Part shown: piece after piece, positions 1-64,000 of the stretch
How positions within the stretch are numbered: the stretch's first letter is position 1
Layout: each line of letters starts with the position of its first letter
Virus record (IMG/VR): IMGVR_UViG_3300035156_000206
Location: 227,968 to 291,967 of that record
Strand: one strand, 5' to 3'
DNA length: 64,000 bases
Notes under the pieces: model-generated
Told to the model about the DNA's origin: nothing
Seen by the model: the letters and a program-made list of their open reading frames with translations, nothing else
Database searches by the model: none
Program-made: the position numbers and the translations under genes

Positions 1-28
1 ATTATATACAAAATTTTATTTTTGTCAA
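1..28 (-). promoter_or_regulatory. sigma70-type promoter TTGACA-N16-TATAAT pointing out of the window
   Basis: ATTATA at 1-6 and TGTCAA at 23-28 on the + strand. Confidence 0.8.
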
Positions 29-154
29 CGATGTCGATACTGCCGAGGACTTGCGGTACCTGCGCACCATTATGACGATTGTAAACTCAAACCCGCCGAA
101 CGTACGGCGGTCGTGATAAATACCACGATCAATACTAGAACGGAGCAAAAATTA

Positions 155-3487
<3,333 letters not shown>

Positions 3488-3519
3488 ACACAACAAACAA
3501 GCAATCTGAGTTCATTACC

Positions 3520-3525
3520 TAAATA
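3520..3525 (+). promoter_or_regulatory. T4-late-like TAAATA promoter core
   Basis: TAAATA 60 nt upstream of ORF 3585; same motif precedes other + strand genes. Confidence 0.45.
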
Positions 3526-3526
3526 G

Positions 3527-3554
3527 GGGAGTAGAGAAATCTACTCCCTTTTTT
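3527..3554 (+). terminator. intrinsic terminator
   Basis: GGGAGTAGA-GAAA-TCTACTCCC followed by T6. Confidence 0.9.
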
Positions 3555-3584
3555 ATTCGATCAAACAGTTCTTAGGAGACAAGC

Positions 3585-4133
3585 ATGGAATACAACAAAG
3601 TAAGAGACACGCTCAAGGATGGACAAGTTGTGTTCATCCTGGCGAAGACCTGGAAACAAAAATTAATCTGCTTGGTGACAGGTGGGCGATTCTCACACGT
3701 TGGATTCCTCGTGTGGATGTATGATGGATTAGGGCGGAAACGTCTCATGTGCATCGAATCAAACTTCGGCGGAGCACGTCTTGTGCAAGCAAGTGCATAC
3801 ATTCCACGTGGAATGACAGTGCTCGACATAGGAATCGATTGGACAGAATACGAGGACAGTGCATTTGGAGATACAGGCAAGTTGCCGTACAGCATACCGA
3901 ACTTAGTACTGATCGGCATGAAGACCTTGCTGAATAAGGTGGGTTTGCGCAAGCTGGCAAAACTGGTACCACGTGATCACCACGGTGAGGTGTGCAGTGA
4001 GTATGTTGCTACCTTGCTTGTTGAAGTTGGTAGATACCAACTGGATGCATTTATCAGCCCACACGAACTATATGAAATGCTGATGTCTGCACCTGTGTTG
4101 CGGGGCGTGACGGTAATTGAAGCGGTTGACTAA
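3585..4133 (+). CDS. permuted papain-like NlpC/P60 amidase (YiiX/YaeF-like)
   Basis: Catalytic His first (GRFSHVG), Cys later (EVCSEYV), C-terminal ISPHEL motif. Confidence 0.8.
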   Translation: MEYNKVRDTLKDGQVVFILAKTWKQKLICLVTGGRFSHVGFLVWMYDGLGRKRLMCIESNFGGARLVQASAYIPRGMTVLDIGIDWTEYEDSAFGDTGKLPYSIPNLVLIGMKTLLNKVGLRKLAKLVPRDHHGEVCSEYVATLLVEVGRYQLDAFISPHELYEMLMSAPVLRGVTVIEAVD

Positions 4134-4264
4134 AAGGGCTTTCCTTTATGTTGATAACGCATAACCCATAGTTTATCCCCCTCATTCCACATCGCAAACC
4201 GTTTCCAAAATGATAAACGTTTACGCGATTATCATTTGTTTTGGAATGCTAATCCACCAGACGT

Positions 4265-4290
4265 AAAAAAAGCCCCGAAGGGCTTTTTTT
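4265..4290. terminator. bidirectional terminator
   Basis: A7-GCCC-CGAA-GGGC-T7 between convergent genes; same hairpin at 13394-13418. Confidence 0.9.
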
Positions 4291-4305
4291 ATTGCTTGTG
4301 TGGTA

Positions 4306-4899
4306 TTAACCCTTGACGTTGCCGCCGTAGCCGATGACGAATTCTGCCAGGCCCATCGCATAGCCGGCGCCGACCGCTTTGAAGGTCCAGTCGCCCGACG
4401 ATTTCTTGTAGACCGAACCGAACTGGACAGCGGTTTCGTTGCTAAAGTCGTCTTCCAGTTTGTAACCGCCGATGATGTCGTTGGTTTCGTCGTTGAACAG
4501 CGTAATCGATGCTTTGGAAACCTGGCCGAAGTTCTGGCGGCGCGCTTCGGCGTCGTGGATGGTAACAACGAATGCGATCTCGTCGACTGCTGCATCCAGC
4601 TTGGTGAAGTCGACAACTGCATCTTCGCCATCGCCACCGCCGGTGGTGTTGTCTGGGCTCTTGACCACGGAACCGTTCGGGAGCGCCAGCATGTTGTAGA
4701 AGACGAAGTGGCCATCATCGATCAGCTTTGGATCGCCAGCGGTATCGTAGTGGCAAACGAAGATGCTCAGGTCGAGATCGAAGTCGCTTCCGGTATCGGT
4801 TGCGTTTGTAGTCCACTTCAATTCCGCGCGAACGCGATTCAGGCCGACGACTTTGGACAGGTCAATGCGACCGCCTTTGGAAAGATTGATTCCCGACAT
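4306..4899 (-). CDS. terD: TerD family stress protein
   Basis: INLSKGGRIDLSK, FDLDLS, FVFYN, SPDNTTGGGDGED and WTFKAVG motifs; start at 4899 with GGAG RBS. Confidence 0.92.
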   Translation of the reverse strand: MSGINLSKGGRIDLSKVVGLNRVRAELKWTTNATDTGSDFDLDLSIFVCHYDTAGDPKLIDDGHFVFYNMLALPNGSVVKSPDNTTGGGDGEDAVVDFTKLDAAVDEIAFVVTIHDAEARRQNFGQVSKASITLFNDETNDIIGGYKLEDDFSNETAVQFGSVYKKSSGDWTFKAVGAGYAMGLAEFVIGYGGNVKG

Positions 4900-5004
4900 A
4901 ATAACTCCAGTGTGATGTTTTGTGAGATTGGGCGTCATCGCTGACAACACCCACTTTACTGCAAGCTGACAAAATTGTCAACAATTACTTTTTACTACTG
5001 TCGA

Positions 5005-5649
5005 TCAGATCGAGTCAAACTTGGCATCGGACATGCGCTGGAAGTGACCGCTAACTGCACGGTAGATTGCTTCTGCCAGTTCGGTGACCAGATCTGCAAC
5101 GATGAACCAGATGACCGAGATTGGCCAGTAAGCGATCCAGATCACGATCGATCCTTTGTTCGTGCTCGCTTGTGGAGCCACCAGCTTCAGCAGTTCCGAC
5201 ATCTTGGTGATATCTGCCCAGTTGGTCCCACGTGGAGCACCATACTTGATTTCTTTGACAAATGATGCCAGCATTTCAGCATCTGCTGAGTGAGCCTTGA
5301 AGTAGTCCAATGGCAGATTCTTCTGCCTCAGGAACGCTGCGCGCGAAGCAACAAACGCTTCGGCCTTCTTGGTCAGAAAGTTTGACCACTTGTATCGTGC
5401 CCAAAGTACCCCAATCACGGCATACAGTACGAGGGCGCCGGCCACGTAGAGTGGATTGGTGATGAAGTCGATGACTACTGGGAACTTTGCGGCAATGGCC
5501 ACGCCCAGTGCGATGGTGGCAATTGTTGCCCAACCTCCGCGTTCGTGGACAACGAAACACCAGAGAATGATCGTGATGATTGCCAATGGCACCCAGAAAA
5601 TTGGGAGTAAGGCAAGTAGTGCCAAATCTGCGAAAAGGGATGTGATCAT
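5005..5649 (-). CDS. membrane protein in Ter cluster
   Basis: Several hydrophobic helices; start at 5649 after AGGA. Confidence 0.7.
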   Translation of the reverse strand: MITSLFADLALLALLPIFWVPLAIITIILWCFVVHERGGWATIATIALGVAIAAKFPVVIDFITNPLYVAGALVLYAVIGVLWARYKWSNFLTKKAEAFVASRAAFLRQKNLPLDYFKAHSADAEMLASFVKEIKYGAPRGTNWADITKMSELLKLVAPQASTNKGSIVIWIAYWPISVIWFIVADLVTELAEAIYRAVSGHFQRMSDAKFDSI

Positions 5650-5715
5650 TTGAGATCCTGTAAGTGGGGTTAGAAAAAGGCTTGCTAGATTCAGCAAGCC
5701 TCTTGGTGTTTCAGA

Positions 5716-6786
5716 TCAGTACTCGTTGGTTACTGGCTCGTAAGGTGGCTTGATGACAGCACGGTCTTTGCGATTGTGCATGATCGATGAGATCAGCGCG
5801 ACGACAATGAATGCTGCACCAATTGTTCCCGATACCAGCTCGGACATGTGGTGGAATGTGCTGATGAACATGATCGTTGCCAGAGCACCAATTGCGTAGA
5901 ACGCACCGTGTTCAAGGTATCGGAATTCAGCCAGCGTGCCCTTGTCGACGAGATACAGTGTCATTGACCGGACGAACATTGCACCAACACCCAGGCCAAG
6001 CGCAATCACGAGCAGGTTGTTTGTCACAGCAAATGCACCAATCACACCATCGAACGAGAAGGACGCATCCAACACTTCGAGGTACAAGAAGCCCATCAGA
6101 CCGTTCTTTGCAACCATCACGGCCGTGCCGTTGGTAACAACTTCCTCTTCCTCGTTACCAGTGAACAACTCGAGGCTATCAACAAGCACGTATGTGATGA
6201 TGCCAGCCCCGCCTGCCATGAGGAACGAGATAGCTTCTGCAGGGATCGCAATATATTTGCTGACGATGTACAGGATAGCCATGGTAATGACGATCTGGAT
6301 GGATTCAGCATTGCCGATCTTGGCGAGCGGTTTCTCAATCATAGCAACCCAGTGCGTATCTTTCTCAGCGTCCAGAAAGAACTTGAGGAAGACCAACATC
6401 AGGAATGCTCCACCAAAGCCGGCGATCATGGAATGGGTTGCGGTCAATGTAGCAGCGTACTTGGCAGGATCATTCATTGCCATGACACTAACATCCCACA
6501 TGCCCATGCCTGTCGTGATTGCCACGATCAAGATAGGGAACACGATCCGCATGCCAAATACAGCGATCACCATACCGACGGTGAGGAACATCTTGCGCCA
6601 GAATGGCGTCATTTTGTTCAACTGCTTTGCATTTACCACCGCGTTGTCGATAGACAGCGATGTTTCGAGCAGACCCAACATCAGGACTGCGTAGAGGCCT
6701 GGCATACCACCGAAGTAGTAGCCCGCCCCTACAGCCAAGATCGTGAAAACGAACGACCAGTTAAAATAGCTGAGGGTGGACTTCAT
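5716..6786 (-). CDS. DUF475 / TerC-like integral membrane protein
   Basis: LETSLSIDNAVVNA, FLYLEVLDASFSFDGVIGAFA and YLEHGAFYAIG motifs. Confidence 0.9.
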   Translation of the reverse strand: MKSTLSYFNWSFVFTILAVGAGYYFGGMPGLYAVLMLGLLETSLSIDNAVVNAKQLNKMTPFWRKMFLTVGMVIAVFGMRIVFPILIVAITTGMGMWDVSVMAMNDPAKYAATLTATHSMIAGFGGAFLMLVFLKFFLDAEKDTHWVAMIEKPLAKIGNAESIQIVITMAILYIVSKYIAIPAEAISFLMAGGAGIITYVLVDSLELFTGNEEEEVVTNGTAVMVAKNGLMGFLYLEVLDASFSFDGVIGAFAVTNNLLVIALGLGVGAMFVRSMTLYLVDKGTLAEFRYLEHGAFYAIGALATIMFISTFHHMSELVSGTIGAAFIVVALISSIMHNRKDRAVIKPPYEPVTNEY

Positions 6787-6790
6787 GGTA

Positions 6791-7576
6791 TTAGGCGCCC
6801 GTCTTTGCTTTGTACCATTCGATGAATTCGCGGTTCAGCAGCTTGCCGTACAGGTCTTCATCGGACATATTTTCGATCTGGTTGGCATTGAAGAAGCCAA
6901 CATTGTCGTACTTGTCTGCCATGCGCTGCAGGAAGCGGAACGCGCAGCCCGAACCTGGGTCGCTGATGCCGATGAACTGGTAGTAGACGGCGGCATCTTT
7001 GAATTCTTCGAACAGCGTTTCGGTGGCCGTTTCGTCACCATTGTCACCATCGGTTACGATGATTGCGTAAGCTGGTGGCTTGGCTTTACCAGTAGCAGCC
7101 GGGGCAACAGGCTCAGGAGCCGGGGTCGCTTTGCCAAACAGCTTGCCGAGGATGCCCTTTGCTGCGGTAGTGGCGCCGGCAATACTGGCCGAGACGGCAC
7201 TTGGCTTGTAACGATCGTTGATCAGGCGCAGCAGTGGCGAATAGTTGGTGCCGGACCAAAGACGCAGGGAGCTGTTGTTCAGGATATGCTTGTTGACGTA
7301 GTCACCGAACATTGATTCTTTGACGTCCGGTGCTTCTTGTGCGTTTGAACCGAACACGAATGCATCGAGCGTTGCATTGTCGTCGAACTTCATGGCCAGC
7401 GGGAAGACGCGCTGCACGGTGTTGTGCATGACGCCGCGCGAGAACAACCCTTGGGCGGAGCCGGACACGTCCAGCGAAATGCTGACCTGGGCACAGATTT
7501 TCGGTGCCGAGCGTTTCATCAGGATGATATCGACTTTCTTGCGCAGGTCGATGAGGTTTGGTTGGTCAATGGCCAT
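6791..7576 (-). CDS. Ter-associated vWA domain protein
   Basis: MIDAS motifs DVSGSA, GTNY and IIVTDG; YYQFIGI. Confidence 0.88.
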   Translation of the reverse strand: MAIDQPNLIDLRKKVDIILMKRSAPKICAQVSISLDVSGSAQGLFSRGVMHNTVQRVFPLAMKFDDNATLDAFVFGSNAQEAPDVKESMFGDYVNKHILNNSSLRLWSGTNYSPLLRLINDRYKPSAVSASIAGATTAAKGILGKLFGKATPAPEPVAPAATGKAKPPAYAIIVTDGDNGDETATETLFEEFKDAAVYYQFIGISDPGSGCAFRFLQRMADKYDNVGFFNANQIENMSDEDLYGKLLNREFIEWYKAKTGA

Positions 7577-7578
7577 GG

Positions 7579-8727
7579 TTATTTCCTTTGGATAAGTTTG
7601 GTTTGCAACTCTTTTTGCATCTCGGCTACGCGGTTTGACACGAGCTTACGATGTTTGGCACCTTCTTCGGTGATCTGGAATACTCCCTGGATCCCCGAAA
7701 TAAGTTCTGATTGGACATGCTCGATCGTTGTTAGATCGATAATGCCACGCTGACTTTGTTGCGCAACCGCAATGGACGTCTGCTTCAGCTTGGTAGCTGT
7801 ATCGCGAGCCATTTGGTTGGTAAAGTCATTGATTTGGGTTGACAGCTGGGCACCACGAGCTTGCTCGTCTACCATCATCCCGACCATGAACTGACGCTTC
7901 CAGTTCGGGACAACGTGTGCCTTCACGAGCTTGAACTGCTCGATCAGGTGAACACCATTCTGTTGCATCAAGCGAATTGCCGGTGCCGTTTGATAGGCAG
8001 CCATTTTCAGGCGCTCGAAGTTCGATGCCTTCATGTCGAGACTTACCAAATAGTTCTTGGCATCATTGACTTGTTGGACATCGTAAGGATCTGGGTTGGG
8101 GCCAAGGCTGGCTACGAAGGCATCGGTCTCGACCTGCAGCTCTTCAATCGCCAAGCGGGAAGCAAGCACGAGCTTGTCCAGAGCATGGTACTGATCCATG
8201 TTGGCTTCGTACAGGTCTTCCATGATGTCGAGTCGCTTGCTGATGCCCGAGGAGAATACATCCACCTCATTGACGATCTTTTCCACCTGGGTGGTAGCCA
8301 AATCAAATTGGCCAACGACGCGATCTTTTGTATTGCGGAATTTGTCGAGCCAGCCACCAATGACAGGCAGGCGGCTCTTCTGGTTCAGCACACCAATGTT
8401 GATACCTTTGGCTGCGATGATGATGTTAGTGAGCTTGTCACCAACAAAGTCCAAATCGCTGGACTTGCTGTGTTGCAGCATATTGTCTGCCATATCGGCA
8501 ATACGATCCTGCACATCATCACCGAACGCTACCAGAGCCGTAGGATCTACCTTCACCAGCTGATCCTTGAGCTTACGGATCTCGGCCATTCCTTCTGAGC
8601 TGTACTTGGCCATCGCCGTGTTTAATACAGAAGGACTACCGTTCAGCGAAGCATTTGTCGCTACAGCGGATGAGCCAAAAGGACTCGATTCGCTTGTGCG
8701 CGCAGACTGCGATTTGAACTGTTTCAT
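7579..8727 (-). CDS. telA: toxic anion resistance protein TelA
   Basis: Coiled-coil with AFGDDVQ, QTAPAIRLMQ and VPNWKRQ motifs; start at 8727. Confidence 0.85.
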   Translation of the reverse strand: MKQFKSQSARTSESSPFGSSAVATNASLNGSPSVLNTAMAKYSSEGMAEIRKLKDQLVKVDPTALVAFGDDVQDRIADMADNMLQHSKSSDLDFVGDKLTNIIIAAKGINIGVLNQKSRLPVIGGWLDKFRNTKDRVVGQFDLATTQVEKIVNEVDVFSSGISKRLDIMEDLYEANMDQYHALDKLVLASRLAIEELQVETDAFVASLGPNPDPYDVQQVNDAKNYLVSLDMKASNFERLKMAAYQTAPAIRLMQQNGVHLIEQFKLVKAHVVPNWKRQFMVGMMVDEQARGAQLSTQINDFTNQMARDTATKLKQTSIAVAQQSQRGIIDLTTIEHVQSELISGIQGVFQITEEGAKHRKLVSNRVAEMQKELQTKLIQRK

Positions 8728-8814
8728 TCGATCTCCCTTAACAATGACATCATTATACGGATGGGCTATACGAAAAGTCAACAAATATTTCTGCTAACTT
8801 TGAAACTGAAGGGT

Positions 8815-10059
8815 CTAAGCCAGAATTTGTTTCAGGGAGGTGAACGATTGCTCGATTTCAGCCAATACACCTTTCTTGCGAATGAACTGCTTATCCATCT
8901 GCAAGTCGGCGATCTTGGATGCCGAGGATGTCTCGAGAGCGGACATCAACACAACACATTGCTGTTTCCACGTGGGAACAACTGTCTGCGATATTTGTTG
9001 AATTCGATCTGCCTTGTCTTTACTTGCCATCTGCAACATTCGGATCGCAGGTGCATTCAGAATAACTGAGTGGGCAAGCTTTTCAAGTTCAGTGACCTTA
9101 CGCTCAAACCGAGTAACACTGTCACGGAAGTATGCCAAGTCCTGCCCAGCAAAAATGTTGGTAGTATCGACTGTCTTTTCCATTTCAGGAAGAGTCTTGG
9201 TGAGGTGACGTTCTGTAATGATCTTGCCAGCAATAACGTGCAGGTTCAATAAGGTGAAGTTGTCACGATTGTTCTTGAATACATCATCAAACGAATCAAT
9301 CAATTTGAGCAGTTCAGACACGCTAGACTTCAGTTCCACAACCAGCACGTCCACTCTATTGATATTGTTTTGGAACTTCTGTACAACTTCGTTAACGGAA
9401 GGTACGTACGCTCCTTGACGGATCCAACGCATCAGACCAGATTCTTGTGGAGTGGTGAGGATGGTGGTGAGCTCTTTGGATGCTTCCATTGTGATCAATA
9501 GGTCTTGGATCTTGTCATTGACCTGGGAAGTCTTACCAGATGTCTGCTCTTTGATGATCCCATCGATCAGCGTACCAAACCGAACGCGCTGCTCGTCGGA
9601 ATAATGCAACACGTAGGATGCGTCTGCAATGTCGGCAGCATCAACGATGTTACGTACTCGAGCTATGTCTTTGTGGGAGAGTTTAACACAAAGTGGGTGG
9701 TCGCGGTAGAATGGATCCACCACATCAACACCAACAGCTTTACTCGGGAAAAGTACTTTCCCGGCAGTGCCCTTGGGAGCAGGCTTAGGTATAGGTATAG
9801 GTATAGGTATAGGGGATTTTGGTGCCCGTTCGAGTTCCATCCGCTTCTGCAATTCCTCCCGGACCATGCGCCGTTGTTCTTCGAGGCGCAGATGTTCTTC
9901 GTTGGTCATTACCGATTTGGTAGGATCGTCTACAACAGGAGAAGGCTTTGGTGCTGGAGTAGGCATAGTCCGCGCAGGAGCGGACTTGAATACCTGCTTC
10001 GGTTTGTTTGGTTGTGCCATGGTCGTTACTTTATTTGGGAAGAGCGGTTTCGGTTCCAT
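8815..10059 (-). CDS. TelA-like paralogue with Pro-rich N-terminus
   Basis: APAIRMLQ and VVPTWKQQ match the adjacent TelA; (GGTATA)n repeat encodes PIPIPIP. Confidence 0.7.
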   Translation of the reverse strand: MEPKPLFPNKVTTMAQPNKPKQVFKSAPARTMPTPAPKPSPVVDDPTKSVMTNEEHLRLEEQRRMVREELQKRMELERAPKSPIPIPIPIPKPAPKGTAGKVLFPSKAVGVDVVDPFYRDHPLCVKLSHKDIARVRNIVDAADIADASYVLHYSDEQRVRFGTLIDGIIKEQTSGKTSQVNDKIQDLLITMEASKELTTILTTPQESGLMRWIRQGAYVPSVNEVVQKFQNNINRVDVLVVELKSSVSELLKLIDSFDDVFKNNRDNFTLLNLHVIAGKIITERHLTKTLPEMEKTVDTTNIFAGQDLAYFRDSVTRFERKVTELEKLAHSVILNAPAIRMLQMASKDKADRIQQISQTVVPTWKQQCVVLMSALETSSASKIADLQMDKQFIRKKGVLAEIEQSFTSLKQILA

Positions 10060-10072
10060 TACACAACTTTGG

Positions 10073-10543
10073 TTACTTCCCTGAGGCTAATTTGTAGATG
10101 TCGAGCCAAGTGCCCTCGTGGTAGATCTTTTCGACCGTCACTGGGTTGATAATCGTCTCGCTGTGTATTGGAGGAGTGAAATCCACCGCAGCATTGCCGG
10201 TCACTTCACGGGCGGCAATACGCTCTGGTTCCACAAGCATTACGATGTATGAGGACTTTTTGCCAGTGATCTTAATAACATCACCTGGCTTAAGCTGAGT
10301 TACAGCCCAACGGCCGCAAATGGATTGCATGGTAGCTTTCCGGGCAGTTTTGGCGGCAGCAGCTTTCTCGCGCACCTTGTTCCAGCCATTAGCTTTTTCG
10401 CTGATGTGTTCGTCTAACATCACATTCAATGCCTTCTTGAAGGCAACCATCTGACCTTTGTTCTTGAAAGGCAAAGACTTAAATCGGCCTACCATTCCTT
10501 GAATGATAGTTGCATGTGGTACTACTTTTGTTTCGTCAGTCAT
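10073..10543 (-). CDS. hypothetical protein
   Basis: ORF with AAGGA RBS and its own upstream promoter. Confidence 0.7.
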   Translation of the reverse strand: MTDETKVVPHATIIQGMVGRFKSLPFKNKGQMVAFKKALNVMLDEHISEKANGWNKVREKAAAAKTARKATMQSICGRWAVTQLKPGDVIKITGKKSSYIVMLVEPERIAAREVTGNAAVDFTPPIHSETIINPVTVEKIYHEGTWLDIYKLASGK

Positions 10544-10613
10544 GATGTCCTTTAGGGAATCGCTTCACAATTACCTATACTGTAAAGCAATTCCTCTTAA
10601 TAGTCAACAAAAA

Positions 10614-10946
10614 TTAGCAGGTGAGAATGTTCTTCCCAATGCCTGGCATCATCGGTGGATTGACGTCTACTGGATGATACGGAAACTGTGGGTACACCGG
10701 GAGGACATTAGGTGATGGTGCCTGCTTGTCAATCTCCTTCATCAGGCGCTGAAGCGCTTCATTAGGAGACACCTTAACTGTACCTGGTGCTACTACCGCT
10801 GCTGGCTTAGCCAATGGCGGTGTTGTTTTTGTCAACACAGTGTCCAAATGTTGACAAATCGATAACCATTGCTCTGGTGTAGGGACTTTGTCCCCCGCCA
10901 GCTCAACGAAACCTGTTAACCAATATGCGAATTGTTCTGGGTTCAT
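10614..10946 (-). CDS. small phage protein (MNPEQFAYWLTGFVEL type)
   Basis: ATGA overlap with the ligase stop codon. Confidence 0.75.
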   Translation of the reverse strand: MNPEQFAYWLTGFVELAGDKVPTPEQWLSICQHLDTVLTKTTPPLAKPAAVVAPGTVKVSPNEALQRLMKEIDKQAPSPNVLPVYPQFPYHPVDVNPPMMPGIGKNILTC

Positions 10947-11980
10947 GCTATTTCCTTTCCGATGTTTGCGATATACCAATCTTTACCTACACGATTGACC
11001 TTGCCCATTACTTCTTTTGCGACCAGACCACTTGCTTCAATGGTATCCAGTTCTTCTTTGATGACGTCCGAACCCAGGAACTTCAGGAATGTTCCGATGT
11101 TCTTCACATCATCAGCATCTAGGCCCATTTCGACCACTTTGCCCTTCATCTGCATCAGACGGTTCTCCGTAACCACTTTGGTTGCGAATTCGTTGATGCT
11201 GTTGACCTTCTCCACATCCACCTCAGCCAGAACTTTGACCTTCGATGCCGAGTGCTTCTCGCCTTTTACTTTGAACAGAAGTCCACGCTGGTAAAAACGC
11301 TCGTCTGTGTCTACACAGCTCCAAACAATGCCTTCACCTACGCCATTGTCAACGCCAAAGTGCTTAGCTACTGGGCACTCTGTTTCGACCTCAATTGTCA
11401 GTTCAACCAGTTTGTTTTGGCTCAGCTCAGGGTTGGTGAAATCAATGTCCATCTCCCAAGTTGGGAATTCGAAGATTGAGTACACGTTCTGTGAACTGAA
11501 TGCTTCGCCCATTGCTGAGAAGAGTTCGTCCTGGATGTTTTTGCCTAGGTAGCGAGTTGTTTCGCCCGTGCCGTGACGGATACCAAAGATCACAAACATC
11601 TTTGGTAAGCCACTGATCCCAACACCCTTTTGGATGTTGCCACCGCACCACTCACCGTAGATCGTGAGGGTTTCATCAGTACCCAGGCCGGCCAGTTGGC
11701 GGATATTGCCGAAAGCCAGTTCCCACATTGCTGTACGGGTGTGGACATACTGAGCAAACCCTGCATTGTCACTTTCAGGTGTGATGATGCGCTCACGCGA
11801 TTGAGCCCAAAGTACACCGGACTCTTGCACCACTGACGAATTGGTTCCGTGCAGCTTAACAGTTCCACGGAACTTCAGCACCGGAGCTGGGATTGTGTGA
11901 TAGTTGCACATATCACGGACGTGTTTGACGATCGAGCGAAATTGGTCGATCGATGGGTATTTAATGTGTTCCATGGTCAT
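10943..11980 (-). CDS. Rnl2-family RNA ligase
   Basis: Motif I TVKLHGTN, IYGEWCGGNIQKG, FVIFGI, GEGIVW, FKVKGEKH. Confidence 0.88.
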   Translation of the reverse strand: MTMEHIKYPSIDQFRSIVKHVRDMCNYHTIPAPVLKFRGTVKLHGTNSSVVQESGVLWAQSRERIITPESDNAGFAQYVHTRTAMWELAFGNIRQLAGLGTDETLTIYGEWCGGNIQKGVGISGLPKMFVIFGIRHGTGETTRYLGKNIQDELFSAMGEAFSSQNVYSIFEFPTWEMDIDFTNPELSQNKLVELTIEVETECPVAKHFGVDNGVGEGIVWSCVDTDERFYQRGLLFKVKGEKHSASKVKVLAEVDVEKVNSINEFATKVVTENRLMQMKGKVVEMGLDADDVKNIGTFLKFLGSDVIKEELDTIEASGLVAKEVMGKVNRVGKDWYIANIGKEIA

Positions 11981-12177
11981 TCTCCTTGTTTGGGGACCCA
12001 ATAAAATATGGGATTGTTTCGTTTGTGTTGGCGTTGCCGCTCTTCTACGCCGTACCAATAGGTGCCGCTCCATTCCATCAGAAAGCTCACCACTCCACAC
12101 CGCAGTTGCATCACTACAATATAATGCCCCGGGTTGATTGGTGTTCTTTCGTATATCCCAAAGCGGCGGTTACTCAT
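11977..12177 (-). CDS. hypothetical protein
   Basis: ATGA-coupled on both sides. Confidence 0.6.
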   Translation of the reverse strand: MSNRRFGIYERTPINPGHYIVVMQLRCGVVSFLMEWSGTYWYGVEERQRQHKRNNPIFYWVPKQGE

Positions 12178-12536
12178 TTTGAATTGTGCTGATCGTACCA
12201 GCTCACATGGAAGTGATCATCAACCGTCTGCACAATATCGCTCACATTGAATCGCAACGCTTGTTGGATATTGGCAAACAGCGTCTTCGCATCATCTCCA
12301 AACCACAAAAATCCATAGCCTGGTAACCCATAGTTGGTATTTGGCTTGATGATGCCGCTGAACCGATCGCACACCAACTCCAGATGTTTGCCTTGTACTT
12401 CAATTGACTCGACTTGTTCCGGACGAATCCACGTCTTGAATTGTGCGATCACTGTCTCGTACTCTTCTCGCTTGTACTCGTATGGAAGGTCCGAGAGCGT
12501 TACTCCACGACCACCTTCTGTAGTGACGATGATCAT
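12174..12536 (-). CDS. hypothetical protein
   Basis: ATGA-coupled ORF. Confidence 0.7.
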   Translation of the reverse strand: MIIVTTEGGRGVTLSDLPYEYKREEYETVIAQFKTWIRPEQVESIEVQGKHLELVCDRFSGIIKPNTNYGLPGYGFLWFGDDAKTLFANIQQALRFNVSDIVQTVDDHFHVSWYDQHNSK

Positions 12537-13066
12537 TCTGGTACCCTGTCAGCTACACTATCTCCCACCGGGTCAAACTGCAGCAGGAAGTTGAGCACTT
12601 GAGCCCAGCTCTGGTATTCGTTCTGGTGACCATAAGTCAACAGAGTGCCAGCAAACTCTTCGATGTGAGCCTTGTGTGGCCGATCATCGATCAGGAAGTC
12701 CCGCTGGGTACCAAGAGTACCTTTATTTGGGGTGATGATCACACTTTTGAACAGCTCAGGGATGTGCTCTTGGACCCAGAACAGCTTTTCGGCCGCTGCA
12801 TACGGGTTATCATGAGGAATCTTGGTAGCGATCCAGACATCAAACCCATGAGCGATCAGGATGCGTATGCTGTCGATTGCGTGAGGAAGGGGCTTCAGAT
12901 TGCGGTATGCACCAGGACGAAGTTTGAACTCTTCAGAGGTAAGACCGGATTTGTCTCGGCATGAGCCGAAGTCAGCAGTGACACCATCAAGGTCAACGAA
13001 GACGCGACGGGCGCCACCATTGTAGCCTTTGGCGGTATAGAATTTGCGACGGGTAATGTTGGACAT
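12533..13066 (-). CDS. 5'(3')-deoxyribonucleotidase, NT5C/HAD family
   Basis: VFVDLDGVTADF and LIDDRP motifs. Confidence 0.88.
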   Translation of the reverse strand: MSNITRRKFYTAKGYNGGARRVFVDLDGVTADFGSCRDKSGLTSEEFKLRPGAYRNLKPLPHAIDSIRILIAHGFDVWIATKIPHDNPYAAAEKLFWVQEHIPELFKSVIITPNKGTLGTQRDFLIDDRPHKAHIEEFAGTLLTYGHQNEYQSWAQVLNFLLQFDPVGDSVADRVPE

Positions 13067-13137
13067 CGATGTCTCTCAGGTTGTTTGTTCCAGATGGAAC
13101 TATACGACAACCTGATCAACATGTCAACTGAGGGAAA

Positions 13138-13332
13138 CTACTTTTTCTTTGGAAAGGTGTCTAACCAGCACTCGTGGACGAACGGAGGCACTTGAGTCGT
13201 AGGCTCAGAGCGACCATTGCACAACAGTTGCATGGTAGTTACTTGCCAATAAATCTTGAAGCATAGCAGGACAGCAATGATGCATGAGACAGCAAAGACT
13301 AGGCCAGCAAAGACGCGTAGAAGCTTCTTCAT
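13138..13332 (-). CDS. small membrane protein
   Basis: GGAGG RBS, N-terminal hydrophobic helix. Confidence 0.65.
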   Translation of the reverse strand: MKKLLRVFAGLVFAVSCIIAVLLCFKIYWQVTTMQLLCNGRSEPTTQVPPFVHECWLDTFPKKK

Positions 13333-13424
13333 AATGTACCTCCATATTTAGGGTATATTGGTATATAGTACCATATCCCTAAACAATGGACGGAAAAAAA
13401 GCCCCGAAGGGCTTTTTTGATGTC

Positions 13425-13853
13425 TTAGTGAATGCGCTTGTATCCACGTTTCAGGCGAGCAAGTGCCAGATCCTTGTGTTCTTGTTTTGTTACAGATCCC
13501 CACTTCCGGCCTAGGTGATTATCCCACAACCCACTTCCATACGGCGTGAAGTATTTGTCCCAGGCTTCTTTACCAAACAGATACTCTGCAGCGTCCTCTT
13601 GATACATCTCTTCGCCATTGGCAAGCTTGAGATATACTTGGCCTTGGCTCAGAAACAATCCTTGAGCAGTGAAGTATGGGTGCATGGACAGCCAACCAAA
13701 CGTACAACCAATAGTACCACATGTTGGTTTGGTTGTACGATTGTTTGAACAGATTTTGTCCAGGTCAAAGTTCTTAGGTGGGATACCACCGACAATCGAA
13801 AAAGCTACCGCAAGGTTTTCCTTGCGGACGGCCATAGGCAACATCTTGGTCAT
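13425..13853 (-). CDS. hypothetical protein, paralogue 3 of tandem triplet
   Basis: ENLAVAFSIVGGIP...CGTIGCTFGWLSMHPYF. Confidence 0.85.
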   Translation of the reverse strand: MTKMLPMAVRKENLAVAFSIVGGIPPKNFDLDKICSNNRTTKPTCGTIGCTFGWLSMHPYFTAQGLFLSQGQVYLKLANGEEMYQEDAAEYLFGKEAWDKYFTPYGSGLWDNHLGRKWGSVTKQEHKDLALARLKRGYKRIH

Positions 13854-14362
13854 TTTGGAACTTCCAGTTTGGAGTTGAACTTCGAGTAGTAACCACGCTT
13901 AAGACGAGCTAGGGCAAGTGCTTTATGTTCCTGTTGGGTCCCACTGCCATAATCTTTGGGCTGGTTTAGTTCTTTGAGTAGAAACTTATCAGCTGCACCA
14001 TCCCCGTATGCATCGAAGAATCGATTGAAGGCACGCCGTCCAAACAAGCGTTGTGCAATTAATTCAACGTCGGTGCCGTAACCGTACCCATAACCATGTG
14101 GGTTATCAGCAGTATCAATCACACTGCCGTTGCGCAGCCCCAGTCCTTGGGCAGTAAAGTACGGGTGAATAGCTAGCCATCCCAAGGTACACCCAATGGT
14201 ACCACAGCGGTGCTTACTGGCAACCTCAATATCTTCTGGTTTTTGGACCTTGTAACTATTACAGAAAGTGTCCAGATTGAACTGTTCTGGCGGAATACCA
14301 CCAATGATGGAATAGGCTACGGCGATGTTTTCGCGTTGTTGTTCCGGTGTAATACGTTTCAT
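13850..14362 (-). CDS. hypothetical protein, paralogue 2 of tandem triplet
   Basis: ENIAVAYSIIGGIP...CGTIGCTLGWLAIHPYF. Confidence 0.85.
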   Translation of the reverse strand: MKRITPEQQRENIAVAYSIIGGIPPEQFNLDTFCNSYKVQKPEDIEVASKHRCGTIGCTLGWLAIHPYFTAQGLGLRNGSVIDTADNPHGYGYGYGTDVELIAQRLFGRRAFNRFFDAYGDGAADKFLLKELNQPKDYGSGTQQEHKALALARLKRGYYSKFNSKLEVPK

Positions 14363-14898
14363 TTTGGGACTTCCAGTTTGGAGTTGAACTTCGAGTAGTA
14401 GCCACGCTTCAGCCGTGCAAGAGCTAGCGTCTTTTGTTGTTCTTTGGTGGCATCATGATCACAGTACTCATGATCATATGGAAGACCCAACTCCTTGCAC
14501 AATGCAGAATCAGCCGAACCACCACCATACGGCTCAAAGAAACGCTTGAATGCGCGGCGCCCGAACAGTGCATCAGCAATGTAAACTACATTGACCTTCT
14601 GGTAATAATACTTGTCCTGGTCACCATCACGAATTACTTCGCCTTGGTGCAAGCGGATACCTTGGGACACAAAGTGTGGGTGAGTAGCGAGCCAGCCTAA
14701 CGTACAACCAGTTGAGCCACAAGACTTTACAATGTCTTCTGCTGTTGTGGCACTTGATGTGCTACAAAAACTGTCTAGGTCGAAGTGCTTCGCTGGGATA
14801 CCACCAATGATGGAATAGGCTACGGCAATGTTTTCGCGTTTTTGTGCTGCGGAGAGTCGTTTCATAATTTGAGTCCAATTTGTTGAAGACAGATGCAA
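14359..14898 (-). CDS. hypothetical protein, paralogue 1 of tandem triplet
   Basis: ENIAVAYSIIGGIP...CGSTGCTLGWLATHPHF; start may be later (MKRLS). Confidence 0.85.
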   Translation of the reverse strand: MHLSSTNWTQIMKRLSAAQKRENIAVAYSIIGGIPAKHFDLDSFCSTSSATTAEDIVKSCGSTGCTLGWLATHPHFVSQGIRLHQGEVIRDGDQDKYYYQKVNVVYIADALFGRRAFKRFFEPYGGGSADSALCKELGLPYDHEYCDHDATKEQQKTLALARLKRGYYSKFNSKLEVPK

Positions 14899-15092
14899 AC
14901 TGTAGATGAAACAAAACTACAAGTCAACAACTTTTTGTTCAAGTTGCGACTGAAGCTCACGGATTGTGTACAACAGCTGGTCAACTATGATCTCGTGGTC
15001 TGTATGGTACACAAGATGTCCATGAGCAGCAGGGAGAACACATTCAACTACATCTGGGTTGGTATCGTACCGGGTGATATCTGGTGCTTCGA

Positions 15093-15311
15093 TCATGTGT
15101 GTAGGAACTTTTTGTAAAAGGCTTCGAAATGGCGTTCACAAGCAATCAGCACCATCTCTTCTTCGGATGGGCGACCTTTTAGTGACTTACGGCGACGGCG
15201 GATCTCTTCGAAATCCTGCTGCATCTTGGAATAGAACTCCTTATCAAAGAAGTCCTTGTTGGGCATGGGAGGCTTATAAGGCTTCTCGTGCTCTTCTTTA
15301 CTTGGCTTCAT
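15093..15311 (-). CDS. hypothetical protein
   Basis: ORF in a tightly packed operon. Confidence 0.55.
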   Translation of the reverse strand: MKPSKEEHEKPYKPPMPNKDFFDKEFYSKMQQDFEEIRRRRKSLKGRPSEEEMVLIACERHFEAFYKKFLHT

Positions 15312-15540
15312 TTCGTGCCTTCATCCATTCAGAACATTGCAAATGGCCTCCACGTGAATCCAACCGTGGGATGATGCCACCGAACATCCCGCCGCTGATA
15401 TACTGCAAGCCAGTCCGCTGATCGGTGTAGACGGTCAGCCCACTACGACGTCTCCCAGTCTTTGGGTCACTATCGTCCCGTGGGGCAAGGCGGCCATTGA
15501 TCACCATTACGACAATGACAACCACAATCAAATAAAACAT
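15298..15540 (-). CDS. small membrane-anchored protein
   Basis: N-terminal TM helix; VYTDQRTGLQYI...GGIIPRLD motif. Confidence 0.7.
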   Translation of the reverse strand: MFYLIVVVIVVMVINGRLAPRDDSDPKTGRRRSGLTVYTDQRTGLQYISGGMFGGIIPRLDSRGGHLQCSEWMKARNEAK

Positions 15541-15548
15541 GCTGTTCC

Positions 15549-15812
15549 TTAAATTGAACCATCGATCATTGTGAATTTGGTATACTTCATTGATGCTTCA
15601 GAAAAGGTATCGTACGACACACTTTCAAACTCAACATCAATGATGTTCATATTACGCAGCTTGCTCCAACGAGACAACCGCTTTTGTGATGAGGCTACAG
15701 TCCTCGCTTGCACGAACAGGTGATTCTTACCCACACCATTTGAATACACAAACCATTGCATTGCACTATTCCTTTGTTTCGGGCATTTCGTGAGTTGACC
15801 AGGCTTTGCCAT
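15549..15812 (-). CDS. hypothetical protein
   Basis: ORF track, operon packing. Confidence 0.55.
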   Translation of the reverse strand: MAKPGQLTKCPKQRNSAMQWFVYSNGVGKNHLFVQARTVASSQKRLSRWSKLRNMNIIDVEFESVSYDTFSEASMKYTKFTMIDGSI

Positions 15813-15926
15813 CCCATTTCCAAAGCTTACCCCAGATTACCATTTCCATCGGAAATACAACTGGTGGTAGGGTTGGCGCTTTTGGTAAATTGCCCATCAT
15901 TATGTTGAACATGCTCAGACCGGACA

Positions 15927-16118
15927 TCATGATTGTTCCTTTGGAACATAGATCACACCACTCTTGCCCTTGTCCTGGATTTGTGCAACGCCCTCAACTT
16001 CGTAGTTGTCTTCGTTGACGCGCTTATATGTGAAGCCCCCGTATTCGGAGGTATCTTCAATGATGTTCTGTTTGATCTTCTCGATGATGTCGAGTAGGGC
16101 GAATTTGTCGATTAGCAT
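15927..16118 (-). CDS. hypothetical protein
   Basis: ORF track, operon packing. Confidence 0.55.
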   Translation of the reverse strand: MLIDKFALLDIIEKIKQNIIEDTSEYGGFTYKRVNEDNYEVEGVAQIQDKGKSGVIYVPKEQS

Positions 16119-16330
16119 GAGGCAGCCTGTATGAGTTGTACGTTGCGGATCACATCTTGGGCACGCATCTCTTTTAGAACAGCACCAACACGGACACGAG
16201 TGGGAAGCGACAGCGTCTGCTCCTTCCAGGTATTACCTGATTTGGTCTCGTATGTGATGACGTGTTTATCGATAGTTTGCTTGGACATTTGTGGCTCCGT
16301 GATTGAATTTGTGCAATAATCATAGAACAA
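16112..16330 (-). CDS. hypothetical protein
   Basis: ORF track; start probably the later MSKQ. Confidence 0.55.
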   Translation of the reverse strand: MFYDYCTNSITEPQMSKQTIDKHVITYETKSGNTWKEQTLSLPTRVRVGAVLKEMRAQDVIRNVQLIQAASC

Positions 16331-16423
16331 AACACAGAATGAGACAACAAATTTTGCTGTGGATTCAGCTGAATGCCAAAATCGTTAGATAGCTTGTAAG
16401 CAGGGGAAATGTAAAATGTTCGG

Positions 16424-16912
16424 CTATTCGATTGAAGCCTGAAGGTAGTTGATGGCTGATTGGAGCCGCAGAATATCGTCCTTAGCCAATCCAATCATCT
16501 TATTGCACTTACCACATAATAGCCCACGCACATTACCTGTACTATGGCAATGATCTAAGTTGGCGGCTGTAGATTGGTTTCCTGTCCCAATGAACAGTTG
16601 AAAACATATTGCACATTTGTGATCTTGTTTTGCCAACAAAGTGGCATGTTGCTCTAATGTGATCCCATAGTTTCGGAGCAAGTGATTACGACGGGTAGAG
16701 AGTTTGACTTGGTCTGTCTGAAGGTATTCTTGATAGTTCTTGCTGGCTCTGTACTTAGCCCTGGCTGCGGTCTTGGCCTCAGAAGGAATGTAGGTGCATT
16801 CAATACACCTGCCAGAGACGTGGCGCTCACCTATGTGACCACGCTTGCATGGTGTGGTTGACATGTATTTGGTTAAGCCTGCAGCAATGGCTTGTTGTCT
16901 TGGTGAATTCAT
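16424..16912 (-). CDS. endonuclease VII-like HNH homing endonuclease
   Basis: CAIC...NLDHCHSTGNVRGLLCGKCNKMIG; N-terminal PCKRGH...CIEC zinc motif. Confidence 0.88.
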   Translation of the reverse strand: MNSPRQQAIAAGLTKYMSTTPCKRGHIGERHVSGRCIECTYIPSEAKTAARAKYRASKNYQEYLQTDQVKLSTRRNHLLRNYGITLEQHATLLAKQDHKCAICFQLFIGTGNQSTAANLDHCHSTGNVRGLLCGKCNKMIGLAKDDILRLQSAINYLQASIE

Positions 16913-17051
16913 TATTGCTTTCCGGTTCTGGAATAGGTGAAGGCCCGACACTAACCTGGCCGGGCCTTCTATTTGATTTGATGACAAGTCAATGTGTTTA
17001 CCAATTTCACCAACCCCGCATCAGAAGTACTCTGCTGATGCAACGCACTTT

Positions 17052-17260
17052 TGGTGCGGGGTGAAGGACTCGAACCTCCAAGGAGTTAACTATATGTCAT
17101 TGGTTCCAGATTATGTATCACGTCGACTGCTGAGCTTTGCTAATAAAATGGCACTCTACCTCTGAGCTACCAGCCACCAAAAGAGACTATTGCGAATCTG
17201 TTTTGGTTGGCCGGGATGGATTCGAACCACCGACTTCCGATTTGGGACTCAACACCGCGC
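17052..17260 (-). ncRNA. composite tRNA-like RNA containing a circularly permuted (YrlA-like) tRNA domain
   Basis: Inner order: T arm GGTGG-TTCGAAT-CCATC, then CCGGCCA, a hairpin-closed linker, TGGCTGG, then D arm TAGCTCAGAGGTAGAGT. Outer stem GCGCGGT/ACCCCGC (6 of 7 pairs) with a second T arm and ACCA. Confidence 0.7.
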
Positions 17261-17424
17261 TTTATTGTACAATCCAATAAACCGATAAAGCTGTATAGGC
17301 AAGAAACTAAGGCTGACTAGATACTAAATGTACCTGTTAAGCTAAGACTAATGATAAAGCTACCTATTCTTTAATACCTTGCGTGCGGTGGGAATCACTA
17401 ACTATGACCCCACCCACATATTTC

Positions 17425-18225
17425 TTAGAAGCCTTCTGGGTGCAAGAACGAGATCAGCTTTTGCCCGATCTTGGTCTGGCGCACTGGCGTCGCGTTTGCA
17501 CGCATACGCGCTTGCTTCGTGGCCTGGATCAGATCGTCCAGACGACCCAGCAAGGCCGATTTTTCGGTGGTGGTCATTGCCGACGACCAGGTTTCTTTGG
17601 TGAAGGTGCCGACGTTGACGGTCTCTTCCCACTTTTCGATCTGTGCCGGATGCTTGTCCGTTGGAGCGACCAGCACTTTGTGCTTGATTTCTTTCGCGGT
17701 CTTGGCGCGAACTTCGGCATTTGCCTGGCGGAAGACGTGCTTGCCGCGGGCCGAATCAGGAACCCAGTTGATGCCTGGCGCCAGCGTAGGAATGACTTCG
17801 TACACGGTGCGCAGCGCTTTCAGCTTGGTTTCCATGCCCAGCAGGAAGCCGACTGGCAGCTTTTCTGCCAACACGGTGCCGTCAGTCAGGACCAGGTCAG
17901 CGACGGCGTCTTGATTCGTTGCTTCTTTTTGCAGCACGACGTCGTAGTAACGGGTGACGCCGTCGAGTACGTACTGCAGCTTTTCGTGGACGGTGGTAAC
18001 CATTTCCAGGTGCTGCTCTTCAGCCTTTTCCGTTGCTGCGGTTGCCGCTTCGTTACTGGCGTCGCCGGAGAACATTTTCAGGGTACGATGCGAACCGGTG
18101 AAGTGGGTTGCTTTGTCCGAGAAGGTCTTGATTGCTTCAGGGATGATCTTGTTTGCAACGCCTTGAACATCGACTTCAACTGCCAGAATCTCATGCAGCA
18201 TTGGTGCTTTTTTGTTATCGCTCAT
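17425..18225 (-). CDS. conserved uncharacterised helical protein
   Basis: LHEILAVE...LPVGFLLGMETKL...TDKHPAQIEKW; recalled as similar to a conserved actinobacterial/large-phage family (unverified); strong codon bias. Confidence 0.8.
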   Translation of the reverse strand: MSDNKKAPMLHEILAVEVDVQGVANKIIPEAIKTFSDKATHFTGSHRTLKMFSGDASNEAATAATEKAEEQHLEMVTTVHEKLQYVLDGVTRYYDVVLQKEATNQDAVADLVLTDGTVLAEKLPVGFLLGMETKLKALRTVYEVIPTLAPGINWVPDSARGKHVFRQANAEVRAKTAKEIKHKVLVAPTDKHPAQIEKWEETVNVGTFTKETWSSAMTTTEKSALLGRLDDLIQATKQARMRANATPVRQTKIGQKLISFLHPEGF

Positions 18226-18301
18226 ATACCCTCAAAATGGTTACGTGTTAATCTGATATTTGTTGTTCAGAGGATTTCTCTCTCAAAACATCATGAAGTG
18301 C

Positions 18302-18330
18302 ACTTTAAACTGTTTACTTCATTTTGACAA
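18302..18330 (-). promoter_or_regulatory. sigma70-type promoter TTGTCA-N17-TAAAGT
   Basis: Direct reading; would drive ORF 17425-18225 and the downstream RNA. Confidence 0.65.
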
Positions 18331-18357
18331 CGATTATTTCAACTGATTTTTCAACAA

Positions 18358-18470
18358 CTCTTGGGAGTGGATATGCTTCTTCGGACCGCACTCCCAAAAC
18401 TACTTACTACCGCCCTTCCTCCTACAAACCATCCGCATGCACATCTCTGTAGGCAGTCTCTAACGTGACA
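18358..18470 (-). ncRNA. putative small RNA with its own promoter
   Basis: Promoter at 18477-18506; hairpins TCTCT/AGAGA, CCTACAGA/TTTGTAGG and TTGGGAGTG/CACTCCCAA; no ORF. Confidence 0.4.
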
Positions 18471-18515
18471 GAGATCAGTATATAGAAATCTCCGTTTGGT
18501 TGACAACGATTATTT

Positions 18516-19553
18516 TTATGGACGAAAGTGGCGTGGTGGCATCTCTGCCAGCTGTTTGATGCGGTTCTTTTTGCTGGACGTAAATCCGAAGTCGCCTTCC
18601 GATTCTGATGATGAGGGGCTCTCAGTCATCATAGCACGCAGCTTCTGTGCCGCCCAATCGACATCACGCCGGAACACACGGGTCAGAATGATGAACTCGC
18701 GCAGGTGGGCAATCGAGAACCCTTCTGACAGGTTTACGTACTTTTCCACTTCCTCTGCTGTCAGCCCTGGCTCTTTGGCTTTCAGGTAAATTGCCCGCGC
18801 CGCTGATGTTGGCATACCAACCTTGATCACCGAATCGAAACGGGATGGACGGTCGATGAACCGACGATCCATTCGTTCAGGGTAGTTTGTGGTAGCAACA
18901 AAGATGATGTTGTCCACTTGGTTCTCCCCGTCCAGAATGGAAAGGTAGTTTGCTTCACCGTATGTTTGTACCAGTGCATCCATATCTTCCAACAGCGCCA
19001 CGATTTGGCGATGTGGTTCGATTTTTCGGATCAGCTTCAGGCACTCAGCGGCATAATGTGGATGACCAACCACAAATGCGATACCTTGCATTTTGTTGAT
19101 AACGATATCTACCAGCTGGGCAAGGGTAGACGTCTTTCCTGAACCAGGAGGACCCCACAGAAAAATACCACGCTTGTAGATCATCTTGCGGGCAATGAAT
19201 TCAGGCTTGAGGTCAGCAAACTCCTCAATCTCACGCAGTACCGATTCGGACGCGCTATCAGGGAGATGAATGAGGCCATCAGTGGCATTCTCTACCTTGG
19301 TCAGGTAGAATCCAGCAGCATCTGAGTGGCCCCCTGTATACATGCCACATTCGAGAGCTGGAGTAGAATCTTGCACACCCCAGTAAGTCTTACCACTTCG
19401 TGCCCAACGAGATGGGTTATTGGAGCTGGAAATATCAGACGAGTTGGTAGAGACAGGTGTCTCTGATACCGCCACACAGTCTCCGCTAGACGTTGGTTTG
19501 AGATCGGTACCAACTGTGGACATCAACTCACTGATTTCATCTACATTACTCAT
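18516..19553 (-). CDS. AAA+ ATPase
   Basis: Walker A GPPGSGKT, Walker B LLEDMD, SRH TTNYPERMD...RPSRFD. Confidence 0.92.
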   Translation of the reverse strand: MSNVDEISELMSTVGTDLKPTSSGDCVAVSETPVSTNSSDISSSNNPSRWARSGKTYWGVQDSTPALECGMYTGGHSDAAGFYLTKVENATDGLIHLPDSASESVLREIEEFADLKPEFIARKMIYKRGIFLWGPPGSGKTSTLAQLVDIVINKMQGIAFVVGHPHYAAECLKLIRKIEPHRQIVALLEDMDALVQTYGEANYLSILDGENQVDNIIFVATTNYPERMDRRFIDRPSRFDSVIKVGMPTSAARAIYLKAKEPGLTAEEVEKYVNLSEGFSIAHLREFIILTRVFRRDVDWAAQKLRAMMTESPSSSESEGDFGFTSSKKNRIKQLAEMPPRHFRP

Positions 19554-19622
19554 TATTGCTCCAGGGTGTGTTGTGGAAAACTAAGGTGAACTATATCTTT
19601 TTTCGTTGCTGGTGGACAACGA

Positions 19623-20153
19623 TTATTTCTTCGGATGTTTGGCTAATATGTCCTTCATGATGAAGTGGCTCATGATACGAGTCTCTATCATCTGCCTGTT
19701 AGGGTTATCAATCTTAGCCAATTTTGGATCCCCATCGTACGCCTCCCACCAAGCCTGCATCTCCTTCATCAGAGCAAGACCTTCAGATCGTTTGAAGTAC
19801 CCTGCTTGGTCCGTTAAATGCCAACTTGGTCTGTAGCCATCAATGGTTGGGTGACCACGAACGATTCCCTCAAAGGAACACCAATGAAATGTACCATCGG
19901 TATCTTCTGTGTATTCGTGAAGCATTGTCCGGACTTCTGTAGCATTCTCAGGTGTGTCTGGCTTATACATAGCATGGTAATCGTCAGCAGATGCATTCAT
20001 GTATTGCCCCGGCGCCCGATATGTTGCTAAACGGACGTCTACAAGTTGCCAACACCTGGTGCCTTCGTAAAGTTCCATTAGAGCTACTCTATCACTTTCC
20101 CATGGCTTCATATCTGGATTGACTAGGATTAGGGCAATCTGTCCCCGGCGCAT
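19623..20153 (-). CDS. hypothetical protein
   Basis: ORF track; start uncertain. Confidence 0.7.
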   Translation of the reverse strand: MRRGQIALILVNPDMKPWESDRVALMELYEGTRCWQLVDVRLATYRAPGQYMNASADDYHAMYKPDTPENATEVRTMLHEYTEDTDGTFHWCSFEGIVRGHPTIDGYRPSWHLTDQAGYFKRSEGLALMKEMQAWWEAYDGDPKLAKIDNPNRQMIETRIMSHFIMKDILAKHPKK

Positions 20154-20210
20154 TATGATTCTGGTTTTCATTATTGTGCTCACAAAAAAGGCGCACAAGG
20201 CGCCTTTTGG

Positions 20211-20642
20211 TTACAGAGATGCCATCAGGCGTTCGACCTCAATCCGACGACGCTCATCTGGTGATAGTACCGTGTTGAGACGGTCTTCAAGTTCATCCAG
20301 TGCCTTCTTTTCTTCACGGATGGTAATACCAGCAAGGCGCTTCTTGCTGTCTTCTACCCACGAGTTGAATGTGTAGCCTTGATAGCTCTTCGGTGGATCC
20401 AGCTCCAACAGCATTGCAGCCTCTTCACGAGCCTTGCGCTGGATCATCAGATCAGCCACCACATCAAGTACTTGGCTAGCAGTGCTAGTGCCAAGGCTCA
20501 CAGGGGTGGTAGATCCCAGCAGACGGTAGCTGCAATTTGTAGTCCAGCTTTTTGCCAGCTGGGATTCCAATTCGGCTACTTTTGCCTTGCGTGCATTCAG
20601 TTTGTCGAATAGGGTACGAATTTGGTCGTCAAGTGTTGACAT
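20211..20642 (-). CDS. coiled-coil hypothetical protein
   Basis: AGGAG RBS. Confidence 0.8.
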   Translation of the reverse strand: MSTLDDQIRTLFDKLNARKAKVAELESQLAKSWTTNCSYRLLGSTTPVSLGTSTASQVLDVVADLMIQRKAREEAAMLLELDPPKSYQGYTFNSWVEDSKKRLAGITIREEKKALDELEDRLNTVLSPDERRRIEVERLMASL

Positions 20643-20656
20643 ATTATTTCTCCTTG

Positions 20657-22003
20657 TTAGTAAATTTGTGTTTTGCTTACATGGCTATTCTGCAGAATTG
20701 CATACAGATCACCGAAGTTGTGTGCCCGCGCTACGGCAATTAACCTTTCCAGGCCATGGAGAATATCCTCGGTTAGTGGAGCAGCGCCATGGTGCATTGG
20801 TACCCAGCCCACCAGAGCTTCTGTGAAGTCATTATGCACACCATTGATTCGCTCAGCAACACCAGGGGTGCGCTCATTGAAGTCTTCCAATACCAATTTG
20901 GGCTGATTGCGACCGTAGTAGCCAGTTGCACCGGGATTGCTGAACCGCACCCGACGTTCAGCAGGATCATACACTGCCACACGAGAATACGTGACCGAAT
21001 ATTTTGGTGGTTGTGGGCCCGGGGCGTAGTGCGACGATGGGTGTAGATCAATCTCCACACAGATCTCGATGAAGCGCGTCTCGTCGAATTGGATCCAATG
21101 GTTGCCCTTGACTGAGTGGTCAATCCCGTTGCTGCAGGCATAATATCCCAGGTTTTGAGTGTATGAATCATGATCCTTGTAGTGCTTGAGGAAATCATCA
21201 TTGCGCACATCAGGGAAATTATTGGGCACCAGTTTGACACCGATCATTGGTTGTGACGAGTACAGCTTGTAGAAGGTGTCCATGAGCTCAGCGTACTGAG
21301 GATGGCACTCTTCGCTCACCACTTGAGCCAGGTACTGGGTTGGCGACTTGAATTCCACTGCACCAGTTTCGGGGTTGATGAAGACGTGTTGCGGCTTCTT
21401 ATCTACCTGGGTGCTTGTTAGACTACTACCCCAATTTTCAGCACGTTCGCTCACCATGTCGTACGTAGGAAAGCGACCCAAATACACCACTTGTTTGCGG
21501 TCAGTTTTGATCTCGTAGGTGTACCCAATGCCCAGTTCTTTAGCACCAACCTTCATTCCTTGCTTGTCAGTGTGTGTTACGGATTCTTGGTATTCCACGG
21601 AGTTCGTAGGCAACAATACCAAGTCGGCGCCATGCCAAGCATATACGCACGGCTCGACGATATCACGCTTTGACACATCTGAGTGCATCAGGATGCCAAT
21701 AAGGTTGTCGACCTCAATTTCCATCTCGAAGTTGCGTGGATCCCAGACGCGAATCTTGGACCGACCACTACCCCAATGGCCATCGCGTTGGATACCCTTG
21801 TTGAATGTGAAGTTTGGTTGTGGCGTGTTGTCGAAAGTCTCGACCTCGATATTCTTATCGCGCCAGTTTTCCCAGGACGTTTGCTTACGCAGTTTGCCCT
21901 TGTGATCCGTGTAGATGACGTACGCCAGCTTTCCTGTGAATGTATCGGGGCGTGATACGTACCCTACGGTAATTGTTTTTGGTATATAGAGATCTGTTTT
22001 CAT
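20657..22003 (-). CDS. large-phage hypothetical protein
   Basis: YIPKTITVGY...GKLAYVIY...SWENWRD; directly behind a promoter. Confidence 0.8.
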   Translation of the reverse strand: MKTDLYIPKTITVGYVSRPDTFTGKLAYVIYTDHKGKLRKQTSWENWRDKNIEVETFDNTPQPNFTFNKGIQRDGHWGSGRSKIRVWDPRNFEMEIEVDNLIGILMHSDVSKRDIVEPCVYAWHGADLVLLPTNSVEYQESVTHTDKQGMKVGAKELGIGYTYEIKTDRKQVVYLGRFPTYDMVSERAENWGSSLTSTQVDKKPQHVFINPETGAVEFKSPTQYLAQVVSEECHPQYAELMDTFYKLYSSQPMIGVKLVPNNFPDVRNDDFLKHYKDHDSYTQNLGYYACSNGIDHSVKGNHWIQFDETRFIEICVEIDLHPSSHYAPGPQPPKYSVTYSRVAVYDPAERRVRFSNPGATGYYGRNQPKLVLEDFNERTPGVAERINGVHNDFTEALVGWVPMHHGAAPLTEDILHGLERLIAVARAHNFGDLYAILQNSHVSKTQIY

Positions 22004-22107
22004 TCGGCCAATATGATGGGGAGTTAGTAAAAACCAAACACCATCATAATGGATCAAGTCTAGATAGTCAACAACTATTTTGCAAAAGAAAAGGAGCCGA
22101 AGCTCCC

Positions 22108-22320
22108 TTATTTGACGGGCTTTCGATCAATCTCGGTGATTTGAGAGTGATGTGCCCATAATATTTCACGCCATCCACCAGGCTCCTGAAATTCTACGCC
22201 TGCTTGGTCAATTTTGACAAATGTGCCGTCGATGAATTCTGGGCTGATCCTGCCCTCTACCCGAATCCTGACGGCACAATTTGGTGTCAGTTTGACTTTA
22301 AGTGCCTTCGGGAACATCAC
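22108..22320 (-). CDS. hypothetical protein
   Basis: ORF track. Confidence 0.55.
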   Translation of the reverse strand: MMFPKALKVKLTPNCAVRIRVEGRISPEFIDGTFVKIDQAGVEFQEPGGWREILWAHHSQITEIDRKPVK

Positions 22321-22654
22321 GTGGCTTTGGCTCTGGGAACTGTTCTCGGCGATCGTACCATTCTTTGGTAAATTTCTTACTCTTTGACCGCATGGTATCG
22401 CTGTCGTAGAAGTACTTCAGCCTGCGGTCCCAGATAACGCGGTCTGGGATTGGCAGAGAACCCTTGACGTTCTTGAGGTGTTCCTGCAATGCATCGTACA
22501 GCATCTTGTCGAGGCCGCGCAACATTAAGGCCAGCATTTGTACGGTGTCGCCCACATTCATGTTGCGATCCCGCATCATCTGCATCAATTCGCCACTGAT
22601 TTCGGCCATCTCATCTGGCGTTTTGTTTGGCGGCCTGGTATGTTCATTATCCAT
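22298..22654 (-). CDS. hypothetical protein
   Basis: AGGAG RBS. Confidence 0.7.
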   Translation of the reverse strand: MDNEHTRPPNKTPDEMAEISGELMQMMRDRNMNVGDTVQMLALMLRGLDKMLYDALQEHLKNVKGSLPIPDRVIWDRRLKYFYDSDTMRSKSKKFTKEWYDRREQFPEPKPRDVPEGT

Positions 22655-22666
22655 GGCTATCTCCTG

Positions 22667-22852
22667 TTAGGTTTGTCGCAACTTAGTTTGAACCCACTTC
22701 CAGTAATTAGGCTCCATGGTCTCACACTCTACAATGGAGGTGACCCAGGCTTGTCTTGTGAAAACTGGGTGAGTATCGATATACTTGTCTTCCAGTTGAT
22801 CAATGGTCAACGTTTTGTCTTCTTTTGTGATCTGGGCATAATCCGCTGACAT
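22667..22852 (-). CDS. hypothetical protein
   Basis: ORF track. Confidence 0.65.
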   Translation of the reverse strand: MSADYAQITKEDKTLTIDQLEDKYIDTHPVFTRQAWVTSIVECETMEPNYWKWVQTKLRQT

Positions 22853-22869
22853 TGCTCACACCTTATAAA

Positions 22870-23490
22870 TTATTGGTACGACCGATCCATATCGCAATGG
22901 CAATAGTCGCAAACTACCTTGCCGTCAATGATGTTGCAATTGCCAGCAACACCACCACGAGCCCCTTTGCAGATCGAACAGTTATCGGCCGCCCGGTACA
23001 GAATTGTCTTAGCCTTGTGGCCGTAGAAACCATCCGTGATAATCTCGACGTCGTCAATCAACACTTGAAATGCTGCAACTTGCAGTACCAAATCCTTTGG
23101 AATCTGGGCAAGCACTTCCGGGATGGTAGGCTTGAAGAACATATGATACCCACAGGTATGATACGTCTCAATTTCAGCAAGTACGTGGAACCGGGACATA
23201 TCCGCCTTTTCCGTAATGACTGGGTCCCACCGGAATGCTGTGTTGCGAAGGTTGTCGGGCAATGCAATGAATGCCTGTTCGCCACTGTCGCCCTTAAAAC
23301 ATACCAAGGGTTTAATGTAGGTCAACATTTCAGCAATCTCTTCATCACTGATTACCAGCTTTGCCTTGATGCTAGCTTCTTTTTCAGCCTTGGCAGCTTG
23401 GTCAGCAGCAAAACGCTCGAGCGTCTCATGTTGCCGCTTTACTTCCCACGCGCCATCATACTTTGGGTCTGTGTAATCGATCACGTGCAC
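22870..23490 (-). CDS. hypothetical protein with C-terminal Cys cluster
   Basis: IETYHTCGYHMFFKPTIPEVLAQIP; CxxC motifs. Confidence 0.75.
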   Translation of the reverse strand: MHVIDYTDPKYDGAWEVKRQHETLERFAADQAAKAEKEASIKAKLVISDEEIAEMLTYIKPLVCFKGDSGEQAFIALPDNLRNTAFRWDPVITEKADMSRFHVLAEIETYHTCGYHMFFKPTIPEVLAQIPKDLVLQVAAFQVLIDDVEIITDGFYGHKAKTILYRAADNCSICKGARGGVAGNCNIIDGKVVCDYCHCDMDRSYQ

Positions 23491-24074
23491 TCCTCTGGTT
23501 CAGATACTTTAACAACCTTCTCTTTTACTTTACGCGGTTTCGTTTTGCGCGTTTCCTTCAGGTAGTCCCCAAACGGAATGATGCGGATGTTGGCATTGCT
23601 GATTGCTACGTCCTTATCCTTCTGAACGAGCACAAACATCCCGTCTGGATTGCGCTTGTGTTGGCCCCACTTGCCAGAATCTTTCCAGGCAGTCCACCAT
23701 TCCCACAAGCTCAATTCAAAAGCAACGTCAGGGTACAAGTTCTGGAAGTTGTTCTTGAACGTGTGGAATGCCGCGAGAGGAGTCTTCTTGTAGTCCTCGT
23801 CGAAGGCGCGCAGTTCATCCCACTGCTCTTTAGTGCACCCGTACTTGTCGCACATAACGGGAGCCATATCTACGATACCGTCATCGCGGATTGCAACTTG
23901 AGCTGCTTTGCCACCATCTTTGCGGCCCAACCCATTCTTCTTCAAGATGCGGTGAACCCCTTGGTATGAAATATTCCCAAGCTCGAGGCTGATCTCTGTC
24001 ACCGTAGCAGGTTCCTTTCCAGGAATCAAACCACGGAACCGATCGCAAATGTATTGTTCGTCTTGCTTAGCCAT
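23481..24074 (-). CDS. HTH protein with a degenerate endonuclease-like C-terminal domain
   Basis: HTH-like VTEISLELGNISYQGVHRILKKNG; SLWEWWTAWKDSGKW segment. Confidence 0.55.
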   Translation of the reverse strand: MAKQDEQYICDRFRGLIPGKEPATVTEISLELGNISYQGVHRILKKNGLGRKDGGKAAQVAIRDDGIVDMAPVMCDKYGCTKEQWDELRAFDEDYKKTPLAAFHTFKNNFQNLYPDVAFELSLWEWWTAWKDSGKWGQHKRNPDGMFVLVQKDKDVAISNANIRIIPFGDYLKETRKTKPRKVKEKVVKVSEPEECT

Positions 24075-24077
24075 CTA

Positions 24078-24395
24078 TTACCTTTTCCTGGAATTCTCTT
24101 GCGCCAATACTTGGCTCGCTACGATATTGAACCGTTCTTCTTCGGTCATGGCAGTGCACATGGACATCAAGATATTAAACTCAACATCACATGGCATCAT
24201 TACCTGTCGTTCTGGACCATCGCCACTTCTTGCTGTGGCAAGCGTAACCAGCACGTCCCAATCGGCATGATACACACCAGATGGGGCTATTATATCGTCA
24301 CCCGCTTTAATTAAGCGGAACGTACGACCTTTCAGCTCCACAGGAAAACCAGATGCCAATGCCCGCAAAAAGATTTCTGAATTGGTACGCATCAC
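24078..24395 (-). CDS. hypothetical protein
   Basis: ATGA-coupled. Confidence 0.7.
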   Translation of the reverse strand: MMRTNSEIFLRALASGFPVELKGRTFRLIKAGDDIIAPSGVYHADWDVLVTLATARSGDGPERQVMMPCDVEFNILMSMCTAMTEEERFNIVASQVLAQENSRKR

Positions 24396-24805
24396 TTCTT
24401 CATCCCCGCAAACACACCATCAATGTGGCTGCACTTGCGACGATATCCAAAGCCCGAACAAGTGCAACTGCCATGGCCTTTGGAATCAATTGTCACGGTG
24501 TAATCTGCACCCTTTGACCCTTTTACAGGAAAGGTAAGCAATGTTGCCTGAGGAGCAGAATGAGTCTTCTGTACCTTCTTGCCGTTCGCTCCAATAACGT
24601 GCCGCAGACTTATCACACGAACAGGCATCTGGTCATTTCCTGACATGCGAAATGATTCAGGTGGATCGTAAGGTGCACCTGGAAGAACCGTCCCTGAGTA
24701 GGTAATAGTGTCATTGCCGGGAAACATGCGACGGTCGACTGCAGAACTGTTTCTCAATTCCACAGTGATCTCTTCTCCCACTCTTGCTACAAATTGTTCA
24801 GCCAT
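24392..24805 (-). CDS. SWIM zinc-finger protein
   Basis: YTVTID...SCTCSGFGYRRKCSHI. Confidence 0.8.
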   Translation of the reverse strand: MAEQFVARVGEEITVELRNSSAVDRRMFPGNDTITYSGTVLPGAPYDPPESFRMSGNDQMPVRVISLRHVIGANGKKVQKTHSAPQATLLTFPVKGSKGADYTVTIDSKGHGSCTCSGFGYRRKCSHIDGVFAGMKK

Positions 24806-24831
24806 GATAATCTTCCCGAAGCGTTTCCACT

Positions 24832-24860
24832 ATTATAACGTAAAAATCTAGACTTGTCAA
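24832..24860 (-). promoter_or_regulatory. perfect sigma70 promoter TTGACA-N17-TATAAT
   Basis: Direct reading. Confidence 0.9.
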
Positions 24861-24870
24861 CGAAGATTGA

Positions 24871-25503
24871 TCAGATATCTAAATCGTACATCGAAGCGCC
24901 TAGGGCTGCTAGAGCTGCCTTTCCAATGGGCGTTGGCCCGTTTCGCTTAGCAGCCGCTTCCCGAGCAGCGTGACCACGAGCTTTGATCCGTGCAAGTAGG
25001 TCTTCCGCATCTGCAGTGCGTTTGTCTTGGACTAGAGGCTCATCTTCGTCTTCTCCCAACCAATCGCGGCAGGCTTTGGCGGCCATCTTGGGTGTGGGTA
25101 AATGCCCATCTTCGTCTTCTTCCACATCGTCGTCACGGTTAATGCGGATGATAGCTGGGAACTGGATTGTGATTTCCATGAATAGCCGTTGGTTGGAGAA
25201 AGTACTCTTATTATACACCAGGTCTGCTGTTACCTTGATAGGGAGCGTGTCCATTAGTAATGCTAGCTGGGTGTTTTCTTCCTTCGGTACCCAACCAAGC
25301 AGACGACCCGACCAGCGGTCTACAACCTGGATGGCGTTCTTGTCGTATTTGTTCGTTGGGTCACGCACTAGGTCAAATGTGACCATTCCTTCATCTTTGG
25401 AGCGTCGCGCCCGAAGCCGTTCGTACCCATCGATGTTATTTTTGTAGTGGTGGTACACCCCAGCAATCCGGTGCTGTGTCCATTTGACGCTAACGTAGTT
25501 CAT
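24871..25503 (-). CDS. HIRAN-domain protein
   Basis: IAGVYHH...LVRDPTNKYDKNAIQV...LGWVPK. Confidence 0.85.
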   Translation of the reverse strand: MNYVSVKWTQHRIAGVYHHYKNNIDGYERLRARRSKDEGMVTFDLVRDPTNKYDKNAIQVVDRWSGRLLGWVPKEENTQLALLMDTLPIKVTADLVYNKSTFSNQRLFMEITIQFPAIIRINRDDDVEEDEDGHLPTPKMAAKACRDWLGEDEDEPLVQDKRTADAEDLLARIKARGHAAREAAAKRNGPTPIGKAALAALGASMYDLDI

Positions 25504-25511
25504 GGTGATCC

Positions 25512-25937
25512 TTATACGAGGAAGGCTAACAGTGGACCGACCAGGTCGGTATTGAATTTTGCGAAGGTTTTCTTGGTCAGTTCTGAGAACGGAACATAAC
25601 CAACCCAGATGCCTGGTTCATTCTCACGAACGCCGTCACTGTACTGGGCAGCTATTGAGATCAGTTCTGCACGGTCGGTAACCACGAAGACACTGACAGC
25701 CCAGCCTTCTTCATCAATGAAGGTACCGAGGTATTCTGGTTTAGAACGGAGGTGATGGTTGGTTTCTTCTGCAAACTCGCGCATTGCAGCAGCCTGAGTA
25801 TCTTCTCCCAGGTCTTGTTTACCACCAATGATGCCCCAATCGTCGTAGGTGCCACGACGAGTTGCTGCGAGAATGCGACCATTCTGGGGGTGAATGGCAA
25901 TGACGCAAGAGGCTAGTTTTGTGCTGTCGATTTTCAT
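25512..25937 (-). CDS. NUDIX hydrolase
   Basis: Nudix box GGKQDLGEDTQAAAMREFAEET. Confidence 0.9.
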   Translation of the reverse strand: MKIDSTKLASCVIAIHPQNGRILAATRRGTYDDWGIIGGKQDLGEDTQAAAMREFAEETNHHLRSKPEYLGTFIDEEGWAVSVFVVTDRAELISIAAQYSDGVRENEPGIWVGYVPFSELTKKTFAKFNTDLVGPLLAFLV

Positions 25938-26024
25938 ATTGTGTCTCTGGAAGTGGATGAGAACACAATACTGGACTTGAACAAACAAGTCAACAAAAAG
26001 AAAGGAGACCTAGGTCTCCCATTT

Positions 26025-26351
26025 TTAGAACGCTACGGTGTTGTCCAATGTATGCAGCGCTTTTGATAGACGCTCCTTATTGGCACCGGCTTCTCGGAAC
26101 GATTCTGCTCCATTGAAGAAGCCAATTAAGGCTGGAATGCCTCGCACTCCGTACTTTGCCGGAGCATCCGCTACTGCTTGGACGTCGATCTTGGCAAATG
26201 AGACACCTGGGAAATCGATGCTCAGTGCCTCGAAGATTGGTGCAACTGCTTTGCAAGGGCCACACCATGGTGCCCACAGATCGATAATTGCCTTCTCGTT
26301 GTTGGCAATGAAAGCCTCCATTGCTTCTACTGAATCTAATACTTCTACCAT
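26025..26351 (-). CDS. trxA: thioredoxin
   Basis: WAPWCGPCK active site. Confidence 0.95.
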   Translation of the reverse strand: MVEVLDSVEAMEAFIANNEKAIIDLWAPWCGPCKAVAPIFEALSIDFPGVSFAKIDVQAVADAPAKYGVRGIPALIGFFNGAESFREAGANKERLSKALHTLDNTVAF

Positions 26352-26360
26352 TGTTCTTCC

Positions 26361-26549
26361 TTATTTTAAAAGTTCTGGGACCCAGAAGGCGCCCAGGACG
26401 ACTGCGATGATGATAGCTTGGAGGACCCAAGCCTTGGCGTCTGCTGATTGTAGCTTCAACCGGTCGGTAATGTACCGCATTTGTTCTCCCATTTCATAAA
26501 TAATGTACTGAATCAGATACAGCTTACGAGCATCCTCACCAAAGCACAA
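26361..26549 (-). CDS. small membrane protein
   Basis: C-terminal TM helix; start probably the later MRYIT. Confidence 0.55.
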   Translation of the reverse strand: MCFGEDARKLYLIQYIIYEMGEQMRYITDRLKLQSADAKAWVLQAIIIAVVLGAFWVPELLK

Positions 26550-26562
26550 CAGCTTTTGGTGC

Positions 26563-26597
26563 TAAATACTGATAACAATGGGATAGGACACTATTTA
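26563..26597. promoter_or_regulatory. divergent pair of TAAATA late-type cores
   Basis: TAAATA on + at 26563-26568 and on - at 26592-26597, between divergent genes. Confidence 0.45.
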
Positions 26598-26971
26598 TGC
26601 GCTTTACAGAATACCTTACAGAGCATGTTATGCTCGCACAAACAGTTGAGATGGCAGAGTTGCCTATCGTCGAAGAGGTTCGCCGTCAGGTGGGATCGTA
26701 CATGCAGTTCACAGGCAACACTGTGAAACGGAACATGGATCGCCTACTTTTGAAAACAGCTAGGGAATTACAGGAGTGGGCTGAACATATCAGACCGTTT
26801 GCAGAGAAGAATGGGTATCGTACCCAGGTGCTTGACAAGATCTTGGCAGACCCACAGAAGGCAGCTAAAGCTCTAATTCGGAAGTACGTGATGGATCACG
26901 TAGGTAGTACAGGTGCTGACATTCCTGCTCTTGATGACAAGGTAATGCCAGCTGCTCCCCCAGCGCTATAA
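26597..26971 (+). CDS. hypothetical protein (probably late)
   Basis: AGGA RBS and TAAATA upstream. Confidence 0.7.
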   Translation: MRFTEYLTEHVMLAQTVEMAELPIVEEVRRQVGSYMQFTGNTVKRNMDRLLLKTARELQEWAEHIRPFAEKNGYRTQVLDKILADPQKAAKALIRKYVMDHVGSTGADIPALDDKVMPAAPPAL

Positions 26972-27376
26972 TTTACTTACCAGACCAGCAAGCAAGGGAC
27001 TAGGCTTACAAGCTTTGGTCCTTTTCCTTTTGTGGGCTGGCACTTTCCAATCGGCCTTCTTGGGCTGCCAGTCCGTCACCAAGTCATTTTTCCAGAAAGT
27101 GTACTCCGGCTGTGGACGAAGTACAAATGTGTTATTGCCCCATCCTGAATTGGCCTTGTAGATGTCAAGAGCCAACTTGTCCCGAAGTTGGACCATAATG
27201 TCATCGCCCTCATGGCACATCATGATACGAGCACCAGGGTCTTTAATCAGCATTTGTTGAAGCAATGCGATTTGCAGTCCCATTTTGCCAGACCTTGCAG
27301 CCCTATATCCCATCAGAGTTCCATCGAGCAAGATGGTTCGAGGAATGTTGATGTGGATTGGTGTAGTACGACTCAT
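26966..27376 (-). CDS. hypothetical protein
   Basis: ATGA-coupled. Confidence 0.6.
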   Translation of the reverse strand: MSRTTPIHINIPRTILLDGTLMGYRAARSGKMGLQIALLQQMLIKDPGARIMMCHEGDDIMVQLRDKLALDIYKANSGWGNNTFVLRPQPEYTFWKNDLVTDWQPKKADWKVPAHKRKRTKACKPSPLLAGLVSKL

Positions 27377-27936
27377 ACCAAAGGCTCCAAAGGATGCATC
27401 TCTTCAATGAACCGGAACAGCTCACGACGTACGTGACGCTCACTTTTCTCGTAGATCACAAATTGTGGGAACTCTTCGATCCGACCTTCCCATCTAGCAC
27501 AAGGAGGCATTCCTGTAACTGTCATGTCCTGCTCTTGCACAACGAACGTGAATGCAGTCGGATCAAAATCGGATCGCGCCTTAACAACATGTCGGCCATG
27601 TTGTGGACTAACTGGTTCCCACCCTTGATCTACCAGTGATTCGTAGAAGCCATCATTCTGGATCGACTCAATGTAGGTATATTCGCAAGTGTGCTGGCTA
27701 TTGATCCACTCGAGCAGTTCATGCATAATCCCTACACCACGGAACAGAGGCAGGATTGTGACATTAGCAACATCGAAACACGTGTGTGTTACATCATTGA
27801 AGTTGTGAAACCCTTGGCCACGCATGTAGAACTCGCCCACTTTACATGAGACCCACGCATTGCGTTGACCACTATCAATGAAGCGCTTGATCTCTTCCTT
27901 GGCATCTGCTACCAATTCAGCTCGTGTGTAGGTCAT
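27373..27936 (-). CDS. GNAT-like acetyltransferase domain protein
   Basis: [21 protein letters not shown] resembles GNAT motif A. Confidence 0.5.
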
Positions 27937-28397
27937 GGCCGCACCGATTCAACACCACGGTTAGCCAACAAGTCGGCACGCTCATTACCAATGTCACCGG
28001 CATGGCCCTTGACCCATTGCCAGGTCACGTTGTGGATCTCGCGAGCTTTATCCAGGCGGCGCCACAGCTCAGCATTCTTCACTGGCTCTTTTGCAGCCGT
28101 TTTCCAACCGTTCCTTTTCCAACCGTGAATCCATTCACTAATTCCTTTTTGGACGTACTTACTGTCCGTATACACGATGATTGAAGCGCTGTCTTGCAGA
28201 TACTCCAATGCTTGGATTACTGCCATTAGCTCCATGCGATTGTTGGTGCTGTTCAACTCGCCACCAAACATCTCGTGGATCCACTCGTAGTTGGTGATCA
28301 TTGCGCCCCATCCGCCAATGCCACCAGGGTTGCCTTTGCAGGCCCCATCTGCATAAATGTGGATTGGTTCAGCTGTGATTGGTTTTGATTTGGTCAT
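27933..28397 (-). CDS. rnhA: ribonuclease HI
   Basis: [43 protein letters not shown]. Confidence 0.95.
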
Positions 28398-28839
28398 TTG
28401 ATGCTTTCTTGGATTCGCCGCCATGCAAGGCCATAAATTCGGGAGTGGGAAGTTCGCATCCCTTTTCGCCGTTGCATACTGTGCACATCGGGATGCTGTT
28501 TTTGATTGTGTCAGCACCGTTTTGCTTAATAGGAATGATATGGTCCATCGTCATCATACGGATCTCGCCAGTAGGCATGATACCATACAGATTCATGTGG
28601 TATGGTCCTGTGTATGGCTTGTTCTTCTTTTTATTGAACCACGACTGGCGCTCAACCGAGAAGAACGAACCTTTGCAACCACATACCACACAATCTGTTC
28701 CCTTGTGCTTAAATGTCTGAAGACGCAGTGAACAGGAATTGATCTTGTTGCCCTCGTGGATGAAGCTGGCTCCCTCCGCAATCAAAGGCAGCACATCAAC
28801 AATCTGCAGAACACCAATACTTTCCATCTTCTGGGACAT
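28369..28839 (-). CDS. HNH endonuclease
   Basis: CVVC...[28 protein letters not shown]. Confidence 0.88.
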
Positions 28840-28870
28840 CTGCTACTCCAAGTTGTGAGATAATGCAATC

Positions 28871-28899
28871 ACTATACTTCACAACTCGGATTTTGTCAA
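28871..28899 (-). promoter_or_regulatory. sigma70 promoter TTGACA-N17-TATAGT
   Basis: Direct reading. Confidence 0.85.
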
Positions 28900-28902
28900 C
28901 TG

Positions 28903-29649
28903 TTAGCGAACGAACTTGTCATTGTAAGGGTTGATGGTACCTTTTTTAGCCCACACCTTTTTTCGCTCAGTCAAACTATCACCAACTTGGCACATCGTCA
29001 GCTTTGATACAGGATGTGGTTCAGTAGGAGAAACAACACCAGCTAGGATTTGCTCCCACACATGATCGAGCTCCTTCGTAGAGAAGGAAGCGTTCTCGTC
29101 GATGATGTACTTCATGTACACCAGCTTGCCTAGTTCAGCTTCCAACCTTGGCTGATTCAATTCGGCTGCTTTAAACGATATGCTGCGTTGGCGATCGCCA
29201 AACACTTTCAGCACGAGCTGGAGAGTATACTGCCCTTTGACTCGTTGGCGCCAACACGCACTGATTCCAGCAACACCAAATTCAACATTCTTGATGCACG
29301 ACTCTTTGTAATCTCGGTCAGGCAAATCGGCTGCGCTGGTGTGGTAGTGTGCACGTAGGAACTGGGATGCTCGGGCCAATGATTCTTCAGGGAGATCTAG
29401 GTATCGATCGTCACGGAAATATACTGCCGGGAAGTGGCGCTTTGGGATTTTCACCACCCAGTTATGATCGCCATTGCGAACGATATATTGTGGCACCGAT
29501 AAAATCTTGCCACGTACACAAACGTCACGGTGAGGTAGCGCTACAGAAACGAGTGGATTGTTCCGGTAATCGACATCTACATATGTGACATCAGCATTGC
29601 GGGTAACAGGAGTACGTACGTGAGGGAATTGTTTGGTCTTGGTTAACAT
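28903..29649 (-). CDS. hypothetical protein
   Basis: 248 aa ORF behind a promoter. Confidence 0.7.
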   Translation of the reverse strand: MLTKTKQFPHVRTPVTRNADVTYVDVDYRNNPLVSVALPHRDVCVRGKILSVPQYIVRNGDHNWVVKIPKRHFPAVYFRDDRYLDLPEESLARASQFLRAHYHTSAADLPDRDYKESCIKNVEFGVAGISACWRQRVKGQYTLQLVLKVFGDRQRSISFKAAELNQPRLEAELGKLVYMKYIIDENASFSTKELDHVWEQILAGVVSPTEPHPVSKLTMCQVGDSLTERKKVWAKKGTINPYNDKFVR

Positions 29650-29812
29650 GTGAGGTGAGTTCCGATAGATGTTTGGTGTAGAACATCATAGTTCGAACAG
29701 AACAGAAGATCAACAACTATTTGAACAGACAAAAAGAAACCCGCAGGGGGTAATCTGCGGGTTTCTTTTTCACAACACCAATCACTCTACTCAAGGAACA
29801 TGCACAAGATAT

Positions 29813-30127
29813 TTATACAGGTTCTGTTGACGGGCCTGGAAGGATAACTGGAGTACCCTTCATGTGGTTATAGTCTGTACGTCGAATTTCGACTGCCTCA
29901 ACTTCCGTGATTGATGCCTCTTCTATTTGTATACCACCAAAATGATCCTTAGTGTATGCTAATTCAAATAGCCTACCATCACGTTTCAGCAGCACGCTGT
30001 ACTGCGTGTAGGTCATGTAAGAGCTCCAGCCGATTAGCTCACCCTCCTCAATCAGAGCCTTGAGGTCTTCTAGGGTTTCAAATTTAAACATTGGTTGTGG
30101 TCCTTGTATGGATATTAAAAAACCCAC
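29813..30127 (-). CDS. hypothetical protein
   Basis: Start probably the later MFKFE. Confidence 0.65.
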   Translation of the reverse strand: MGFLISIQGPQPMFKFETLEDLKALIEEGELIGWSSYMTYTQYSVLLKRDGRLFELAYTKDHFGGIQIEEASITEVEAVEIRRTDYNHMKGTPVILPGPSTEPV

Positions 30128-30318
30128 CGGCCTGTAAAACCGGTGGGTTCCTTCCGTCTAGGGTCATAAGCCCTTAACGGTCGCTTCAATTGTCAAGGTG
30201 GTAAGTCTCAACTAGAGAAGCATACTATACTGCTGGTCAACAGTATTATCAATTGCAATCCTGCAATTGACAATTACCATTCTACACATTTATTGACAAA
30301 AGTCAACGGTTACTAATA

Positions 30319-30414
30319 TGGCGGAAAAAGTGGGGCTCGAACCCACACACCCCATCCCTGGAGCCTTCGGTTTTCAAGACCGCTGCCGCTAGTCCTCGCT
30401 CGGCTAATTTTTCC
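30319..30414 (-). tRNA. tRNA-Ser(TGA)
   Basis: Anticodon loop CTTGAAA, long variable arm, GCCA end. Confidence 0.9.
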
Positions 30415-30442
30415 TTTGTTCTGGCTTTTGTAATATGCTATG

Positions 30443-30527
30443 CTGTGTAGGTAGGGATCGAACCTACAGTTGGCAATTAAGCCGTCTCATTAACAGTGAG
30501 GTGCCTTACCGTTCGGCGCACTACACA
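30443..30527 (-). tRNA. tRNA-Asn(GTT) with long variable arm, no encoded CCA
   Basis: Loop CTGTTAA; variable arm GGC-TTAATT-GCC; acceptor stem extended to a 15 bp inverted repeat. Confidence 0.75.
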
Positions 30528-30556
30528 GCATAGCATACTACAGGTAATGCACTTTG

Positions 30557-30631
30557 TCTGGATGGTTGGATTCGAACCAACGTCCTCCCGCATCCAAGGC
30601 GGGCCGTCTACCAGGCTGACAATACACCCAG
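30557..30631 (-). tRNA. tRNA-Pro(TGG)
   Basis: Loop CTTGGAT, canonical arms. Confidence 0.88.
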
Positions 30632-30658
30632 ACAAAATGCACTACTAAATTTGTTTTG

Positions 30659-30731
30659 CTGACAAACCTGGGTTCGAACCAGGGACCCTCTGATTAACAG
30701 TCAGACGCTCTGCCAGCTGAGCTATATGTCA
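30659..30731 (-). tRNA. tRNA-Asn(GTT)
   Basis: Loop CTGTTAA, canonical D and T arms, no CCA. Confidence 0.85.
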
Positions 30732-30744
30732 GCAAAACAAACTA

Positions 30745-30822
30745 TGGTCTCTCGTGCTGGATTCGAACCAGCGTTATGCTCCGCCCCAAACGGAGTGCCA
30801 TACCAGACTAGGCGAACGAGAG
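30745..30822 (-). tRNA. tRNA-Pro(TGG)
   Basis: Loop TTTGGGG, ACCA end. Confidence 0.9.
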
Positions 30823-30850
30823 ATTGATACTTCTAAAACAAACAGACAAT

Positions 30851-30878
30851 AAAAAAGGGCCTCTTGTGGAGGCCCTTT
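30851..30878 (-). terminator. attenuator 1 terminator
   Basis: AAAGGGCCTC-CACAA-GAGGCCCTTT plus T tract, 28 nt before the first tRNA. Confidence 0.92.
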
Positions 30879-30908
30879 CAAAATTTTGTAACATCTTCTA
30901 TGGATGCT

Positions 30909-31022
30909 TTACATTTTGGTAAGACCTCTGAGGGCGATAGTTGAATTCGACGGACGCGAAGCAACAACCGGGTTATTCACCGGGTTGGAATTGCTATTTG
31001 AGTTGCGGACGAATGATTTCAT
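30909..31022 (-). CDS. 37-aa leader peptide MKSFVRNSNSNSNPVNNPVVASRPSNSTIALRGLTKM
   Basis: 7 Asn, 7 Ser, 3 Pro; its 3' end (GAGGTCTT, 30921-30928) can pair with the terminator 5' arm. Confidence 0.75.
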   Translation of the reverse strand: MKSFVRNSNSNSNPVNNPVVASRPSNSTIALRGLTKM

Positions 31023-31048
31023 GATTAACCTAAATGTGTTTGTATTTC

Positions 31049-31054
31049 TATTTA
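31049..31054 (-). promoter_or_regulatory. TAAATA late-type promoter for leader 1
   Basis: 27 nt upstream of the leader ATG. Confidence 0.6.
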
Positions 31055-31059
31055 TTATC

Positions 31060-31425
31060 AAGCCCCAAACGGGAACTGTGAGGGTACAAAAGGGTTTGGC
31101 CTGCCGGCCTTTCACCAGCTACGTTTTCGGCGCCAGATGGGTTGAGTACCATCAAGGACTTACATGCTTGCAACCCATTGACTGCTTACGAATGAGTGGA
31201 GGGCTATTACACCCTCCGTGCCTTTCGGCGAACTACAACGTCCTGACTGATACCAAGTCGTTTATACCCAGACGTTGCCACAAAAGGTATAACACTTAGG
31301 CTCTGCATCAGCACAATGTGACGATAGGGGCTCCGCTCTTCTGTTGCCGTATGGGACCACATTGCTAACCCACGAAAGGTTTAATGGAGCCGGCTCCAGG
31401 ACTAGTGGAGAGTCTTCCGGCATTG
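31060..31425 (-). ncRNA. putative structured ncRNA(s)
   Basis: Stems GCAACGTC/GACGTTGT, GCC-GAAA-GGC, GGAGGG/CCCTCC, GCTGG-TGAAA-GGCCGGC; no credible ORF. Confidence 0.5.
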
Positions 31426-31427
31426 AC

Positions 31428-31611
31428 TGGTGTTCCTTCAGGGAATCGAACCCACTTTTCTTGCATACCTCAGCGCACTTCATGATCCATCCAGGTCACT
31501 ATCTTCACCTACTTCCGCATTACTTGCCCGGTCCAGCCTAACACACTGATTTAACTTTCGCCCCAGGCCGGATGGTTGCCTGTGGTCAGTGATATAGCCC
31601 GAGGAAGGAAC
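31428..31611 (-). ncRNA. tRNA-ended RNA with about 140 nt interior
   Basis: GTTCCTTC/GAAGGAAC-A-CCA stem with GGG-TTCGATT-CCC T loop. Confidence 0.55.
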
Positions 31612-31616
31612 TTGTT

Positions 31617-31690
31617 TGGAGCGGGTAGAGAGAATCGAACTCTCGTCTTGAGCTTGGAAGGCTCTTGATCTGCCACTGACCTATACCCGC
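31617..31690 (-). tRNA. tRNA-Gly(TCC)
   Basis: Loop CTTCCAA, TCCA end. Confidence 0.93.
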
Positions 31691-31762
31691 ATTGTTCTTA
31701 CACCGCTTATTATGTACCGAGCGGATGTCACGGTAACCTCTTCCTACCAATGGTAGGTGAGC

Positions 31763-32098
31763 TTATTCAGCTGCTGGACTCGCTTTTGCGACATCAACCA
31801 CTTTGGCTTTTTTGCCTTTGTGTTTGTGCTCCTTAGGAGTTTCCACTACTTTTGTCTCTTCGACAACAGCAGTTTCAGCTGGTACTTCAACTTCTTTTTG
31901 TTCTTCGACCACTAGTACTTCAACTTCAACAACTGGGACAACTACTTCTTTTTGCTCTTCAACTACTGGAGCGACAACTGGAGCGACAACTGGAGCGACA
32001 ACTGGAGCGACAACTGGAGCGACAACTGGGGCAACTACTTCCGCTGGCGGAGCGTACGGGGCCGGCGTTGGCTGTAACGTAAAACCTTTGAGTTCCAT
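31763..32098 (-). CDS. low-complexity Val/Pro/Glu protein
   Basis: AGGA RBS; 12-bp tandem repeat (ACTGGAGCGACA) encoding VVAP. Confidence 0.65.
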   Translation of the reverse strand: MELKGFTLQPTPAPYAPPAEVVAPVVAPVVAPVVAPVVAPVVAPVVEEQKEVVVPVVEVEVLVVEEQKEVEVPAETAVVEETKVVETPKEHKHKGKKAKVVDVAKASPAAE

Positions 32099-32174
32099 AA
32101 TGGTTCCTATCATAGATGTGTGATCTATTTAGACAGAAACACTTTCAAAGGGACCTGGGTCCCTCTGAACTATC

Positions 32175-32426
32175 TTACGACTGCCATGACTTTGCTTCTT
32201 TTGCTGCCAATGCGGCTGCTGCAGCTGCGTCAGCGGCCAGGGCTGCTGTCAGAGGAGCACCGGTCAGGGTTGCTAAGAATGTCACACGAGCTGCTGCGAG
32301 AGCGGCTTGGTCGGTAACGTACTTTGCAGTAATTTCCTTCATGATGCCTTCTTTAACCCACAACTTGCGCTGTTTCAGCAACAGAGTGGTTGGGTCGTAT
32401 TGGGCTGGGGTGTTAACTAATGCCAT
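32175..32426 (-). CDS. Ala-rich small protein (probably late)
   Basis: AAGGA RBS; TAAATA at 32456-32461. Confidence 0.7.
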   Translation of the reverse strand: MALVNTPAQYDPTTLLLKQRKLWVKEGIMKEITAKYVTDQAALAAARVTFLATLTGAPLTAALAADAAAAAALAAKEAKSWQS

Positions 32427-32488
32427 AATGTTTTCCTTTTAAGAGGGTTGTCCTCTATTTATGGAATACATCACAGATACTACAAATA

Positions 32489-32563
32489 TGGCAGGCAAGC
32501 AAGGAATCGAACCTCAGACTGATGGTTTGGAGCCACCCGTTTTACCACTGAAACTACTCACCC
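32489..32563 (-). tRNA. tRNA-Trp(CCA)
   Basis: Loop CTCCAAA, GCCA end. Confidence 0.9.
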
Positions 32564-32573
32564 GTTGTACATC

Positions 32574-32648
32574 TTATTCCCAGTTGCGAACAATAATGCT
32601 CACTACCAAGGCTATTGCAAGCAGCCCTACAACATAAATCGCTGTCAT
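32574..32648 (-). CDS. 24-aa membrane micropeptide MTAIYVVGLLAIALVVSIIVRNWE
   Basis: Directly behind the promoter at 32682-32710. Confidence 0.45.
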   Translation of the reverse strand: MTAIYVVGLLAIALVVSIIVRNWE

Positions 32649-32681
32649 ATTTAATGTTCCGTTTGCAAATGCATGAGAAGA

Positions 32682-32710
32682 AGTATATATGATTGTTTTT
32701 CAACTGTCAA
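32682..32710 (-). promoter_or_regulatory. sigma70 promoter TTGACA-N17-TATACT
   Basis: Direct reading; lies upstream of tRNA-Trp and tRNA-Gly. Confidence 0.85.
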
Positions 32711-32726
32711 CAGTTATTTTTCTGGG

Positions 32727-33056
32727 TCACAATGTATGGTGGTCTACCAACACATCCCCAGGGAACAATACCTGGGTATCGCATTCCTTTTTCAATCGGA
32801 TCTGCATTTCAGTCATTTCTGGACGGCGACTCATCTTGCACATCCGCGTCATGAAGATGGCATACCCAGCACACTGCTGAGCTTTGTGGGGAGCAATGTC
32901 CGGGCCACCTGGTTGGGTGACCGTCATGTGGCAGGCGAAAGGAATGTCCGCTCGTACCAAGTCGACGAAGTCTTGTGGATCGTGTTCACCAACCCATCCC
33001 TTCATTTTGCCCACATAGGGACATTCAGCACAAGGCTCTTTAAGATCGTGTTTCAT
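32727..33056 (-). CDS. Cys/His-rich zinc-binding hypothetical protein
   Basis: PCAECPY...FACHMT...QQCAG. Confidence 0.75.
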   Translation of the reverse strand: MKHDLKEPCAECPYVGKMKGWVGEHDPQDFVDLVRADIPFACHMTVTQPGGPDIAPHKAQQCAGYAIFMTRMCKMSRRPEMTEMQIRLKKECDTQVLFPGDVLVDHHTL

Positions 33057-33769
33057 GCAAGTTCAGCCCAAAATGCAGCGGCCTGCACAACTTGCTTTAC
33101 TTTATGCAAGTCAAACTCGTTGTCCGTACGAATACCAGTTTCCATGTCTGCCCAATATGGCACAGCATGGGCTTCCATCGTCACAATTGCTTGTTCGATG
33201 TTGCTTGGGCCAAGTCCACCAGCAAACCCACAAAACATGTGTTCCAATCCCTCGGGCAGTTCCCAATTGTCAGGAGATTGCCCGCGGCCGCGCGAGTCGT
33301 CCATCAGGATGTGGACCCGGCCTCGGTCAACATTTTGCAATGAATTGATGAAAGAGGTGATGACGGATGCCGTCCCTGCATGGTATTGCAGAATAACAGC
33401 TGGGCTGATGTCCATTGCACGCTTGTACACATCAAGCACCTGGGACGTTGTGAAACTGGGCTTGCGAGCATTGATGTTGAGCTGCATGCGGTCCGCATAT
33501 TCCAGCTCAGCAGGCAATTGATTAGCCAGAAGCTGTTCGAACGCCAGGTCACCGCAAAGGTGGATAGCATTGTGCCCCGGCAATTGCATATCGAAGAACT
33601 CTTGTCGCCAACGTTGTGAAGGATTGCGCTGTTTGCCCTCCGTATACGGCGAATACAGCAATGCCCACTCAATGAAGGAGAATTCGGTGCTCAGATTGGC
33701 CAAATCAAGCAAAAGGGTATTGTCGTCTGCTCCGGTGAGCGACAGGCGGTCGAGGTATACAGGTTTCAT
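33053..33769 (-). CDS. TrpF/PRAI-like TIM-barrel protein
   Basis: SLTGADD, ILMDDSRGRG, GFAGGLGPSNI, WADMETGIRT motifs. Confidence 0.7.
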   Translation of the reverse strand: MKPVYLDRLSLTGADDNTLLLDLANLSTEFSFIEWALLYSPYTEGKQRNPSQRWRQEFFDMQLPGHNAIHLCGDLAFEQLLANQLPAELEYADRMQLNINARKPSFTTSQVLDVYKRAMDISPAVILQYHAGTASVITSFINSLQNVDRGRVHILMDDSRGRGQSPDNWELPEGLEHMFCGFAGGLGPSNIEQAIVTMEAHAVPYWADMETGIRTDNEFDLHKVKQVVQAAAFWAELA

Positions 33770-34005
33770 AGGATGCGATCTAGCACTTTCAGGTTGGGGC
33801 GTTTGTCAAAATACACCTGGCACGTGATGCAATACTTGCACCCTACTTGTGCCTCGCGACGAGCTTGAGGGATTGGGTCATGGCATTCGCGGCAGAACTT
33901 ATTGCTTGGACCAGTTGGTAACATCAACCGAGCAATGTCGATGGCATTTTCTACCATTGCCATCGCGTTGACTGATTCGTCGTCTGCTCCGCCGTAACCG
34001 CTCAT
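33766..34005 (-). CDS. DksA/TraR-type C4 zinc-finger protein
   Basis: CRECHDPIPQARREAQVGCKYCITCQ. Confidence 0.9.
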   Translation of the reverse strand: MSGYGGADDESVNAMAMVENAIDIARLMLPTGPSNKFCRECHDPIPQARREAQVGCKYCITCQVYFDKRPNLKVLDRIL

Positions 34006-34008
34006 TGT

Positions 34009-34368
34009 TTACCCTTTTTCCATTACCGTAATGCCATTATCACCCTTTTGCACAAAAATGTCAACGGGGTCCGACTTTGAAGCAGCAGCAATGGCTAGGA
34101 TCTTGTTGTATGTGGTCCTGCGGATGACAAGGGTTGTCAATTGTTCTTCACGTACACCATTCACAATACGGTGGACGCCTATGTGCACGTCCTTTGAGAG
34201 AGGCCAGCCCAGCTCGCACATCTGACAATCAAGAGGTTCTTGCATGCGCAAGGCTTGCTCAAGTGGCATGAACAAATCAGGGACACGTTCCTCGAATTTG
34301 ATGAGCGATGTGGATGGTTCAGGATCTCTCCAGAAGTGCAGATCTGGGGCTGTCATACTTTGACCCAT
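34009..34368 (-). CDS. hypothetical protein
   Basis: ORF track. Confidence 0.6.
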   Translation of the reverse strand: MGQSMTAPDLHFWRDPEPSTSLIKFEERVPDLFMPLEQALRMQEPLDCQMCELGWPLSKDVHIGVHRIVNGVREEQLTTLVIRRTTYNKILAIAAASKSDPVDIFVQKGDNGITVMEKG

Positions 34369-34832
34369 TCGGAAAATGGTATCATTGCAAGGGTGCTGTT
34401 GCTATACCGGAAGTCATTGGATACTTCTGCACCAACCCAATGAGGCTTGACAAAGCGCTGGGACTCATCATCCAGTTCCACTTCGACAGTGATCAACCCC
34501 TTGTTGACGCCCAAGAACTCATCAACTTCCCAGATCAGACCATCAAATTTGATCAGGCTCCGAATCTTGTCGATTGTGTGAGTTCCGTCCGCACGCAGGT
34601 CAAATAACTGCAGGGCATCTTCTTGGTGGAGTTCCACCTCTACCTCTGTACGTGACAAACCAACAGGCTTACCCTTGATGCCAAGGATGTGACTGTCACC
34701 ATCGATGCGCACTCGAACGGTGCGGGCTGGGTCTGTGGAAATATACCACTGTTGCATCCGCCGCTTGGACATCACAACATCACGCCAACCATCATCTGTG
34801 ACTAGGAACTTACGCTCAATCTCGATACCCAT
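34353..34832 (-). CDS. CYTH-domain triphosphatase / adenylate cyclase-like protein
   Basis: EIERKFLV, VRVRI, KIRSL, WEVDEF, YSNSTL. Confidence 0.92.
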   Translation of the reverse strand: MGIEIERKFLVTDDGWRDVVMSKRRMQQWYISTDPARTVRVRIDGDSHILGIKGKPVGLSRTEVEVELHQEDALQLFDLRADGTHTIDKIRSLIKFDGLIWEVDEFLGVNKGLITVEVELDDESQRFVKPHWVGAEVSNDFRYSNSTLAMIPFSEWVKV

Positions 34833-34959
34833 AATATTCCTCGTAAACGATTAGCAAATGCATTTGGAAATGCAGCAAACTTCATTATACGCGGTGTAAA
34901 CAAGATTATCAACAAGGATCGTAAAAAGAAAAACCCGCACAAGGCGGGTTCTCTAATTC

Positions 34960-35036
34960 TGGCGGAGTTGACGGGACTCGAACCCGCGACCTCTACCGTG
35001 ACAGGGTAGCGCTCTAACCAGCTGAGCTACAACTCC
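34960..35036 (-). tRNA. tRNA-Asp(GTC)
   Basis: Loop CTGTCAC; own TAAATA at 35045-35050 and a terminator near 34930. Confidence 0.95.
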
Positions 35037-35074
35037 AGAATGTTTATTTATGCTTCACTTTTTCAGATGTATTT

Positions 35075-35152
35075 TGGCGGTAGCTCTGGTTATTCAACAG
35101 CCAGGAAAGATAGCTGAACACTACTAACTAGTCTTCGTGCCCAAAGCCACCA
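35075..35152 (-). ncRNA. CCA-ended stem RNA
   Basis: 11-bp GGTGGCTTTGG/CCAGAGCTACC stem plus GCCA; no T loop. Confidence 0.5.
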
Positions 35153-35181
35153 CAGAATACGACTGCTAATGCACATTTGTT

Positions 35182-35255
35182 TGGGTTGAGAGACGGGAAT
35201 CGAACCCGCGCTACTTCCGTCACAAGGAAGGGCTCTACCATTGAGCTACTCCCAA
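35182..35255 (-). tRNA. tRNA-His(GTG)
   Basis: Loop TTGTGAC, C discriminator plus CCA. Confidence 0.9.
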
Positions 35256-35266
35256 ACAAATGTGCA

Positions 35267-35464
35267 CTACAAGTACACCATCCTACCTTCAATCATTTTG
35301 CCCCGTACCCTTCCGGTACCTTCACAGGAAGAACATTTGGGGCTTCTTCCTGAGTCGTATCTACCAGAACCATTGCATGCAACACAGGGAAATAACTTGA
35401 ACCCGTGCACATGCATATGGTAATGTGCAAACCGACGTGCTTTACGTATCGCGAAATCGCTCAT
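35267..35464 (-). CDS. DnaJ-type zinc-finger small protein
   Basis: CVACNGSG...CSSCEGTG. Confidence 0.75.
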   Translation of the reverse strand: MSDFAIRKARRFAHYHMHVHGFKLFPCVACNGSGRYDSGRSPKCSSCEGTGRVRGKMIEGRMVYL

Positions 35465-35732
35465 GTCTCATTGACTCTATGTAATCTTCAATCTCATTGT
35501 ACTGCATGCTGCGTGGTCGCACGATTACAAGGTATTCTCCTTTGTAGTCTGGGCTGCGATCTTTTAGGATCTTGAATGCGCCCGTAACATCAATGACAAT
35601 GCACCGATGTGCTTCACAGATGTCACGCATGGTTAGCTTTACATCACCAATTGTGATCTCGGATAGGGGCAATTTCATCCCATCCTTGTGTAGATCTAAA
35701 TGGGTATACAAACGAAGTTCAATTGGCCGCAT
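35442..35732 (-). CDS. hypothetical protein
   Basis: ORF track. Confidence 0.6.
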   Translation of the reverse strand: MRPIELRLYTHLDLHKDGMKLPLSEITIGDVKLTMRDICEAHRCIVIDVTGAFKILKDRSPDYKGEYLVIVRPRSMQYNEIEDYIESMRHERFRDT

Positions 35733-35754
35733 GATATACCTGGTTACATTGTTG

Positions 35755-35841
35755 TGGAGTAGGGGACAGGATTTGAACCTGCGGTGCGCTTTCGCATCGA
35801 GATTTGCAGTCTCGCTCCTTCGACCACTCAGACACCCCTAC
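35755..35841 (-). tRNA. tRNA-Cys(GCA) with long variable arm
   Basis: Loop CTGCAAA; variable arm ATGC-GAAA-GCGC; TCCA end. Confidence 0.85.
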
Positions 35842-35847
35842 ATTGTT

Positions 35848-36204
35848 CTATTCTGCTACTAAGGCTGTCTTGGCCTCAGTTTCTGCTCGCTTGACCTTTG
35901 ACGCACCATCTATCAGAGCAAACATCTGATCCATATTCAGGTCGCACATCCCTTTCGGGCAATTCATTTTTGCATACCTGTCAACTGGTACTTGGATGTC
36001 CTTGTAGATGAACATTAGCTCATCGTGCTTGAGAATGCCATCTATTACCATCAACCGGAACTGATTTACCATCACATCCGAGCCAACACAAACATTGGAC
36101 ACACTTTCGTCACAGTAATTCTCGATCCACTTCAGCACGCGTTTTGCTACTTGGCCATCAGGGACTACAGTCCCGTATTGCTCATCATATTCAACATACA
36201 GCAT
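35848..36204 (-). CDS. hypothetical protein
   Basis: AAGGAG RBS; start at 36204. Confidence 0.75.
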   Translation of the reverse strand: MLYVEYDEQYGTVVPDGQVAKRVLKWIENYCDESVSNVCVGSDVMVNQFRLMVIDGILKHDELMFIYKDIQVPVDRYAKMNCPKGMCDLNMDQMFALIDGASKVKRAETEAKTALVAE

Positions 36205-36213
36205 ATTACTCCT

Positions 36214-36289
36214 TGGTAGAGATAGTTGGATTCGAACCAACGTAGCCTTCCTTATGAGGGAAGTTCATAAACCACTCTGACACATCTCC
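36214..36289 (-). tRNA. tRNA-Met/Ile2(CAT)
   Basis: Loop CTCATAA, ACCA end. Confidence 0.88.
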
Positions 36290-36295
36290 AGCGAT

Positions 36296-36414
36296 TGGTG
36301 GAAGAGGGACCTGTCGTAGGCTATCGACTCCCTTTGCACTACCCTTAGCCTTCACATCCATAACCGCCTGCGCAGGCTCTATGGGTAGCTCCAGTTAGAG
36401 TACCGTTAACTTCC
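36296..36414 (-). ncRNA. CCA-ended structured RNA
   Basis: GGAAG/CTTCC-A-CCA; inner stems GCTACCC/GGGTAGT, GCCTG/CAGGC, GTCG/CGAC. Confidence 0.5.
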
Positions 36415-36420
36415 ATTGTT

Positions 36421-36496
36421 TGGCACGGGATCTAGGATTCGAACCTAGGACCTACGCAGTCAAAGTGCGTTGCTCTACCAGCTGAGCTAATCCCGA
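36421..36496 (-). tRNA. tRNA-Gln(TTG)
   Basis: Loop CTTTGAC, GCCA end. Confidence 0.92.
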
Positions 36497-36520
36497 ACAG
36501 TCTTTACTTACTACATATTC

Positions 36521-36597
36521 TGGCGGGGATGGTAGGATTCGAACCTACGCATGGCGGAATCAAAATCCGCTGCCTTAACCAACTTGGCGACATCCCT
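36521..36597 (-). tRNA. tRNA-Gln(TTG)
   Basis: Loop TTTTGAT, GCCA end. Confidence 0.92.
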
Positions 36598-36614
36598 CTT
36601 GTTACAATACTACT

Positions 36615-36909
36615 AAAGAAGCACTCGAACGCGTGCTGCTACGCCTAATGCTCTAAGGGTCTTGATAAGCATCTGCTTGGGCTTTTATCCCCTATTACCC
36701 GCACATTAAGTCACCGGCTTGGCCCGCGTGACACAGCATCCCCGAAACATCGCGATTGAATCGAGTTGACGCTTTACCTATCAAACTGTACTTGTCCTTC
36801 CCCTGTGGTTATACGGTCTAAACGCACCCTGGGATCGGGCGGACACGGCTCCACTTGCAACTCATTAAAGATGGCTGCCCTTAAGCCAACTGCATACGAG
36901 CGCTTCTTT
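36615..36909 (-). ncRNA. 295-nt stem-closed ncRNA with a 23S H43-like element
   Basis: 13-bp closing stem AAAGAAGCGCTCG/CGAGTGCTTCTTT; contains GTTGGCTTA-AGG-GCAGCCATC-TTTAATGAG. Confidence 0.65.
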
Positions 36910-36925
36910 AGTACCACTAAACTAG

Positions 36926-37009
36926 ACCATGTACCGGGGATTCGAACCCACGTTAATCGCCGCTTGACCTGTTACCATGAACCTTACTGTGAGGCGATTA
37001 CATCCATGG
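36926..37009 (-). ncRNA. tRNA-like RNA lacking canonical D and anticodon arms
   Basis: CCATG/CATGG ends, T loop GGG-TTCGAAT-CCC, AATCGCC/GGCGATT stem. Confidence 0.5.
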
Positions 37010-37046
37010 AGTCCGTACATGACTTAAAAACTCGTATTACAAATTT

Positions 37047-37234
37047 TATAATGGTCGGGCTCTTCAAAATATGCATATTGCCTGGGAGGGAGTCAAACCC
37101 TACCGTCTCTCCCAGTAGTCGCCTAAAAGGCTTTCTGGAAGCATCCATTGTCGCTGGACCACATGCTACACATTTCGATCTGGCCAGATACTCAACAGTG
37201 TCTAGAATTTGTTGAGCAGAGCCCGATCATTATA
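37047..37234 (-). ncRNA. 188-nt stem-closed ncRNA
   Basis: 17-bp closing stem TATAATGATCGGGCTCT/AGAGCCCGACCATTATA. Confidence 0.55.
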
Positions 37235-37240
37235 AAACTT

Positions 37241-37315
37241 TGGTGCCGCTAATTGGTATCGAACCAATCTCCCTGGGGTTTCAGGCCAGTGCTAATCCAT
37301 CTCAGCTACAGCGGC
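37241..37315 (-). tRNA. tRNA-Phe(GAA)
   Basis: Loop CTGAAAC, ACCA end. Confidence 0.88.
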
Positions 37316-37333
37316 ATGGTAAAGCCACTAAAG

Positions 37334-37543
37334 TCACTTTTCATTTTGTTTCTTTCTCCACGCATATGTGCGTTCAAGTGCTGCATCTAATAAAACTTGG
37401 TCAATTTTGCCAGCCACAATGTAGTGCTCGTAACAAACATCACAACATGCAAAGCAATGTTTTATGTTCGAACCCACTACATGACAATTACATATACAGG
37501 CTGTGATTGATTCTCCCAGCCATGTAAATGTGCGCTTACTCAT
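37334..37543 (-). CDS. Cys-rich hypothetical protein
   Basis: ORF track. Confidence 0.55.
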   Translation of the reverse strand: MSKRTFTWLGESITACICNCHVVGSNIKHCFACCDVCYEHYIVAGKIDQVLLDAALERTYAWRKKQNEK

Positions 37544-37651
37544 TTCTTCATGACCCTTGACATTAAGTCATTGTAAACTGCCATGACAGGGTCATTTCGC
37601 ATCTTGCGTGCTTCTCGGGATGCTTTTGCATCCTCATACATCTTTAGGTAA

Positions 37652-37873
37652 TCAGGGACAGCTCTTGGATCCATTTGTTTCTCCTACAGGTATAACTTCA
37701 TCACTATCAACGGAAATGATAACCATTTCCGACTTTTCCCGTGCCTTGACCAATGGATTTACTTTCCAAGGGTAGCAACACGGAACACAATGTAGTATTG
37801 TGCCTTCTGGGTACCGATGACAAGCACAACTACATTTCTGCTCTTCATATACCATCGGAATGATCGCAGCCAT
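37652..37873 (-). CDS. Cys-rich hypothetical protein
   Basis: CSCACH...HCVPCC. Confidence 0.65.
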   Translation of the reverse strand: MAAIIPMVYEEQKCSCACHRYPEGTILHCVPCCYPWKVNPLVKAREKSEMVIISVDSDEVIPVGETNGSKSCP

Positions 37874-38172
37874 TACTCTTCGTCCATTGGCACTTCAACA
37901 GCATCATTTGCGTTGAACTTGCGCTCATTGTTGCGGCGCTTCGTCCAACCATAATCCGCCGCCACCTGGGCCACACCCATCTTCCCAACTTGGTTAGGAT
38001 TCTGGCTTACCATCGTCACAAAAGTGTGACCCAGGTCGTCTCGGTGCTTGCGAACACATTCAAGTGCTCCAACAAGATCATTATCACCGAAATCTGAGAA
38101 ATGAGCAACATTAATGTTGTCGTTTCCTGTCTTACCACCTAAAAAACTTTCAGTCCAATAGACTCGAAACAT
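37873..38172 (-). CDS. hypothetical protein
   Basis: Overlapping stop/start codons. Confidence 0.75.
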   Translation of the reverse strand: MFRVYWTESFLGGKTGNDNINVAHFSDFGDNDLVGALECVRKHRDDLGHTFVTMVSQNPNQVGKMGVAQVAADYGWTKRRNNERKFNANDAVEVPMDEE

Positions 38173-38537
38173 TACTTTCCTTGGCCTCGCGGCAAATTCA
38201 GTTCAAGAGCAGCGCGTTCCAACATGTCATCATTTGGTAAGGCATCAGTACCATACTTGGCGCTTACTTCCTTTGGCGACATTGTCACCGGGCCAAATAC
38301 AACCTTCATTACCTGAACCGAATCAACATACCGCTTCCCACCTTTACCTTCAGCCTTAGCGATGTGCGCTGCTGCCTGAATCAAACATGGGATGCTTGCA
38401 TGGATGTCATATTCAAAGGTGATCTCCGTATTAGCCTTTTCATCCCTAGGACCAGATACTGCATCGGTTGGGGTGTTTACGCCTTTTGGATCACCAGAAC
38501 CTGGCAAACGCATTTCTTTCAATTCAATCAACTTCAT
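38172..38537 (-). CDS. hypothetical protein
   Basis: AAGGAG RBS. Confidence 0.75.
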   Translation of the reverse strand: MKLIELKEMRLPGSGDPKGVNTPTDAVSGPRDEKANTEITFEYDIHASIPCLIQAAAHIAKAEGKGGKRYVDSVQVMKVVFGPVTMSPKEVSAKYGTDALPNDDMLERAALELNLPRGQGK

Positions 38538-38563
38538 GTTAGCTCCTTAGTTACAGTATTGTA

Positions 38564-38773
38564 TCACCTATTTACTGAAGAGTCAACATCAAGTTCCTTA
38601 TTTGGTACTGCATCTTTGATTTTCAGGTCATTAAACTTGTCAATGACCTCCATGGGTATCGATTCGTACTTGAACTCCGATTCCCCTGGCTTTTGTTCGT
38701 TTCGTTCTTCTTGGTCACAACCTGCACATGACCCACCGCTACCTGAGTAGCCATGATAGTAACAATCCGCCAT
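38564..38773 (-). CDS. hypothetical protein
   Basis: ORF track. Confidence 0.6.
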   Translation of the reverse strand: MADCYYHGYSGSGGSCAGCDQEERNEQKPGESEFKYESIPMEVIDKFNDLKIKDAVPNKELDVDSSVNR

Positions 38774-38784
38774 CTTTTATCCTT

Positions 38785-38867
38785 TGGTGCCCCCGCAGAG
38801 ACTCGAACTCTGAAAGGCGCGGCTTCTGAGGCCGCTAGCTGTACCAATTTGCATTAGCCACAGGGGC
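38785..38867 (-). tRNA. tRNA-Leu(CAG) with short variable loop and enlarged D loop
   Basis: Loop CTCAGAA, ACCA end. Confidence 0.85.
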
Positions 38868-38869
38868 GT

Positions 38870-39052
38870 TTATCGTAAAGTACCAATAAAATCTTGGTAA
38901 TCTTTAACCTGACGCACAATTTGTTCGTGGATGCGCTTCAAATCAGCTTCATCCGTATACGTCTCAATTGTACCATCAAGATACTCTACTACAGCCTTTC
39001 GGCCTGGCTCAACCGCGATGTCTTCATAATCCACCGATTTGATGAGCTTCAT
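38870..39052 (-). CDS. hypothetical protein
   Basis: ATGA-coupled. Confidence 0.65.
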   Translation of the reverse strand: MKLIKSVDYEDIAVEPGRKAVVEYLDGTIETYTDEADLKRIHEQIVRQVKDYQDFIGTLR

Positions 39053-39219
39053 TCGTCGTCATCCTCGTACTGACGATACTCATCTTGAGCACATTCATAA
39101 CCTTGCCAGTTATCAACACCAGCATTGCGCAGACAGTTTAGGAACAGACTGTCGTCATACAACTTTTCATACTCTGCCACAGACATCGTGACCACATCAT
39201 CTTTAATTTCAATAGCCAT
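39049..39219 (-). CDS. 56-aa acidic phage protein (not in ORF track)
   Basis: MAIEIKDDVV...AGVDNWQGYECAQ; GAAGG RBS. Confidence 0.7.
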   Translation of the reverse strand: MAIEIKDDVVTMSVAEYEKLYDDSLFLNCLRNAGVDNWQGYECAQDEYRQYEDDDE

Positions 39220-39234
39220 TTGCTACCTTCATTA

Positions 39235-39321
39235 TGGTGCGAGTAGAGGGACTCGAACCCCCACGATATTCCTACCGCCAGGACCTAAACCTGGTGCGTC
39301 TACCAATTTCGCCATACTCGC
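39235..39321 (-). tRNA. tRNA-Leu(TAG)
   Basis: Loop TTTAGGT, long variable arm, ACCA end. Confidence 0.93.
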
Positions 39322-39341
39322 ATGCTTCAAACAACAAAATC

Positions 39342-39450
39342 TGGGGGGAGTGAGGGGAGTCGAACCCCATGATGGAACGTCATGCCTGGACAACCCGACG
39401 CCTGGTGGTGTCCCCATCTTCCCGCATACTGAGCCCGCACTGCACTCCCC
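39342..39450 (-). ncRNA. tRNA-like RNA with 8-bp acceptor stem and no anticodon loop
   Basis: GGGGAGTG/CACTCCCC, T loop GGGG-TTCGACT-CCCC. Confidence 0.55.
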
Positions 39451-39459
39451 ATTGTTACA

Positions 39460-39606
39460 TTTGTAGCAACCGGTACTGATCTCCGGTTTGTCCCCAAGCC
39501 GTATGAGGCCGCTTACAAGGGGTTCGGGCATTACGTAGAACAAGGTGGCCACACCTACGCAACCTCTTTTATGTTCCCGCGCATCAGTCTGCGCATTTGC
39601 TACAAA
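39460..39606 (-). ncRNA. 147-nt stem-closed ncRNA
   Basis: TTTGTAGCAA/TTGCTACAAA closing stem with four internal hairpins. Confidence 0.55.
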
Positions 39607-39609
39607 ATC

Positions 39610-39780
39610 TTCGCTTTAGGCTTTCACCTACCCTGGCCTTGAGGCTGCGTATGAAGAGTACCGATCCATGCCGATACCTCCGAGCAATCGCTAAGTTGAT
39701 TCACTCTTCGGTTTCCCGAACGCTGATCAAGCGCTGCCTAGAAGGGCCGTATAATAATTTACAACCCCACGTACAATTGC
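39610..39780 (-). ncRNA. putative structured ncRNA
   Basis: TCGG-GAAA-CCGA, GAAGAGT/ACTCTTC, TAGG-TGAAAG-CCTA. Confidence 0.4.
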
Positions 39781-39785
39781 GAAAC

Positions 39786-39915
39786 TGGTGCCGGCGGCTG
39801 GAATCGAACCCGCAAGAACTGCTTTTCACACAGTCTCATCACCCTGAGCATCAACTGGGACTAGTACTCCAGTCTATCTCTTATCGATGCTACCCTTTTG
39901 CATGGGGCGTCCGGC
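39786..39915 (-). ncRNA. tRNA-ended RNA with enlarged interior
   Basis: GCCGG/CCGGC-A-CCA, TTCGATT T loop, AGCATCGA/TTGATGCT arm. Confidence 0.55.
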
Positions 39916-39921
39916 ATATCT

Positions 39922-39999
39922 TGGTGGATGCGAAGGGAATCGAACCCTCATGCCCCGCTACTACCGTTTGTCCAGGATGACCTAGGCGGGAGCGCACCC
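39922..39999 (-). ncRNA. tRNA-like RNA without canonical D or anticodon arms
   Basis: GGGTGCG/CGCATCC-A-CCA, GAGGG-TTCGATT-CCCTT, CCCGC/GCGGG. Confidence 0.55.
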
Positions 40000-40006
40000 A
40001 ATGTTA

Positions 40007-40082
40007 TGGTGGAGGATGCCGGGATCGAACCGGCCACCTGATGCTTGCAAAGCACCCGCTCTCCCAAATGAGCTAATCCCCC
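40007..40082 (-). tRNA. tRNA-Ala(TGC)
   Basis: Loop TTTGCAA, G3-U70 pair, ACCA end. Confidence 0.95.
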
Positions 40083-40087
40083 AAATT

Positions 40088-40366
40088 CTATACTACTTGA
40101 ATCTTTACCTTCTTGATCTCGATCGTGTCGAGTGCCTTAAGCTGTTCATCAAGGGAAGCAAGTTTTTCTTTCTTTTGTGCTCGTGAAAAGAAGCTACTCT
40201 TCGTTTCCACCAGCTTTTTCTTCTCGTACTCGAGGTTGCTACGAACCTGATTGATGTTTCGTACCACTGATGGTCTGTGAGCGTACAACTTATCAGGCGC
40301 AGTCCACATGTTCAGAATCGAACCATCAGGGAAAACCCCAACATACATCTCGTCATCAATATTCAA
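40088..40366 (-). CDS. hypothetical coiled-coil protein
   Basis: TTG start after GGAG. Confidence 0.65.
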   Translation of the reverse strand: MNIDDEMYVGVFPDGSILNMWTAPDKLYAHRPSVVRNINQVRSNLEYEKKKLVETKSSFFSRAQKKEKLASLDEQLKALDTIEIKKVKIQVV

Positions 40367-40399
40367 GGTCTTCTCCAAGTTCTTAATGAGACATCCTAT

Positions 40400-40477
40400 C
40401 GAACAAAGAGGAATCGAACCTCTTGAGCCCAACCGCGGATGTGGAGAACGTACCCAACTGCTTCCGTTACTTTGCTC
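40400..40477 (-). pseudogene. degenerate tRNA
   Basis: AGAGG-TTCGATT-CCTCT T arm and GAGCAA/TTGTTC stem only. Confidence 0.4.
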
Positions 40478-40588
40478 TCTTCCTAGGTGCTTCCGGCGAT
40501 ATTGAAGTCTCGGCCGGTACCAGCCTTCCTTCTCGACGTGCCATCTTCAATCTAGTCGCCCAGTGTTTCACGTTAAGGGTGTCTCATT

Positions 40589-40788
40589 AAAAACTCTTGT
40601 TACAGTAACCATGCCAGGCAGGGTAATGCTCCCCGAACTCCGCGCGCAAAAGGTGGAGTCAACATCTGTGATACTAACCACTTACAGGTACTTGCTAGGT
40701 TTACTAATTGGCGGCATAGGGGCCCCTACTACCAACTTTCACTTCGTTTTCGCTATCCATGTTTAGGCTACTGAAACAAGAACTCTTT
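40589..40788 (-). ncRNA. 200-nt stem-closed ncRNA
   Basis: Imperfect closing helix of about 22 bp (AAAGAGTTCTTGTTTCAGTAGCC with GGTTACTGTAACAAGAGTTTTT). Confidence 0.5.
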
Positions 40789-40789
40789 A

Positions 40790-40868
40790 TGTGAGACCAG
40801 GCGGGATTCGAACCCACGGCCCTCCGCCATCACTGGCGGTGCTCATCCCACTCGAGCTCACCGGTCCC
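40790..40868 (-). ncRNA. tRNA body whose anticodon loop is a GNRA tetraloop
   Basis: Normal D and T arms, 8-bp acceptor stem, CCGCCA-GTGA-TGGCGG. Confidence 0.65.
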
Positions 40869-40879
40869 CCATTATTCTT

Positions 40880-40955
40880 TGGAGGGGCGGGGTGGAATCG
40901 AACCACCGACCTCCTGGATTAACCCTGGCGCTCTCTCCCCCGAGCTTGCCGCCCC
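40880..40955 (-). tRNA. non-canonical tRNA with 6-nt anticodon loop GTTAAT
   Basis: GGGGCGG/CCGCCCC-T-CCA, D and T arms intact; identity not assignable. Confidence 0.5.
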
Positions 40956-40961
40956 ACAACT

Positions 40962-41036
40962 TGGTGGACAGTGTAGGGATCGAACCTACGACCAATGCCT
41001 TGTAAGGGCACCGCTCTACCGCTGAGCTAACCGTCC
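40962..41036 (-). tRNA. tRNA-Val(TAC)
   Basis: Loop CTTACAA, ACCA end. Confidence 0.93.
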
Positions 41037-41096
41037 GTATTTCTTACTACTTGTTCATTTTACTGCTGATGTTCTCAAAAGACAACATCTAAATTC

Positions 41097-41172
41097 TGGT
41101 AGTTAGAACAGGGCTCGAACCTGTGACCTGTGGTTTATCGAACCACTGCTCTACCAACTGAGCTATCTAACT
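41097..41172 (-). tRNA. tRNA-Ile(GAT), C33 variant
   Basis: Loop TCGATAA, ACCA end. Confidence 0.88.
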
Positions 41173-41176
41173 AAAC

Positions 41177-41250
41177 TGGTGTTGTGTTCAGGAGTTTAAC
41201 CTGAGTCTCTCCCAGGAAGAGGGAACATCCTAACACTAGACGAACACAAC
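41177..41250 (-). tRNA. tRNA-Glu(TTC), atypical loop
   Basis: Loop TCTTCCT, T loop TTAAACT, ACCA end. Confidence 0.7.
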
Positions 41251-41272
41251 GATGAAACGGTACAACAAAATC

Positions 41273-41348
41273 TGGGTGCGTCCCCGAGGAGTTGAACCTC
41301 GCTTAAGCTCTCTATACGTAGCCTGCCCTAGCACTAGACGAAAGACGC
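41273..41348 (-). ncRNA. Glu-type tRNA body with 10-nt anticodon loop
   Basis: D arm GTCTAGTGCTAGG as in the neighbouring tRNA; loop ACGTATAGAG. Confidence 0.5.
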
Positions 41349-41352
41349 GGTG

Positions 41353-41541
41353 TTACTCTGCCGAAAACCTTGATGCCAGGATGATGATTCTCTCTTCACC
41401 ACCATCTGTTTGGATAATGACACCATTACCCATTACACCCAGTATTTCGTACTTCTTTCCTATTGTCAACATAGGGTGAAACTTTTTAGCATCACACAAT
41501 GATTGTAGAATCATACTGCATCCATTCAAACAAGACAACAT
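41353..41541 (-). CDS. hypothetical protein
   Basis: ORF track; start uncertain. Confidence 0.5.
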   Translation of the reverse strand: MLSCLNGCSMILQSLCDAKKFHPMLTIGKKYEILGVMGNGVIIQTDGGEERIIILASRFSAE

Positions 41542-41549
41542 TTAAAATC

Positions 41550-41627
41550 TGGTATGGATAACGGAATTCGAATCCGTGTTTGCAGAGTGAAAGTCTGCCG
41601 TCCTAGTCCTATCTAGACGATATCCAT
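41550..41627 (-). tRNA. tRNA-Glu(TTC)
   Basis: Loop CTTTCAC, ACCA end. Confidence 0.92.
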
Positions 41628-41633
41628 ATTGTA

Positions 41634-41888
41634 CTACTTTTTAACCTTCTCGTACTGCACACCATCAATCACCACTACTGCTTTCGGTGACTTTTCTTGT
41701 GTGACCGTTGATGTTGAACTATTCGGACATCGAACAACCGTGATTGCATTTCCGTTTGTGTTCCTCATGTATGTAAAGGAACAATCGTTCAAGTGCTCGG
41801 GCACCGAATACCGCGTCTTCGAATCTTCGGTTGTTGCTTCACATCCTGCTACCAACACGCATAATACCACTGCCGCAACCTTGTTCAT
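41634..41888 (-). CDS. putative lipoprotein
   Basis: Lipobox LVAGC; VVRCPNSSTST. Confidence 0.75.
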   Translation of the reverse strand: MNKVAAVVLCVLVAGCEATTEDSKTRYSVPEHLNDCSFTYMRNTNGNAITVVRCPNSSTSTVTQEKSPKAVVVIDGVQYEKVKK

Positions 41889-42334
41889 TTGATACCTTGT
41901 TGTGTAAACTTCTGGTCACTTAGGTCGATCTTAACGATCTTGCTTTCGTCCCTTGTCTCTGCATCAATGAAAATGGTTCGTAACACAACCCATTCCCCAA
42001 CAAATGAAACTGGAACAATAAGGTAATCAATTACAAACTCGACCCTTCCAATCTTTTCACCATTAACATATCGGGTATGAAAGTAAAGCAACTCACACAA
42101 CCCATAATTAACAATGCGCTTTAGCAGCTTTCCTAGACGATCTGCATTGTCTTTGGTAATCCGCTCCTTCATCCTATCAATCGCATGGCTCGACAGCTTT
42201 AGCTTGAACCGCGTGTGATAATCAATCAGGTCAAATACTTCAAGCAGTTTCTGGTTCAATGGAACCATCAAATGCCGGTTTAGTGTTTTATTGTCGTATT
42301 CCATGTGGTGTATTCTACAACATGTTCTATTCAA
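41885..42334 (-). CDS. hypothetical protein, possible RelE/DUF4258-like fold
   Basis: LSSHAIDRMKER and VVLRTIF motifs; start probably the later MEYDN. Confidence 0.55.
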   Translation of the reverse strand: MNRTCCRIHHMEYDNKTLNRHLMVPLNQKLLEVFDLIDYHTRFKLKLSSHAIDRMKERITKDNADRLGKLLKRIVNYGLCELLYFHTRYVNGEKIGRVEFVIDYLIVPVSFVGEWVVLRTIFIDAETRDESKIVKIDLSDQKFTQQGIK

Positions 42335-42354
42335 AAATCAACAACTATTTGTTC

Positions 42355-42439
42355 TGGTGGATCATGATGGAGTCGAACCACCTATGACTAGCATGCTTGC
42401 GGGTTACAGCCGCACCCCTTACCGTTCGGGCAACGATCC
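42355..42439 (-). tRNA. tRNA-Tyr(GTA)
   Basis: Loop CTGTAAC, long variable arm. Confidence 0.92.
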
Positions 42440-42446
42440 AATGTTC

Positions 42447-42531
42447 TGGTGGGTTGGGTAGGGATCGAACCTACTTACCATAAGGAACGGGGGTTACAGC
42501 CCCGCAGCACGACCTTTGTGCCATCCAACCC
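42447..42531 (-). tRNA. tRNA-Tyr(GTA)
   Basis: Loop CTGTAAC, long variable arm. Confidence 0.9.
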
Positions 42532-42539
42532 GGTATTCT

Positions 42540-42758
42540 TTACTTCAACTTCTTGATGTCCATTTTCAGGTCAGCGATCTTTCGCATGGTGCCTGGTACG
42601 TCAAATGCTGGACCCTTACCCTTTTGTTGCAAAGCGAGCTTCATTTCTGACTCGAGCTGTACAACACGGGCTTCCAGGTTTGCAATCTTCTTATCGTTCT
42701 TGGCCATCATAAACTCCTGTTGTTGTGTTAATGAATCAACATGATACATCTTAAACAC
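42540..42758 (-). CDS. small coiled-coil protein
   Basis: AGGAG RBS before MMAK. Confidence 0.65.
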   Translation of the reverse strand: MFKMYHVDSLTQQQEFMMAKNDKKIANLEARVVQLESEMKLALQQKGKGPAFDVPGTMRKIADLKMDIKKLK

Positions 42759-42778
42759 GTTTACTGCAACTTCTAATT

Positions 42779-42853
42779 TGGTAGGGCCGGAGGAGCTCGA
42801 ATCCTCTTTTGCTGGTTAAAAGCCAGCTACTTCACCGTTAAAGTTTCAACCCC
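42779..42853 (-). tRNA. tRNA-Lys(TTT)
   Basis: Loop CTTTTAA, ACCA end. Confidence 0.92.
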
Positions 42854-42867
42854 AAAATTCGGATAAC

Positions 42868-42899
42868 AAAAAAGAGCACCGTCTTTCGAGGGTGCTCTT
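42868..42899 (-). terminator. attenuator 2 terminator
   Basis: AAGAGCACC-loop-GGTGCTCTT plus T tract, 15 nt before tRNA-Lys. Confidence 0.92.
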
Positions 42900-42921
42900 G
42901 TCGTTGGAATAAAATGGAGGT

Positions 42922-43035
42922 TTACTTCTTAGACACTCCACCTTTGACAAAAGCACACACGCGTTTATATTGGGCAGCATACGCTACTTCAATAATAAAC
43001 ATCTCGTGTTGTTCTAGTTGGCAAAGGGTAAACAT
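42922..43035 (-). CDS. 37-aa leader peptide MFTLCQLEQHEMFIIEVAYAAQYKRVCAFVKGGVSKK (not in ORF track)
   Basis: GTGCTTTTGTC (42946-42956) pairs 11 of 11 with GACAAGAGCAC, which overlaps the terminator 5' arm. Confidence 0.75.
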   Translation of the reverse strand: MFTLCQLEQHEMFIIEVAYAAQYKRVCAFVKGGVSKK

Positions 43036-43071
43036 TTTATAATCCAAGTGTTGGGTGATTCGTTATAATGC

Positions 43072-43077
43072 TATTTA
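43072..43077 (-). promoter_or_regulatory. TAAATA late-type promoter for leader 2
   Basis: 37 nt upstream of the leader ATG. Confidence 0.6.
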
Positions 43078-43109
43078 GTGCTGATACTCTCAAAGGCAAG
43101 AGGGTATAA

Positions 43110-43540
43110 ACAGGGTAACAATTCTTATGGGGGCACCGCGTCTACTCGTCCTGTAAATTTGCACAGCAACGCCGCCAGCGCGCGCTATCTACAAGGCCAC
43201 ATAGGCTGCATATGAGTTAGATGTCCGGACATCTGCGGCGCGGTACCTTCATAAGGACTGTCAAAGAACTTAGGTGAGTCACTAGGGAATACCCCAACAA
43301 ATGTAGTCGACATCAACTTTGCGTCAGCTTAGCCGGTTGAATAATCCGGACTTCGTAGGGACACCCTTTTGATGGGGTGAGCTTTGCATCCTCATTCCTG
43401 AGGAAGTTTCCTTGCCATAAAGCTCCATGGAGCACGCGCATTTCATCCGTCTAGTACATTTGCGTCAGTTTGTTTCCGTGGGCTCTTTCCTTCCCACTAC
43501 GTCTTCCACTGGCGTGTGACTCGCCTAAATTCTCTAGGCC
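43110..43540 (-). ncRNA. putative large structured ncRNA (about 430 nt)
   Basis: No credible ORF; many hairpins; CTGACGCAAA twice; boxA-like AGTTCTTTGACA near 43258-43270. Confidence 0.5.
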
Positions 43541-43545
43541 AATAC

Positions 43546-43661
43546 TTTGTTTGACACTCGCGGGGCGTATGGCAGTGTGTACAATCCCATACGGTCGTGC
43601 AAGTATCGTCTGCAAGTCCCACAACGCTCTGGCCGGAGCATCACTGCGAGTGTCAAACAAA
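43546..43661 (-). ncRNA. 116-nt cloverleaf-like RNA closed by a perfect 16-bp stem
   Basis: TTTGTTTGACACTCGC/GCGAGTGTCAAACAAA; arms GCTC/GAGC, TGCAG/TTGCA, CGTATGG/CCATACG. Confidence 0.6.
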
Positions 43662-43668
43662 ATACTGG

Positions 43669-43756
43669 TGGTGCCGGCACCGAGACTCGAACTCGGATGC
43701 GCTTGCGCGCGGGAGATTTTAAGTCTCCTGGGTCTAACCAATTTCCCCATACCGGC
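43669..43756 (-). tRNA. tRNA-Leu(TAA)
   Basis: Loop CTTAAAA, long variable arm, encoded ACCACCA. Confidence 0.93.
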
Positions 43757-43797
43757 CATTCTTTACAGCAACTGATCGTTTCCGATTCAGTTAGAAG

Positions 43798-43826
43798 AGT
43801 ATATATGGACTCTTCATTTATGACAA
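43798..43826 (-). promoter_or_regulatory. sigma70 promoter TTGTCA-N17-TATACT
   Basis: Sits at the head of the RNA island. Confidence 0.8.
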
Positions 43827-43850
43827 CAGTTATTTCTGCTGGGTGATGCG

Positions 43851-44351
43851 TTACACTATTTCATTATATTCAGCTGATGCAACTTCATTTATGGGCCCGA
43901 GCCCACACATCAGTGAATCCACGTCCAGGTTCGCATAGCGCATTGAAAATTCTGTACGCAACGAAGACTGCACGTCTCCCCAGGCGGGAAGGTGTGCCCG
44001 CGAGGTATATAGCGTCCGCAGTGCCGCTATAGCATGGTAAGGATTGGCAAGCTTTGCATCCACCTGCCTCAGCAATTGGTTGACGTTGGTGAGATGGTTT
44101 GGTGCGTCTGCTTCCACGTTTCGCAAAAGCGATTTGATAGTCTTCGACACTGCCACCAGACTTTCTGGTGCATCAGGGTTGTTCACATTCCTCAGCCACG
44201 CGGGAAGCTGCACTGGCTCAGTGATGCCTGATGCCTGTTTGTTTCGGCTGGTCAAATTATTCTCCCAACTGTTTCTGCATCTCTTTACGAGCCAGGCGCT
44301 TTTGACGGGCACGCTTTGCATGTTCACCAACTTTAGGCTCATGAACGCCAC
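43851..44351 (-). CDS. hypothetical protein
   Basis: ORF behind a promoter. Confidence 0.6.
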   Translation of the reverse strand: MAFMSLKLVNMQSVPVKSAWLVKRCRNSWENNLTSRNKQASGITEPVQLPAWLRNVNNPDAPESLVAVSKTIKSLLRNVEADAPNHLTNVNQLLRQVDAKLANPYHAIAALRTLYTSRAHLPAWGDVQSSLRTEFSMRYANLDVDSLMCGLGPINEVASAEYNEIV

Positions 44352-44473
44352 CCTTCTTTGTCATCAGGACAGCGTTTACATGGGCTGCACGTGGCTTACG
44401 AAGTTTTCTTACCTTGGCCATCTTGTTCTCCATTTGAATATGTGTAGCATTATATATCCAAATGGGAGGGAAG

Positions 44474-44797
44474 TCAACAGCTTTTCTTCAGCTCAGGCAT
44501 GAAATCGTTGACCCATTCTGCTGTCACCATCTCGATGGTGAGCTTATCGACCCACTTCTCTTGATTGGGAACCTTAAGTGCTTCCCTGTCCTTGCCGTAG
44601 ATGGACACAGTTCCATCCTCATCCACTTCACCATCGAAGTAGAACCGATCGTCGTCCCAATAAAACCCAACCTCTCCGTCATCGTTCTGCATGAGGATAG
44701 GTGATCGTACGCCAAGCTCTACCAAACGGGCAATGAACTTCTCCCGAATGGCGAGGTCTTCTGGCTTGGGATTGTCTGGTGGTAGATCGCGAATCAC
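44474..44797 (-). CDS. hypothetical protein
   Basis: GTGA-coupled. Confidence 0.7.
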   Translation of the reverse strand: MIRDLPPDNPKPEDLAIREKFIARLVELGVRSPILMQNDDGEVGFYWDDDRFYFDGEVDEDGTVSIYGKDREALKVPNQEKWVDKLTIEMVTAEWVNDFMPELKKSC

Positions 44798-45117
44798 GAT
44801 GGCTGCAGCTTTGTTTGCATATGTTCACCCAGGCCAAACTTCACTGGGTCCAGATTGCGCAGGTGGTCAAATTGCGGCAGTGGTGAGCCTACCCCAGCCT
44901 CCAGTTCCTTCAGGCCAGCAATTGCCTTCTTGTAGTGACGCATCGCGGCCCCCAGGTTGTACTTGTTGCGATTGTAGATCATCTGCTTTTCCTGGCTATC
45001 GACGAATTCCGTCAATGCCTCCGAGAATACCATCATGTCGATGACGGTGTGATTCTTAGGCTGATTCATGTCCATTTGCTGTCCTTGAAGAGGTGGTGAA
45101 ACTATAGAGTAGCTCAC
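44794..45117 (-). CDS. hypothetical protein
   Basis: ORF track. Confidence 0.65.
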   Translation of the reverse strand: MSYSIVSPPLQGQQMDMNQPKNHTVIDMMVFSEALTEFVDSQEKQMIYNRNKYNLGAAMRHYKKAIAGLKELEAGVGSPLPQFDHLRNLDPVKFGLGEHMQTKLQPS

Positions 45118-45130
45118 ATTCTGATTCGAG

Positions 45131-45406
45131 TCAACCGTTTTTTCTTGTCATAATGCGCTTCCACCCGTATGGACTGGTGCACTTTCTGACGCTATGAAAG
45201 AAGATCGCCCCGTTCTCACGATAGCAGATTCTGAGCAGGTCCATCTTCACTTTCAGTCTCAGCCCGATGTGAGGGTGAATATCATACATGTAGCGACCGG
45301 CATAAATCTGCTTGTGTGCCCGATCGCCACGGGTACGGAGCTGGCGGTGCTTTGATACCATCAGCGTCTTGCGCGGCACTACATCATACATTGGTACATA
45401 GTTCAT
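45131..45406 (-). CDS. basic hypothetical protein
   Basis: ATGA-coupled. Confidence 0.6.
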   Translation of the reverse strand: MNYVPMYDVVPRKTLMVSKHRQLRTRGDRAHKQIYAGRYMYDIHPHIGLRLKVKMDLLRICYRENGAIFFHSVRKCTSPYGWKRIMTRKNG

Positions 45407-45774
45407 GCTGGCTCCTTGGTGATATATTTGGCCATGAACTCCTGCAGCAAGTCCTCAGCTTCCATTCCCACATCATACGCACGGTACTCATCAATGATCT
45501 TGAGGAACCACGTGCGCCCTTTGGTATCTTTCGCAAATCCTTCGTAGCATTTGATACCACGGAAGCCATGCGTCTCGATGCGCGTAACCTGCTCGAAGTC
45601 CATCGTAATAAAGCTCCCAATACCACGTGAGCCTTCGCTGTTCTTGATGATTGCCTGAACGAGATCGTCGTAGGCCTCACCATCAAATTCATCCAGCTTG
45701 ATCACAATGTCATGTTCTGGCAGTATACCAGACAGTGGCATCCCTTTTTGCATCTCATATTCATGTAGGTACAT
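45403..45774 (-). CDS. hypothetical protein
   Basis: Behind the promoter at 45804-45832. Confidence 0.75.
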   Translation of the reverse strand: MYLHEYEMQKGMPLSGILPEHDIVIKLDEFDGEAYDDLVQAIIKNSEGSRGIGSFITMDFEQVTRIETHGFRGIKCYEGFAKDTKGRTWFLKIIDEYRAYDVGMEAEDLLQEFMAKYITKEPA

Positions 45775-45924
45775 TTGTATATCCCCATAATAGCCTTACA
45801 GTCATTATAAGCAACTTTCCAATAAAAGTCAACAAGAATACGCTTGAATGAAGTGGAACCCGGCATATGTGCACTTAGTTCAGTTACAACATAAATAATC
45901 CACCAATCATAAAAGGACATCAAT

Positions 45925-46275
45925 ATGCAACTCAACGACCTGTTAACTGAAGCCGAAATAGACGCACTGCTGGAAGCGCCTCTCGATATGCCTGAGGGAG
46001 CTTCCCTTGTTACTCAATTAGAGACACTGATGCATCGTTTGGAATCGGCCAAACGTGCGTTGGGGATCACAAACCGCCTTACCAATCCTGAAGACCGTAA
46101 GCGCCATCGTTCGCGTGTAATGAGCTTCATGAACCAACTGCGTGCGATGTTCAATCGTGTGGCAGATCAGATGGAAGCAGATATGGCTAAAGAAGATCAG
46201 CCAAATCCTGAAGAACGAGGAAGTGTTGCACCACAAGCGGGTGCGATGCCATCAGATATGCGGATGGCAGCATAA
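45925..46275 (+). CDS. hypothetical protein (probably late)
   Basis: AAGGA RBS, TAAATA at 45892-45897, bidirectional terminator after the stop. Confidence 0.8.
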   Translation: MQLNDLLTEAEIDALLEAPLDMPEGASLVTQLETLMHRLESAKRALGITNRLTNPEDRKRHRSRVMSFMNQLRAMFNRVADQMEADMAKEDQPNPEERGSVAPQAGAMPSDMRMAA

Positions 46276-46318
46276 GAAAAAGGCCGCGCGATGCGGCCTT
46301 TTTCTAAGCAGGCAGCGA

Positions 46319-47176
46319 TTAAGCAGCCGGCGTTTCTTCGGCAGGCGTTTCTTCAGCTGGTGCTTCGCTGGTAGCAGCCAGGCCGGTGCCTTCGTCGGCT
46401 GGAACCGAGACGCCTTCTGCGGCAACTTCGATCACTTCAGCGTCATTCGCTGTTGTGGTTTCGGCCACGGTCTCGCCAGCTGGAGTTTCAGTGGACGCTG
46501 GTGTTGCCGAGCGTGGCGTTACCATGCCGGCGGCCTTGCGCATGTTGTAGATGTAGGTGTTGGCACCATTTTTGCTCAGGCCGACAGCTGGGTCAGTGAG
46601 CAGGCCCATCAGGATCTTGCGCTCGGCGCCCTTGTTTGCGTTGAACACTGCACGTGCACGCTCGGCCTTGGTTGGACCCGCGGTTTCGACGATCGTTTCG
46701 GTGCCGGTGGCAGCAGCCACTTCAACCTTGGTATCGACGATGTCGGTAGCTTTGGTGGTGATAACCGCCGGCGCTCCGGTAACAGCTTCGGCCAGTTCGG
46801 CCTGCAGTTCGTTCTGGATCTCGATTTCGGCAACAGCCGTCGAAACGATTTCGGCGCTGATTTCTTCCACGATGCCGGCTGCGACGTTGGTGTCGGTTAC
46901 AGCGGTCACGACTTCTTCGGTGTCAACTGGCTTGACGGTTGACGGCGTATTGGTACCGAATTCGAAGTTTGCTTCGGCCGTGGGCACCAAGATGCCGTCT
47001 TCGATTACCACGTACCCGCGCTTTTTGAGCGTTGCCAGGGAACCAGTGACTGTGGCGACGGACACGCCCAGGTATTCAGCGATCTTGGGTGCGGTTGCAG
47101 TCTTGTCGAGCAAGATAGCGTCCATCACATCTTTTGCCTTTTCGGACAGAGGCTTTGTTTCAATGGCAGTAGTCAT
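46319..47176 (-). CDS. winged-HTH protein with acidic linker and C-terminal helical module
   Basis: TAPKIAEYLGVSVATVTGSLATLKKRGYV; strong codon bias. Confidence 0.8.
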   Translation of the reverse strand: MTTAIETKPLSEKAKDVMDAILLDKTATAPKIAEYLGVSVATVTGSLATLKKRGYVVIEDGILVPTAEANFEFGTNTPSTVKPVDTEEVVTAVTDTNVAAGIVEEISAEIVSTAVAEIEIQNELQAELAEAVTGAPAVITTKATDIVDTKVEVAAATGTETIVETAGPTKAERARAVFNANKGAERKILMGLLTDPAVGLSKNGANTYIYNMRKAAGMVTPRSATPASTETPAGETVAETTTANDAEVIEVAAEGVSVPADEGTGLAATSEAPAEETPAEETPAA

Positions 47177-47328
47177 GGTACATCCTTTTCAAGTCATTAT
47201 AAATTAGTCTCAGAATCGGTTGTATGGGACGTCTCGCTTACTGCTTAATTTCCCTAACCGATGAGGCAATTATAGATGGGTAAAGAATCGAAGTCAACGG
47301 GACATACACAAGTTTATTGACAAATATA

Positions 47329-47727
47329 TTACGGAACAGGCATCCAATGTCCAATCCACTCGCTTTCGTCCTCTTTGCAATACCATCCCAGCCCAACATT
47401 CCCATCGAAGTCCTTGAAGATAAACTGCTCATTCTCGAGCGGACGACGGACGGGATCTGCGAAAGGTATCCAAGGAGTCCCAGACCAGGCGAACCGAACT
47501 ACCCATGGATTATCCTGGCGTTGTACAAGACCTGCAAGTGCGAATGAGAACTTCATAAGGTCGTGGGTCATGTTTACATCACCAAAGAGGTCTCCAACAC
47601 CATTATCTTTGGCTAGTTCCATAATATGGGCTTCAGTAATCTCCATATTGGTACGACTAAGCTGGGCCAGACGGGCTTTCGCCCAGCTTAGTTCCTGTTT
47701 GAGGCGATCGATCTCACTTGTTTCCAT
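47329..47727 (-). CDS. hypothetical protein (DUF551-like C-terminus possible)
   Basis: PWIPF...IGHWMPVP. Confidence 0.65.
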   Translation of the reverse strand: METSEIDRLKQELSWAKARLAQLSRTNMEITEAHIMELAKDNGVGDLFGDVNMTHDLMKFSFALAGLVQRQDNPWVVRFAWSGTPWIPFADPVRRPLENEQFIFKDFDGNVGLGWYCKEDESEWIGHWMPVP

Positions 47728-47728
47728 C

Positions 47729-48316
47729 TTACGATTCCATTTCCTTGTTCCAAAGTTCCAACATACAGAACATCGCTGCCACTACACCCAGGCCAATAGC
47801 CCAAGGTACCACGAAGTACGACGCCGCCAGGTAAAACACCACTCCGACGATTGCTGATGCTACCAGCTTATCGAACATTGTGTCCACCGCGAACCCAACA
47901 GCAAACTCGTAACTTGAGTCATCGTCGTCCTCGTCGAATTCATCCCACTCACTTTGTACCGTATCGTGGCGCTCCATGGCATGATGCAATTTGATTGCCT
48001 CATCGATTGTGAGGCACCAAGTTCGGTAATCCGTGTCTTCAATTTCGGACAGAACCTCACCATCATCGATGTTTGCGATGAATTTCAGTCGCTCTGTGTC
48101 CTTGTTGTTGGCCGATTCTTTGCTGAGAGCAGCGTACTTAACCAACAGGTTAAAGTATTCTGTTTCCCAATTCACACCCGGCACAGCTGCGACTACCTCA
48201 TCTAGTGCGGATACTGGCTCATTAGCGGGTGTAACAAAGACATCCCCATTCGTCGCATCCACAACCGTCATCACGTCCATCACGGGCTCCAACTTTCTTA
48301 ACACCACTTGTTCCAT
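47729..48316 (-). CDS. hypothetical protein with C-terminal TM helices
   Basis: GGAG RBS. Confidence 0.7.
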   Translation of the reverse strand: MEQVVLRKLEPVMDVMTVVDATNGDVFVTPANEPVSALDEVVAAVPGVNWETEYFNLLVKYAALSKESANNKDTERLKFIANIDDGEVLSEIEDTDYRTWCLTIDEAIKLHHAMERHDTVQSEWDEFDEDDDDSSYEFAVGFAVDTMFDKLVASAIVGVVFYLAASYFVVPWAIGLGVVAAMFCMLELWNKEMES

Positions 48317-48476
48317 TGTCGTTCTCCAATTCTGCAATTTTTGTTTCCGCCGTGATGAGCCGTGTAATCAGGCTTGCAACGACGGCGGGATTAACCGTTG
48401 CAATCCACTCTGCTACATTTGATTCTACAACCATGTTTTCATCAGCACAAAGTTGTGCTAGGAAGGCATCTGTGAT
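48222..48476 (-). CDS. Ead/Ea22-like protein
   Basis: WIATVNPAVVASLITRL motif; long overlap with the next gene. Confidence 0.5.
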   Translation of the reverse strand: MTDAFLAQLCADENMVVESNVAEWIATVNPAVVASLITRLITAETKIAELENDNGTSGVKKVGARDGRDDGCGCDEWGCLCYTR

Positions 48477-48718
48477 CATAATGCTACCACCTTGGAGCAC
48501 TTACGCTGCAGCATACAGAATTTCTCTGCTTCTGGTGAAAAACACATACAATTGGGAAGTGGAACGTACGCCTCAGGCGCCGGTTTAAAGTTCAGCAGAG
48601 CACGAGCAAACTCGTACACATACGGGTTCAGTTCTAGAGTGCCGTTCGGTTGCTCTTTCAGCTTGAATCCGTTGTCCAGGGCTAGTTCCTGGATTTGTTC
48701 GTTTGTGATGGTGATCAT
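48476..48718 (-). CDS. hypothetical protein
   Basis: IQELALDNGFKLKEQPNGTLELNPYVYEFARAL. Confidence 0.75.
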   Translation of the reverse strand: MITITNEQIQELALDNGFKLKEQPNGTLELNPYVYEFARALLNFKPAPEAYVPLPNCMCFSPEAEKFCMLQRKCSKVVAL

Positions 48719-48810
48719 GTTTTCTAAGGAGTGTTCGCAACAGAAACATATTATATAGGAACTTGAACGAATGACAACAGATAAAAAGAAAGGACCCGAA
48801 GGTCCTGTAT

Positions 48811-49146
48811 TTATTTGGTTGTGAAGCGGGGTCTTGGAATATCGTGTTGGAAGCGTTGACCTTCCATTTCCGGCTCCAGATGCGCATACTTTGGACTTAC
48901 CAAATCTGTAGGAACAATAATGAACTGTCCAACAAACTTTGCTACCTTCTGTCGTGCATCCTCAATGTCAGTCCACTTCCGTTTGTAAGTATACCAACCA
49001 GACCCACCATATTCGCTGTCCGAGTCGTTGATGTAGAACTCCATCACACCATTGTGGACACGCATATCTGCCGCATCTGGATTGAGCATCAACTCATATG
49101 CCCAATCCATTGCCTTGCCGCTTAGTTCATCAGGCGTCAGGATCAT
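48811..49146 (-). CDS. hypothetical protein
   Basis: ELSGKAMDWA motif. Confidence 0.65.
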   Translation of the reverse strand: MILTPDELSGKAMDWAYELMLNPDAADMRVHNGVMEFYINDSDSEYGGSGWYTYKRKWTDIEDARQKVAKFVGQFIIVPTDLVSPKYAHLEPEMEGQRFQHDIPRPRFTTK

Positions 49147-49870
49147 ATGTGAGCTCTGTAGCTGGATCACCCAATGTATCGATCTGAAACTGACGCTCAC
49201 GGAGAACATCAATGCCAGTGCGTTGTGCGAGATTGGTCACAAACGATTCGATGTCTGTCTTGGCTTGCTCAGTAGTCTTTTCCATTGCCTCAGCAAACTG
49301 TGATTGCGTGAATGCCATGTTGGAAGGCAGGTTGCGCTCAAATACATCCAGCTGGCCAACGATCTCTTTGAGTTGCGTCTTGGTAGCCTTGCCAGCATCG
49401 GCCATTTCAGATACCTTGGCTTTCAATGCACCGATTTCAGCCACATACTCTTTGCAGCGGCGGCGGATCTCACGCTCAAACGTCTGCTTCATCGTCTCCG
49501 TGTGGGCAATGCCCGGCACCATTGCGATTTTGTAGTCCCCCGTTGGCTTATACCGGAAGGTGATTGGAGTACCTCGACCCATTCCCGAAGCAACAAACGA
49601 TGCCCACTGTGCTTCACTCATCATGAACTCACAGAGCACATTGCGCTCGCGCACCCAATTCATATTGAGTCCACGATCCATATCTGCGGAGCAGATCTTG
49701 ACGCTAACGAAATCATTGTGGCCAACCGCCGAGTCAAACAGCTTTACGCCTTTGCCTCCAGCTGCTGGGCGAGTAACACTGATTTGACCAAACGCGGGGT
49801 GGCTGTAGGTCTCTTGATCGTCACGCCGACCTGTGGTGACGGTTGGTTCTTCTGTTGTGTATTCTGACAC
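49130..49870 (-). CDS. conserved phage hypothetical protein
   Basis: SHPAFGQI...LFDSAV...MSEAQWASFVAS; GTG start with AGGAG RBS. Confidence 0.8.
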   Translation of the reverse strand: MSEYTTEEPTVTTGRRDDQETYSHPAFGQISVTRPAAGGKGVKLFDSAVGHNDFVSVKICSADMDRGLNMNWVRERNVLCEFMMSEAQWASFVASGMGRGTPITFRYKPTGDYKIAMVPGIAHTETMKQTFEREIRRRCKEYVAEIGALKAKVSEMADAGKATKTQLKEIVGQLDVFERNLPSNMAFTQSQFAEAMEKTTEQAKTDIESFVTNLAQRTGIDVLRERQFQIDTLGDPATELTYDPDA

Positions 49871-49927
49871 GATGGCTCCTATCAATTCAATAGGAACATC
49901 ATAGCACAAGTTGAACAACAAGACAAC

Positions 49928-50239
49928 TTATTTGTGCGTACGCAACATCATCTGGACTATTTGAAGTGGGTAGTCCGCTTCTGGTGGTTTTCCTGTGCGA
50001 AGCATTACAAGGGAAGCAAAGGTGGACCACGCAAAGGTGTCTACTTCCCTGCAATTTGCATTAGAACCCATGATTACCAGCAACTCAGCGACCGTCATAT
50101 CGTACTGGTATCGTAGATTCTCCAAGCCATCAGGTTGCATCGCATATGTAGCTTTCTGGAGCTTTTCTGATAGTACTTGTTGCTGTCGCTGTAATTCGAC
50201 AACCTGCTTGTTGCAATCTGGTATAGCAAAGTGTTCCAT
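49928..50239 (-). CDS. hypothetical protein
   Basis: Behind a promoter. Confidence 0.7.
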   Translation of the reverse strand: MEHFAIPDCNKQVVELQRQQQVLSEKLQKATYAMQPDGLENLRYQYDMTVAELLVIMGSNANCREVDTFAWSTFASLVMLRTGKPPEADYPLQIVQMMLRTHK

Positions 50240-50409
50240 ATGTTCCCTTCGTCAGTGTATTGGGGCATCAATATAAGCTATTGATTATACTCGGAAACAT
50301 AAAATTTTGACAACGAAAGTCAGTCGTGAGACCAGACCTTTACCTCAATGAAGATTCTCGTGGACGTAAAAAAAGCACCCGAAGGTGCTTTTCAAGGGCG
50401 GGTGGCTAT

Positions 50410-50736
50410 TTAGCCCCATTCAGTACTTACATATTGCATCTGGGTACGAAGGTGAGCCTTGAACTTGTCGTCGCAATCCAATTTACTGATATGCCCTACC
50501 ATTTGCTCTTTAGCTGCCTTACGCTTTGTGTAGCGTTCAACCTCAGCTTGGAGATTAGGGCAAGGGCGCTCGATTGCAATACGACGAAAGTTGGGACTAT
50601 AATGCAACTTCATGCCACAACCAAACCGGCGAGTCTCGTTGTACTCGCCACTGCAGTGTTGAGAGTCCCGGGTCTCAGCAACTATCTGGGCACCACAACA
50701 ATCACAGACTTCTTGGTGGATATTATCGAGTTTCAT
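50410..50736 (-). CDS. Cys-rich hypothetical protein
   Basis: CDCCGA...QHCSG...FGCG. Confidence 0.7.
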   Translation of the reverse strand: MKLDNIHQEVCDCCGAQIVAETRDSQHCSGEYNETRRFGCGMKLHYSPNFRRIAIERPCPNLQAEVERYTKRKAAKEQMVGHISKLDCDDKFKAHLRTQMQYVSTEWG

Positions 50737-51033
50737 CTAGGTCAGCTTTTCAAAACCATGGCTACCGATCATCATCAGCTTGCCGTCTGTACGGAGAACA
50801 TCACCGATCCCTGTGGGCCGACAGCTCTCTACCTCTACTGGGACAATCAATCCAGGGTTACGCACCCAGTTGTCATCCGATGATGTGCGCACGACTGCAT
50901 CCACCATATTTGTGGTATCCACGCGGGCCACCAAATGGTAACCACCACGCAGAAGAAGAGCACGAGCACCATCACGGTCAATCATGTGGCCATAGTGGGC
51001 AAGTGCAGGGTGAAGTTGGAGGACTTCAATCAT
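50737..51033 (-). CDS. hypothetical protein
   Basis: AGGAG RBS. Confidence 0.7.
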   Translation of the reverse strand: MIEVLQLHPALAHYGHMIDRDGARALLLRGGYHLVARVDTTNMVDAVVRTSSDDNWVRNPGLIVPVEVESCRPTGIGDVLRTDGKLMMIGSHGFEKLT

Positions 51034-51198
51034 CGTGGGCTCCTTTTGTTTTTGTCAGTACGGATATTATACTGGATTCAACAAATTTGTCAACGGGAAA
51101 TATACGCCCTGTTTTCCAAATATCGCTCTCTTCTTACTCTCTATCGAAAACGTTTTGGAAATCGATTATCCCGCGTTTAATTGCGGGATAAATGTGGT

Positions 51199-51693
51199 TT
51201 ACTTCGATTTGTCAACACTCATTTTGCGGGTGACCTCTGCATCAGGAGCAAAGCGCTGGTACAACTCGAACTTTTGCTTGCTGACCTTGATGAGGTTGCC
51301 TGAGGCTTCAGCCAACATTGTCTTGTACTTTGGCACCTGGCGGATCTGCTGTTCAGTCATCCGCGTCTCTGCCATCAAACGACGAAGCATTTTAGCTTCC
51401 GTTTTGTTGGCGACGTGTGGGCGCTTCGTCAATTCAGCCTTGATGGAATCCATCGAGCCCTCGTAGATGCGACTGGTGCTAGAGGTCTCCGGACGATACC
51501 AGCAGGTAGTTTCCGAGTAGCTATTGCGGAGATCGTCCACCATAGCCAGGAGAACCCGGGTAGGCAGCTCCGATATTGACCCGCGCGAATGGCGAGGTGC
51601 TGGAGGATTGAGTTCTGCCTTGGTCTTGCCAGCGTTAATGGCACGATCCATCTCGGCGATTTCTTCGGGCGTGTTTTCGTATTCGTGTTCCAT
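51199..51693 (-). CDS. hypothetical protein
   Basis: AAGGA RBS. Confidence 0.75.
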   Translation of the reverse strand: MEHEYENTPEEIAEMDRAINAGKTKAELNPPAPRHSRGSISELPTRVLLAMVDDLRNSYSETTCWYRPETSSTSRIYEGSMDSIKAELTKRPHVANKTEAKMLRRLMAETRMTEQQIRQVPKYKTMLAEASGNLIKVSKQKFELYQRFAPDAEVTRKMSVDKSK

Positions 51694-51701
51694 ATTTTCC
51701 T

Positions 51702-52187
51702 TTATTGTTGTGGATCGTACTTACGGAAGATGCTCACGACGTGCTGCATGTCACTGCGCACCCCATCTAATTGGTTCGACAGTTGGTTCGTGTACTGATC
51801 ACGTTTGGCCAATTCAGCCGCGTGTTCCTTGGTCAGAAGAGATGCAGCCATTAACGCTCCCTTCAACACTTCATCCTTGTGGTCGGATTCAACATATCCC
51901 ACCATATTCTTGATGCGCTTAGTGACCATTTCAGCAGTCGAAGGTGGTGCTGGTTCGTACGGGCATCCTTGATCAGGGTACGGACCACGGTGGAGCTGGG
52001 TGCCTGCACCTCGCCAAGGATATGGCACTTTGTTGGCAGGGTCTTTGTTTTGTGCATCTTGACCTGCACAATAGAAGTAATGGAAATCATGGATCCCCAA
52101 ATGCTTACAACCAGTGCACATTAGAATGGGATGGTCAAGATTACCATCTTGGTCTGTGAGGATTGGACCGCTGTTGTTTCCCCGCAT
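51702..52187 (-). CDS. hypothetical protein with Cys motifs
   Basis: AGGAG RBS. Confidence 0.7.
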   Translation of the reverse strand: MRGNNSGPILTDQDGNLDHPILMCTGCKHLGIHDFHYFYCAGQDAQNKDPANKVPYPWRGAGTQLHRGPYPDQGCPYEPAPPSTAEMVTKRIKNMVGYVESDHKDEVLKGALMAASLLTKEHAAELAKRDQYTNQLSNQLDGVRSDMQHVVSIFRKYDPQQ

Positions 52188-52246
52188 GATATCTCCTGTT
52201 TAGAGAGATTATCATAACGGAACCTTGACAAAAATGTCAACGAGGT

Positions 52247-53080
52247 TTAATAAACATCATTCTCGTACAGCTTCTTGCAGTTGGCATAGTAGGTAGCGGC
52301 GCCAGCGGATGTGCAGCCACACTCATTAACAAAGATGTTGATGAACATGTTGCGATCGTAATCTGGTTGGCCAACATAAGCCAGGTACCAACTCCAGCAA
52401 GCCGCCATTTTGGTGCCTTGCTTGGGCGCCTTCATCTTGAGCTTGAACTTGGCTTCTGGGCCCTTTTCCCGAGTCCCAGCAGCCACTTCTTTGGCCTGCA
52501 CATAGTTAACACGACCGAGTTCTTGTTTAAACTTCAACAGCATCTCTTCGTATATTGGCTCAACCAGTCCACATGCGGTGCAATAGAATCGTGGCCTGAC
52601 TTGTTGGTTAGAATGGGCCTTTGGCCCGAATACGTGAGACTTCTGGCAATTTGGGCAGATGTACTCGTACTTTGTCTTTGGCTTGTGTGTTTGGGAGGTA
52701 TCGTATTCGTGACAGCGCGATGGTTCAACACCAAGTACAGCCATCACTTCCATCCAGCGCGCACCATGGATGATTCGCTTGGGCTCTTTCTTTGGTCTTC
52801 TGGGAGTATATTCTTGGCCGTAGATCTTATCGGTGGCAAGATGTGCCAGCTCATGGGGGACTGTACGAGCAATGTAGTCTTCCACATGCTGTACCAGTAG
52901 CGCACCATTGAAGCTGATTTGGTTGGTGTACGAATTAGCCCACCCGCCAACCCTGCCCGTCAAGTTGAAGTCAACGGTGGGTTCATTAAGGACAACCCCG
53001 TAATGGGTGTGGATCTTACGCATACATTCACGCAATTTGGCCCACACCCGGGACTGCAAAGCTTCGTTCACTGTTGTCAT
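52247..53080 (-). CDS. SprT-like zinc metalloprotease with C-terminal helical module
   Basis: TVPHELAHL, HGARW, RCH, YICPNC...YCTACG. Confidence 0.9.
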   Translation of the reverse strand: MTTVNEALQSRVWAKLRECMRKIHTHYGVVLNEPTVDFNLTGRVGGWANSYTNQISFNGALLVQHVEDYIARTVPHELAHLATDKIYGQEYTPRRPKKEPKRIIHGARWMEVMAVLGVEPSRCHEYDTSQTHKPKTKYEYICPNCQKSHVFGPKAHSNQQVRPRFYCTACGLVEPIYEEMLLKFKQELGRVNYVQAKEVAAGTREKGPEAKFKLKMKAPKQGTKMAACWSWYLAYVGQPDYDRNMFINIFVNECGCTSAGAATYYANCKKLYENDVY

Positions 53081-53142
53081 CTCATCACCATTTCGTCAGT
53101 TGATGAGACTATTATAGCGATTATTTTCCGAAAGTCAACAGT

Positions 53143-53493
53143 TTAATCCCCGAACTCGTAATCAAAGTCGGCATTCTTGGCCACAGCCCGCATGTTCTCG
53201 ATTGCAGCCATGAATTCTGCTTCTGTCTTAGGCATTGGCACATCCATCACGTGGCTACGGGCCCAGCGATCAAAATGTTTGTTGCTGAGGGACACAGAAA
53301 ATTGGTTGTAACAGTTGACACGCCACCGGCGGCCAAGACCAATCAATGAGAACCAGCCCCACGACGGCCTGACAAACCGACACTCGCCTTTGTGGCCTTC
53401 GGGTTTCAGCCCTGCCTTGCGGCACCAGTGACGCCACTGCTTAGGCAGCAGGACATCACCTTCTTCTACCTTCTTTTTGACAAAAGTCGCCAT
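53143..53493 (-). CDS. hypothetical protein
   Basis: ORF track. Confidence 0.7.
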   Translation of the reverse strand: MATFVKKKVEEGDVLLPKQWRHWCRKAGLKPEGHKGECRFVRPSWGWFSLIGLGRRWRVNCYNQFSVSLSNKHFDRWARSHVMDVPMPKTEAEFMAAIENMRAVAKNADFDYEFGD

Positions 53494-53495
53494 GA

Positions 53496-53996
53496 TTACG
53501 AACGACGGATCCGGCCTTTGCTGGCCTTTGGTCCCATAAAGCAGCCCGAAGTCGATTCAGCAATCTGATCCTTCGCGCCATCACTGATCTTGGACAGGCG
53601 CTTGTGATCGATAATTGTGCTTTCTGGGAACGCGCCGTTGTCGGTGGTGGTTGGTGTCACAGCGAACTGCACGCAACCCTGCAAGCTTTCCAACTTCATG
53701 GTGGCGACGCCATTGAAGCCAGTGATGATGTCCTCTGCGTGGTCGCCGAGCTCGATGCTGATGACGGGATCTTGTGGATGCACCTTGTCAGCAATGCCAT
53801 CACTGACGAAGTCCACTTGGCAGGCATCGACAGCAATGTCTTTAGGGCAGACGGTGCCATTATCGGTTGCGGGAGGTTGGATGCATACGTGGACGGTGCC
53901 GCCCAGATAGGTAGCAAACATCACAGCCATACCAGTGAAGCCGGTGCTCTGGCATTTTACGATGTTGCCCAAACGGATGTGTGTCGGTGTAGTCAT
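53496..53996 (-). CDS. hypothetical protein with internal duplication
   Basis: IRLGNIVKCQSTGFTG repeated as IELGDHAEDIITGFNG. Confidence 0.75.
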   Translation of the reverse strand: MTTPTHIRLGNIVKCQSTGFTGMAVMFATYLGGTVHVCIQPPATDNGTVCPKDIAVDACQVDFVSDGIADKVHPQDPVISIELGDHAEDIITGFNGVATMKLESLQGCVQFAVTPTTTDNGAFPESTIIDHKRLSKISDGAKDQIAESTSGCFMGPKASKGRIRRS

Positions 53997-54022
53997 AATG
54001 ATCTCCCTGTGAAAGTAAGATC

Positions 54023-54051
54023 ATTATACTGAACATACTCTATAAAGTCAA
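54023..54051 (-). promoter_or_regulatory. sigma70 promoter TTGACT-N17-TATAAT
   Basis: Direct reading. Confidence 0.85.
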
Positions 54052-54100
54052 CAAATATTTCAACTGGGCACAAAAAAGGGGCCAGATGGCCCCTTTGGTG

Positions 54101-54346
54101 TTACTCTTCACCACCCGACTGAAACTCTTGGAAGAACTGGAACAGTGCCTGGACTTCGTTTTCATCTAGGGTAAGCTCGTCTTGCCCTTCCACTTGAGCC
54201 GTCATTTCCTTGGTGCTGTTGTTTGCTACGTACAACACAGGACCAATCTGCAGTCTGGTTATCCGTTGAATCAACTCCCCCTCCTGCATTTGTCCATTGC
54301 CTTGACCTTGTTGCTCCTGTCCTTGATCTTGCTTAGCCATGCTCAT
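54101..54346 (-). CDS. hypothetical protein
   Basis: GAGGAG RBS. Confidence 0.7.
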   Translation of the reverse strand: MSMAKQDQGQEQQGQGNGQMQEGELIQRITRLQIGPVLYVANNSTKEMTAQVEGQDELTLDENEVQALFQFFQEFQSGGEE

Positions 54347-54440
54347 CTCCTCAAAAGGTTAATCAACCATCGGTACGCTGGGCACCGATAATTAATTATA
54401 AAGCAATTTTGCGAAAAAGAAAATGGCTTTTTGGGACGGG

Positions 54441-54806
54441 TTATCCCAGTAGGCTGGTAAACTCGATTGGCAGGTCAACGTTTTCGGGGGGATCAGCAAA
54501 CATCCAAGCAATATCTTCTGGCTTGTAACCAGCAAGGCCACATCCTATAGGAGTTACTTGGAATTGGAGATCAGGGTTGTTTAGAGCAAAGATGTAGAAC
54601 TTGAGGACACCAATGTAAATGGTATCCGGGGACAATGTTTGTAGGGATCGATTCTTGGTAGGTATTGCATAACTTTGCCCTTGCAGCCCACTGGGACGCC
54701 CCTGAATCGCTCCCCGGTAACGCTTAGCAAACAGGGCAGCACCTTTTCCGTGCCTCCCTGCTAAGTTGCTACCAAAGACGAAGACCCTGTGATCAGGCGC
54801 TGGCAT
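54441..54806 (-). CDS. macrodomain-related phage protein (FVFGSN family)
   Basis: RVFVFGSNLAGRHGKGAA, SYAIPT, VTPIGCGLAG. Confidence 0.8.
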   Translation of the reverse strand: MPAPDHRVFVFGSNLAGRHGKGAALFAKRYRGAIQGRPSGLQGQSYAIPTKNRSLQTLSPDTIYIGVLKFYIFALNNPDLQFQVTPIGCGLAGYKPEDIAWMFADPPENVDLPIEFTSLLG

Positions 54807-55368
54807 CGGGCTTTTGCACCGGGAGACGTTTCATCACGAAACAGATATCATCTTCGTACCATCCGTGTACGAAGATGATATCCTTTAGGTCTGGGCGAAG
54901 TGCGCTGATTTTGTCGAACAGCTTTTGAGTACCAGCATAGATCAGTACAGGCTGTTGAATTTCCAGCAGTGCCTTAATCTTGCGGGCATCCGTTACGAGG
55001 ATCGAATGCTGAGTCCAGAATACGGCCGGAATATCTGGGTCGTCTGTTGCAATGCGTTCACCTGCCAGTGTCTCGAGGTAGTGGTCTTCCCACTCATTCC
55101 CAAACTTCAGGTTCGCATCCTGGAACTGCTTGAATTGTTTCTCGCCCATATTGGCCTCTTTGTATTCAGCATACTTGGTTTTTGCGCGGTACGGCAAGCA
55201 GCTTGCCCCGTTGCTATTGCGGATGAAGGTGAGGTGGCCCGTGATTTGCTCCAGGTCTTCTAACACCTCTGCGACATTTGGGCGAGTTGGCAGGATTTGA
55301 ATGCTGCGGAACTTGTGGCACCCTTTGATAACTACACCAGTATAACTGGTTGATTCATTCCACTGCAT
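54793..55368 (-). CDS. hypothetical protein
   Basis: AAGGAG RBS. Confidence 0.75.
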   Translation of the reverse strand: MQWNESTSYTGVVIKGCHKFRSIQILPTRPNVAEVLEDLEQITGHLTFIRNSNGASCLPYRAKTKYAEYKEANMGEKQFKQFQDANLKFGNEWEDHYLETLAGERIATDDPDIPAVFWTQHSILVTDARKIKALLEIQQPVLIYAGTQKLFDKISALRPDLKDIIFVHGWYEDDICFVMKRLPVQKPDASA

Positions 55369-55402
55369 AACTGCTCCTTAAAACATTACTTTACAGCAAG
55401 TA

Positions 55403-55810
55403 TCACGTAGCAGACAACTCTTCAATTACTGGCCAATGGCTTCCCAATTGTTCTTTTGTGATCTCTGCCCAGCTATCAGCAAGTGCCATATAGGCTTTGT
55501 CGTTGTGGAAGAAGATATCACCAATGGAGGATCCCCTTGGTTTGCATTCAAGGTACCCCGGGCGTTCCCAGTACTGGGCGACCACATTGATGTTATCCAT
55601 CCACCAATCGTAGGTGGAGTGAGTGGTGTCTTCGTAGGCTTGGTTAAGCTCTACTTCGTGGTCTGCTGGCTCATCCTCGCAAGCAATGGCCGCCGTGTGG
55701 ATATAAAGGCCCATTTTGAACCACTTGATGCCCCACTCAACGTGGCCTTCTTCTCGATGCATACCTATCCAAGCAGCACCATTAGCATGAAACACGTGGA
55801 CGATTGACAT
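55403..55810 (-). CDS. hypothetical protein
   Basis: PRGSSIGDIF motif. Confidence 0.7.
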   Translation of the reverse strand: MSIVHVFHANGAAWIGMHREEGHVEWGIKWFKMGLYIHTAAIACEDEPADHEVELNQAYEDTTHSTYDWWMDNINVVAQYWERPGYLECKPRGSSIGDIFFHNDKAYMALADSWAEITKEQLGSHWPVIEELSAT

Positions 55811-55869
55811 TTTTGACTCCCAATTATGGATAGAAGTATTATCTCCCATCCATAACAAAAAGTCAACGG

Positions 55870-56352
55870 CTACTTCAGGTAGCGATCAAGAAACTCTTGA
55901 CGATCGTAGACACGAATCTCTGCATTCTTGGCACCACCCTTTTCAGGGTCAATAACGCCCATCAGCATGCCATGTGTGAACAGTACGAGGTTCCAGTGAT
56001 GGCTCTTAACCAACGACCGTACTCGTTCTACCACTGATTCACGTGATTCGTCTGGCTTGCTTCGTGCACAATGGTATACTTCATTGATGCGGTGATCGAT
56101 AATGATCTGTGGACTTGTCTTGGACATCACGATCTGGGCAGTCAATTGCGCCCGTTGGTAGCGGGAAGCGATGACCGTTGTATGCAGACCATGAAAATCA
56201 TTAGGCAAATATGTGTGGATTTCTTGGGAAAGAGCCACACATTGATCCACACCCTTTTGGCTCAAGATGTTGGCAACATCAGGAAGCTGGTAATATGCTT
56301 CGTCTGTGTTGCCAAGACTTTCGCCATGACGGATAAGGATCACTTTGCTCAT
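55870..56352 (-). CDS. histidine phosphatase (PGM family)
   Basis: ILIRHGES, SRYQRAQLTA, LFTHG. Confidence 0.9.
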   Translation of the reverse strand: MSKVILIRHGESLGNTDEAYYQLPDVANILSQKGVDQCVALSQEIHTYLPNDFHGLHTTVIASRYQRAQLTAQIVMSKTSPQIIIDHRINEVYHCARSKPDESRESVVERVRSLVKSHHWNLVLFTHGMLMGVIDPEKGGAKNAEIRVYDRQEFLDRYLK

Positions 56353-56762
56353 GCTGCGTGAGCCACCACATAGAAGTTTGCCAAGATGGCAGCAATTTGC
56401 TCCTGGCTGATGCTGGTGGTCATTCCGATCACGGCGATGCGGTCTTTCAGTGCGTTATTGACACTGAGGTGCACACGTACGCGCTGTTCGCCAGTCTTTT
56501 CCCACAATCGGATCAGGCGGACGCGAACTTCCGATACACTTTCGGAGTCGATCTGCGATTCGATCACGTCACACGTCTCTGCCAACATAGCAACGGTAAA
56601 AGATGCAGCTTTACTGCGTGGCACCATGATGTAGATGCTGTGCTTTACTTCTTCCACTGGCTTCTCACCATCCATGATGCGTGCGAACCCTTCATTGAAG
56701 TTCTTGTTGTTAGCGCGACTTACGAGCCGTGCGCCCGTAACGTCATTCCATGCTGTTGCCAT
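56349..56762 (-). CDS. hypothetical protein
   Basis: Coupled ORF. Confidence 0.7.
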   Translation of the reverse strand: MATAWNDVTGARLVSRANNKNFNEGFARIMDGEKPVEEVKHSIYIMVPRSKAASFTVAMLAETCDVIESQIDSESVSEVRVRLIRLWEKTGEQRVRVHLSVNNALKDRIAVIGMTTSISQEQIAAILANFYVVAHAA

Positions 56763-57043
56763 TAGTCGTTCCTTTTCTTTGCGGCTGCAATTGCCAGTTT
56801 GAGAGTTTCCACTCGTTCTGGATCACCCTTTTCCCACCATTGCTGAAGAGTCTTGTACTGTTCAAGAACTCGTTCTGGTTTAAAGGTCATCCAGAGGGAC
56901 AGCGCTTTGCTTTTGATGTCCTCTTTCTCTGCCCACCGCATCGTAGTTTCTACGTCTTGAATGGCAGCACATACGAATGTCTGTGCTCCATTTTCTATCA
57001 GAACAAGTGCTTCTGACAACACCAATGATGACTTTACTTTCAT
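56762..57043 (-). CDS. hypothetical protein
   Basis: Start trimmed to MKVKS. Confidence 0.6.
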   Translation of the reverse strand: MKVKSSLVLSEALVLIENGAQTFVCAAIQDVETTMRWAEKEDIKSKALSLWMTFKPERVLEQYKTLQQWWEKGDPERVETLKLAIAAAKKRND

Positions 57044-57044
57044 G

Positions 57045-57320
57045 TTAGGAGCACCAATCTTTGTGGATGACGACCATAGCTTCTTCATGGTGCCAGACAG
57101 CACGCTGACCCTTTTCGTCAATGTCCCATGCCAGATCTTCCCGAAAACCCCACTTGTCTTGAAACTTTTCAAGATCAGCAATAGCTGTGTGGATATCGGT
57201 GCAGTTCAGCTCGGTAGTGCTTATCGATTGGGCTGCATCTGGACCAAGTTCGATCATCACTACTTGGTACATAATTGGTACAAAAACTTCTCGTTTGGTA
57301 AAGCCAGCTGGTGTAATCAT
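57045..57320 (-). CDS. hypothetical protein
   Basis: ORF track. Confidence 0.55.
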   Translation of the reverse strand: MITPAGFTKREVFVPIMYQVVMIELGPDAAQSISTTELNCTDIHTAIADLEKFQDKWGFREDLAWDIDEKGQRAVWHHEEAMVVIHKDWCS

Positions 57321-57721
57321 GGTTGGTATGATACGTTTATGGTAATAGGTGTTGGTAGGGGTTTAACCAAAAGGCTAACCGTGTGGTGTTTCGTGTCAGC
57401 AAATCCCTTGCAATAAACATCCCGTCGGTTAGCCGTTTGGGGCACTCGCACATCAATTAGCCGGTTGACCTTATCCGTCAACACATGGTATGCTAAGAAC
57501 AATCCGTATGGCTTTAGGAACTCATTTGCAGTCAGCATCAAGCGGTCTATGCGCTCACCACTGAAAGGAAAGACGTTCCACAGCTTGATTGTTTGCCCAA
57601 ACACTGGAAAATAGCTACCATCATTCATGTCAGTCGTGTCACTATACAATGTGTACTTGAGACCGACAGCATCAATCATGGCGACCAGGCTGGCCTTAAT
57701 GTAGGTGTGATTTGCGTTCAT
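57317..57721 (-). CDS. hypothetical protein
   Basis: Start trimmed to MNANH (AGGA RBS). Confidence 0.6.
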   Translation of the reverse strand: MNANHTYIKASLVAMIDAVGLKYTLYSDTTDMNDGSYFPVFGQTIKLWNVFPFSGERIDRLMLTANEFLKPYGLFLAYHVLTDKVNRLIDVRVPQTANRRDVYCKGFADTKHHTVSLLVKPLPTPITINVSYQP

Positions 57722-57782
57722 GAACAATCCTAGTATCAAAACTAGAACTGTACATGAACGAACGAAAGGGTTGCAACTGTTT

Positions 57783-58022
57783 TTACTGAACTGAAATGTT
57801 GTCGTTGTCGAGGTGGAGAACGCTAGACAGGATGAATGCCAAATCCGAAGGGCGCAGATTGACAGTATTGTCAATAACGCGGGTGTAATGCTTGCCAGTC
57901 GCATCGCGGTGGATGTCAGCAATGCGAATCTCTCCACATTTGATAGTGTAAAGATCCGATGCTTGTTGCAGCATGCTGTGGGTTTGTTTGGCCATGATAA
58001 TCTCCGTCAATTGATAGCTCAC
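57783..58022 (-). CDS. hypothetical protein
   Basis: Behind a promoter; start probably MAKQT. Confidence 0.55.
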   Translation of the reverse strand: MSYQLTEIIMAKQTHSMLQQASDLYTIKCGEIRIADIHRDATGKHYTRVIDNTVNLRPSDLAFILSSVLHLDNDNISVQ

Positions 58023-58056
58023 TATACTGCAGGTAAGCTAAAAAGTCAACAAAAAT

Positions 58057-58281
58057 TTATAGGTACGATGCGGTCTGCTTAAACTCAGCTTGGTTCAAGT
58101 AGTGTAGATGAAGCGTCGTTACAGCGGGATCGTACACGGCTGCAACCACGACAGGGTATTCGTTTCCGAATTGGTCCTTGTCGTGCTCTTTAATTGTCCA
58201 TCCTGGGTGGGCGAGTCTGAAGCCACTAATACCCATTAAACGCTTCTTTGGAGATAGGAAAGCTGTGATACGCATCGTCAT
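58057..58281 (-). CDS. hypothetical protein
   Basis: ATGA-coupled. Confidence 0.6.
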   Translation of the reverse strand: MTMRITAFLSPKKRLMGISGFRLAHPGWTIKEHDKDQFGNEYPVVVAAVYDPAVTTLHLHYLNQAEFKQTASYL

Positions 58282-58469
58282 TCCTGATCGATTCCGTGTA
58301 CGGGTACACTATCTGTGGCGATTACTGTGCCCGTTCCTTCTTGCTTTTGGGTATCTGCTAAGCACGCATAGTGCACTTTGACGGAATGACCGTCGCGGGT
58401 GGTGGCAATGGCATGCGATACAGCCATCAATTTCTTGTTGCACCACCAGCAGGTAAGATGGCTAAACAT
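58278..58469 (-). CDS. small zinc-binding protein
   Basis: CWWC...VHYAC; GGAGG RBS. Confidence 0.6.
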   Translation of the reverse strand: MFSHLTCWWCNKKLMAVSHAIATTRDGHSVKVHYACLADTQKQEGTGTVIATDSVPVHGIDQE

Positions 58470-58470
58470 T

Positions 58471-58770
58471 TTAGCCTCCTTCTTCGGGATCAAGTGGGTC
58501 GTGGAGTTCAGCATCCAGCCTATCCACCCACTCACGTGCGTTCTGTTTACCAATCCAGTTCTGGATAGACTCAATCGCACCAGGGTTGTCCTCAAAGAAA
58601 AGGACGAGGCTGCCGATAGAAGCACGATTGTTCAATGTGCCAAAGTATTGAGGATCTTTATAACCAAGTGTTTCCACCAGCTTACACAGATGCTCAACGC
58701 CACGGCGCCCTTCTATCTGATGCATGTTCTCTTGGTCGAGGTATGCAGTCAATGTGGTACTCATGCTCAT
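58471..58770 (-). CDS. hypothetical protein
   Basis: FFEDNPGAIESI motif. Confidence 0.75.
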   Translation of the reverse strand: MSMSTTLTAYLDQENMHQIEGRRGVEHLCKLVETLGYKDPQYFGTLNNRASIGSLVLFFEDNPGAIESIQNWIGKQNAREWVDRLDAELHDPLDPEEGG

Positions 58771-58828
58771 AATTACCTTTCGTCAGTTATGAGAATATTA
58801 TCTCCCGCCTACACTAAAATGTCAACGA

Positions 58829-59338
58829 TTATTTCATCAACATAAAGTTGGAACCGAATACTGCCGTTTCCTGGAAGGTAAGCTTCACATCCTTCCCTTT
58901 TAAAGCGCGGCCGTAACTGGACGAACTTTTGAACCACCCAAGCCCCGATTCGATGAATTGCTCCGCACACTGCTCAATGCGCCATGGCGTATTTGGTTCC
59001 TTATATGCCTTGTACAGGGCAGCAGACAAGTGTTCATGTACGCCCATCTCGAGATTGATCAGAAGCACGCCGGCAGTCCGATCGTAATGCCAGTTCTCCG
59101 TCTTGAACTCCGGACGGTCCAATGCTTCTTTGGCCTGTTCCAATGGAAAAATTTGCAACAACCCTGACCGTCCAAGCTCAGGGTCAAAGCAAAATGCCTC
59201 CATGCAGGAGCGAAGACTTTGCTCCCGATCGTCGCTGGGCAAGCAGGACTTAACATCATTGGTCAGGTCGTCGTCCTTACAGACTGCGTTGGATCGGACA
59301 AGCACCAAGTAGTCACCCTTCGATATCGGGGTCAGCAT
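58829..59338 (-). CDS. hypothetical protein
   Basis: AAGGAG RBS. Confidence 0.75.
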   Translation of the reverse strand: MLTPISKGDYLVLVRSNAVCKDDDLTNDVKSCLPSDDREQSLRSCMEAFCFDPELGRSGLLQIFPLEQAKEALDRPEFKTENWHYDRTAGVLLINLEMGVHEHLSAALYKAYKEPNTPWRIEQCAEQFIESGLGWFKSSSSYGRALKGKDVKLTFQETAVFGSNFMLMK

Positions 59339-59347
59339 ATTCGCTCC

Positions 59348-60184
59348 TTAGTTTGTGGCGGGCAGCTTGCGCTTGTGAGCGGTGATGTAAAATTGGGTGA
59401 TGATCTTGTCAGCTGCTTCTTCTGGGATCAAGTCGCCCACCAGGAATGCATCAATCTCGGCATATGTCACGCCGAATGCATCTTCGTCTGGCTTACCTGG
59501 CTTCAGATCTTCCAGATCGGCCGTTGGGATCTTCATCGACAGTGCAACTGGGGCACCAAGTTCGATAGCGATCTGGCGAACCTGGCCTTTGTTGAGCCCG
59601 GAAAGAGGTGTGATGTCACAGGCACCGTCACCATGCTTCGTGAAGAACCCCATCAGCGCTTCTGCTGCATGATCGGTACCAACGACCAGGCCTTTGACGG
59701 CACCGGCGATTGCGTACTGTGCGATCATGCGTTGGCGCGCCTTGACATTGCCCTTGATGAAGTCGAACTGGACTGGGTCCTGCTTGGCAATACCATTTTC
59801 CAGCAGCTGACGCATCATCTCGTCCGTTGGAGCTTTGATGTTTACCACCATGCTGCCAGTAGGCTGGATGAATGCAAGCGCTTGCTGGGCTTCAGCTTCA
59901 TCCGCCTGGACGCCATATGGGAGACGAACGGCAATGAACTTGTAGAAATCTGGCGTAACCGCATGCTCGTTGAGCTGGTTTACAGCCATTTGGCACAGCT
60001 TGCCGGTGGTTGTCGAATCAACACCGCCACTGATGCCCAGCACATAAGCACGGCTCCCGCTGTCTTCCAGGTAGTTTGCCAGCAATTGGACACGTCGCTG
60101 GATTTCAAACGCCAGATCAATGGTAGGCAAAACGCCCAGCTCGCGAATGATCTGATGCTGGGTATTACGAGTGTTGTATTTCAT
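59348..60184 (-). CDS. nadE: ammonia-dependent NAD+ synthetase
   Basis: LGISGGVDST, GNVKARQRM, GTDHAAE, GFFTKHGDG, PTADLED. Confidence 0.96.
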   Translation of the reverse strand: MKYNTRNTQHQIIRELGVLPTIDLAFEIQRRVQLLANYLEDSGSRAYVLGISGGVDSTTTGKLCQMAVNQLNEHAVTPDFYKFIAVRLPYGVQADEAEAQQALAFIQPTGSMVVNIKAPTDEMMRQLLENGIAKQDPVQFDFIKGNVKARQRMIAQYAIAGAVKGLVVGTDHAAEALMGFFTKHGDGACDITPLSGLNKGQVRQIAIELGAPVALSMKIPTADLEDLKPGKPDEDAFGVTYAEIDAFLVGDLIPEEAADKIITQFYITAHKRKLPATN

Positions 60185-60193
60185 GATGGACCC

Positions 60194-60685
60194 TTAGTCG
60201 TCGATTTTTATGGTTTCGTGGATGATGCTGAGTTGACGAGCAGTTGCCCACGCGCGATAGTGCTCATCAATTTTGGTGGTTGGAGAGAACATGTAGTCAT
60301 AGTTCATGTCCCGAATTTGCTTTTTGTACTCTTCCGATTGCATCCGAAGGGCAAAGATCTGGTCAATGCGCAGCTTTTGTTCAGGAGAGCAGCCAGGTTG
60401 GTATGCAGGAGCGAATGACCGGGTGGATATGGTATTTGACAACTTGATCGGATCTCGATCCCAATCGTTGACCTCACTGCCACCATTATTACCATCAGAA
60501 CAGGACACGTACCAGAGCTCATCGCCAACAACAATGCTGGCTTCGAAGTCGTAGTTGATCGCATCTATCCTCCGCTTCTTAATGATCTCGATGTCCGGAG
60601 ACGTCGTATCACCGTAGAATACGGAAAATAACAGCTCGTAAAGCTCTTTGCCAAACTTCTGTTTAAACTGATCGGTCGTTGTCAT
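60194..60685 (-). CDS. hypothetical protein
   Basis: ORF track. Confidence 0.7.
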   Translation of the reverse strand: MTTTDQFKQKFGKELYELLFSVFYGDTTSPDIEIIKKRRIDAINYDFEASIVVGDELWYVSCSDGNNGGSEVNDWDRDPIKLSNTISTRSFAPAYQPGCSPEQKLRIDQIFALRMQSEEYKKQIRDMNYDYMFSPTTKIDEHYRAWATARQLSIIHETIKIDD

Positions 60686-60695
60686 GGAAAGGCAA

Positions 60696-60974
60696 TCACG
60701 ACGGTTCTACTGCAACAGCCGGAGCTGGCGTCAGCAAATGAGCAACCAAGCGATACGTGCCTGTGAGGTCCAAATGTTGCTGGGCACGTTTCATTGCCTC
60801 GTAAGGACGATCGCGTTCCAGGTATTTTGATACAGCTTCAATCATTGCCCATGCTTCTTGGCTGGACATCGAGGCATTCTCTTTGAGAAAGTCGTACCCA
60901 GCTTGGCGACGGTCGCCGCAAATGGGCTTACCCATTGCGTTCCAACCAGAAGATGTTGTCATGTCAGTCTCCAA
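60696..60974 (-). CDS. hypothetical protein
   Basis: Behind a promoter. Confidence 0.65.
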   Translation of the reverse strand: METDMTTSSGWNAMGKPICGDRRQAGYDFLKENASMSSQEAWAMIEAVSKYLERDRPYEAMKRAQQHLDLTGTYRLVAHLLTPAPAVAVEPS

Positions 60975-61016
60975 ACGTTTGTGATGAAAATATTATCTCC
61001 CATATCAACAAAATTG

Positions 61017-61322
61017 TCAACGAGGCTTTGCTGTGCAAGCTTTCAAGAGTGCTTTATTGAGGTGATCCACTGAATAGTGATGAAAGTTGTACAGCACATT
61101 GCGCGCTTTCGACATTCCATTGTAGCAGACTTGGGCAGGGGCATAGGCGCGCTGCGACATATACCGTTCGTAATGGATCGTATTGAAACAGATTGTTGCC
61201 AAGAGCTGTTGTTTTGGCATATCTTTTGCTTCTGCGTACTCGATTACATCACACTGGGAGTTTTCACCAGCAAACGCAAGAGTGGCAACGGAGAGAAGCA
61301 GTACAGCAATCAAGCGTTTCAT
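61017..61322 (-). CDS. secreted protein
   Basis: Signal peptide MKRLIAVLLLSVATLAFA. Confidence 0.75.
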   Translation of the reverse strand: MKRLIAVLLLSVATLAFAGENSQCDVIEYAEAKDMPKQQLLATICFNTIHYERYMSQRAYAPAQVCYNGMSKARNVLYNFHHYSVDHLNKALLKACTAKPR

Positions 61323-61388
61323 GTTGGAACCAAAAAGGGTGAATTAGATATCAATATTATCATTGGGTCACACGCACCAACTCAACAA

Positions 61389-61769
61389 TTAATTGTGTTG
61401 TTCGATCAATTGAATAATATGTTCCCGAGGAATAGCAGTGCTGGTAAGAGGAGCTTTGTATCGTCTCGTGCCAGTGTCTCGCAATTGCTTGCGATCATGA
61501 AAATGGATAACCGCACAAGCCTTTTTGATCAGGCCACTTACGGCATGAGGCTCAATGGACAGAGATTCAGCAATGTCTGCCAACGCTTTTCGTTCCACCA
61601 AGCGCATGGCCAGCACAGCCTTCTCTATTGGCCGAAGTTGCCTGTTGTTGACGCCACCAAATGCCGCATAGACCGGACGGTACGGTGGAGCATGTTGGGC
61701 TTCTTGTGCCCAACTGCGCACTACTGCTTTATAGCGGCCCGGGTTGCCCTCCACTTTCATGTATCCCAT
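61389..61769 (-). CDS. sigma-region-4-like HTH protein
   Basis: LRPIEKAVLAMRLVERKALADIAESLSI. Confidence 0.6.
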   Translation of the reverse strand: MGYMKVEGNPGRYKAVVRSWAQEAQHAPPYRPVYAAFGGVNNRQLRPIEKAVLAMRLVERKALADIAESLSIEPHAVSGLIKKACAVIHFHDRKQLRDTGTRRYKAPLTSTAIPREHIIQLIEQHN

Positions 61770-61783
61770 GCTTGGCTCCTGGA

Positions 61784-62026
61784 CTAGATGAGCTTGATGT
61801 GCTGCTTGTCAAGTTGTTCCTGTGTGAACTGGTAGCCATTTGCTTCACCAGTCTTCTGTTTCAATGCATACTGCAACACCAAGCGCTCTGCGTTATCATT
61901 TGTCGACAGAGCATTGCCCAAGGCTACCTTTAATTCAGCCTCAGTATACTTCTGACTCAGTTCGACACCACGGGCGATCATTTGGGTTACGCTAGCCATG
62001 TTGCTTTCTCCTGAATACATACACAT
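61784..62026 (-). CDS. hypothetical protein
   Basis: Start probably MASVT (AGGAG RBS). Confidence 0.65.
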   Translation of the reverse strand: MCMYSGESNMASVTQMIARGVELSQKYTEAELKVALGNALSTNDNAERLVLQYALKQKTGEANGYQFTQEQLDKQHIKLI

Positions 62027-62270
62027 TTTTTGGAAGGGGCTCGTCGTTGCGACGGCGGCGATTCAGATTGTCGCGGACAGCTGGTTTCAGCTCTTGCCCG
62101 AAACAACGGCTACACATCCGTTCTCCATGAACTTCATAATATGTGTCCGTGATCTTGTACCCACATACATCACACTTCTTATCAAACCGATCCTTGTACA
62201 CTTTGTATACGAAGAACCCTACTACGCACACAAACAACACGATACCAATATAAGTTGCAACAATTTCCAA
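61992..62270 (-). CDS. membrane-anchored zinc-finger protein
   Basis: TM helix plus CDVC...CSRC. Confidence 0.7.
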   Translation of the reverse strand: MEIVATYIGIVLFVCVVGFFVYKVYKDRFDKKCDVCGYKITDTYYEVHGERMCSRCFGQELKPAVRDNLNRRRRNDEPLPKNVYVFRRKQHG

Positions 62271-62272
62271 AA

Positions 62273-62578
62273 TCAGACCCTCGTGTGGTTAAAGGTTTTA
62301 GGCCAGAACTGACAGCCAACTTGTTGATATTGTGGTTCCCAGCCACGTGCATCCAGCCAATCATACAGTGCAATCTGTACGTGCGACTTGTAGCCACCAG
62401 GAGTGCCGTACGGGCGATATGCCCAAAGGCCGTCCTGTACCTTGCTTTTATCTTCCCGACTCCAGATGCATGCACGCTCAGTCCCATAAAACTTGGTACC
62501 ATCTACTGCATCAACATTGGGAAAGTCCTTCGCTAAGGCAACGAGAAGTTGGGCTTTGCTAAGTGCTCGTTTAGCCAT
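62273..62578 (-). CDS. hypothetical protein
   Basis: AAGGA RBS. Confidence 0.7.
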   Translation of the reverse strand: MAKRALSKAQLLVALAKDFPNVDAVDGTKFYGTERACIWSREDKSKVQDGLWAYRPYGTPGGYKSHVQIALYDWLDARGWEPQYQQVGCQFWPKTFNHTRV

Positions 62579-62580
62579 GG

Positions 62581-62865
62581 TTATTCCTTCAGGAGATGTT
62601 TCAAGTGGTCACGCACTAGATGGGCAGCTTCAGCAATCAGTTCAGGGTCATCCTCGAACAGGACGCAAGCCGCAGCATACTGCTCAACGATGATCATGTG
62701 CTGTTCGACTTGCATCGAATCTTGTTTGACCCCGTACATTGGCATTCCCAATAAAGTCATCAGGTCATTGCGAGACAAGGTGAAATTGTGGGTAGCCTTG
62801 GATAAGTTCACAGCACGTTCCAGCTGTGCTCTTAAATCTGGGGGTGATGCATCGTTGTTGCTCAT
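62581..62865 (-). CDS. hypothetical protein
   Basis: GGGAG RBS. Confidence 0.7.
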   Translation of the reverse strand: MSNNDASPPDLRAQLERAVNLSKATHNFTLSRNDLMTLLGMPMYGVKQDSMQVEQHMIIVEQYAAACVLFEDDPELIAEAAHLVRDHLKHLLKE

Positions 62866-62950
62866 TACTAAACTCCCTCATCATTTGGTGAGTCTATTAT
62901 ACGCAAATTTCCACAAAAGTCAACGGGGGAGCTTCGCGGATGGACAGGTA

Positions 62951-63397
62951 TTACCGGCCGCCAGTGATCTGCAGCATAGTTTGCACCGTGCCTTGGTTAT
63001 CTTCGTAGCGGAACAGGCTTGGGTACTGTGAAGCAGATACCAGCTGTGCTTCCAGGTCGCGGCATTGCTCGAGCACTTTGCCACACAGGCGCATATTGTA
63101 CTCGTATGCGTAGTCGTCGGGAGGATTGGGGTAGAATTTGAACAGCCGCTTCATGAATGGAAGGGCTTTGTAGGCGGCAACATCCATATGGTGTGCCATC
63201 CATGCTGCTTTCTTTGCTTCCACGTGACCAAGGAGACGGTCGTGGATGATATCAATTGCCTTGGCAGTCAACGACGCAAGAGCTGCGTGGTCTTCACCGA
63301 AATAGATCAGCTGGGTGTACGAAGTGTCAACCCAGCTGGATCCTGGTCCTTCTGCATGGGACCTGTAATACCCTTGTTTTACATAGAGCGCTTCCAT
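62951..63397 (-). CDS. hypothetical protein
   Basis: AAGGAG RBS, promoter upstream. Confidence 0.75.
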   Translation of the reverse strand: MEALYVKQGYYRSHAEGPGSSWVDTSYTQLIYFGEDHAALASLTAKAIDIIHDRLLGHVEAKKAAWMAHHMDVAAYKALPFMKRLFKFYPNPPDDYAYEYNMRLCGKVLEQCRDLEAQLVSASQYPSLFRYEDNQGTVQTMLQITGGR

Positions 63398-63463
63398 TTC
63401 GTTGTCTCCTTTGAATAGGTAAGATAATTATATCCCACCTACACAAAAAAGTCAACGAAAAGT

Positions 63464-64000
63464 TTATACAACTACAGGGAAGGCTGCAGCCCGAACCAAT
63501 CCGTCAGCTCCTGTTACCACGGCTGCGTAGTTCTTACCAGCAACAAACGAAGCATCAGTCAAAGTTACGTGACCTGTAGCATCAGAAACTAAACCAGCAA
63601 AGTTACGCAGGGTCAATGGGAACGACAATCCGATCACACTAACACTGACCTCCTTCTGACCCAGACCAACCAATACCTTCATTGTACCCTTAACTACAGG
63701 AACAGGTGTTGGTACCACAACTACAGGAGGAACAGGTGTTGGAGTAGGAACAACGACCACTGGTGGAACCGGCGTTGGCGTTGGCGTTGGAACTGGGGTA
63801 GGTGTTGGCACTGGTGTAGGCACTACAACCACTGGTGGAATCGTCACAACTGGTGGCGGAACCGGCAGAGGAGTAACAACCACTGGTGGAACTGGTGGAA
63901 CTGGCGTTGGCGTTGGCGTTGGCGTTGGCGTTGGCGTTGGCGTTGGCGTTGGCGTTGGCGTTGGCGTTGGCGTTGGCGTTGGCGTTGGCGTTGGCGTTGG
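63464..64000 (-). CDS. Pro/Thr/Val-rich protein, 5' end outside the window
   Basis: Frame stays open to the window edge through the (Pro-Thr)n tract. Confidence 0.75.
   Translation of the reverse strand, partial: PTPTPTPTPTPTPTPTPTPTPTPTPTPTPTPTPVPPVPPVVVTPLPVPPPVVTIPPVVVVPTPVPTPTPVPTPTPTPVPPVVVVPTPTPVPPVVVVPTPVPVVKGTMKVLVGLGQKEVSVSVIGLSFPLTLRNFAGLVSDATGHVTLTDASFVAGKNYAAVVTGADGLVRAAAFPVVV
63903..64000. repeat. (GGCGTT)n hexamer microsatellite encoding (Pro-Thr)n
   Basis: About 16 perfect copies running to the window end. Confidence 0.95.

What the first reader, a model, noticed from the sequence alone, without database searches (positions are those of the whole stretch)
39342..39999. Cluster of three tRNA-ended RNAs with non-tRNA interiors
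39342-39450, 39786-39915 and 39922-39999 each keep the acceptor stem, a TTCGA T loop and (in two) ACCA, but replace the D and anticodon arms with unrelated hairpins. Conserving only the top half, which RNase P, CCA enzyme and EF-Tu recognise, suggests tRNA-like processing used to mature novel RNAs, or elbow/acceptor decoys.
Basis: partly seen in the sequence, partly recalled or inferred. Interest (0 to 1): 0.6.

Follow-up and report, generated by a model that had tools for sequence, protein, structure and literature searches.

The report
tRNA-derived acceptor-end RNAs in phage array
Three tRNA-gene derivatives in a jumbo phage's tRNA array keep the tRNA top half: two have lost the decoding half and one is a tRNA-Phe-like copy split by a 57-base insertion, which resembles long-known but unexplained phage RNAs, and I found no evidence yet that they are expressed or conserved.

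Summary
On the minus strand, E1 (39450-39342), E2 (39915-39786) and E3 (39999-39922) sit as regular units in the tRNA array of a 292-kb phage from a biocrust metagenome.

- **E1 and E3:** both have a perfect acceptor stem, T arm and encoded CCA. Their interiors show no trace of tRNA. A scan for this top half finds 28 sites in the genome against 0.1 per shuffled genome.
- **E2:** this one is different. Removing 57 nt after base 7 leaves a tRNA-Phe(GAA) cloverleaf. Its acceptor stem and T stem are damaged.
- **Identity marks:** E3 carries the alanine marks (G3:U70, A73). E1 carries the histidine marks (G-1:C73). E2 carries the threonine acceptor set.

No tRNA or Rfam model calls any of the three. 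E3's weak tmRNA match is no better than the matches of ordinary tRNAs.

I found no homologues. In one close freshwater relative the E3+E2 segment is replaced while the flanks stay 96-100% identical. No RNA data exist.

Best reading (about 0.4): processed, non-decoding acceptor-end mimics. Decaying tRNA genes and processing signals remain live rivals.

The closest known cases are T4 RNA C and the TLD-only mini-tmRNAs of phages. I rate it a new variant of a known kind.

The parts
39342..39450 (-). E1: 109-nt tRNA-ended RNA gene. It has no recognisable D or anticodon arm.
   Evidence: Sequence; fold. Not called by ARAGORN or Rfam. Found by the top-half scan. No hidden tRNA.
39443..39450 (-). E1 5' acceptor strand GGGGAGUG (G-1 plus positions 1-7).
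   Evidence: Pairs 8/8 with 39345-39352. G-1:C73 is the bacterial His acceptor mark (PMC9976931).
39353..39369 (-). E1 T arm UGGGG-UUCGACU-CCCCU.
39342..39352 (-). E1 3' acceptor strand CACUCCC, discriminator C73 and encoded CCA.
39786..39915 (-). E2: 130-nt tRNA-Phe(GAA)-like gene with a 57-nt insertion and a Thr-type acceptor stem.
39852..39908 (-). E2 insertion (E2 nt 8-64). It folds into its own hairpins.
   Evidence: Deleting it gives an ARAGORN tRNA-Phe(GAA); shuffled-interior controls gave 0 calls. The hairpin shows in the MFE fold.
39818..39848 (-). E2 D arm (stem CUCA/UGAG) and anticodon arm ACUGU-GUGAAAA-GCAGU. The anticodon GAA lies at 39825-39827.
39786..39813 (-). E2 T arm GCGGG-UUCGAUU-CCAGC (with a G.A mismatch), 3' acceptor strand CGCCGGC and ACCA.
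   Evidence: It is 95% identical over 21 nt to the T arm of the phage's own tmRNA. It resembles tRNA-Thr(UGU) 3' ends of abundant bacteria in the reads (table 5c).
39922..39999 (-). E3: 78-nt tRNA-sized RNA gene with an Ala-type acceptor stem and T arm. One irregular hairpin replaces the D and anticodon arms.
39993..39999 (-). E3 5' acceptor strand GGGUGCG (G3 pairs with U70).
   Evidence: The same acceptor stem occurs in a Terracidiphilus tRNA-Ala(UGC) and in phage TLD-only RNAs.
39950..39992 (-). E3 interior (43 nt): stem CCCGC/GCGGG, hairpin CUAGG-UCAU-CCUGG and a 13-nt bulge ACAAACGGUAGUA.
   Evidence: MFE and centroid folds. No similarity to tRNA interiors.
39922..39949 (-). E3 T arm GAGGG-UUCGAUU-CCCUU, 3' acceptor strand CGCAUCC, A73 and CCA.
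39451..39785 (-). 335-nt non-coding spacer between E2 and E1. This is context: its ends would be set by processing of E2 and E1.
   Evidence: No gene is called here. No Rfam match. Fold z = -1.54. The stretch 39631-39788 is 96% identical in a freshwater relative.
40007..40082 (-). Canonical tRNA-Ala(UGC), 7 nt upstream of E3 (context).
39235..39321 (-). Canonical tRNA-Leu(UAG), 20 nt downstream of E1 (context).

Best explanation
The three elements are tRNA-gene derivatives that sit as regular units in the phage's tRNA array.

**Shown**
- E1 and E3 keep an intact 12-13-bp acceptor/T minihelix with an encoded CCA, and have lost every trace of D and anticodon arms.
- E2 is a tRNA-Phe(GAA)-like cloverleaf. 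It has a Thr-type acceptor stem, is split by a 57-nt insertion after base 7, and has two damaged top-half pairs.

**Inferred**
- They are transcribed with the array.
- RNase P cuts the 5' end. The supporting features are U at -1, the shared leader motif and the RCCA end.
- The 3' end is trimmed to the encoded CCA, which the phage's own CCA-adding-type enzyme could maintain.
- The products would be small RNAs of 109, 130 and 78 nt.
- E1 and E3 cannot decode. They carry the acceptor-only identity marks of the two synthetases best known to charge minihelices: HisRS (G-1:C73) and AlaRS (G3:U70, A73). They are probably charged.

**Proposed role.** They act as top-half mimics, that is, substrates or competitors for proteins that read the acceptor end. 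Such proteins include synthetases, EF-Tu, and host anti-phage toxins that read CCA plus the acceptor stem. The TLD-only mini-tmRNAs of other phages are thought to work this way, by titrating SmpB. E2 may be a decaying duplicate or an expanded member of the same set.
For: **The elements are real**
- Exact anatomy.
- Chance excluded: 28 sites in the genome against 0.1 per shuffle.

**They fit the array's grammar**
- Same strand, 6-20 nt spacing, U at -1 in all three (16/29 tRNAs; background 26%).
- The ACA[AT] leader is present in E1 and E3 (9/29 tRNAs; background 5%).
- Every T arm on the array strand between 26 and 47 kb lies in a unit that also has an acceptor stem. There are no orphan T arms.

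**E1 and E3 interiors are not tRNA-like**
-. Uniform neutral decay from a tRNA would not leave the top half perfect.

**Identity marks**
- They match the table in PMC9976931, which also reports that HisRS and AlaRS charge minihelices.
- E3's acceptor stem is identical to that of a real tRNA-Ala(UGC) and to that of phage TLD-only RNAs.

**Precedent and plausibility**
- Anticodon-less Ala-acceptor RNAs recur in phages: at least 29 distinct TLD-only sequences with covariation, plus phage DS6A (PMC4131195).
- The anti-phage toxSAS FaRel2 reads CCA plus the acceptor stem and modifies a bare minihelix; GNAT toxins read the same parts (bioRxiv 10.1101/2024.07.05.602228).
- The phage encodes a PolyA_pol/CCA-adding-type enzyme.
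- T4 has a comparable RNA, rnaC, in the same kind of position, and it is expressed.
Against: **No conservation data**
- No homologue of E1, E2, E3 or their flanking proteins turned up in IMG/VR, JGI metagenomes, cultured phages or 50 related phage records.
- In the one close relative seen, a 409-nt freshwater contig, the 218 nt holding E3+E2 are replaced by 188 nt that are under 80% alike. The flanks are 100% and 96% identical. The pair is therefore dispensable or exchangeable.

**No expression data**
- No RNA run holds the locus.

**Weak structural support**
- Folds are no more stable than shuffles.
- E2's top half, the part a mimic would need, is the damaged part.
- E3 has U4-A69 rather than the minor Ala determinant G4-C69.

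**Identity marks are only suggestive**
- The chance of G-1:C73 is about 1 in 16, and the chance of G3:U70 with A73 is a few percent.

**Signs of fast gene turnover**
- The phage holds several other degenerate tRNA-like units.
Confidence: 0.4

Rival explanations
1. Dead or dying tRNA genes. The array evolves by birth and death of tRNA genes. Insertions, deletions or recombination recently replaced or split the interiors. The top halves look intact only because the events are recent. The RNAs, if made, do nothing.
For: - E2 shows such an event directly: a 57-nt insertion plus two point defects. It is redundant with the canonical tRNA-Phe(GAA) at 37241-37315.
- A close relative has a different sequence in place of E3+E2.
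- No homologues were found.
- Fold energies are ordinary.
- Many other odd tRNA-like units occur in this phage and in other large phages.
Against: - E1 and E3 have flawless acceptor stems (8/8 and 7/7), consensus T loops and CCA, while nothing of the interior remains. This would need whole-interior replacement in two neighbouring genes without touching either end.
- E3's replaced interior has almost exactly tRNA length (43 nt against 41).
- There are no orphan T arms in the array.
- The leader motif and U at -1 are kept.
- Similar anticodon-less RNAs are clearly under selection in other phages.
Confidence: 0.3
2. Processing punctuation. The top halves are kept only as RNase P and 3'-end processing signals. 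These signals would cut the long array transcript and set the ends of neighbouring RNAs, such as the 335-nt spacer RNA and the small-ORF mRNAs. Plant mitochondrial t-elements and mascRNA work this way. The released tRNA-like pieces would be by-products.
For: - E2 and E1 bracket the 335-nt non-coding spacer exactly.
- The array is interleaved with small ORFs.
- No sigma-70-like promoter or good terminator lies within 39342-39999.
- Top-half integrity and the leader motif are what RNase P needs.
- t-elements are an established precedent (PMC1920247; title and abstract seen).
Against: - E3 and E2 follow tRNA-Ala with gaps of only 6-7 nt, where the neighbouring tRNA already supplies the cuts.
- Nothing requires Ala- or His-type identity marks for processing.
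- The spacer shows no sign of being a functional RNA: no Rfam match, and z = -1.54.
- The relative keeps the spacer but swaps E3+E2.
Confidence: 0.17
3. E3 is a TLD-only mini-tmRNA. It binds SmpB and blocks or diverts host trans-translation, as proposed for mycobacteriophage DS6A.
For: - G3:U70, A73 and CCA are present.
- The Rfam tmRNA model aligns both ends (26.6 bits).
- With my model of the phage TLD-only family, E3 is the top hit in the array (29.0 bits).
- Its 3' 26 nt are 88% identical to the phage's own tmRNA.
- The sequence AUGAGG before the T loop is shared with the 68-nt TLD-only RNA.
Against: - The D-loop analogue (GGUUUCGAC), invariant in the family, is absent.
- GGAC/GGAU before the T arm is replaced by GGCAU.
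- True members score 44-83 bits and ordinary tRNAs up to 25.4, so 29.0 is near background.
- The Rfam tmRNA model also gives 20-31 bits to ordinary tRNAs.
- The phage already has a full two-piece tmRNA and no SmpB gene.
Confidence: 0.08
4. They are working tRNAs whose extra sequence is an intron that is spliced out.
For: - E2 becomes a tRNA-Phe(GAA) when 57 nt are removed.
- Other large phages hold tRNAs with a 37-44-nt insert in the anticodon loop.
Against: - No deletion uncovers a tRNA in E1 or E3.
- E2's insert lies at position 7/8, not in the anticodon loop.
- It is far too short for a group I intron and matches no Rfam intron family.
- Bacteria have no known splicing machinery for such inserts (established knowledge).
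Confidence: 0.04

Closest known systems
Phage T4 RNA C (rnaC, 'species 1' small stable RNA), with RNA D, in the T4 tRNA cluster
   Same: - It lies in the tRNA array on the tRNA strand, packed a few bases behind a tRNA: tRNA-Arg, 1 nt, rnaD, 6 nt, rnaC.
- rnaC (139 nt) has a perfect T arm CCGGG-UUCGAAU-CCCGG closed by an acceptor-like stem, with long non-tRNA hairpins inside.
- It is expressed. Its function is still unknown (PMC3014915; PMC9697503).
- It is conserved in 740 phage records, mostly unannotated.
   Different: - There is no sequence similarity to E1-E3.
- rnaC's acceptor-like stem has two U.U mismatches and no encoded CCA, where E1 and E3 have perfect stems with CCA.
- rnaD shows no T arm.
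- rnaC is conserved across a large phage group, whereas E1-E3 have no known relatives.
TLD-only mini-tmRNAs of phages (mycobacteriophage DS6A; the 62-84-nt family found here in IMG/VR)
   Same: - These are anticodon-less RNAs of tRNA size with G3:U70, A73-CCA, a T arm, and one stub hairpin in place of the body.
- Some lie inside phage tRNA arrays, 2-3 nt from a tRNA.
- One subgroup has exactly E3's acceptor stem.
- Their proposed action is by mimicry, titrating SmpB (PMC4131195).
   Different: - E3 lacks the invariant D-loop analogue and the GGAC element.
- E3 scores 29 bits against 44-83 for members.
- E1 (His-type) and E2 (Thr acceptor, Phe anticodon) have no counterpart in that family.
Synthetic tRNA minihelices (acceptor stem + T arm) charged by AlaRS and HisRS
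   Same: E1 and E3 contain the same 12-13-bp coaxial acceptor/T helix, with the marks that suffice for charging in vitro: G3:U70 with A73, and G-1:C73 (PMC9976931).
   Different: - The minihelices are laboratory constructs.
- E1 and E3 carry 43-72 extra nt between the two strands.
- Charging has not been tested here.
t-elements of plant mitochondria and mascRNA-type tRNA-like processing signals
   Same: - These are tRNA-like top halves kept as RNase P/RNase Z signals that set the ends of neighbouring RNAs.
- The Rfam mascRNA model hits a neighbouring unit at 38789-38867 (24.9 bits, below the cut-off).
   Different: They belong to eukaryotic and organellar systems. No processing data exist here, and there is no Rfam match to E1-E3.

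Membership tests
Canonical tRNA (Rfam RF00005 / ARAGORN) | 7-bp acceptor stem, T arm with UUCRANY loop, 3' NCCA | tested here: met
   E1 and E3 meet it fully. E2 meets it with a bulge or mismatches in the acceptor stem and a G.A in the T stem.
Canonical tRNA (Rfam RF00005 / ARAGORN) | D arm and anticodon arm with a 7-nt loop; model score at or above 29 bits | tested here: not met
   - No RF00005 match is listed for E1 or E2, even at E<=10. For E3 only the tmRNA match of the same clan is listed.
- No ARAGORN call.
- No 5-bp/7-nt arm with U33 in E1 or E3 other than the T arm.
- E2 has both arms, but only after a 57-nt deletion made in silico.
tmRNA / TLD-only mini-tmRNA | G3:U70, A73, CCA | tested here: met
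   E3 only.
tmRNA / TLD-only mini-tmRNA | D-loop analogue (U)GGNUUCGAC after the acceptor stem, and GGAC/GGAU before the T arm | tested here: not met
   - Near-invariant across the 31 aligned sequences.
- E3 has only 'CU' after the acceptor stem, and GGCAU before the T arm.
- No TGGNNTCGAC occurs in the array.
tmRNA / TLD-only mini-tmRNA | Covariance-model score in the range of members | tested here: not met
   - Model R1: members 44-83 bits, E3 29.0, tRNAs up to 25.4, E1 13.0, E2 12.2.
- Rfam tmRNA: E3 26.6 bits, below the cut-off of 47. Ordinary tRNAs score 20-31 bits.
T4 rnaC-type small stable RNAs of phage tRNA clusters | Non-tRNA RNA gene packed within a phage tRNA array on the tRNA strand, with a T arm closed by an acceptor-like stem | tested here: met
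T4 rnaC-type small stable RNAs of phage tRNA clusters | Sequence homology to rnaC or rnaD | tested here: not met
   A search of 39200-40100 against 50,697 phage records matched only the two flanking tRNAs.
T4 rnaC-type small stable RNAs of phage tRNA clusters | Accumulates as a stable processed RNA during infection | not testable with these tools
   No RNA run holds the locus.
Intron-containing tRNA (group I or bulge-helix-bulge) | Insert in or next to the anticodon loop, with a self-splicing core or a BHB motif | tested here: not met
   E2's insert lies after base 7, is 57 nt long and matches no intron family. ARAGORN in intron mode finds nothing credible in E1-E3.
tRNA-Sec | 8/5 acceptor/T stems, long variable arm, UCA anticodon, G73 | tested here: not met
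   E1 has an 8-bp acceptor stem, but also C73, no UCA loop and no RF01852 match.
Aminoacylatable minihelix-type substrates (Ala, His) | Acceptor-stem identity set of the synthetase | tested here: met
   - E3: A73, G2-C71 and G3.U70 are present; G4-C69 is absent (U4-A69).
- E1: G-1 and C73 are present.
- Compared with the table in PMC9976931.
Aminoacylatable minihelix-type substrates (Ala, His) | Actual charging by AlaRS or HisRS | not testable with these tools
   Needs an aminoacylation assay.

The most novel reading that the evidence does not exclude
E1 and E3, and perhaps E2 with its Thr/Gly-type acceptor stem, are phage counter-defence RNAs. They would be chargeable, anticodon-less acceptor-end decoys that soak up host anti-phage toxins which read CCA plus the acceptor stem (toxSAS, GNAT or MenT-type enzymes). 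This would spare the real tRNAs. Exchangeable cassettes, as seen in the freshwater relative, would let a phage match the toxin specificities of its host.
Probability: 0.1. Interest if true: 0.8.

Novelty: new variant of a known kind. Interest (0 to 1): 0.45.

Why it matters
**Link to current work.** Phage tRNA arrays are now seen as part of the arms race over the host's translation machinery. Phage tRNAs are known to replace tRNAs that host defences cut.

**What would be new.** RNAs that keep only the acceptor end, with Ala- and His-type marks, would add a second tactic: mimicry of the end that synthetases and several anti-phage toxins read.

**An old open question.** The same anatomy occurs in T4 RNA C, whose role has been unknown for about 50 years. 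It also occurs in many uncalled units of other large-phage arrays. One tractable example could explain a whole overlooked class.

**A practical point.** tRNA finders and Rfam miss these units, so phage tRNA counts and the 'intergenic' gaps in arrays are misread.

Tried and rejected
**Readings rejected**
- **Chance:** shuffles give 0.1 sites per genome.
- **Protein-coding:** only spurious ORFs overlap the tRNAs, and no gene is called between 39219 and 40088.
- **A one-piece or two-piece tmRNA spanning the region:** ARAGORN finds only 'tag not identified' artefacts, and only at 80% threshold. The real two-piece tmRNA is at genome c8650-9044.
- **E3's tmRNA hit as evidence of kinship:** ordinary tRNAs score alike.
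- **Hidden tRNAs in E1 and E3:**
- **tRNA-Sec, YrlA or any other Rfam family:** no match.
- **Paralogy among E1, E2, E3, the spacer and other odd units:** only T-arm-sized matches.

**Searches for relatives that found nothing**
- Exact and gapped DNA patterns in IMG/VR and JGI metagenomes.
- Flanking proteins in IMG/VR, JGI metagenomes and the 5.8-billion-protein word search.
- BLAST against 50 related phage records.
- The ENA contig L067 and the Logan contig L068 are the same phage: L067 is identical to the window's record throughout the E1-E3 region.

**Limits and unused tools**
- No RNA runs were available.
- I did not use the large representative protein search, the structure tools or any alternative genetic code.
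Full report
**Setting**

The window is the last 64 kb of a 291,967-bp virus record. The record comes from a biocrust metagenome. It has 48% G+C and myovirus-type structural genes. Its best relatives share only about 45% protein identity in a strongly conserved gene.

ARAGORN finds 29 tRNA genes and a permuted tmRNA in the genome. Nearly all lie on the minus strand, in one array that runs over the two ends of the contig. The tmRNA is of the betaproteobacterial two-piece type: tmRNA_permuted 108 bits, beta_tmRNA 79.8 bits. The phage also has a PolyA_pol/CCA-adding-type gene, but no SmpB and no RtcB.

**The observation**

| Element | Coordinates | Length | Acceptor stem | T arm | 3' end |
|---|---|---|---|---|---|
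| E1 | 39450->39342 | 109 nt | GGGGAGUG/CACUCCCC, 8 bp | UGGGG-UUCGACU-CCCCU | CCA |
| E2 | 39915->39786 | 130 nt | GCCGG/CCGGC, then a bulged A or two mismatches | GCGGG-UUCGAUU-CCAGC (G.A mismatch) | ACCA |
| E3 | 39999->39922 | 78 nt | GGGUGCG/CGCAUCC, 7 bp | GAGGG-UUCGAUU-CCCUU | ACCA |

ARAGORN calls none of the three. Rfam gives none of them a tRNA match, even at E<=10.

My scan for a T arm plus a 7/7 acceptor stem plus NCCA finds 28 sites in the genome. Twenty dinucleotide shuffles give 0.1 on average. E1 and E3 are therefore not chance.

The elements also follow the array's layout:
- tRNA-Ala, 7 nt, E3, 6 nt, E2, 335 nt, E1, 20 nt, tRNA-Leu.
- All three have U at -1 (16 of 29 tRNAs do; background 26%).
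- E1 and E3 carry the AACAAU/AACAUU leader (an ACA[AT] leader is seen before 9 of 29 tRNAs; background 5%).

**The interiors**

For E1 and E3, three tests agree that the interior is not tRNA-like:
- The interiors are no more like the interiors of the phage's tRNAs than shuffled versions are.
- No 5-bp/7-nt arm with U33 exists other than the T arm.
- No single internal deletion produces an ARAGORN tRNA beyond what shuffled-interior controls give.

E2 is different. Removing 57 nt right after base 7 leaves a 73-nt tRNA-Phe(GAA). It has D stem CUCA/UGAG, anticodon arm ACUGU-GUGAAAA-GCAGU and a 4-nt variable loop. Three shuffled controls gave no call. E2 is therefore a tRNA-like gene split by an insertion, not a top-half-only RNA. 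The phage also has a canonical tRNA-Phe(GAA) at 37241-37315.

None of the three folds is more stable than shuffles: z = +0.83, -0.89 and -1.51.

**Identity marks**

I compared the acceptor stems with the identity table of Giege and Eriani (PMC9976931).
- **E3:** has A73, G2-C71 and G3.U70, the major Ala set. It lacks G4-C69.
- **E1:** has G-1 and C73, the bacterial His acceptor marks. The same review reports that HisRS charges mini- and microhelices bearing G-1:C73 and discusses alanylation of minihelices by AlaRS.
- **E2:** has the whole bacterial Thr acceptor set (G1-C72, C2-G71, G4-C69, G5-C68), but its anticodon arm reads GAA.

E3's acceptor stem is identical to that of a Terracidiphilus tRNA-Ala(UGC). 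These marks are suggestive only. G-1:C73 alone has about a 1 in 16 chance.

**Is E3 a tmRNA piece?**

Rfam's tmRNA model aligns both ends of E3 (26.6 bits, cut-off 47). The same model gives 20-31 bits to ordinary tRNAs, so this is not evidence of kinship.

A pattern built from E3's acceptor stem found a 68-nt RNA inside the tRNA arrays of other IMG/VR phages. It is a plain tmRNA tRNA-like domain (TLD) with a stub hairpin. A second pattern found many more. After filtering I had 29 distinct sequences of 62-84 nt. All have G3:U70, the D-loop analogue GGUUUCGAC, GGAC/GGAU before the T arm, and ACCA. Seven of ten predicted pairs show double compensatory changes.

A covariance model of this family gave these scores:

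| Sequence | Bits |
|---|---|
| Family members | 44-83 |
| The phage's own tmRNA acceptor piece | 48.5 |
| E3 | 29.0 |
| Ordinary tRNAs | up to 25.4 |

E3 lacks the D-loop analogue altogether. It shares the architecture of the family but fails its defining features.

Hudson et al. list mycobacteriophage DS6A as 'TLD only'. They cite work showing that such a molecule inhibits tmRNA, perhaps by titrating SmpB (PMC4131195).

**Relatives and expression**

Every search for homologues of E1-E3, the spacer or the flanking small proteins came back empty. The ENA and Logan contigs that carry the flanking genes are the same phage.

One piece of comparative evidence exists. A 409-nt contig from a freshwater metagenome matches tRNA-Ala at 64/64. 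It then has 188 nt that are under 80% like the window, in place of the 218 nt that hold E3+E2. It then matches 39788-39631 with 5 differences and 1 gap. The homology resumes at the CCA of E2. The E3+E2 segment is therefore an exchangeable piece bounded by tRNA-type ends.

No RNA run holds the locus, so expression is untested.

**Context in other phages**

T4 has the same layout: tRNA-Arg, 1 nt, rnaD, 6 nt, rnaC. rnaC (139 nt) has a perfect T arm closed by a 5/7 acceptor-like stem around long hairpins. It is expressed, and its role is unknown. It is conserved in 740 phage records.

The tRNA arrays of other large phages hold many uncalled top-half units of 99-194 nt. They also hold tRNAs with a 37-44-nt insert in the anticodon loop.

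In this phage, every T arm on the array strand between 26 and 47 kb lies in a unit that also has an acceptor stem. Several further odd units exist.

**Weighing the readings**

Uniform neutral decay cannot erase the interior and leave 8/8 and 7/7 acceptor pairs, a consensus T loop and CCA. For E1 and E3, either the top half is under selection, or the interiors were swapped in recent single events.

*For selection:*
- The array grammar is kept.
- There are no orphan T arms.
- The acceptor stems carry synthetase identity marks.
- Anticodon-less Ala acceptors are clearly selected in other phages.
- Anti-phage toxins such as FaRel2 read CCA plus the acceptor stem and modify a bare minihelix.

*Against selection:*
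- There are no conservation or expression data.
- The cassette is swapped in the relative.
- Fold energies are ordinary.
- E2 is visibly damaged.

My estimates for the readings:

| Reading | Confidence |
|---|---|
| Processed, non-decoding acceptor-end mimics | about 0.4 |
| Relics of tRNA gene turnover | about 0.3 |
| Processing signals | about 0.17 |
| E3 as a true TLD-only tmRNA | about 0.08 |
| Spliced tRNAs | about 0.04 |

That the three are tRNA-gene derivatives embedded in the array is close to certain.

**Verdict**

The finding is real and carefully observed, and it needs one correction (E2). It belongs to a known but unexplained kind: small tRNA-ended RNAs in phage tRNA clusters. The new features are perfect minihelices with His- and Ala-type marks and no decoding half. 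Interest is moderate until RNA and comparative data exist.

Noticed in passing
L095-L224 (IMG/VR contigs), e.g. L099:7940-8007, L152:6025-6102, L199:7437-7516: A widespread family of 62-84-nt TLD-only mini-tmRNAs occurs in phage contigs. All have G3:U70, the GGUUUCGAC D-loop analogue, a stub P2 hairpin, GGAC/GGAU before the T arm and ACCA. Covariation is strong. Only 9 of 40 lie next to a tRNA. The only precedent I found is DS6A 'TLD only' in PMC4131195..
   Followed up: yes
genome G000:C1:8650-9044 (minus strand; outside the window), locus L010: The phage encodes a two-piece (permuted) tmRNA of betaproteobacterial type with tag ANDSQFKVAAYA. This hints at a betaproteobacterial host. The phage has no SmpB gene..
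   Followed up: partly
window 39451-39785 (minus strand): A 335-nt non-coding spacer lies between E2 and E1, with no Rfam match. By my reading of the sequence it holds a 13-codon ORF (MDRYSSYAASRPG) with GGAGG 7 nt before its ATG, at about 39627-39668. The stretch 39631-39788 is 96% identical in a freshwater relative..
   Followed up: partly
window 39789-40006, compared with run X2: In a freshwater-metagenome relative, the segment holding E3+E2 (218 nt) is replaced by 188 nt of unlike sequence. The flanks are 100% and 96% identical. This looks like an exchangeable cassette bounded by tRNA-type ends. The replacing letters could not be read..
   Followed up: partly
window 38785-38867, 40790-40867, 40880-40955, 41274-41348, 40396-40562, 42779-42853 (all minus strand): These are further odd tRNA-like units.
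- 38785-38867: an 83-nt cloverleaf-like unit with loop CUCAGAA that neither tool calls.
- 40790-40867 and 40880-40955: two units with 6-nt anticodon loops. ARAGORN labels the second one '???'.
- 41274-41348: a unit ending ACCC.
- 40396-40562: a 167-nt top-half unit without CCA.
- 42779-42853: a tRNA-Lys(UUU) that only Rfam calls.

   Followed up: partly
genome G000:C1:8323-8475 (-), 5421-5618 (-), 77904-77990 (+): Three more tRNA-ended units lie outside the window.
- A 153-nt unit with a canonical class-II 5' half and an extra 50-60 nt.
- A 198-nt unit with an 8-bp acceptor stem and C73-CCA.
- A lone 87-nt unit on the plus strand with a UCU (Arg) loop.

The unit at 77904 and the unit at window 40396-40562 share 15 nt of perfect complementarity (E about 0.02-0.04)..
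   Followed up: no
window 35182-35255 (minus strand): The phage's canonical tRNA-His(GUG) has C73 but U, not G, at -1. The anticodon-less E1 does have G-1:C73..
   Followed up: no
L084:11061-11170 (IMG/VR 3300038300_000071) and other loci L083-L090: Large-phage tRNA arrays hold tRNAs with a 37-44-nt insert in the anticodon loop; one scores 51.8 bits with Rfam tRNA. They also hold many uncalled top-half units of 99-194 nt..
   Followed up: partly
genome G000:C1:72273-72635 (+): A 385-aa ORF matches PolyA_pol (PF01743, 73 bits). It is a likely CCA-adding enzyme encoded by the phage..
   Followed up: no
L094:1909-2047 (T4 rnaC): T4 RNA C has a perfect T arm and a 5/7 acceptor-like closing stem. 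It is found in 740 phage records, nearly all without annotation, and no Rfam family seems to cover it..
   Followed up: partly
L101:2064-2150 (Parvibaculum MAG): An 87-nt tRNA with anticodon UUA (which would read UAA) and a long variable arm carries the Ala-type acceptor stem GGGUGCG/CGCAUCC-ACCA. It is a possible ochre suppressor charged with alanine..
   Followed up: no

What the first reader, a model, noticed from the sequence alone, without database searches (positions are those of the whole stretch)
40790..40868. Anticodon-less tRNA: anticodon loop replaced by a GNRA tetraloop
D and T arms and an 8-bp acceptor stem are intact, but the anticodon arm is CCGCCA-GTGA-TGGCGG. A stable tetraloop looks selected rather than decayed. 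It could act as an uncleavable decoy for tRNA nucleases, synthetases or EF-Tu (inference).
Basis: seen in the sequence. Interest (0 to 1): 0.6.

Follow-up and report, generated by a model that had tools for sequence, protein, structure and literature searches.

The report
Phage tRNA look-alike without an anticodon
A giant soil-crust phage carries, inside its long row of tRNA genes, a perfectly folded tRNA-shaped gene whose anticodon loop is closed into a hairpin, so it cannot read codons; it is real, but whether it is a kept tRNA mimic or a young dead copy cannot be decided from sequence.

Summary
On the minus strand, 40868 to 40790, lies a cloverleaf with all 23 base pairs intact: an 8-bp acceptor stem, D arm, T arm with a UUCGAAU loop, and a 16-nt anticodon arm, CCGCCA-GUGA-UGGCGG. 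It sits in a 13-kb tRNA array of an uncultivated ~292-kb jumbo phage from a biocrust metagenome. An independent assembly reproduces it. It is not a standard tRNA: Rfam's tRNA model gives under 10.2 bits against a threshold of 29. The linker has 3 nt, the variable region 6 nt, and the tail reads ACA, not CCA. The 8th acceptor pair is G-1:C73, the tRNA-His hallmark. GUGA equals a His anticodon GUG plus A37, so losing one loop base yields a GNRA loop without selection for it. The adjacent gene (40955-40880) has the same odd geometry. That gene's positional counterpart in the only relative found keeps a tRNA shape, with compensatory acceptor changes and a different, non-canonical loop. The candidate itself is absent from that relative. 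No RNA data exist. Anticodon arms of 16 nt or fewer recur at roughly 1% in phage tRNA arrays. Verdict: a non-decoding, tRNA-derived RNA gene. A kept tRNA-body mimic or processing module (about 0.5) is only slightly more likely than a young pseudogene (about 0.4). The decoy idea is untested.

The parts
40790..40868 (-). The candidate: a tRNA-like gene without an anticodon loop (G-1 at 40868, C73 at 40793, tail ACA at 40792-40790)
   Evidence: Sequence. Cloverleaf is the minimum-energy fold. 23 of 23 pairs standard. Rfam tRNA score under 10.2 bits.
40861..40868 (-). Acceptor 5' strand GGGACCGG; the first G is position -1
   Evidence: Pairs with 40793-40800 (CUGGUCUC) for 8 bp including G-1:C73, read from the sequence.
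40793..40800 (-). Acceptor 3' strand ending in C73
   Evidence: Among the tRNAs and tRNA-likes listed, a C at position 73 occurs otherwise only in the tRNA-His.
40841..40860 (-). 3-nt linker UGA plus D arm (GCUC, 9-nt loop with GGG, GAGC)
   Evidence: The linker is one base longer than the canonical two.
40824..40839 (-). 16-nt anticodon arm: 6 bp plus tetraloop GUGA (loop at 40830-40833)
   Evidence: A canonical arm has 17 nt.
40818..40823 (-). 6-nt variable region AGGGCC
40801..40817 (-). T arm GUGGG-UUCGAAU-CCCGC
40880..40955 (-). Neighbouring look-alike: 7-bp acceptor, 3-nt linker CAA, 16-nt arm CCAGGG-UUAA-UCCAGG with one A.A mismatch, U73, CCA
   Evidence: ARAGORN 'tRNA-??? (ta)'. Best hit of the candidate's covariance model inside this phage, 43.7 bits. 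Positional counterpart at L103:10851-10928.
40962..41036 (-). tRNA-Val(UAC), directly upstream on the same strand
   Evidence: 70.6 bits.
41057..41085 (-). Promoter-like site TTGTCT-17-TAAAAT upstream of tRNA-Val. No terminator-like site lies between Val, the neighbour and the candidate.
   Evidence: This is a consensus match only, and the number of such sites is not significant.
40589..40787 (-). Long hairpin RNA domain closed by a 22-bp stem, starting 5 nt after C73
   Evidence: plus reading of the stem with its G.U pairs.
40385..40588 (-). Second structured RNA domain with an internal T-arm, conserved in the relative
   Evidence: The L103:10942-11172 counterpart folds with z = -4.15.

Best explanation
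It is a real gene for a non-decoding, tRNA-derived RNA.

Shown:
- It has a complete tRNA body: acceptor, D and T helices, a canonical T loop, and GG in the D loop.
- Its anticodon arm is one base short and closes into 6 bp plus GUGA, so no anticodon is presented.
- It lies on the same strand as the tRNA array, 11 nt after a look-alike and 93 nt after tRNA-Val, with no terminator-like site between them.

Inferred:
- It derives from a GUG-type (His-like) tRNA by loss of one loop base.
- It is transcribed with tRNA-Val.
- RNase P cuts it so as to leave G-1.
- Because it lacks CCA, an RNase Z-type enzyme cuts it right after C73.
- It may then receive CCA from the host enzyme or from the phage's own CCA-adding enzyme.

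Proposed role: it is kept for its tRNA-shaped body, not for translation. It would serve either as a processing module that sets the 5' end of the structured RNA starting 5 nt downstream, or as a competitor for proteins that read the tRNA body and acceptor end.
For: - All 23 pairs are intact despite three length anomalies. Under random substitution the chance of keeping every pair is 0.27 after 2 changes, 0.02 after 6 and 0.002 after 10.
- Clearly decayed copies in the same array look different: 41275-41348 has a broken arm and 41177-41250 has an altered T loop.
- The adjacent gene shares the rare geometry of a 3-nt linker and a 16-nt arm. Only 1 of 730 ARAGORN tRNAs in 80 other phage loci had a 6-nt loop.
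- That neighbour's positional counterpart in the relative keeps 22 of 22 pairs. Five of its 7 acceptor pairs are changed on both sides, its D arm is conserved, and its anticodon loop is unrelated. So a tRNA-shaped RNA without a conserved anticodon has persisted at this locus.
- In both phages a non-canonical tRNA-like gene directly precedes a structured RNA.
- Other phages carry well-folded tRNA-likes with hairpin anticodon arms: L070:6670-6768, L072:405-477, L189:1074-1143 and the homologous pair L165/L180.
- The phage encodes a CCA-adding enzyme.
Against: - The candidate itself has no counterpart in the only relative or in IMG/VR, JGI metagenome contigs or cultured phages.
- The tail CACA differs by one base from the CCCA of His genes, which looks like relaxed constraint.
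- Ordinary tRNAs of other huge phages match the candidate's model as well as the neighbour does (46.9 and 44.5 bits against 43.7). Common descent of the two odd genes is therefore not shown by score.
- There is no expression data.
Confidence: 0.5

Rival explanations
1. It is a young pseudogene. A spare copy of a GUG-type tRNA became redundant because the phage has another tRNA-His gene. It lost one anticodon-loop base and the first C of CCA, and has not yet had time to decay. It has no function, although it is probably still transcribed and trimmed.
For: - It is absent from the only relative.
- It fails the tRNA model.
- Its 3' tail is ACA, while most genes in the array encode CCA.
- The array holds other degenerate copies.
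- GUGA follows automatically from GUG plus A37.
- A second, canonical tRNA-His(GUG) lies at 35182-35255.
- With 2 or fewer later substitutions, intact helices are unremarkable (P = 0.27 at 2 substitutions).
Against: - There are three separate length changes (linker +1, loop -1, variable region +1) but no helix defect in 23 pairs.
- The neighbour has the same rare geometry, and the neighbour's lineage has been kept tRNA-shaped across two diverged phages.
Confidence: 0.4
2. It is a histidine-accepting, non-ribosomal tRNA mimic. HisRS reads G-1:C73 and charges it. The charged RNA then titrates HisRS or EF-Tu, or donates histidine to a non-ribosomal transferase.
For: - G-1:C73 is present. From general knowledge, this is the main HisRS identity element in bacteria, and minihelices carrying it are charged.
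- The gene sits where related jumbo phages have tRNA-His after tRNA-Val.
Against: - CCA is not encoded.
- The look-alike neighbour and its counterpart have different discriminators (U73, and G73 paired to C-1). No conserved acceptor identity exists in the group.
- No phage HisRS or Thg1 gene was found.
- No candidate transferase was identified.
- Sequence similarity does not single out tRNA-His.
Confidence: 0.06
3. It is a working decoder with a 6-nt loop (AGUGAU) that still reads His codons or promotes frameshifting.
For: GUG is still present in the loop. ARAGORN accepts 6-nt loops as tRNAs, as it does for the neighbour.
Against: - A32:U38 closes the loop to a GNRA tetraloop in the predicted fold.
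- U33 is missing.
- A canonical tRNA-His exists in the same array.
- The body has further anomalies, and Rfam scores it under 10.2 bits.
Confidence: 0.04

Closest known systems
Bacterial or phage tRNA-His (Rfam RF00005 tRNA)
   Same: Cloverleaf with a canonical T loop. An extra G-1 pairs with C73 to give an 8-bp acceptor helix. GUG is followed by A in the loop. It sits after tRNA-Val, where XacN1 and RAS14 have tRNA-His.
   Different: The anticodon arm has 16 nt instead of 17, with no U33 and the loop closed to GUGA. The linker has 3 nt and the variable region 6 nt. The tail is ACA, not CCA. Rfam tRNA score is under 10.2 bits against a threshold of 29. It is not closer in sequence to tRNA-His than to other tRNAs.
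tRNA pseudogenes in phage tRNA arrays (for example the one reported for XacN1, PMC5852040)
   Same: A tRNA-derived gene inside an array that cannot decode, and that is missing from the nearest relative.
   Different: No helix mismatch and no loss of T-loop or D-loop motifs. It is paired with a neighbour of the same unusual geometry.
mascRNA / MEN-beta tRNA-like RNAs, and gammaherpesvirus 68 tRNA-like RNAs joined to hairpins (from general knowledge)
   Same: tRNA-shaped RNAs with a shortened or non-functional anticodon arm. Cells treat them as tRNAs for end processing, and they mark the ends of a neighbouring RNA. Here a long hairpin starts 5 nt downstream.
   Different: Those are eukaryotic or animal-virus systems. 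The Rfam mascRNA model gives only 14.5 bits against 42.5. Processing has not been shown here.
Phage T4 stable RNAs C and D (species 1 and 2) in the T4 tRNA cluster (from general knowledge)
   Same: Small stable RNAs of unknown function, encoded among phage tRNA genes and matured from the same transcripts.
   Different: They are longer and not full cloverleaves. No sequence relation was tested.
Phage tRNAs with anticodon-loop changes that escape host anticodon nucleases (PMC10264068; T5 tRNAs against PARIS and retrons, PMC11464382, PMC11555353)
   Same: A phage tRNA-array gene with an altered anticodon loop.
   Different: Those tRNAs keep a 7-nt loop and still decode. They replace cut host tRNAs rather than acting as decoys.
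tmRNA tRNA-like domain, and the tRNA-like module of YrlA (Y RNA) (PMC4201824)
   Same: An acceptor/T-arm 'top half' mimic without an anticodon.
   Different: The tmRNA model matches only the T arm (10.2 bits). YrlA scores 14.2 bits and its partner Ro/TROVE protein is absent from the phage record. Both lack a full D arm and anticodon arm cloverleaf.

Membership tests
tRNA (Rfam RF00005) | Covariance-model score at or above the gathering threshold of 29 bits | tested here: not met
   No tRNA hit was reported. The best hit in the clan is a 10.2-bit tmRNA T-arm match. ARAGORN finds it only at -ps80.
tRNA (Rfam RF00005) | Four-helix cloverleaf with a T loop of UUCRANY type and GG in the D loop | tested here: met
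   Minimum-energy fold. 23 of 23 pairs standard. T loop is UUCGAAU.
tRNA (Rfam RF00005) | 7-nt anticodon loop with U33 and a purine at 37 | tested here: not met
   The arm is CCGCCA-GUGA-UGGCGG: 16 nt, with no U33.
tRNA (Rfam RF00005) | 3' CCA end and aminoacylation | not testable with these tools
   The gene encodes ACA after C73. No RNA runs hold the sequence.
tRNA-His | G-1 paired with C73 | tested here: met
   G40868 pairs with C40793. C73 occurs otherwise only in the array's tRNA-His.
tRNA-His | GUG anticodon presented in a 7-nt loop | tested here: not met
   GUG lies inside the tetraloop GUGA.
tRNA-His | Closest sequence relatives are tRNA-His genes | tested here: inconclusive
   Identity to the RAS14 tRNA-His is 0.66, while tRNA-Val and tRNA-Ile reach 0.68. 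Model scores: XacN1 His 30.1, RAS14 His 23.6, RAS14 Val 37.7. Synteny (Val followed by His) does fit.
tRNA pseudogene | Loss of decoding ability | tested here: met
   There is no anticodon loop.
tRNA pseudogene | Signs of neutral decay: helix mismatches, lost loop motifs | tested here: not met
   23 of 23 pairs and canonical loops. Contrast 41275-41348.
tRNA pseudogene | Not conserved in relatives | tested here: met
   No match in L103, L250 or L252. Only one relative lineage is available.
mascRNA-type tRNA-like RNA (RF01684) | Model score at or above 42.5 bits | tested here: not met
   14.5 bits.
YrlA / bacterial Y RNA | Partner Ro60 (TROVE) gene present, and model score at or above 69 bits | tested here: not met
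   No TROVE domain in the 292-kb record. Model score is 14.2 bits.
Nuclease-resistant decoding phage tRNAs | Keeps a 7-nt loop and a usable anticodon with point changes at the cleavage site | tested here: not met
   The loop is closed to 4 nt. Family definition taken from PMC10264068.

The most novel reading that the evidence does not exclude
Huge phages keep a so far undescribed class of non-decoding tRNA-body mimics in their tRNA arrays. These are tRNA-shaped RNAs whose anticodon arm is just a capped hairpin. They would act either as competitive decoys for host tRNA-directed defence or maturation enzymes, or as RNase P/Z-recognised modules that shape neighbouring non-coding RNAs. This candidate and its neighbour would be two members.
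Probability: 0.2. Interest if true: 0.75.

Novelty: new variant of a known kind. Interest (0 to 1): 0.45.

Why it matters
Phage tRNA genes are now seen as weapons in the conflict over host tRNA-cutting defences. If some array members are kept as tRNA-shaped RNAs that never decode, phage tRNA counts and codon-supply arguments are partly misread. A second mode of action, mimicry or RNA processing, would then have to be added. The candidate is small, easy to express and easy to delete, so the question can be tested directly. If it is only a young pseudogene, it still shows that standard tRNA finders miss several tRNA-derived genes in this array, and that such arrays turn over quickly.

Tried and rejected
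1. Assembly error: rejected. An independent contig is identical.

2. Y RNA / Ro system: rejected. There is no TROVE gene and only a weak model hit.

3. A link to a phage HisRS or Thg1: none found.

4. Search for close relatives:
   - A D-arm 19-mer in IMG/VR gave only two chance hits in coding DNA.
   - The neighbour's T-arm 28-mer gave none.
   - A family pattern gave none in IMG/VR and only unrelated hits in JGI metagenome contigs.
   - A motif from the downstream RNA gave none.
   - Cultured phages gave only generic tRNA matches.
   - Protein-based locus searches in IMG/VR and in metagenome contigs gave none.
   - Only the word search with a neighbouring ORF found one relative lineage.

5. 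L103:11777-11849 as the orthologue. It also has G-1:C73 and CCA. Rejected: its arm has 17 nt with a 7-nt loop, its identity is in the noise, and the candidate's model does not hit it.

6. Proving that the candidate and its neighbour are duplicates by model score: not possible. Unrelated tRNAs score equally.

7. Expression and variation from public reads: there are no RNA runs. Other runs only matched conserved tRNAs of other organisms.

8. Relatives of other phages' anticodon-less elements among cultured phages: none useful.

9. Micro-diversity in the relative: the two samples are identical.

10. Base-rate checks. The 16-nt-arm pattern gave 3 viral stretches, against 119 for the 17-nt version. 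My crude classifier over 793 elements needed manual pruning. The resulting rate of about 1% is therefore rough.

Full report
**Where it is**

The window is the last 64 kb of a 291,967-bp IMG/VR virus record, estimated 84% complete. The record comes from a biocrust metagenome. Its genes mark it as a jumbo, contractile-tailed phage:
- family B DNA polymerase, topoisomerase II, NAD-dependent DNA ligase and tail sheath;
- a collagen-like tail fibre and an RNA ligase;
- a CCA-adding enzyme.

ARAGORN finds 29 tRNAs and a permuted tmRNA in the record. Twenty-three of the tRNAs are on the minus strand of the window between 30.3 and 43.8 kb. Rfam confirms most of them and adds a tRNA-Lys at 42782-42853.

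**The observation**

Read on the minus strand from 40868 to 40790, the sequence forms these parts:

| Part | Sequence | Coordinates |
|---|---|---|
| Acceptor helix, 8 bp | GGGACCGG / CUGGUCUC | 40868-40861 with 40800-40793 |
| Linker, 3 nt | UGA | 40860-40858 |
| D arm | GCUC / GAGC, 9-nt loop holding GGG | 40857-40841 |
| Single base | A | 40840 |
| Anticodon arm | CCGCCA-GUGA-UGGCGG | 40839-40824 |
| Variable region, 6 nt | AGGGCC | 40823-40818 |
| T arm | GUGGG-UUCGAAU-CCCGC | 40817-40801 |
| Tail | ACA | 40792-40790 |

RNAfold returns exactly this cloverleaf as the minimum-energy structure. All 23 pairs are standard, three of them G.U. A Logan contig from the source run covers 39286-43000 without any difference, so the short arm is not an assembly artefact.

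A simple scanner of my own looks for a T arm followed by a pairing acceptor. It finds 29 elements in the window, all inside the array and on the array's strand. Across the other 228 kb it finds the remaining array genes near the record's start plus four loose hits in coding DNA. The element is therefore a genuine tRNA-derived gene.

It is not a standard tRNA:
- Rfam's tRNA model gives less than 10.2 bits against a threshold of 29.
- ARAGORN sees it only at a relaxed threshold, and then with a mispaired 7-nt loop.

**What kind of tRNA it resembles**

- The eighth acceptor pair is G-1:C73. Among the tRNAs and tRNA-likes listed, a C at position 73 occurs otherwise only in the tRNA-His.
- The loop letters GUGA equal the His anticodon GUG plus A37. 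Ordinary His loops read CUGUGAA in phage XacN1 and UUGUGAC in this phage's own tRNA-His.
- In the jumbo phages XacN1 and RAS14 the gene order is Ile-Ala-Val-His-Ser. In the window, tRNA-Ile and tRNA-Val are followed by two odd genes, the neighbour (40955-40880) and the candidate.

These three points suggest a His-type origin, in which one base at position 32/33 was lost and A32 came to pair with U38.

The His origin is not proven:
- Pairwise identity to His genes (0.66) is no higher than to Val or Ile genes (0.68).
- A covariance model built from the candidate scores ordinary tRNAs of other huge phages highest: Ile(UAU) 46.9 bits and Val 44.5 bits.

**The neighbour and the only relative**

The gene directly upstream was called 'tRNA-??? 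(ta)' by ARAGORN. It has the same unusual geometry as the candidate:
- a 3-nt linker (CAA);
- the same D stem;
- a 16-nt anticodon arm, CCAGGG-UUAA-UCCAGG, with one A.A mismatch;
- U73 followed by CCA.

Inside this phage and its relative it is the best match to the candidate's model, at 43.7 bits. Since unrelated tRNAs score as high, shared descent rests only on adjacency and the shared rare features.

Such features are rare. In 80 other phage loci, ARAGORN called 730 tRNAs, and one had a 6-nt loop.

A word search with a neighbouring ORF found one relative, a 279-kb JGI contig. The ORF is 62% identical at protein level, and aligned stretches are 70-76% identical at DNA level. The gene order Lys-Tyr-ORF-Glu-Ile-Val is shared.

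Directly after tRNA-Val the relative has a counterpart of the neighbour (L103:10851-10928):
- the D arm is nearly the same;
- 22 of 22 pairs are intact;
- five of seven acceptor pairs are changed on both sides;
- it has a -1:73 pair (C:G);
- its loop is unrelated and non-canonical, ACAAUGG with C33.

So a tRNA-shaped RNA without a conserved anticodon has persisted at this place while the two phages diverged.

The candidate itself has no counterpart there. Another L103 element with G-1:C73 (11777-11849) proved to have a 17-nt arm and is not detectably related. About 40 kb around the relative's array holds no canonical tRNA-His.

**Surroundings**

- A promoter-like site lies upstream of tRNA-Val, and no terminator-like site separates Val, the neighbour and the candidate. 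This is a weak consensus scan.
- Five bases after C73 begins a ~200-nt domain closed by a 22-bp stem with several G.U pairs.
- A second domain follows, holding an internal T-arm. Its counterpart in the relative folds far better than shuffled sequence (z = -4.15) and also follows directly on a non-canonical tRNA-like gene.

The window holds further tRNA-like genes that ARAGORN misses:
- 39926-39999: acceptor, T arm and ACCA but no anticodon arm; it hits the tmRNA model at 26.6 bits.
- 38789-38867: matches the mascRNA model at 24.9 bits, below its 42.5-bit threshold.
- 41177-41250 and 41275-41348: two degenerate Glu-like copies.

**How common such genes are**

- A sequence pattern that fixes a 16-nt arm matched 3 IMG/VR stretches. 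The same pattern with a 17-nt arm matched 119.
- Among about 790 distinct tRNA-like elements in the fetched phage loci, roughly ten have arms of 16 nt or fewer. This is a crude classifier with manual pruning.
- Several of these are strikingly well formed:
  - L070:6670-6768, in a 416-kb phage, has 6 bp plus UCCG and a UUCG-capped hairpin inserted in the D loop (z = -2.9). It sits in a run of equally odd tRNA-likes.
  - L072:405-477 has the arm CCCGCA-UGAA-UGCGGG.
  - L189:1074-1143 has the arm CCGGC-CCUG-GCCGG.
  - L165:3747-3815 and L180:3929-3993 are homologous, with identical 3' halves but anticodon hairpins of 16 and 13 nt.
- I found no paper in the held library that describes such genes in phages.

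**Interpretation**

It is shown that the gene cannot decode. It is inferred that the gene is transcribed with its neighbours and trimmed like a tRNA.

Two readings remain nearly balanced.

*For a kept tRNA-body mimic or processing module:*
- The helices and loop motifs are perfect despite three length changes. Random substitution would break a pair quickly: the chance of keeping all 23 is 0.02 after six changes.
- The neighbour has the same geometry.
- The neighbour's lineage has persisted across two diverged phages.
- The arrangement of a tRNA-like gene followed by a structured RNA is conserved.
- Similar genes recur elsewhere.
- The lack of CCA fits cleavage by an RNase Z-type enzyme right after C73, which would free the downstream RNA. 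This last step is inference from general knowledge of RNase Z.

*For a young pseudogene:*
- The candidate is absent from the only relative.
- The tail looks like a damaged CCA.
- A second tRNA-His gene exists.
- Decayed copies lie nearby.
- The element was chosen because it looks intact, which biases the intactness argument.

A histidine-accepting mimic and a working 6-nt-loop decoder share the rest.

It fits enzymes that read the tRNA body or acceptor end better than it fits anticodon nucleases, because the loop no longer resembles their target.

**Limits**

Only one relative lineage exists in the searched collections. No RNA data exist. The host is unknown. The class-level counts are rough.

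Noticed in passing
window 40880-40955 (-); L103:10851-10928: The adjacent 'tRNA-??? (ta)' has a 16-nt anticodon arm (CCAGGG-UUAA-UCCAGG) and a 3-nt linker. Its positional counterpart in the relative keeps the tRNA shape with compensatory acceptor changes but has an unrelated loop, ACAAUGG.
   Followed up: yes
window 39926-39999 (-): A tRNA-like gene with acceptor stem, T arm and encoded ACCA, but one irregular arm in place of the D and anticodon arms. It hits the tmRNA model across its tRNA-like domain (26.6 bits, below threshold). ARAGORN does not call it.
   Followed up: partly
window 38789-38867 (-): An uncalled tRNA-like gene with a normal CAG (Leu) anticodon loop, a short variable region and an oversized D loop. 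It ends in ACCA.
   Followed up: partly
window 40385-40787 (-); L103:10942-11172: Two structured non-coding RNA domains lie directly after the candidate. The second has an internal T-arm and shared motifs such as GAAGCACCUAGGAAGA, and is conserved in the relative, where it folds with z = -4.15. It matches no Rfam family. The whole stretch of about 1.7 kb from tRNA-Val to tRNA-Leu seems to hold no protein gene.
   Followed up: partly
window 41177-41250 and 41275-41348 (-): Two degenerate Glu-like tRNA copies. One has an altered T loop (UUAAACU) and no GG in the D loop. The other has a broken anticodon arm. They show what decay looks like in this array.
   Followed up: partly
window 35182-35255 (-): The phage's canonical tRNA-His(GUG) has U at position -1 opposite C73, so no encoded G-1. 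No Thg1 or HisRS gene was found in the record.
   Followed up: partly
window 30442-30527 and 35755-35841 (-): tRNA-Asn(GUU) of 86 nt and tRNA-Cys(GCA) of 87 nt carry long variable arms, which is unusual for these amino acids.
   Followed up: no
window 42779-42853 (-): tRNA-Lys(UUU) is missed by default ARAGORN but scores 48.5 bits in Rfam. It is 97% identical to the relative's copy, the most conserved tRNA of the array.
   Followed up: partly
whole record 8327-9044 (outside the window): ARAGORN calls a permuted tmRNA with tag ANDSQFKVAAYA. A further T-arm plus acceptor element ending in ACCA lies beside it at 8327-8411.
   Followed up: no
L070:6524-6888 (416-kb IMG/VR phage): A run of very unusual tRNA-likes: anticodon or D arms extended by UUCG-capped hairpins, a 53-nt minihelix ending in ACCA (z = -4.0), and a tRNA-like with a large insertion (z = -3.2).
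   Followed up: partly
L165:3747-3815 and L180:3929-3993; L189:1074-1143; L072:405-477 and 770-844; L250:6055-6122: Further tRNA-shaped genes with hairpin or 6-nt anticodon arms in unrelated phage contigs. They include a homologous pair whose 3' halves are identical but whose anticodon hairpins differ in length.
   Followed up: partly
window 7579-10059 (-), 10943-12100 (-), 113-3487 (+): Two tellurite-resistance-like proteins, an RNA ligase (phrog_548) and a collagen-repeat tail fibre lie in the same window.
   Followed up: no

Follow-up and report, generated by a model that had tools for sequence, protein, structure and literature searches.

A putative leader-peptide attenuator in front of the tRNA genes of a giant phage

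Introduction

Leader-peptide attenuation is textbook regulation for the amino-acid operons of enterobacteria, typified by trpL, hisL, pheL, thrL, leuL and the multivalent ilvL of ilvGMEDA. In these systems a short translated leader is followed by an intrinsic terminator before the first regulated gene; an antiterminator shares bases with the terminator arm, while its upstream partner (region 1) lies inside the leader ORF. The leader codons correspond to the product of the operon, and ilvL and thrL already respond to more than one amino acid. T-box riboswitches are likewise terminator/antiterminator switches placed before translation-related genes and responding to tRNA status; however, they bind uncharged tRNA directly through a specifier codon and the T-box motif, and have no leader peptide. 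On the phage side, tRNAs encoded by phages have recently been shown to rescue infection from tRNA-cleaving defenses, namely the T5 tRNA-Tyr against retron-Eco7 PtuAB, tRNA-Lys against PrrC170, and a viral tRNA against PARIS (PMC11555353, PMC11464382). How the expression of such tRNAs is tuned is hardly known: in T5 the protective tRNA-Tyr is reported to be driven by a strong promoter (PMC11555353), and no feedback or attenuator control has been described. In our literature searches we found no description of leader-peptide attenuation in front of tRNA genes or in a phage tRNA array.

Against this background, we examined a stretch of 64,000 nucleotides (hereinafter the window; positions 227,968 to 291,967 of IMG/VR record IMGVR_UViG_3300035156_000206). 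An earlier note, made from the sequence alone, had proposed that the large tRNA array therein is headed by a promoter, a translated leader and an antiterminator competing with a terminator. Our analysis confirms that these elements exist on the minus strand (Table 1), and comparison with relatives upholds the proposal beyond what one sequence could show, although promoter function, translation of the leader, the control of termination by stalling and the sensing of tRNAs are inferred.

Results

The locus and its relatives

Table 1. Features of the putative attenuator and its surroundings (window coordinates)
Coordinates	Strand	Feature	Observations
43071-43077	-	TAAATAG promoter-like motif, 35 nt before the leader ATG	Invariant in 8 of 9 relatives, TAAATAT in L137; the same motif lies 30-45 nt before the start codons of other genes in the tRNA region of the window and its relatives; promoter function inferred
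43043-43046	-	Weak Shine-Dalgarno-like TGGA or AGGA, 8-11 nt before the ATG	Present in 8 of 9 relatives, missing in L006; weaker than the AGGAG of the neighboring 56-aa ORF
42922-43035	-	Leader ORF, 37 codons plus TAA (stop at 42924-42922)	Head (codons 1-24) conserved, tail (codons 25-37) variable; called as a gene in L007, L008, L136, L138 and L139
43005-43027	-	Region 1, 5' strand of the predicted anti-antiterminator (codons 3-11)	In the full-length minimum-energy fold of all nine sequences, region 2 pairs with ORF positions about 8-36
42962-43001	-	Hairpin P1 inside the ORF	RNAalifold consensus; 3' arm carries the invariant TAT AAA (Tyr, Lys) codons; apical stem covaries, lower stem invariant
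42946-42956	-	Region 2, 5' strand of the antiterminator (codons 27-30), GTGCTTTTGTC	Pairs 11 of 11 with GACAAGAGCAC (42902-42892), with one G-U pair; helix kept with different sequences in all nine; core begins 8-12 nt after the first base of the AAA codon
42911-42944	-	Nested hairpin enclosed by the antiterminator, holding the stop codon	A hairpin is present in all nine with unrelated sequences; stop codon between the two antiterminator strands in 9 of 9
42892-42902	-	Region 3, 3' strand of the antiterminator	Overlaps the 5' arm of the terminator; in each sequence 6-10 antiterminator pairs use bases of that arm
42868-42899	-	Intrinsic terminator: 8-9 bp stem, C.C mismatch, 2 bp, GAAA loop, six T	-12 to -17 kcal/mol with 6-7 U in all nine, 12-18 nt before tRNA-Lys; compensatory changes in the stem
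42782-42853	-	tRNA-Lys(UUU) with an unusual D arm, 14 nt after the T-run	Missed by ARAGORN; Rfam tRNA 48.5 bits; folds as a cloverleaf with a 6-bp D stem; the same odd tRNA follows the leader in all relatives
42741-42769	-	Sigma-70-like promoter TTGCAG, 17 nt, TATCAT, between tRNA-Lys and the next ORF	Also in L010 and L137; absent in L004, L007, L136, L138 and L139, where the ORF follows tRNA-Lys directly
42540-42710	-	Lys-rich ORF of 56 aa with a strong Shine-Dalgarno sequence	Twenty-three protein clusters; inside a tRNA array at every locus examined
42355-42531	-	Two tRNA-Tyr(GUA) genes	ARAGORN
42341-42312		Sigma-70-like site	Weak, 9 of 12
38574		TAAATAG	Internal promoter-like site
34925-34949	-	Terminator-like hairpin with T-run just after tRNA-Asp	Lenient terminator scan, -8.0 kcal/mol; likely end of the array's transcription unit
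31054-31048		TAAATAG of attenuator 1
31022-30909		Leader ORF of attenuator 1
about 30878-30851		Terminator of attenuator 1

The terminator was missed by a simple pattern scan, which counts its loop as 10 nt, but ViennaRNA and a more lenient scan recover it at -13.6 to -17.4 kcal/mol. The leader as a whole folds with z = -5.1. Of only five terminator-like sites on this strand between 30 and 44.5 kb, two belong to this attenuator and to a second one in the window (attenuator 1), and two close the two arrays.

Protein-level searches went through the neighboring 56-aa protein. Eight further distinct versions of the arrangement came from metagenomes (their loci carry L-numbers in Table 1), all of which keep the motif, the ORF, the terminator and the tRNA-Lys. 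The ORF is 34-40 codons long and stays in frame across indels of 3, 6 or 9 bases in the nine sequences, with variable sites at codon positions 1/2/3 numbering 12/10/20; a profile search found eight clusters of 34-40 aa. While the earlier note described the ORF as unannotated, gene callers did call it in several relatives. In contrast, five more distant phage loci with the same 56-aa protein (L131-L135) lack the leader. Near and distant blastn searches of GenBank phages with the region found no match, nor did tblastn with the 56-aa protein; the closest protein-level relatives are jumbo phages of Ralstonia and Xanthomonas, at about 45% identity for RNA ligase. Scans of IMG/VR returned only the window's own contig and one distant phage with the same tRNA-Lys but a different upstream element; a scan of GTDB genomes gave nothing, and an AT-rich pattern scan returned more than 100 chance hits and was discarded. 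A generic screen of 186 tRNAs in 27 loci for a terminator directly upstream of a tRNA found only this family, so no wider generality is shown.

Competing RNA folds

The antiterminator helix covaries with the terminator arm. It scores -19 to -37 kcal/mol against -12 to -16 for the terminator in every sequence, and in a partner-swap test the cognate duplexes average -22.1 kcal/mol, whereas the best of 14,833 derangements averages -17.6. The bases shared with the terminator arm imply that the two folds exclude each other. In the predicted full-length minimum-energy fold of all nine sequences, region 1:2 pairing is combined with the terminator, 4-16 kcal/mol below the antiterminator state; this pairing rests on folding rather than on covariation, as region 1 hardly varies. 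The lower stem of P1, which holds the Phe-Ile-Ile-Glu and Gln-Tyr-Lys codons, is invariant even at synonymous sites; hence, part of the peptide conservation is RNA constraint.

Composition of the leader and the downstream tRNAs

Up to the invariant Lys codon, 22 of the 23 residues after Met1 belong to the amino acids of the downstream tRNAs (P = 8e-5), with all 12 types (Lys, Tyr, Glu, Ile, Val, Ala, Leu, Phe, Gln, Met, Cys and His) present; the residue count of the earlier note is right. After scanning every array prefix, 75 of 200,000 random peptides do as well. Reaching at least 22/23 with all 12 types present occurs in 1 of 200,000 random peptides and in 1 of the 1,249 ATG-started open 24-mers in all six frames of the window, the latter being the leader itself. 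The note had taken the array to 35.2 kb; however, its natural end is likely the terminator just after tRNA-Asp (34933). The set therefore has 13 types, with Asp absent from the window's leader head, and the statistic weakens to P = 5e-4 but holds. Over 14 variants, 59 of 67 distinct head states lie in the 13-type set (P = 9e-6), whereas the tail is at background, 40 of 64 (Fisher test head versus tail, P = 0.001). The bias ends at the last codon at which a stalled ribosome would still leave the antiterminator free. The note had also remarked that the three Gln codons are CAA, matching tRNA-Gln(TTG); this is true of the window, but relatives use CAG, and the detail is not conserved. We looked for a relation between residue order in the leader and tRNA order in the array, and found nothing robust.

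Independent support for leader codons matching the downstream tRNAs comes from attenuator 1: 17 of 30 residues of its leader are Asn, Ser or Pro (P = 2e-7), and it precedes tRNA-Pro, Asn, Pro, Asn and Ser.

Discussion

A plausible mechanism and its alternatives

We propose that this is a ribosome-mediated transcription attenuator of the trp/his/ilv type that controls phage tRNA genes instead of biosynthetic genes. Briefly, transcription would start a few bases after the TAAATAG motif, with the leader translated as it is made. If the ribosome runs smoothly into codons 25-37, or no ribosome loads, region 2 is covered or held by region 1, the terminator forms, and RNA polymerase stops before tRNA-Lys. 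If, however, the ribosome stalls anywhere in codons 2-24, region 1 is masked and region 2 is free; the stable antiterminator then forms, and polymerase reads into tRNA-Lys and, where no internal promoter or stop intervenes, on into the array. Shortage of any of the tRNAs represented in the head would thereby switch the array on, and the new phage tRNAs would switch it off again. In the absence of experimental data, for a phage known only from metagenomes and whose host is unknown, we place the probability of this reading at roughly 0.65. Certain features temper it: the Shine-Dalgarno motif is weak, and each amino acid occurs only 1-3 times in the head, unlike the codon runs of classical leaders, such that sensitivity to mild shortage would be low. 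The favored residues are also helix formers, and a helical micropeptide could mimic the compositional bias, although the complete absence of Arg and the case of attenuator 1 argue against this. Moreover, in the window, L010 and L137 only tRNA-Lys is certainly under the attenuator on account of the sigma-70-like promoter that follows it, and the internal promoter-like sites may make the distal array independent of the attenuator, a possibility that the note had itself raised for the site at 42341-42312.

Among the alternatives, the least unlikely is that the attenuator reports general translation capacity, such as ribosome loading or the overall elongation rate after host shut-off, with the amino-acid match being a by-product. 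The architecture only requires that ribosome position decides the fold, and the sparse representation of each amino acid suits a coarse sensor; nevertheless, the match of the head to the downstream tRNAs stops at the last permissive stall codon, and two matches in one genome are hard to explain as by-products. Less likely still is a riboregulator set by a protein or small ligand binding P1, with the reading frame merely carried along. The invariance of the lower stem of P1, together with the covariation of its apical stem, is typical of a recognized RNA element, but the frame is kept through several indels along with a conserved ATG and a stop codon always inside the antiterminator, third-position variation is in excess, and no Rfam family matches. 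Comparably unlikely is an ordinary small gene for a micropeptide, possibly also yielding a stable short RNA acting in trans, with tRNA-Lys made by leaky read-through. Promoter-like motif, ORF and terminator do form a complete unit, and the conserved head of the peptide is rich in helix formers; however, the tail of the peptide is not conserved and follows the RNA pairing instead, a covarying helix that competes with the terminator has no role in a plain gene, and tRNA-Lys has no promoter of its own in the 14-18 nt after the terminator.

A more far-reaching possibility, which we hold only tentatively and at somewhat less than even odds, is that phages of this clade run their tRNA arrays under feedback control by tRNA-pool sensors, each array being headed by a leader peptide that spells out the amino acids of the tRNAs behind it. 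Loss of any one of about 13 tRNA species, through codon mismatch with the host or through host anticodon nucleases, would stall the ribosome, open the attenuator and restore that tRNA. This would be a self-adjusting counter-defense, a compact and portable sensor of tRNA depletion, and the first case of tRNA genes governed by leader-peptide attenuation.

Comparison with known systems

As with the phage tRNAs used against tRNA-cleaving defenses, the large tRNA block opens with Lys and Tyr, the species shown to be targeted and replaced in those systems (PMC11555353, PMC11464382); the link to anticodon nucleases drawn in the earlier note is plausible context rather than evidence. With T-box riboswitches the locus shares the terminator/antiterminator switch, but it has a conserved ORF and nothing in it matches the Rfam T-box model at E <= 10. 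No other Rfam family matches 42854-43088 even at that threshold, and the only leader-family hits in the region are sub-threshold Thr and Leu leader hits on an ordinary bidirectional terminator at 29.7 kb.

In comparison with the leader-peptide attenuators of amino-acid operons, the regulated genes are tRNAs in a phage rather than biosynthetic enzymes; the head samples 12-13 amino acids once to three times each instead of carrying runs of one codon; and the stop codon lies inside the antiterminator rather than between regions 1 and 2. Attenuator 1 has the same motif, the same ORF length, the same design of an antiterminator enclosing the stop codon plus a terminator, and tRNAs directly behind; however, there is no recognizable sequence similarity in the peptide, and it carries runs of Asn, Ser and Pro codons in the classical style before its five-tRNA unit. 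If tRNA supply is indeed the signal, the design would widen the known range of attenuators, with one leader monitoring a dozen amino acids and a paralogue in the same genome monitoring three.

Organization of the leader region and the downstream tRNA genes

The elements of the leader and the genes behind it lie on the minus strand and are collected in the table below. The predicted intrinsic terminator comprises an 8-9 bp stem, a C.C mismatch, two more pairs, a GAAA loop and then six T, and is followed 14 nt after the T-run by tRNA-Lys(UUU). This tRNA, with its 6-bp D stem and 4-nt loop, is often missed by ARAGORN, as it was here, but it is scored at 48.5 bits by the Rfam tRNA model and folds as a cloverleaf. 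A simple terminator scan likewise missed the terminator hairpin because it counts a 10-nt loop, whereas ViennaRNA gives it -13.6 to -17.4 kcal/mol. The leader as a whole folds with z = -5.1, and the 11-bp pairing proposed in the earlier note, between 42956-42946 and 42902-42892, is exact, with one G-U pair.

Further downstream, a sigma-70-like promoter and a Lys-rich ORF of 56 aa with a strong ribosome-binding site are followed by two tRNA-Tyr genes and then by tRNAs for Glu, Ile, Val, Ala, Leu, Phe, Gln (two), Met, Cys, His and Asp. Within this region we also noted two irregular tRNA-like genes: one has a 6-nt anticodon loop, with its anticodon left undetermined by ARAGORN, while the other is Glu-like (UUC) and is seen only by Rfam. 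On the other side of the leader, the 580-nt stretch that separates it from tRNA-Leu(UAA) lacks an ORF, folds with z = -5.1, including a 23-bp closing stem, and has no Rfam match. Relatives have 0.6-1.1 kb of ORF-free DNA in the same place with only short conserved blocks; it may be a structured non-coding RNA.

Coordinates of the features discussed, in the window unless a relative's locus is named
Feature	Coordinates	Strand
TAAATAG motif	43077-43071	minus
Weak TGGA, 8-11 nt before the start codon		minus
Leader ORF, 37 codons	from 43035; stop 42924-42922	minus
P1, hairpin inside the ORF	43001-42962	minus
Hairpin holding the stop codon	42944-42911	minus
Intrinsic terminator (predicted)	42899-42868	minus
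tRNA-Lys(UUU)	42853-42782	minus
Sigma-70-like promoter	42769-42741	minus
Lys-rich ORF, 56 aa	42540-42710	minus
Two irregular tRNA-like genes	40880-40955 and 41180-41250	minus
Terminator-like site just after tRNA-Asp	34933	minus
Terminator-like site after the small array	30122	minus
Second attenuator, whole element	30845-31054	minus
Second attenuator, TAAATAG motif	31054-31048	minus
Second attenuator, ORF of 37 codons	31022-30909	minus
Second attenuator, terminator	about 30878-30851	minus
Stretch without an ORF, before the leader	43089-43668	minus
Other TAAATAG sites before genes, window	32131, 32461, 38574	minus
Other TAAATAG sites before genes, relatives	L004:944, L136:3216, L138:3555, L139:2957, L007:7218	
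RNA ligase, two tellurite-resistance-like genes and NAD synthetase	10943-12100, 7579-10059, 59348-60184	minus
tRNA with anticodon CUA	L136:937-1024	
Permuted (two-piece) tmRNA	L007:2465-2791	

Conservation in related phages

The window is part of a 292-kb IMG/VR contig, for which we found no match at the DNA level among GenBank phages. Its RNA ligase, which could serve tRNA repair, is about 45% identical to those of jumbo phages of Ralstonia and Xanthomonas. A metagenome scan with the 5' half of the odd tRNA-Lys recovered two loci with homologous leaders (L004 and L006), and homologues of the 56-aa protein, followed by contig look-ups, gave six more distinct ones (L010, L007, L136, L137, L138 and L139). 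All nine distinct sequences, window included, share the TAAATA(G/T) motif, an ATG, an ORF of 34-40 codons kept in frame through several indels of 3, 6 or 9 bases, a terminator with 6-7 U, and tRNA-Lys 12-18 nt later. Gene callers called the ORF in five of these loci (L007, L008, L136, L138 and L139, with L008 repeating the L007 sequence), and a profile search of 1.84 billion representative proteins found eight clusters of 34-40 aa, five of them new variants. Scans of IMG/VR and of GTDB genomes gave no further copy.

The Lys-rich protein of 55-56 aa, found in the window and in L131-L139, has no Pfam family and falls into 23 clusters; in every locus examined it lies inside a phage tRNA array, including those of more distant phages that lack the leader. 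In two more distant phages (L003 and L005), the same tRNA-Lys is instead preceded by a 14-codon ORF with a strong ribosome-binding site, whose stop codon is enclosed by a conserved long-range G-rich/C-rich stem, and there is no terminator. Among 186 tRNAs in 27 loci, a terminator directly before a tRNA occurs only in the family described here. Other peculiarities of the relatives include a tRNA with anticodon CUA, like an amber suppressor, in L136, and a permuted (two-piece) tmRNA in L007, scoring 103 bits and about 1.9 kb upstream of the leader, of which no counterpart was found in the window.

TAAATAG also lies 30-45 nt before the start codons of other, ordinary genes in the tRNA region, both in the window and in relatives, and is often followed by TATAAT-like bases. 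Hence, we infer that it is probably a promoter class of this phage clade.

Predicted alternative RNA folds

With the 3' arm of the terminator left out, every sequence folds into a long antiterminator, in which a helix joins the stretch just after the conserved TATAAAC to the 5' arm of the terminator and encloses a further hairpin. This fold scores -19 to -37 kcal/mol, against -12 to -16 for the terminator. The helix sequences differ widely between relatives but stay complementary: at two shared positions U-A changes to C-G and the 3' arm of the terminator follows, so that three strands change together. In a partner-swap test, cognate strands average -22.1 kcal/mol and none of 14,833 derangements does better than -17.6. 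In each sequence 6-10 antiterminator pairs use bases of the terminator arm; thus, the two folds exclude each other. For the complete leader, the minimum-energy fold in 9 of 9 pairs the 5' strand of the antiterminator (region 2) with codons 3-12 (region 1) and forms the terminator, lying 4-16 kcal/mol below the best antiterminator state. P1 has an invariant lower stem and a covarying apical stem.

The stop codon lies between the two antiterminator strands in 9 of 9, and the antiterminator core begins 8-12 nt after the first base of an AAA (Lys) codon that is invariant in the nine DNA sequences. From established footprint sizes, we infer that a ribosome with this codon in its A site would just abut the 5' strand of the antiterminator. 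Stalls at codons 2-24 would therefore free region 2, whereas any ribosome further on would cover it.

Correspondence between the leader peptide and the tRNA genes

In the window, 22 of the 23 residues after Met1, up to the Lys codon, belong to the 12 amino acids of the tRNAs from Lys to His, and all 12 occur. Given a background frequency of 0.588 for this set, the binomial P is 8e-5, and after scanning every prefix of the array 75 of 200,000 random peptides do as well. Both properties together occur in 1 of 200,000 random peptides, and in 1 of 1,249 real ATG-started 24-mers of the window, which is the leader itself. A lenient terminator scan finds only five sites on this strand between 30 and 44.5 kb, namely the two attenuators, one weak site, one just after tRNA-Asp and one after the small array. 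The natural set therefore includes Asp, which gives P = 5e-4, with Asp missing from the head of the window's leader; however, two of the new variants do carry Asp there. Over 14 variants, 59 of 67 distinct column-residue states in the head lie in this 13-type set (P = 9e-6), while the tail is at background with 40 of 64 (Fisher test, head against tail, P = 0.001). No Arg occurs in any head, and the window has no tRNA-Arg.

The favoured residues are also helix formers, which is a possible confound, and part of the conservation is RNA constraint, since the lower stem of P1 is invariant at synonymous sites. Translation of the ORF is favoured by the maintenance of its frame, the conserved ATG, the ribosome-binding motif present in 8 of 9 and the distribution of variable sites, which number 12/10/20 at codon positions 1/2/3; however, that motif is weak and is absent in L006. 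The tail of the peptide is not conserved and follows the RNA pairing, which argues against a plain micropeptide gene.

Much of the doubt arising from the helix-former bias is removed by the second attenuator in the window, which the earlier note had listed as attenuator 1. It has the same TAAATAG motif and an ORF of the same length, and its antiterminator again encloses the stop codon and competes with a terminator. Of its first 30 residues after Met, 17 are Asn, Ser or Pro (P = 2e-7), with runs of regulatory codons in the classical style, and the genes behind it are tRNA-Pro, Asn, Pro, Asn and Ser. In contrast, the head of the leader before tRNA-Lys has none of these three residues.

Proposed mechanism and comparison with known systems

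The comparative evidence confirms the arrangement described in the earlier note and supports its reading of the element as an attenuator, in which an antiterminator competes with a terminator ahead of tRNA genes; that stalling in the leader decides termination and that tRNA supply is the signal are inferred. Briefly, we propose classical ribosome-mediated attenuation, wherein smooth translation, or no translation, gives termination before tRNA-Lys, and a stall in codons 2-24 gives the antiterminator and read-through. Because the head samples the amino acids of the array, a lack of any of these tRNAs would turn the array on, and the phage tRNAs would then turn it off. The window, L010 and L137 have a promoter-like site after tRNA-Lys, so only tRNA-Lys is certainly under the attenuator there; the other relatives lack this site. 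Our confidence in the architecture is high, and we place the probability of the full mechanism, including its dependence on translation, at about 0.65, whereas the sensing of specific tRNAs is a tentative proposal that is at best about as likely as not.

The element conforms to the structural criteria of leader-peptide attenuators, with the pairing of regions 1 and 2 resting on the predicted folds, but it matches no Rfam leader family and no T-box model. Leader-peptide attenuation is a known kind of regulation, whereas in the literature searched we found nothing on attenuators before phage tRNA genes. Work on T5 shows that phage tRNA-Tyr and tRNA-Lys counter retron-Eco7 and PrrC170, and that a viral tRNA neutralises PARIS (PMC11555353, PMC11464382), which makes tRNA depletion a realistic signal.
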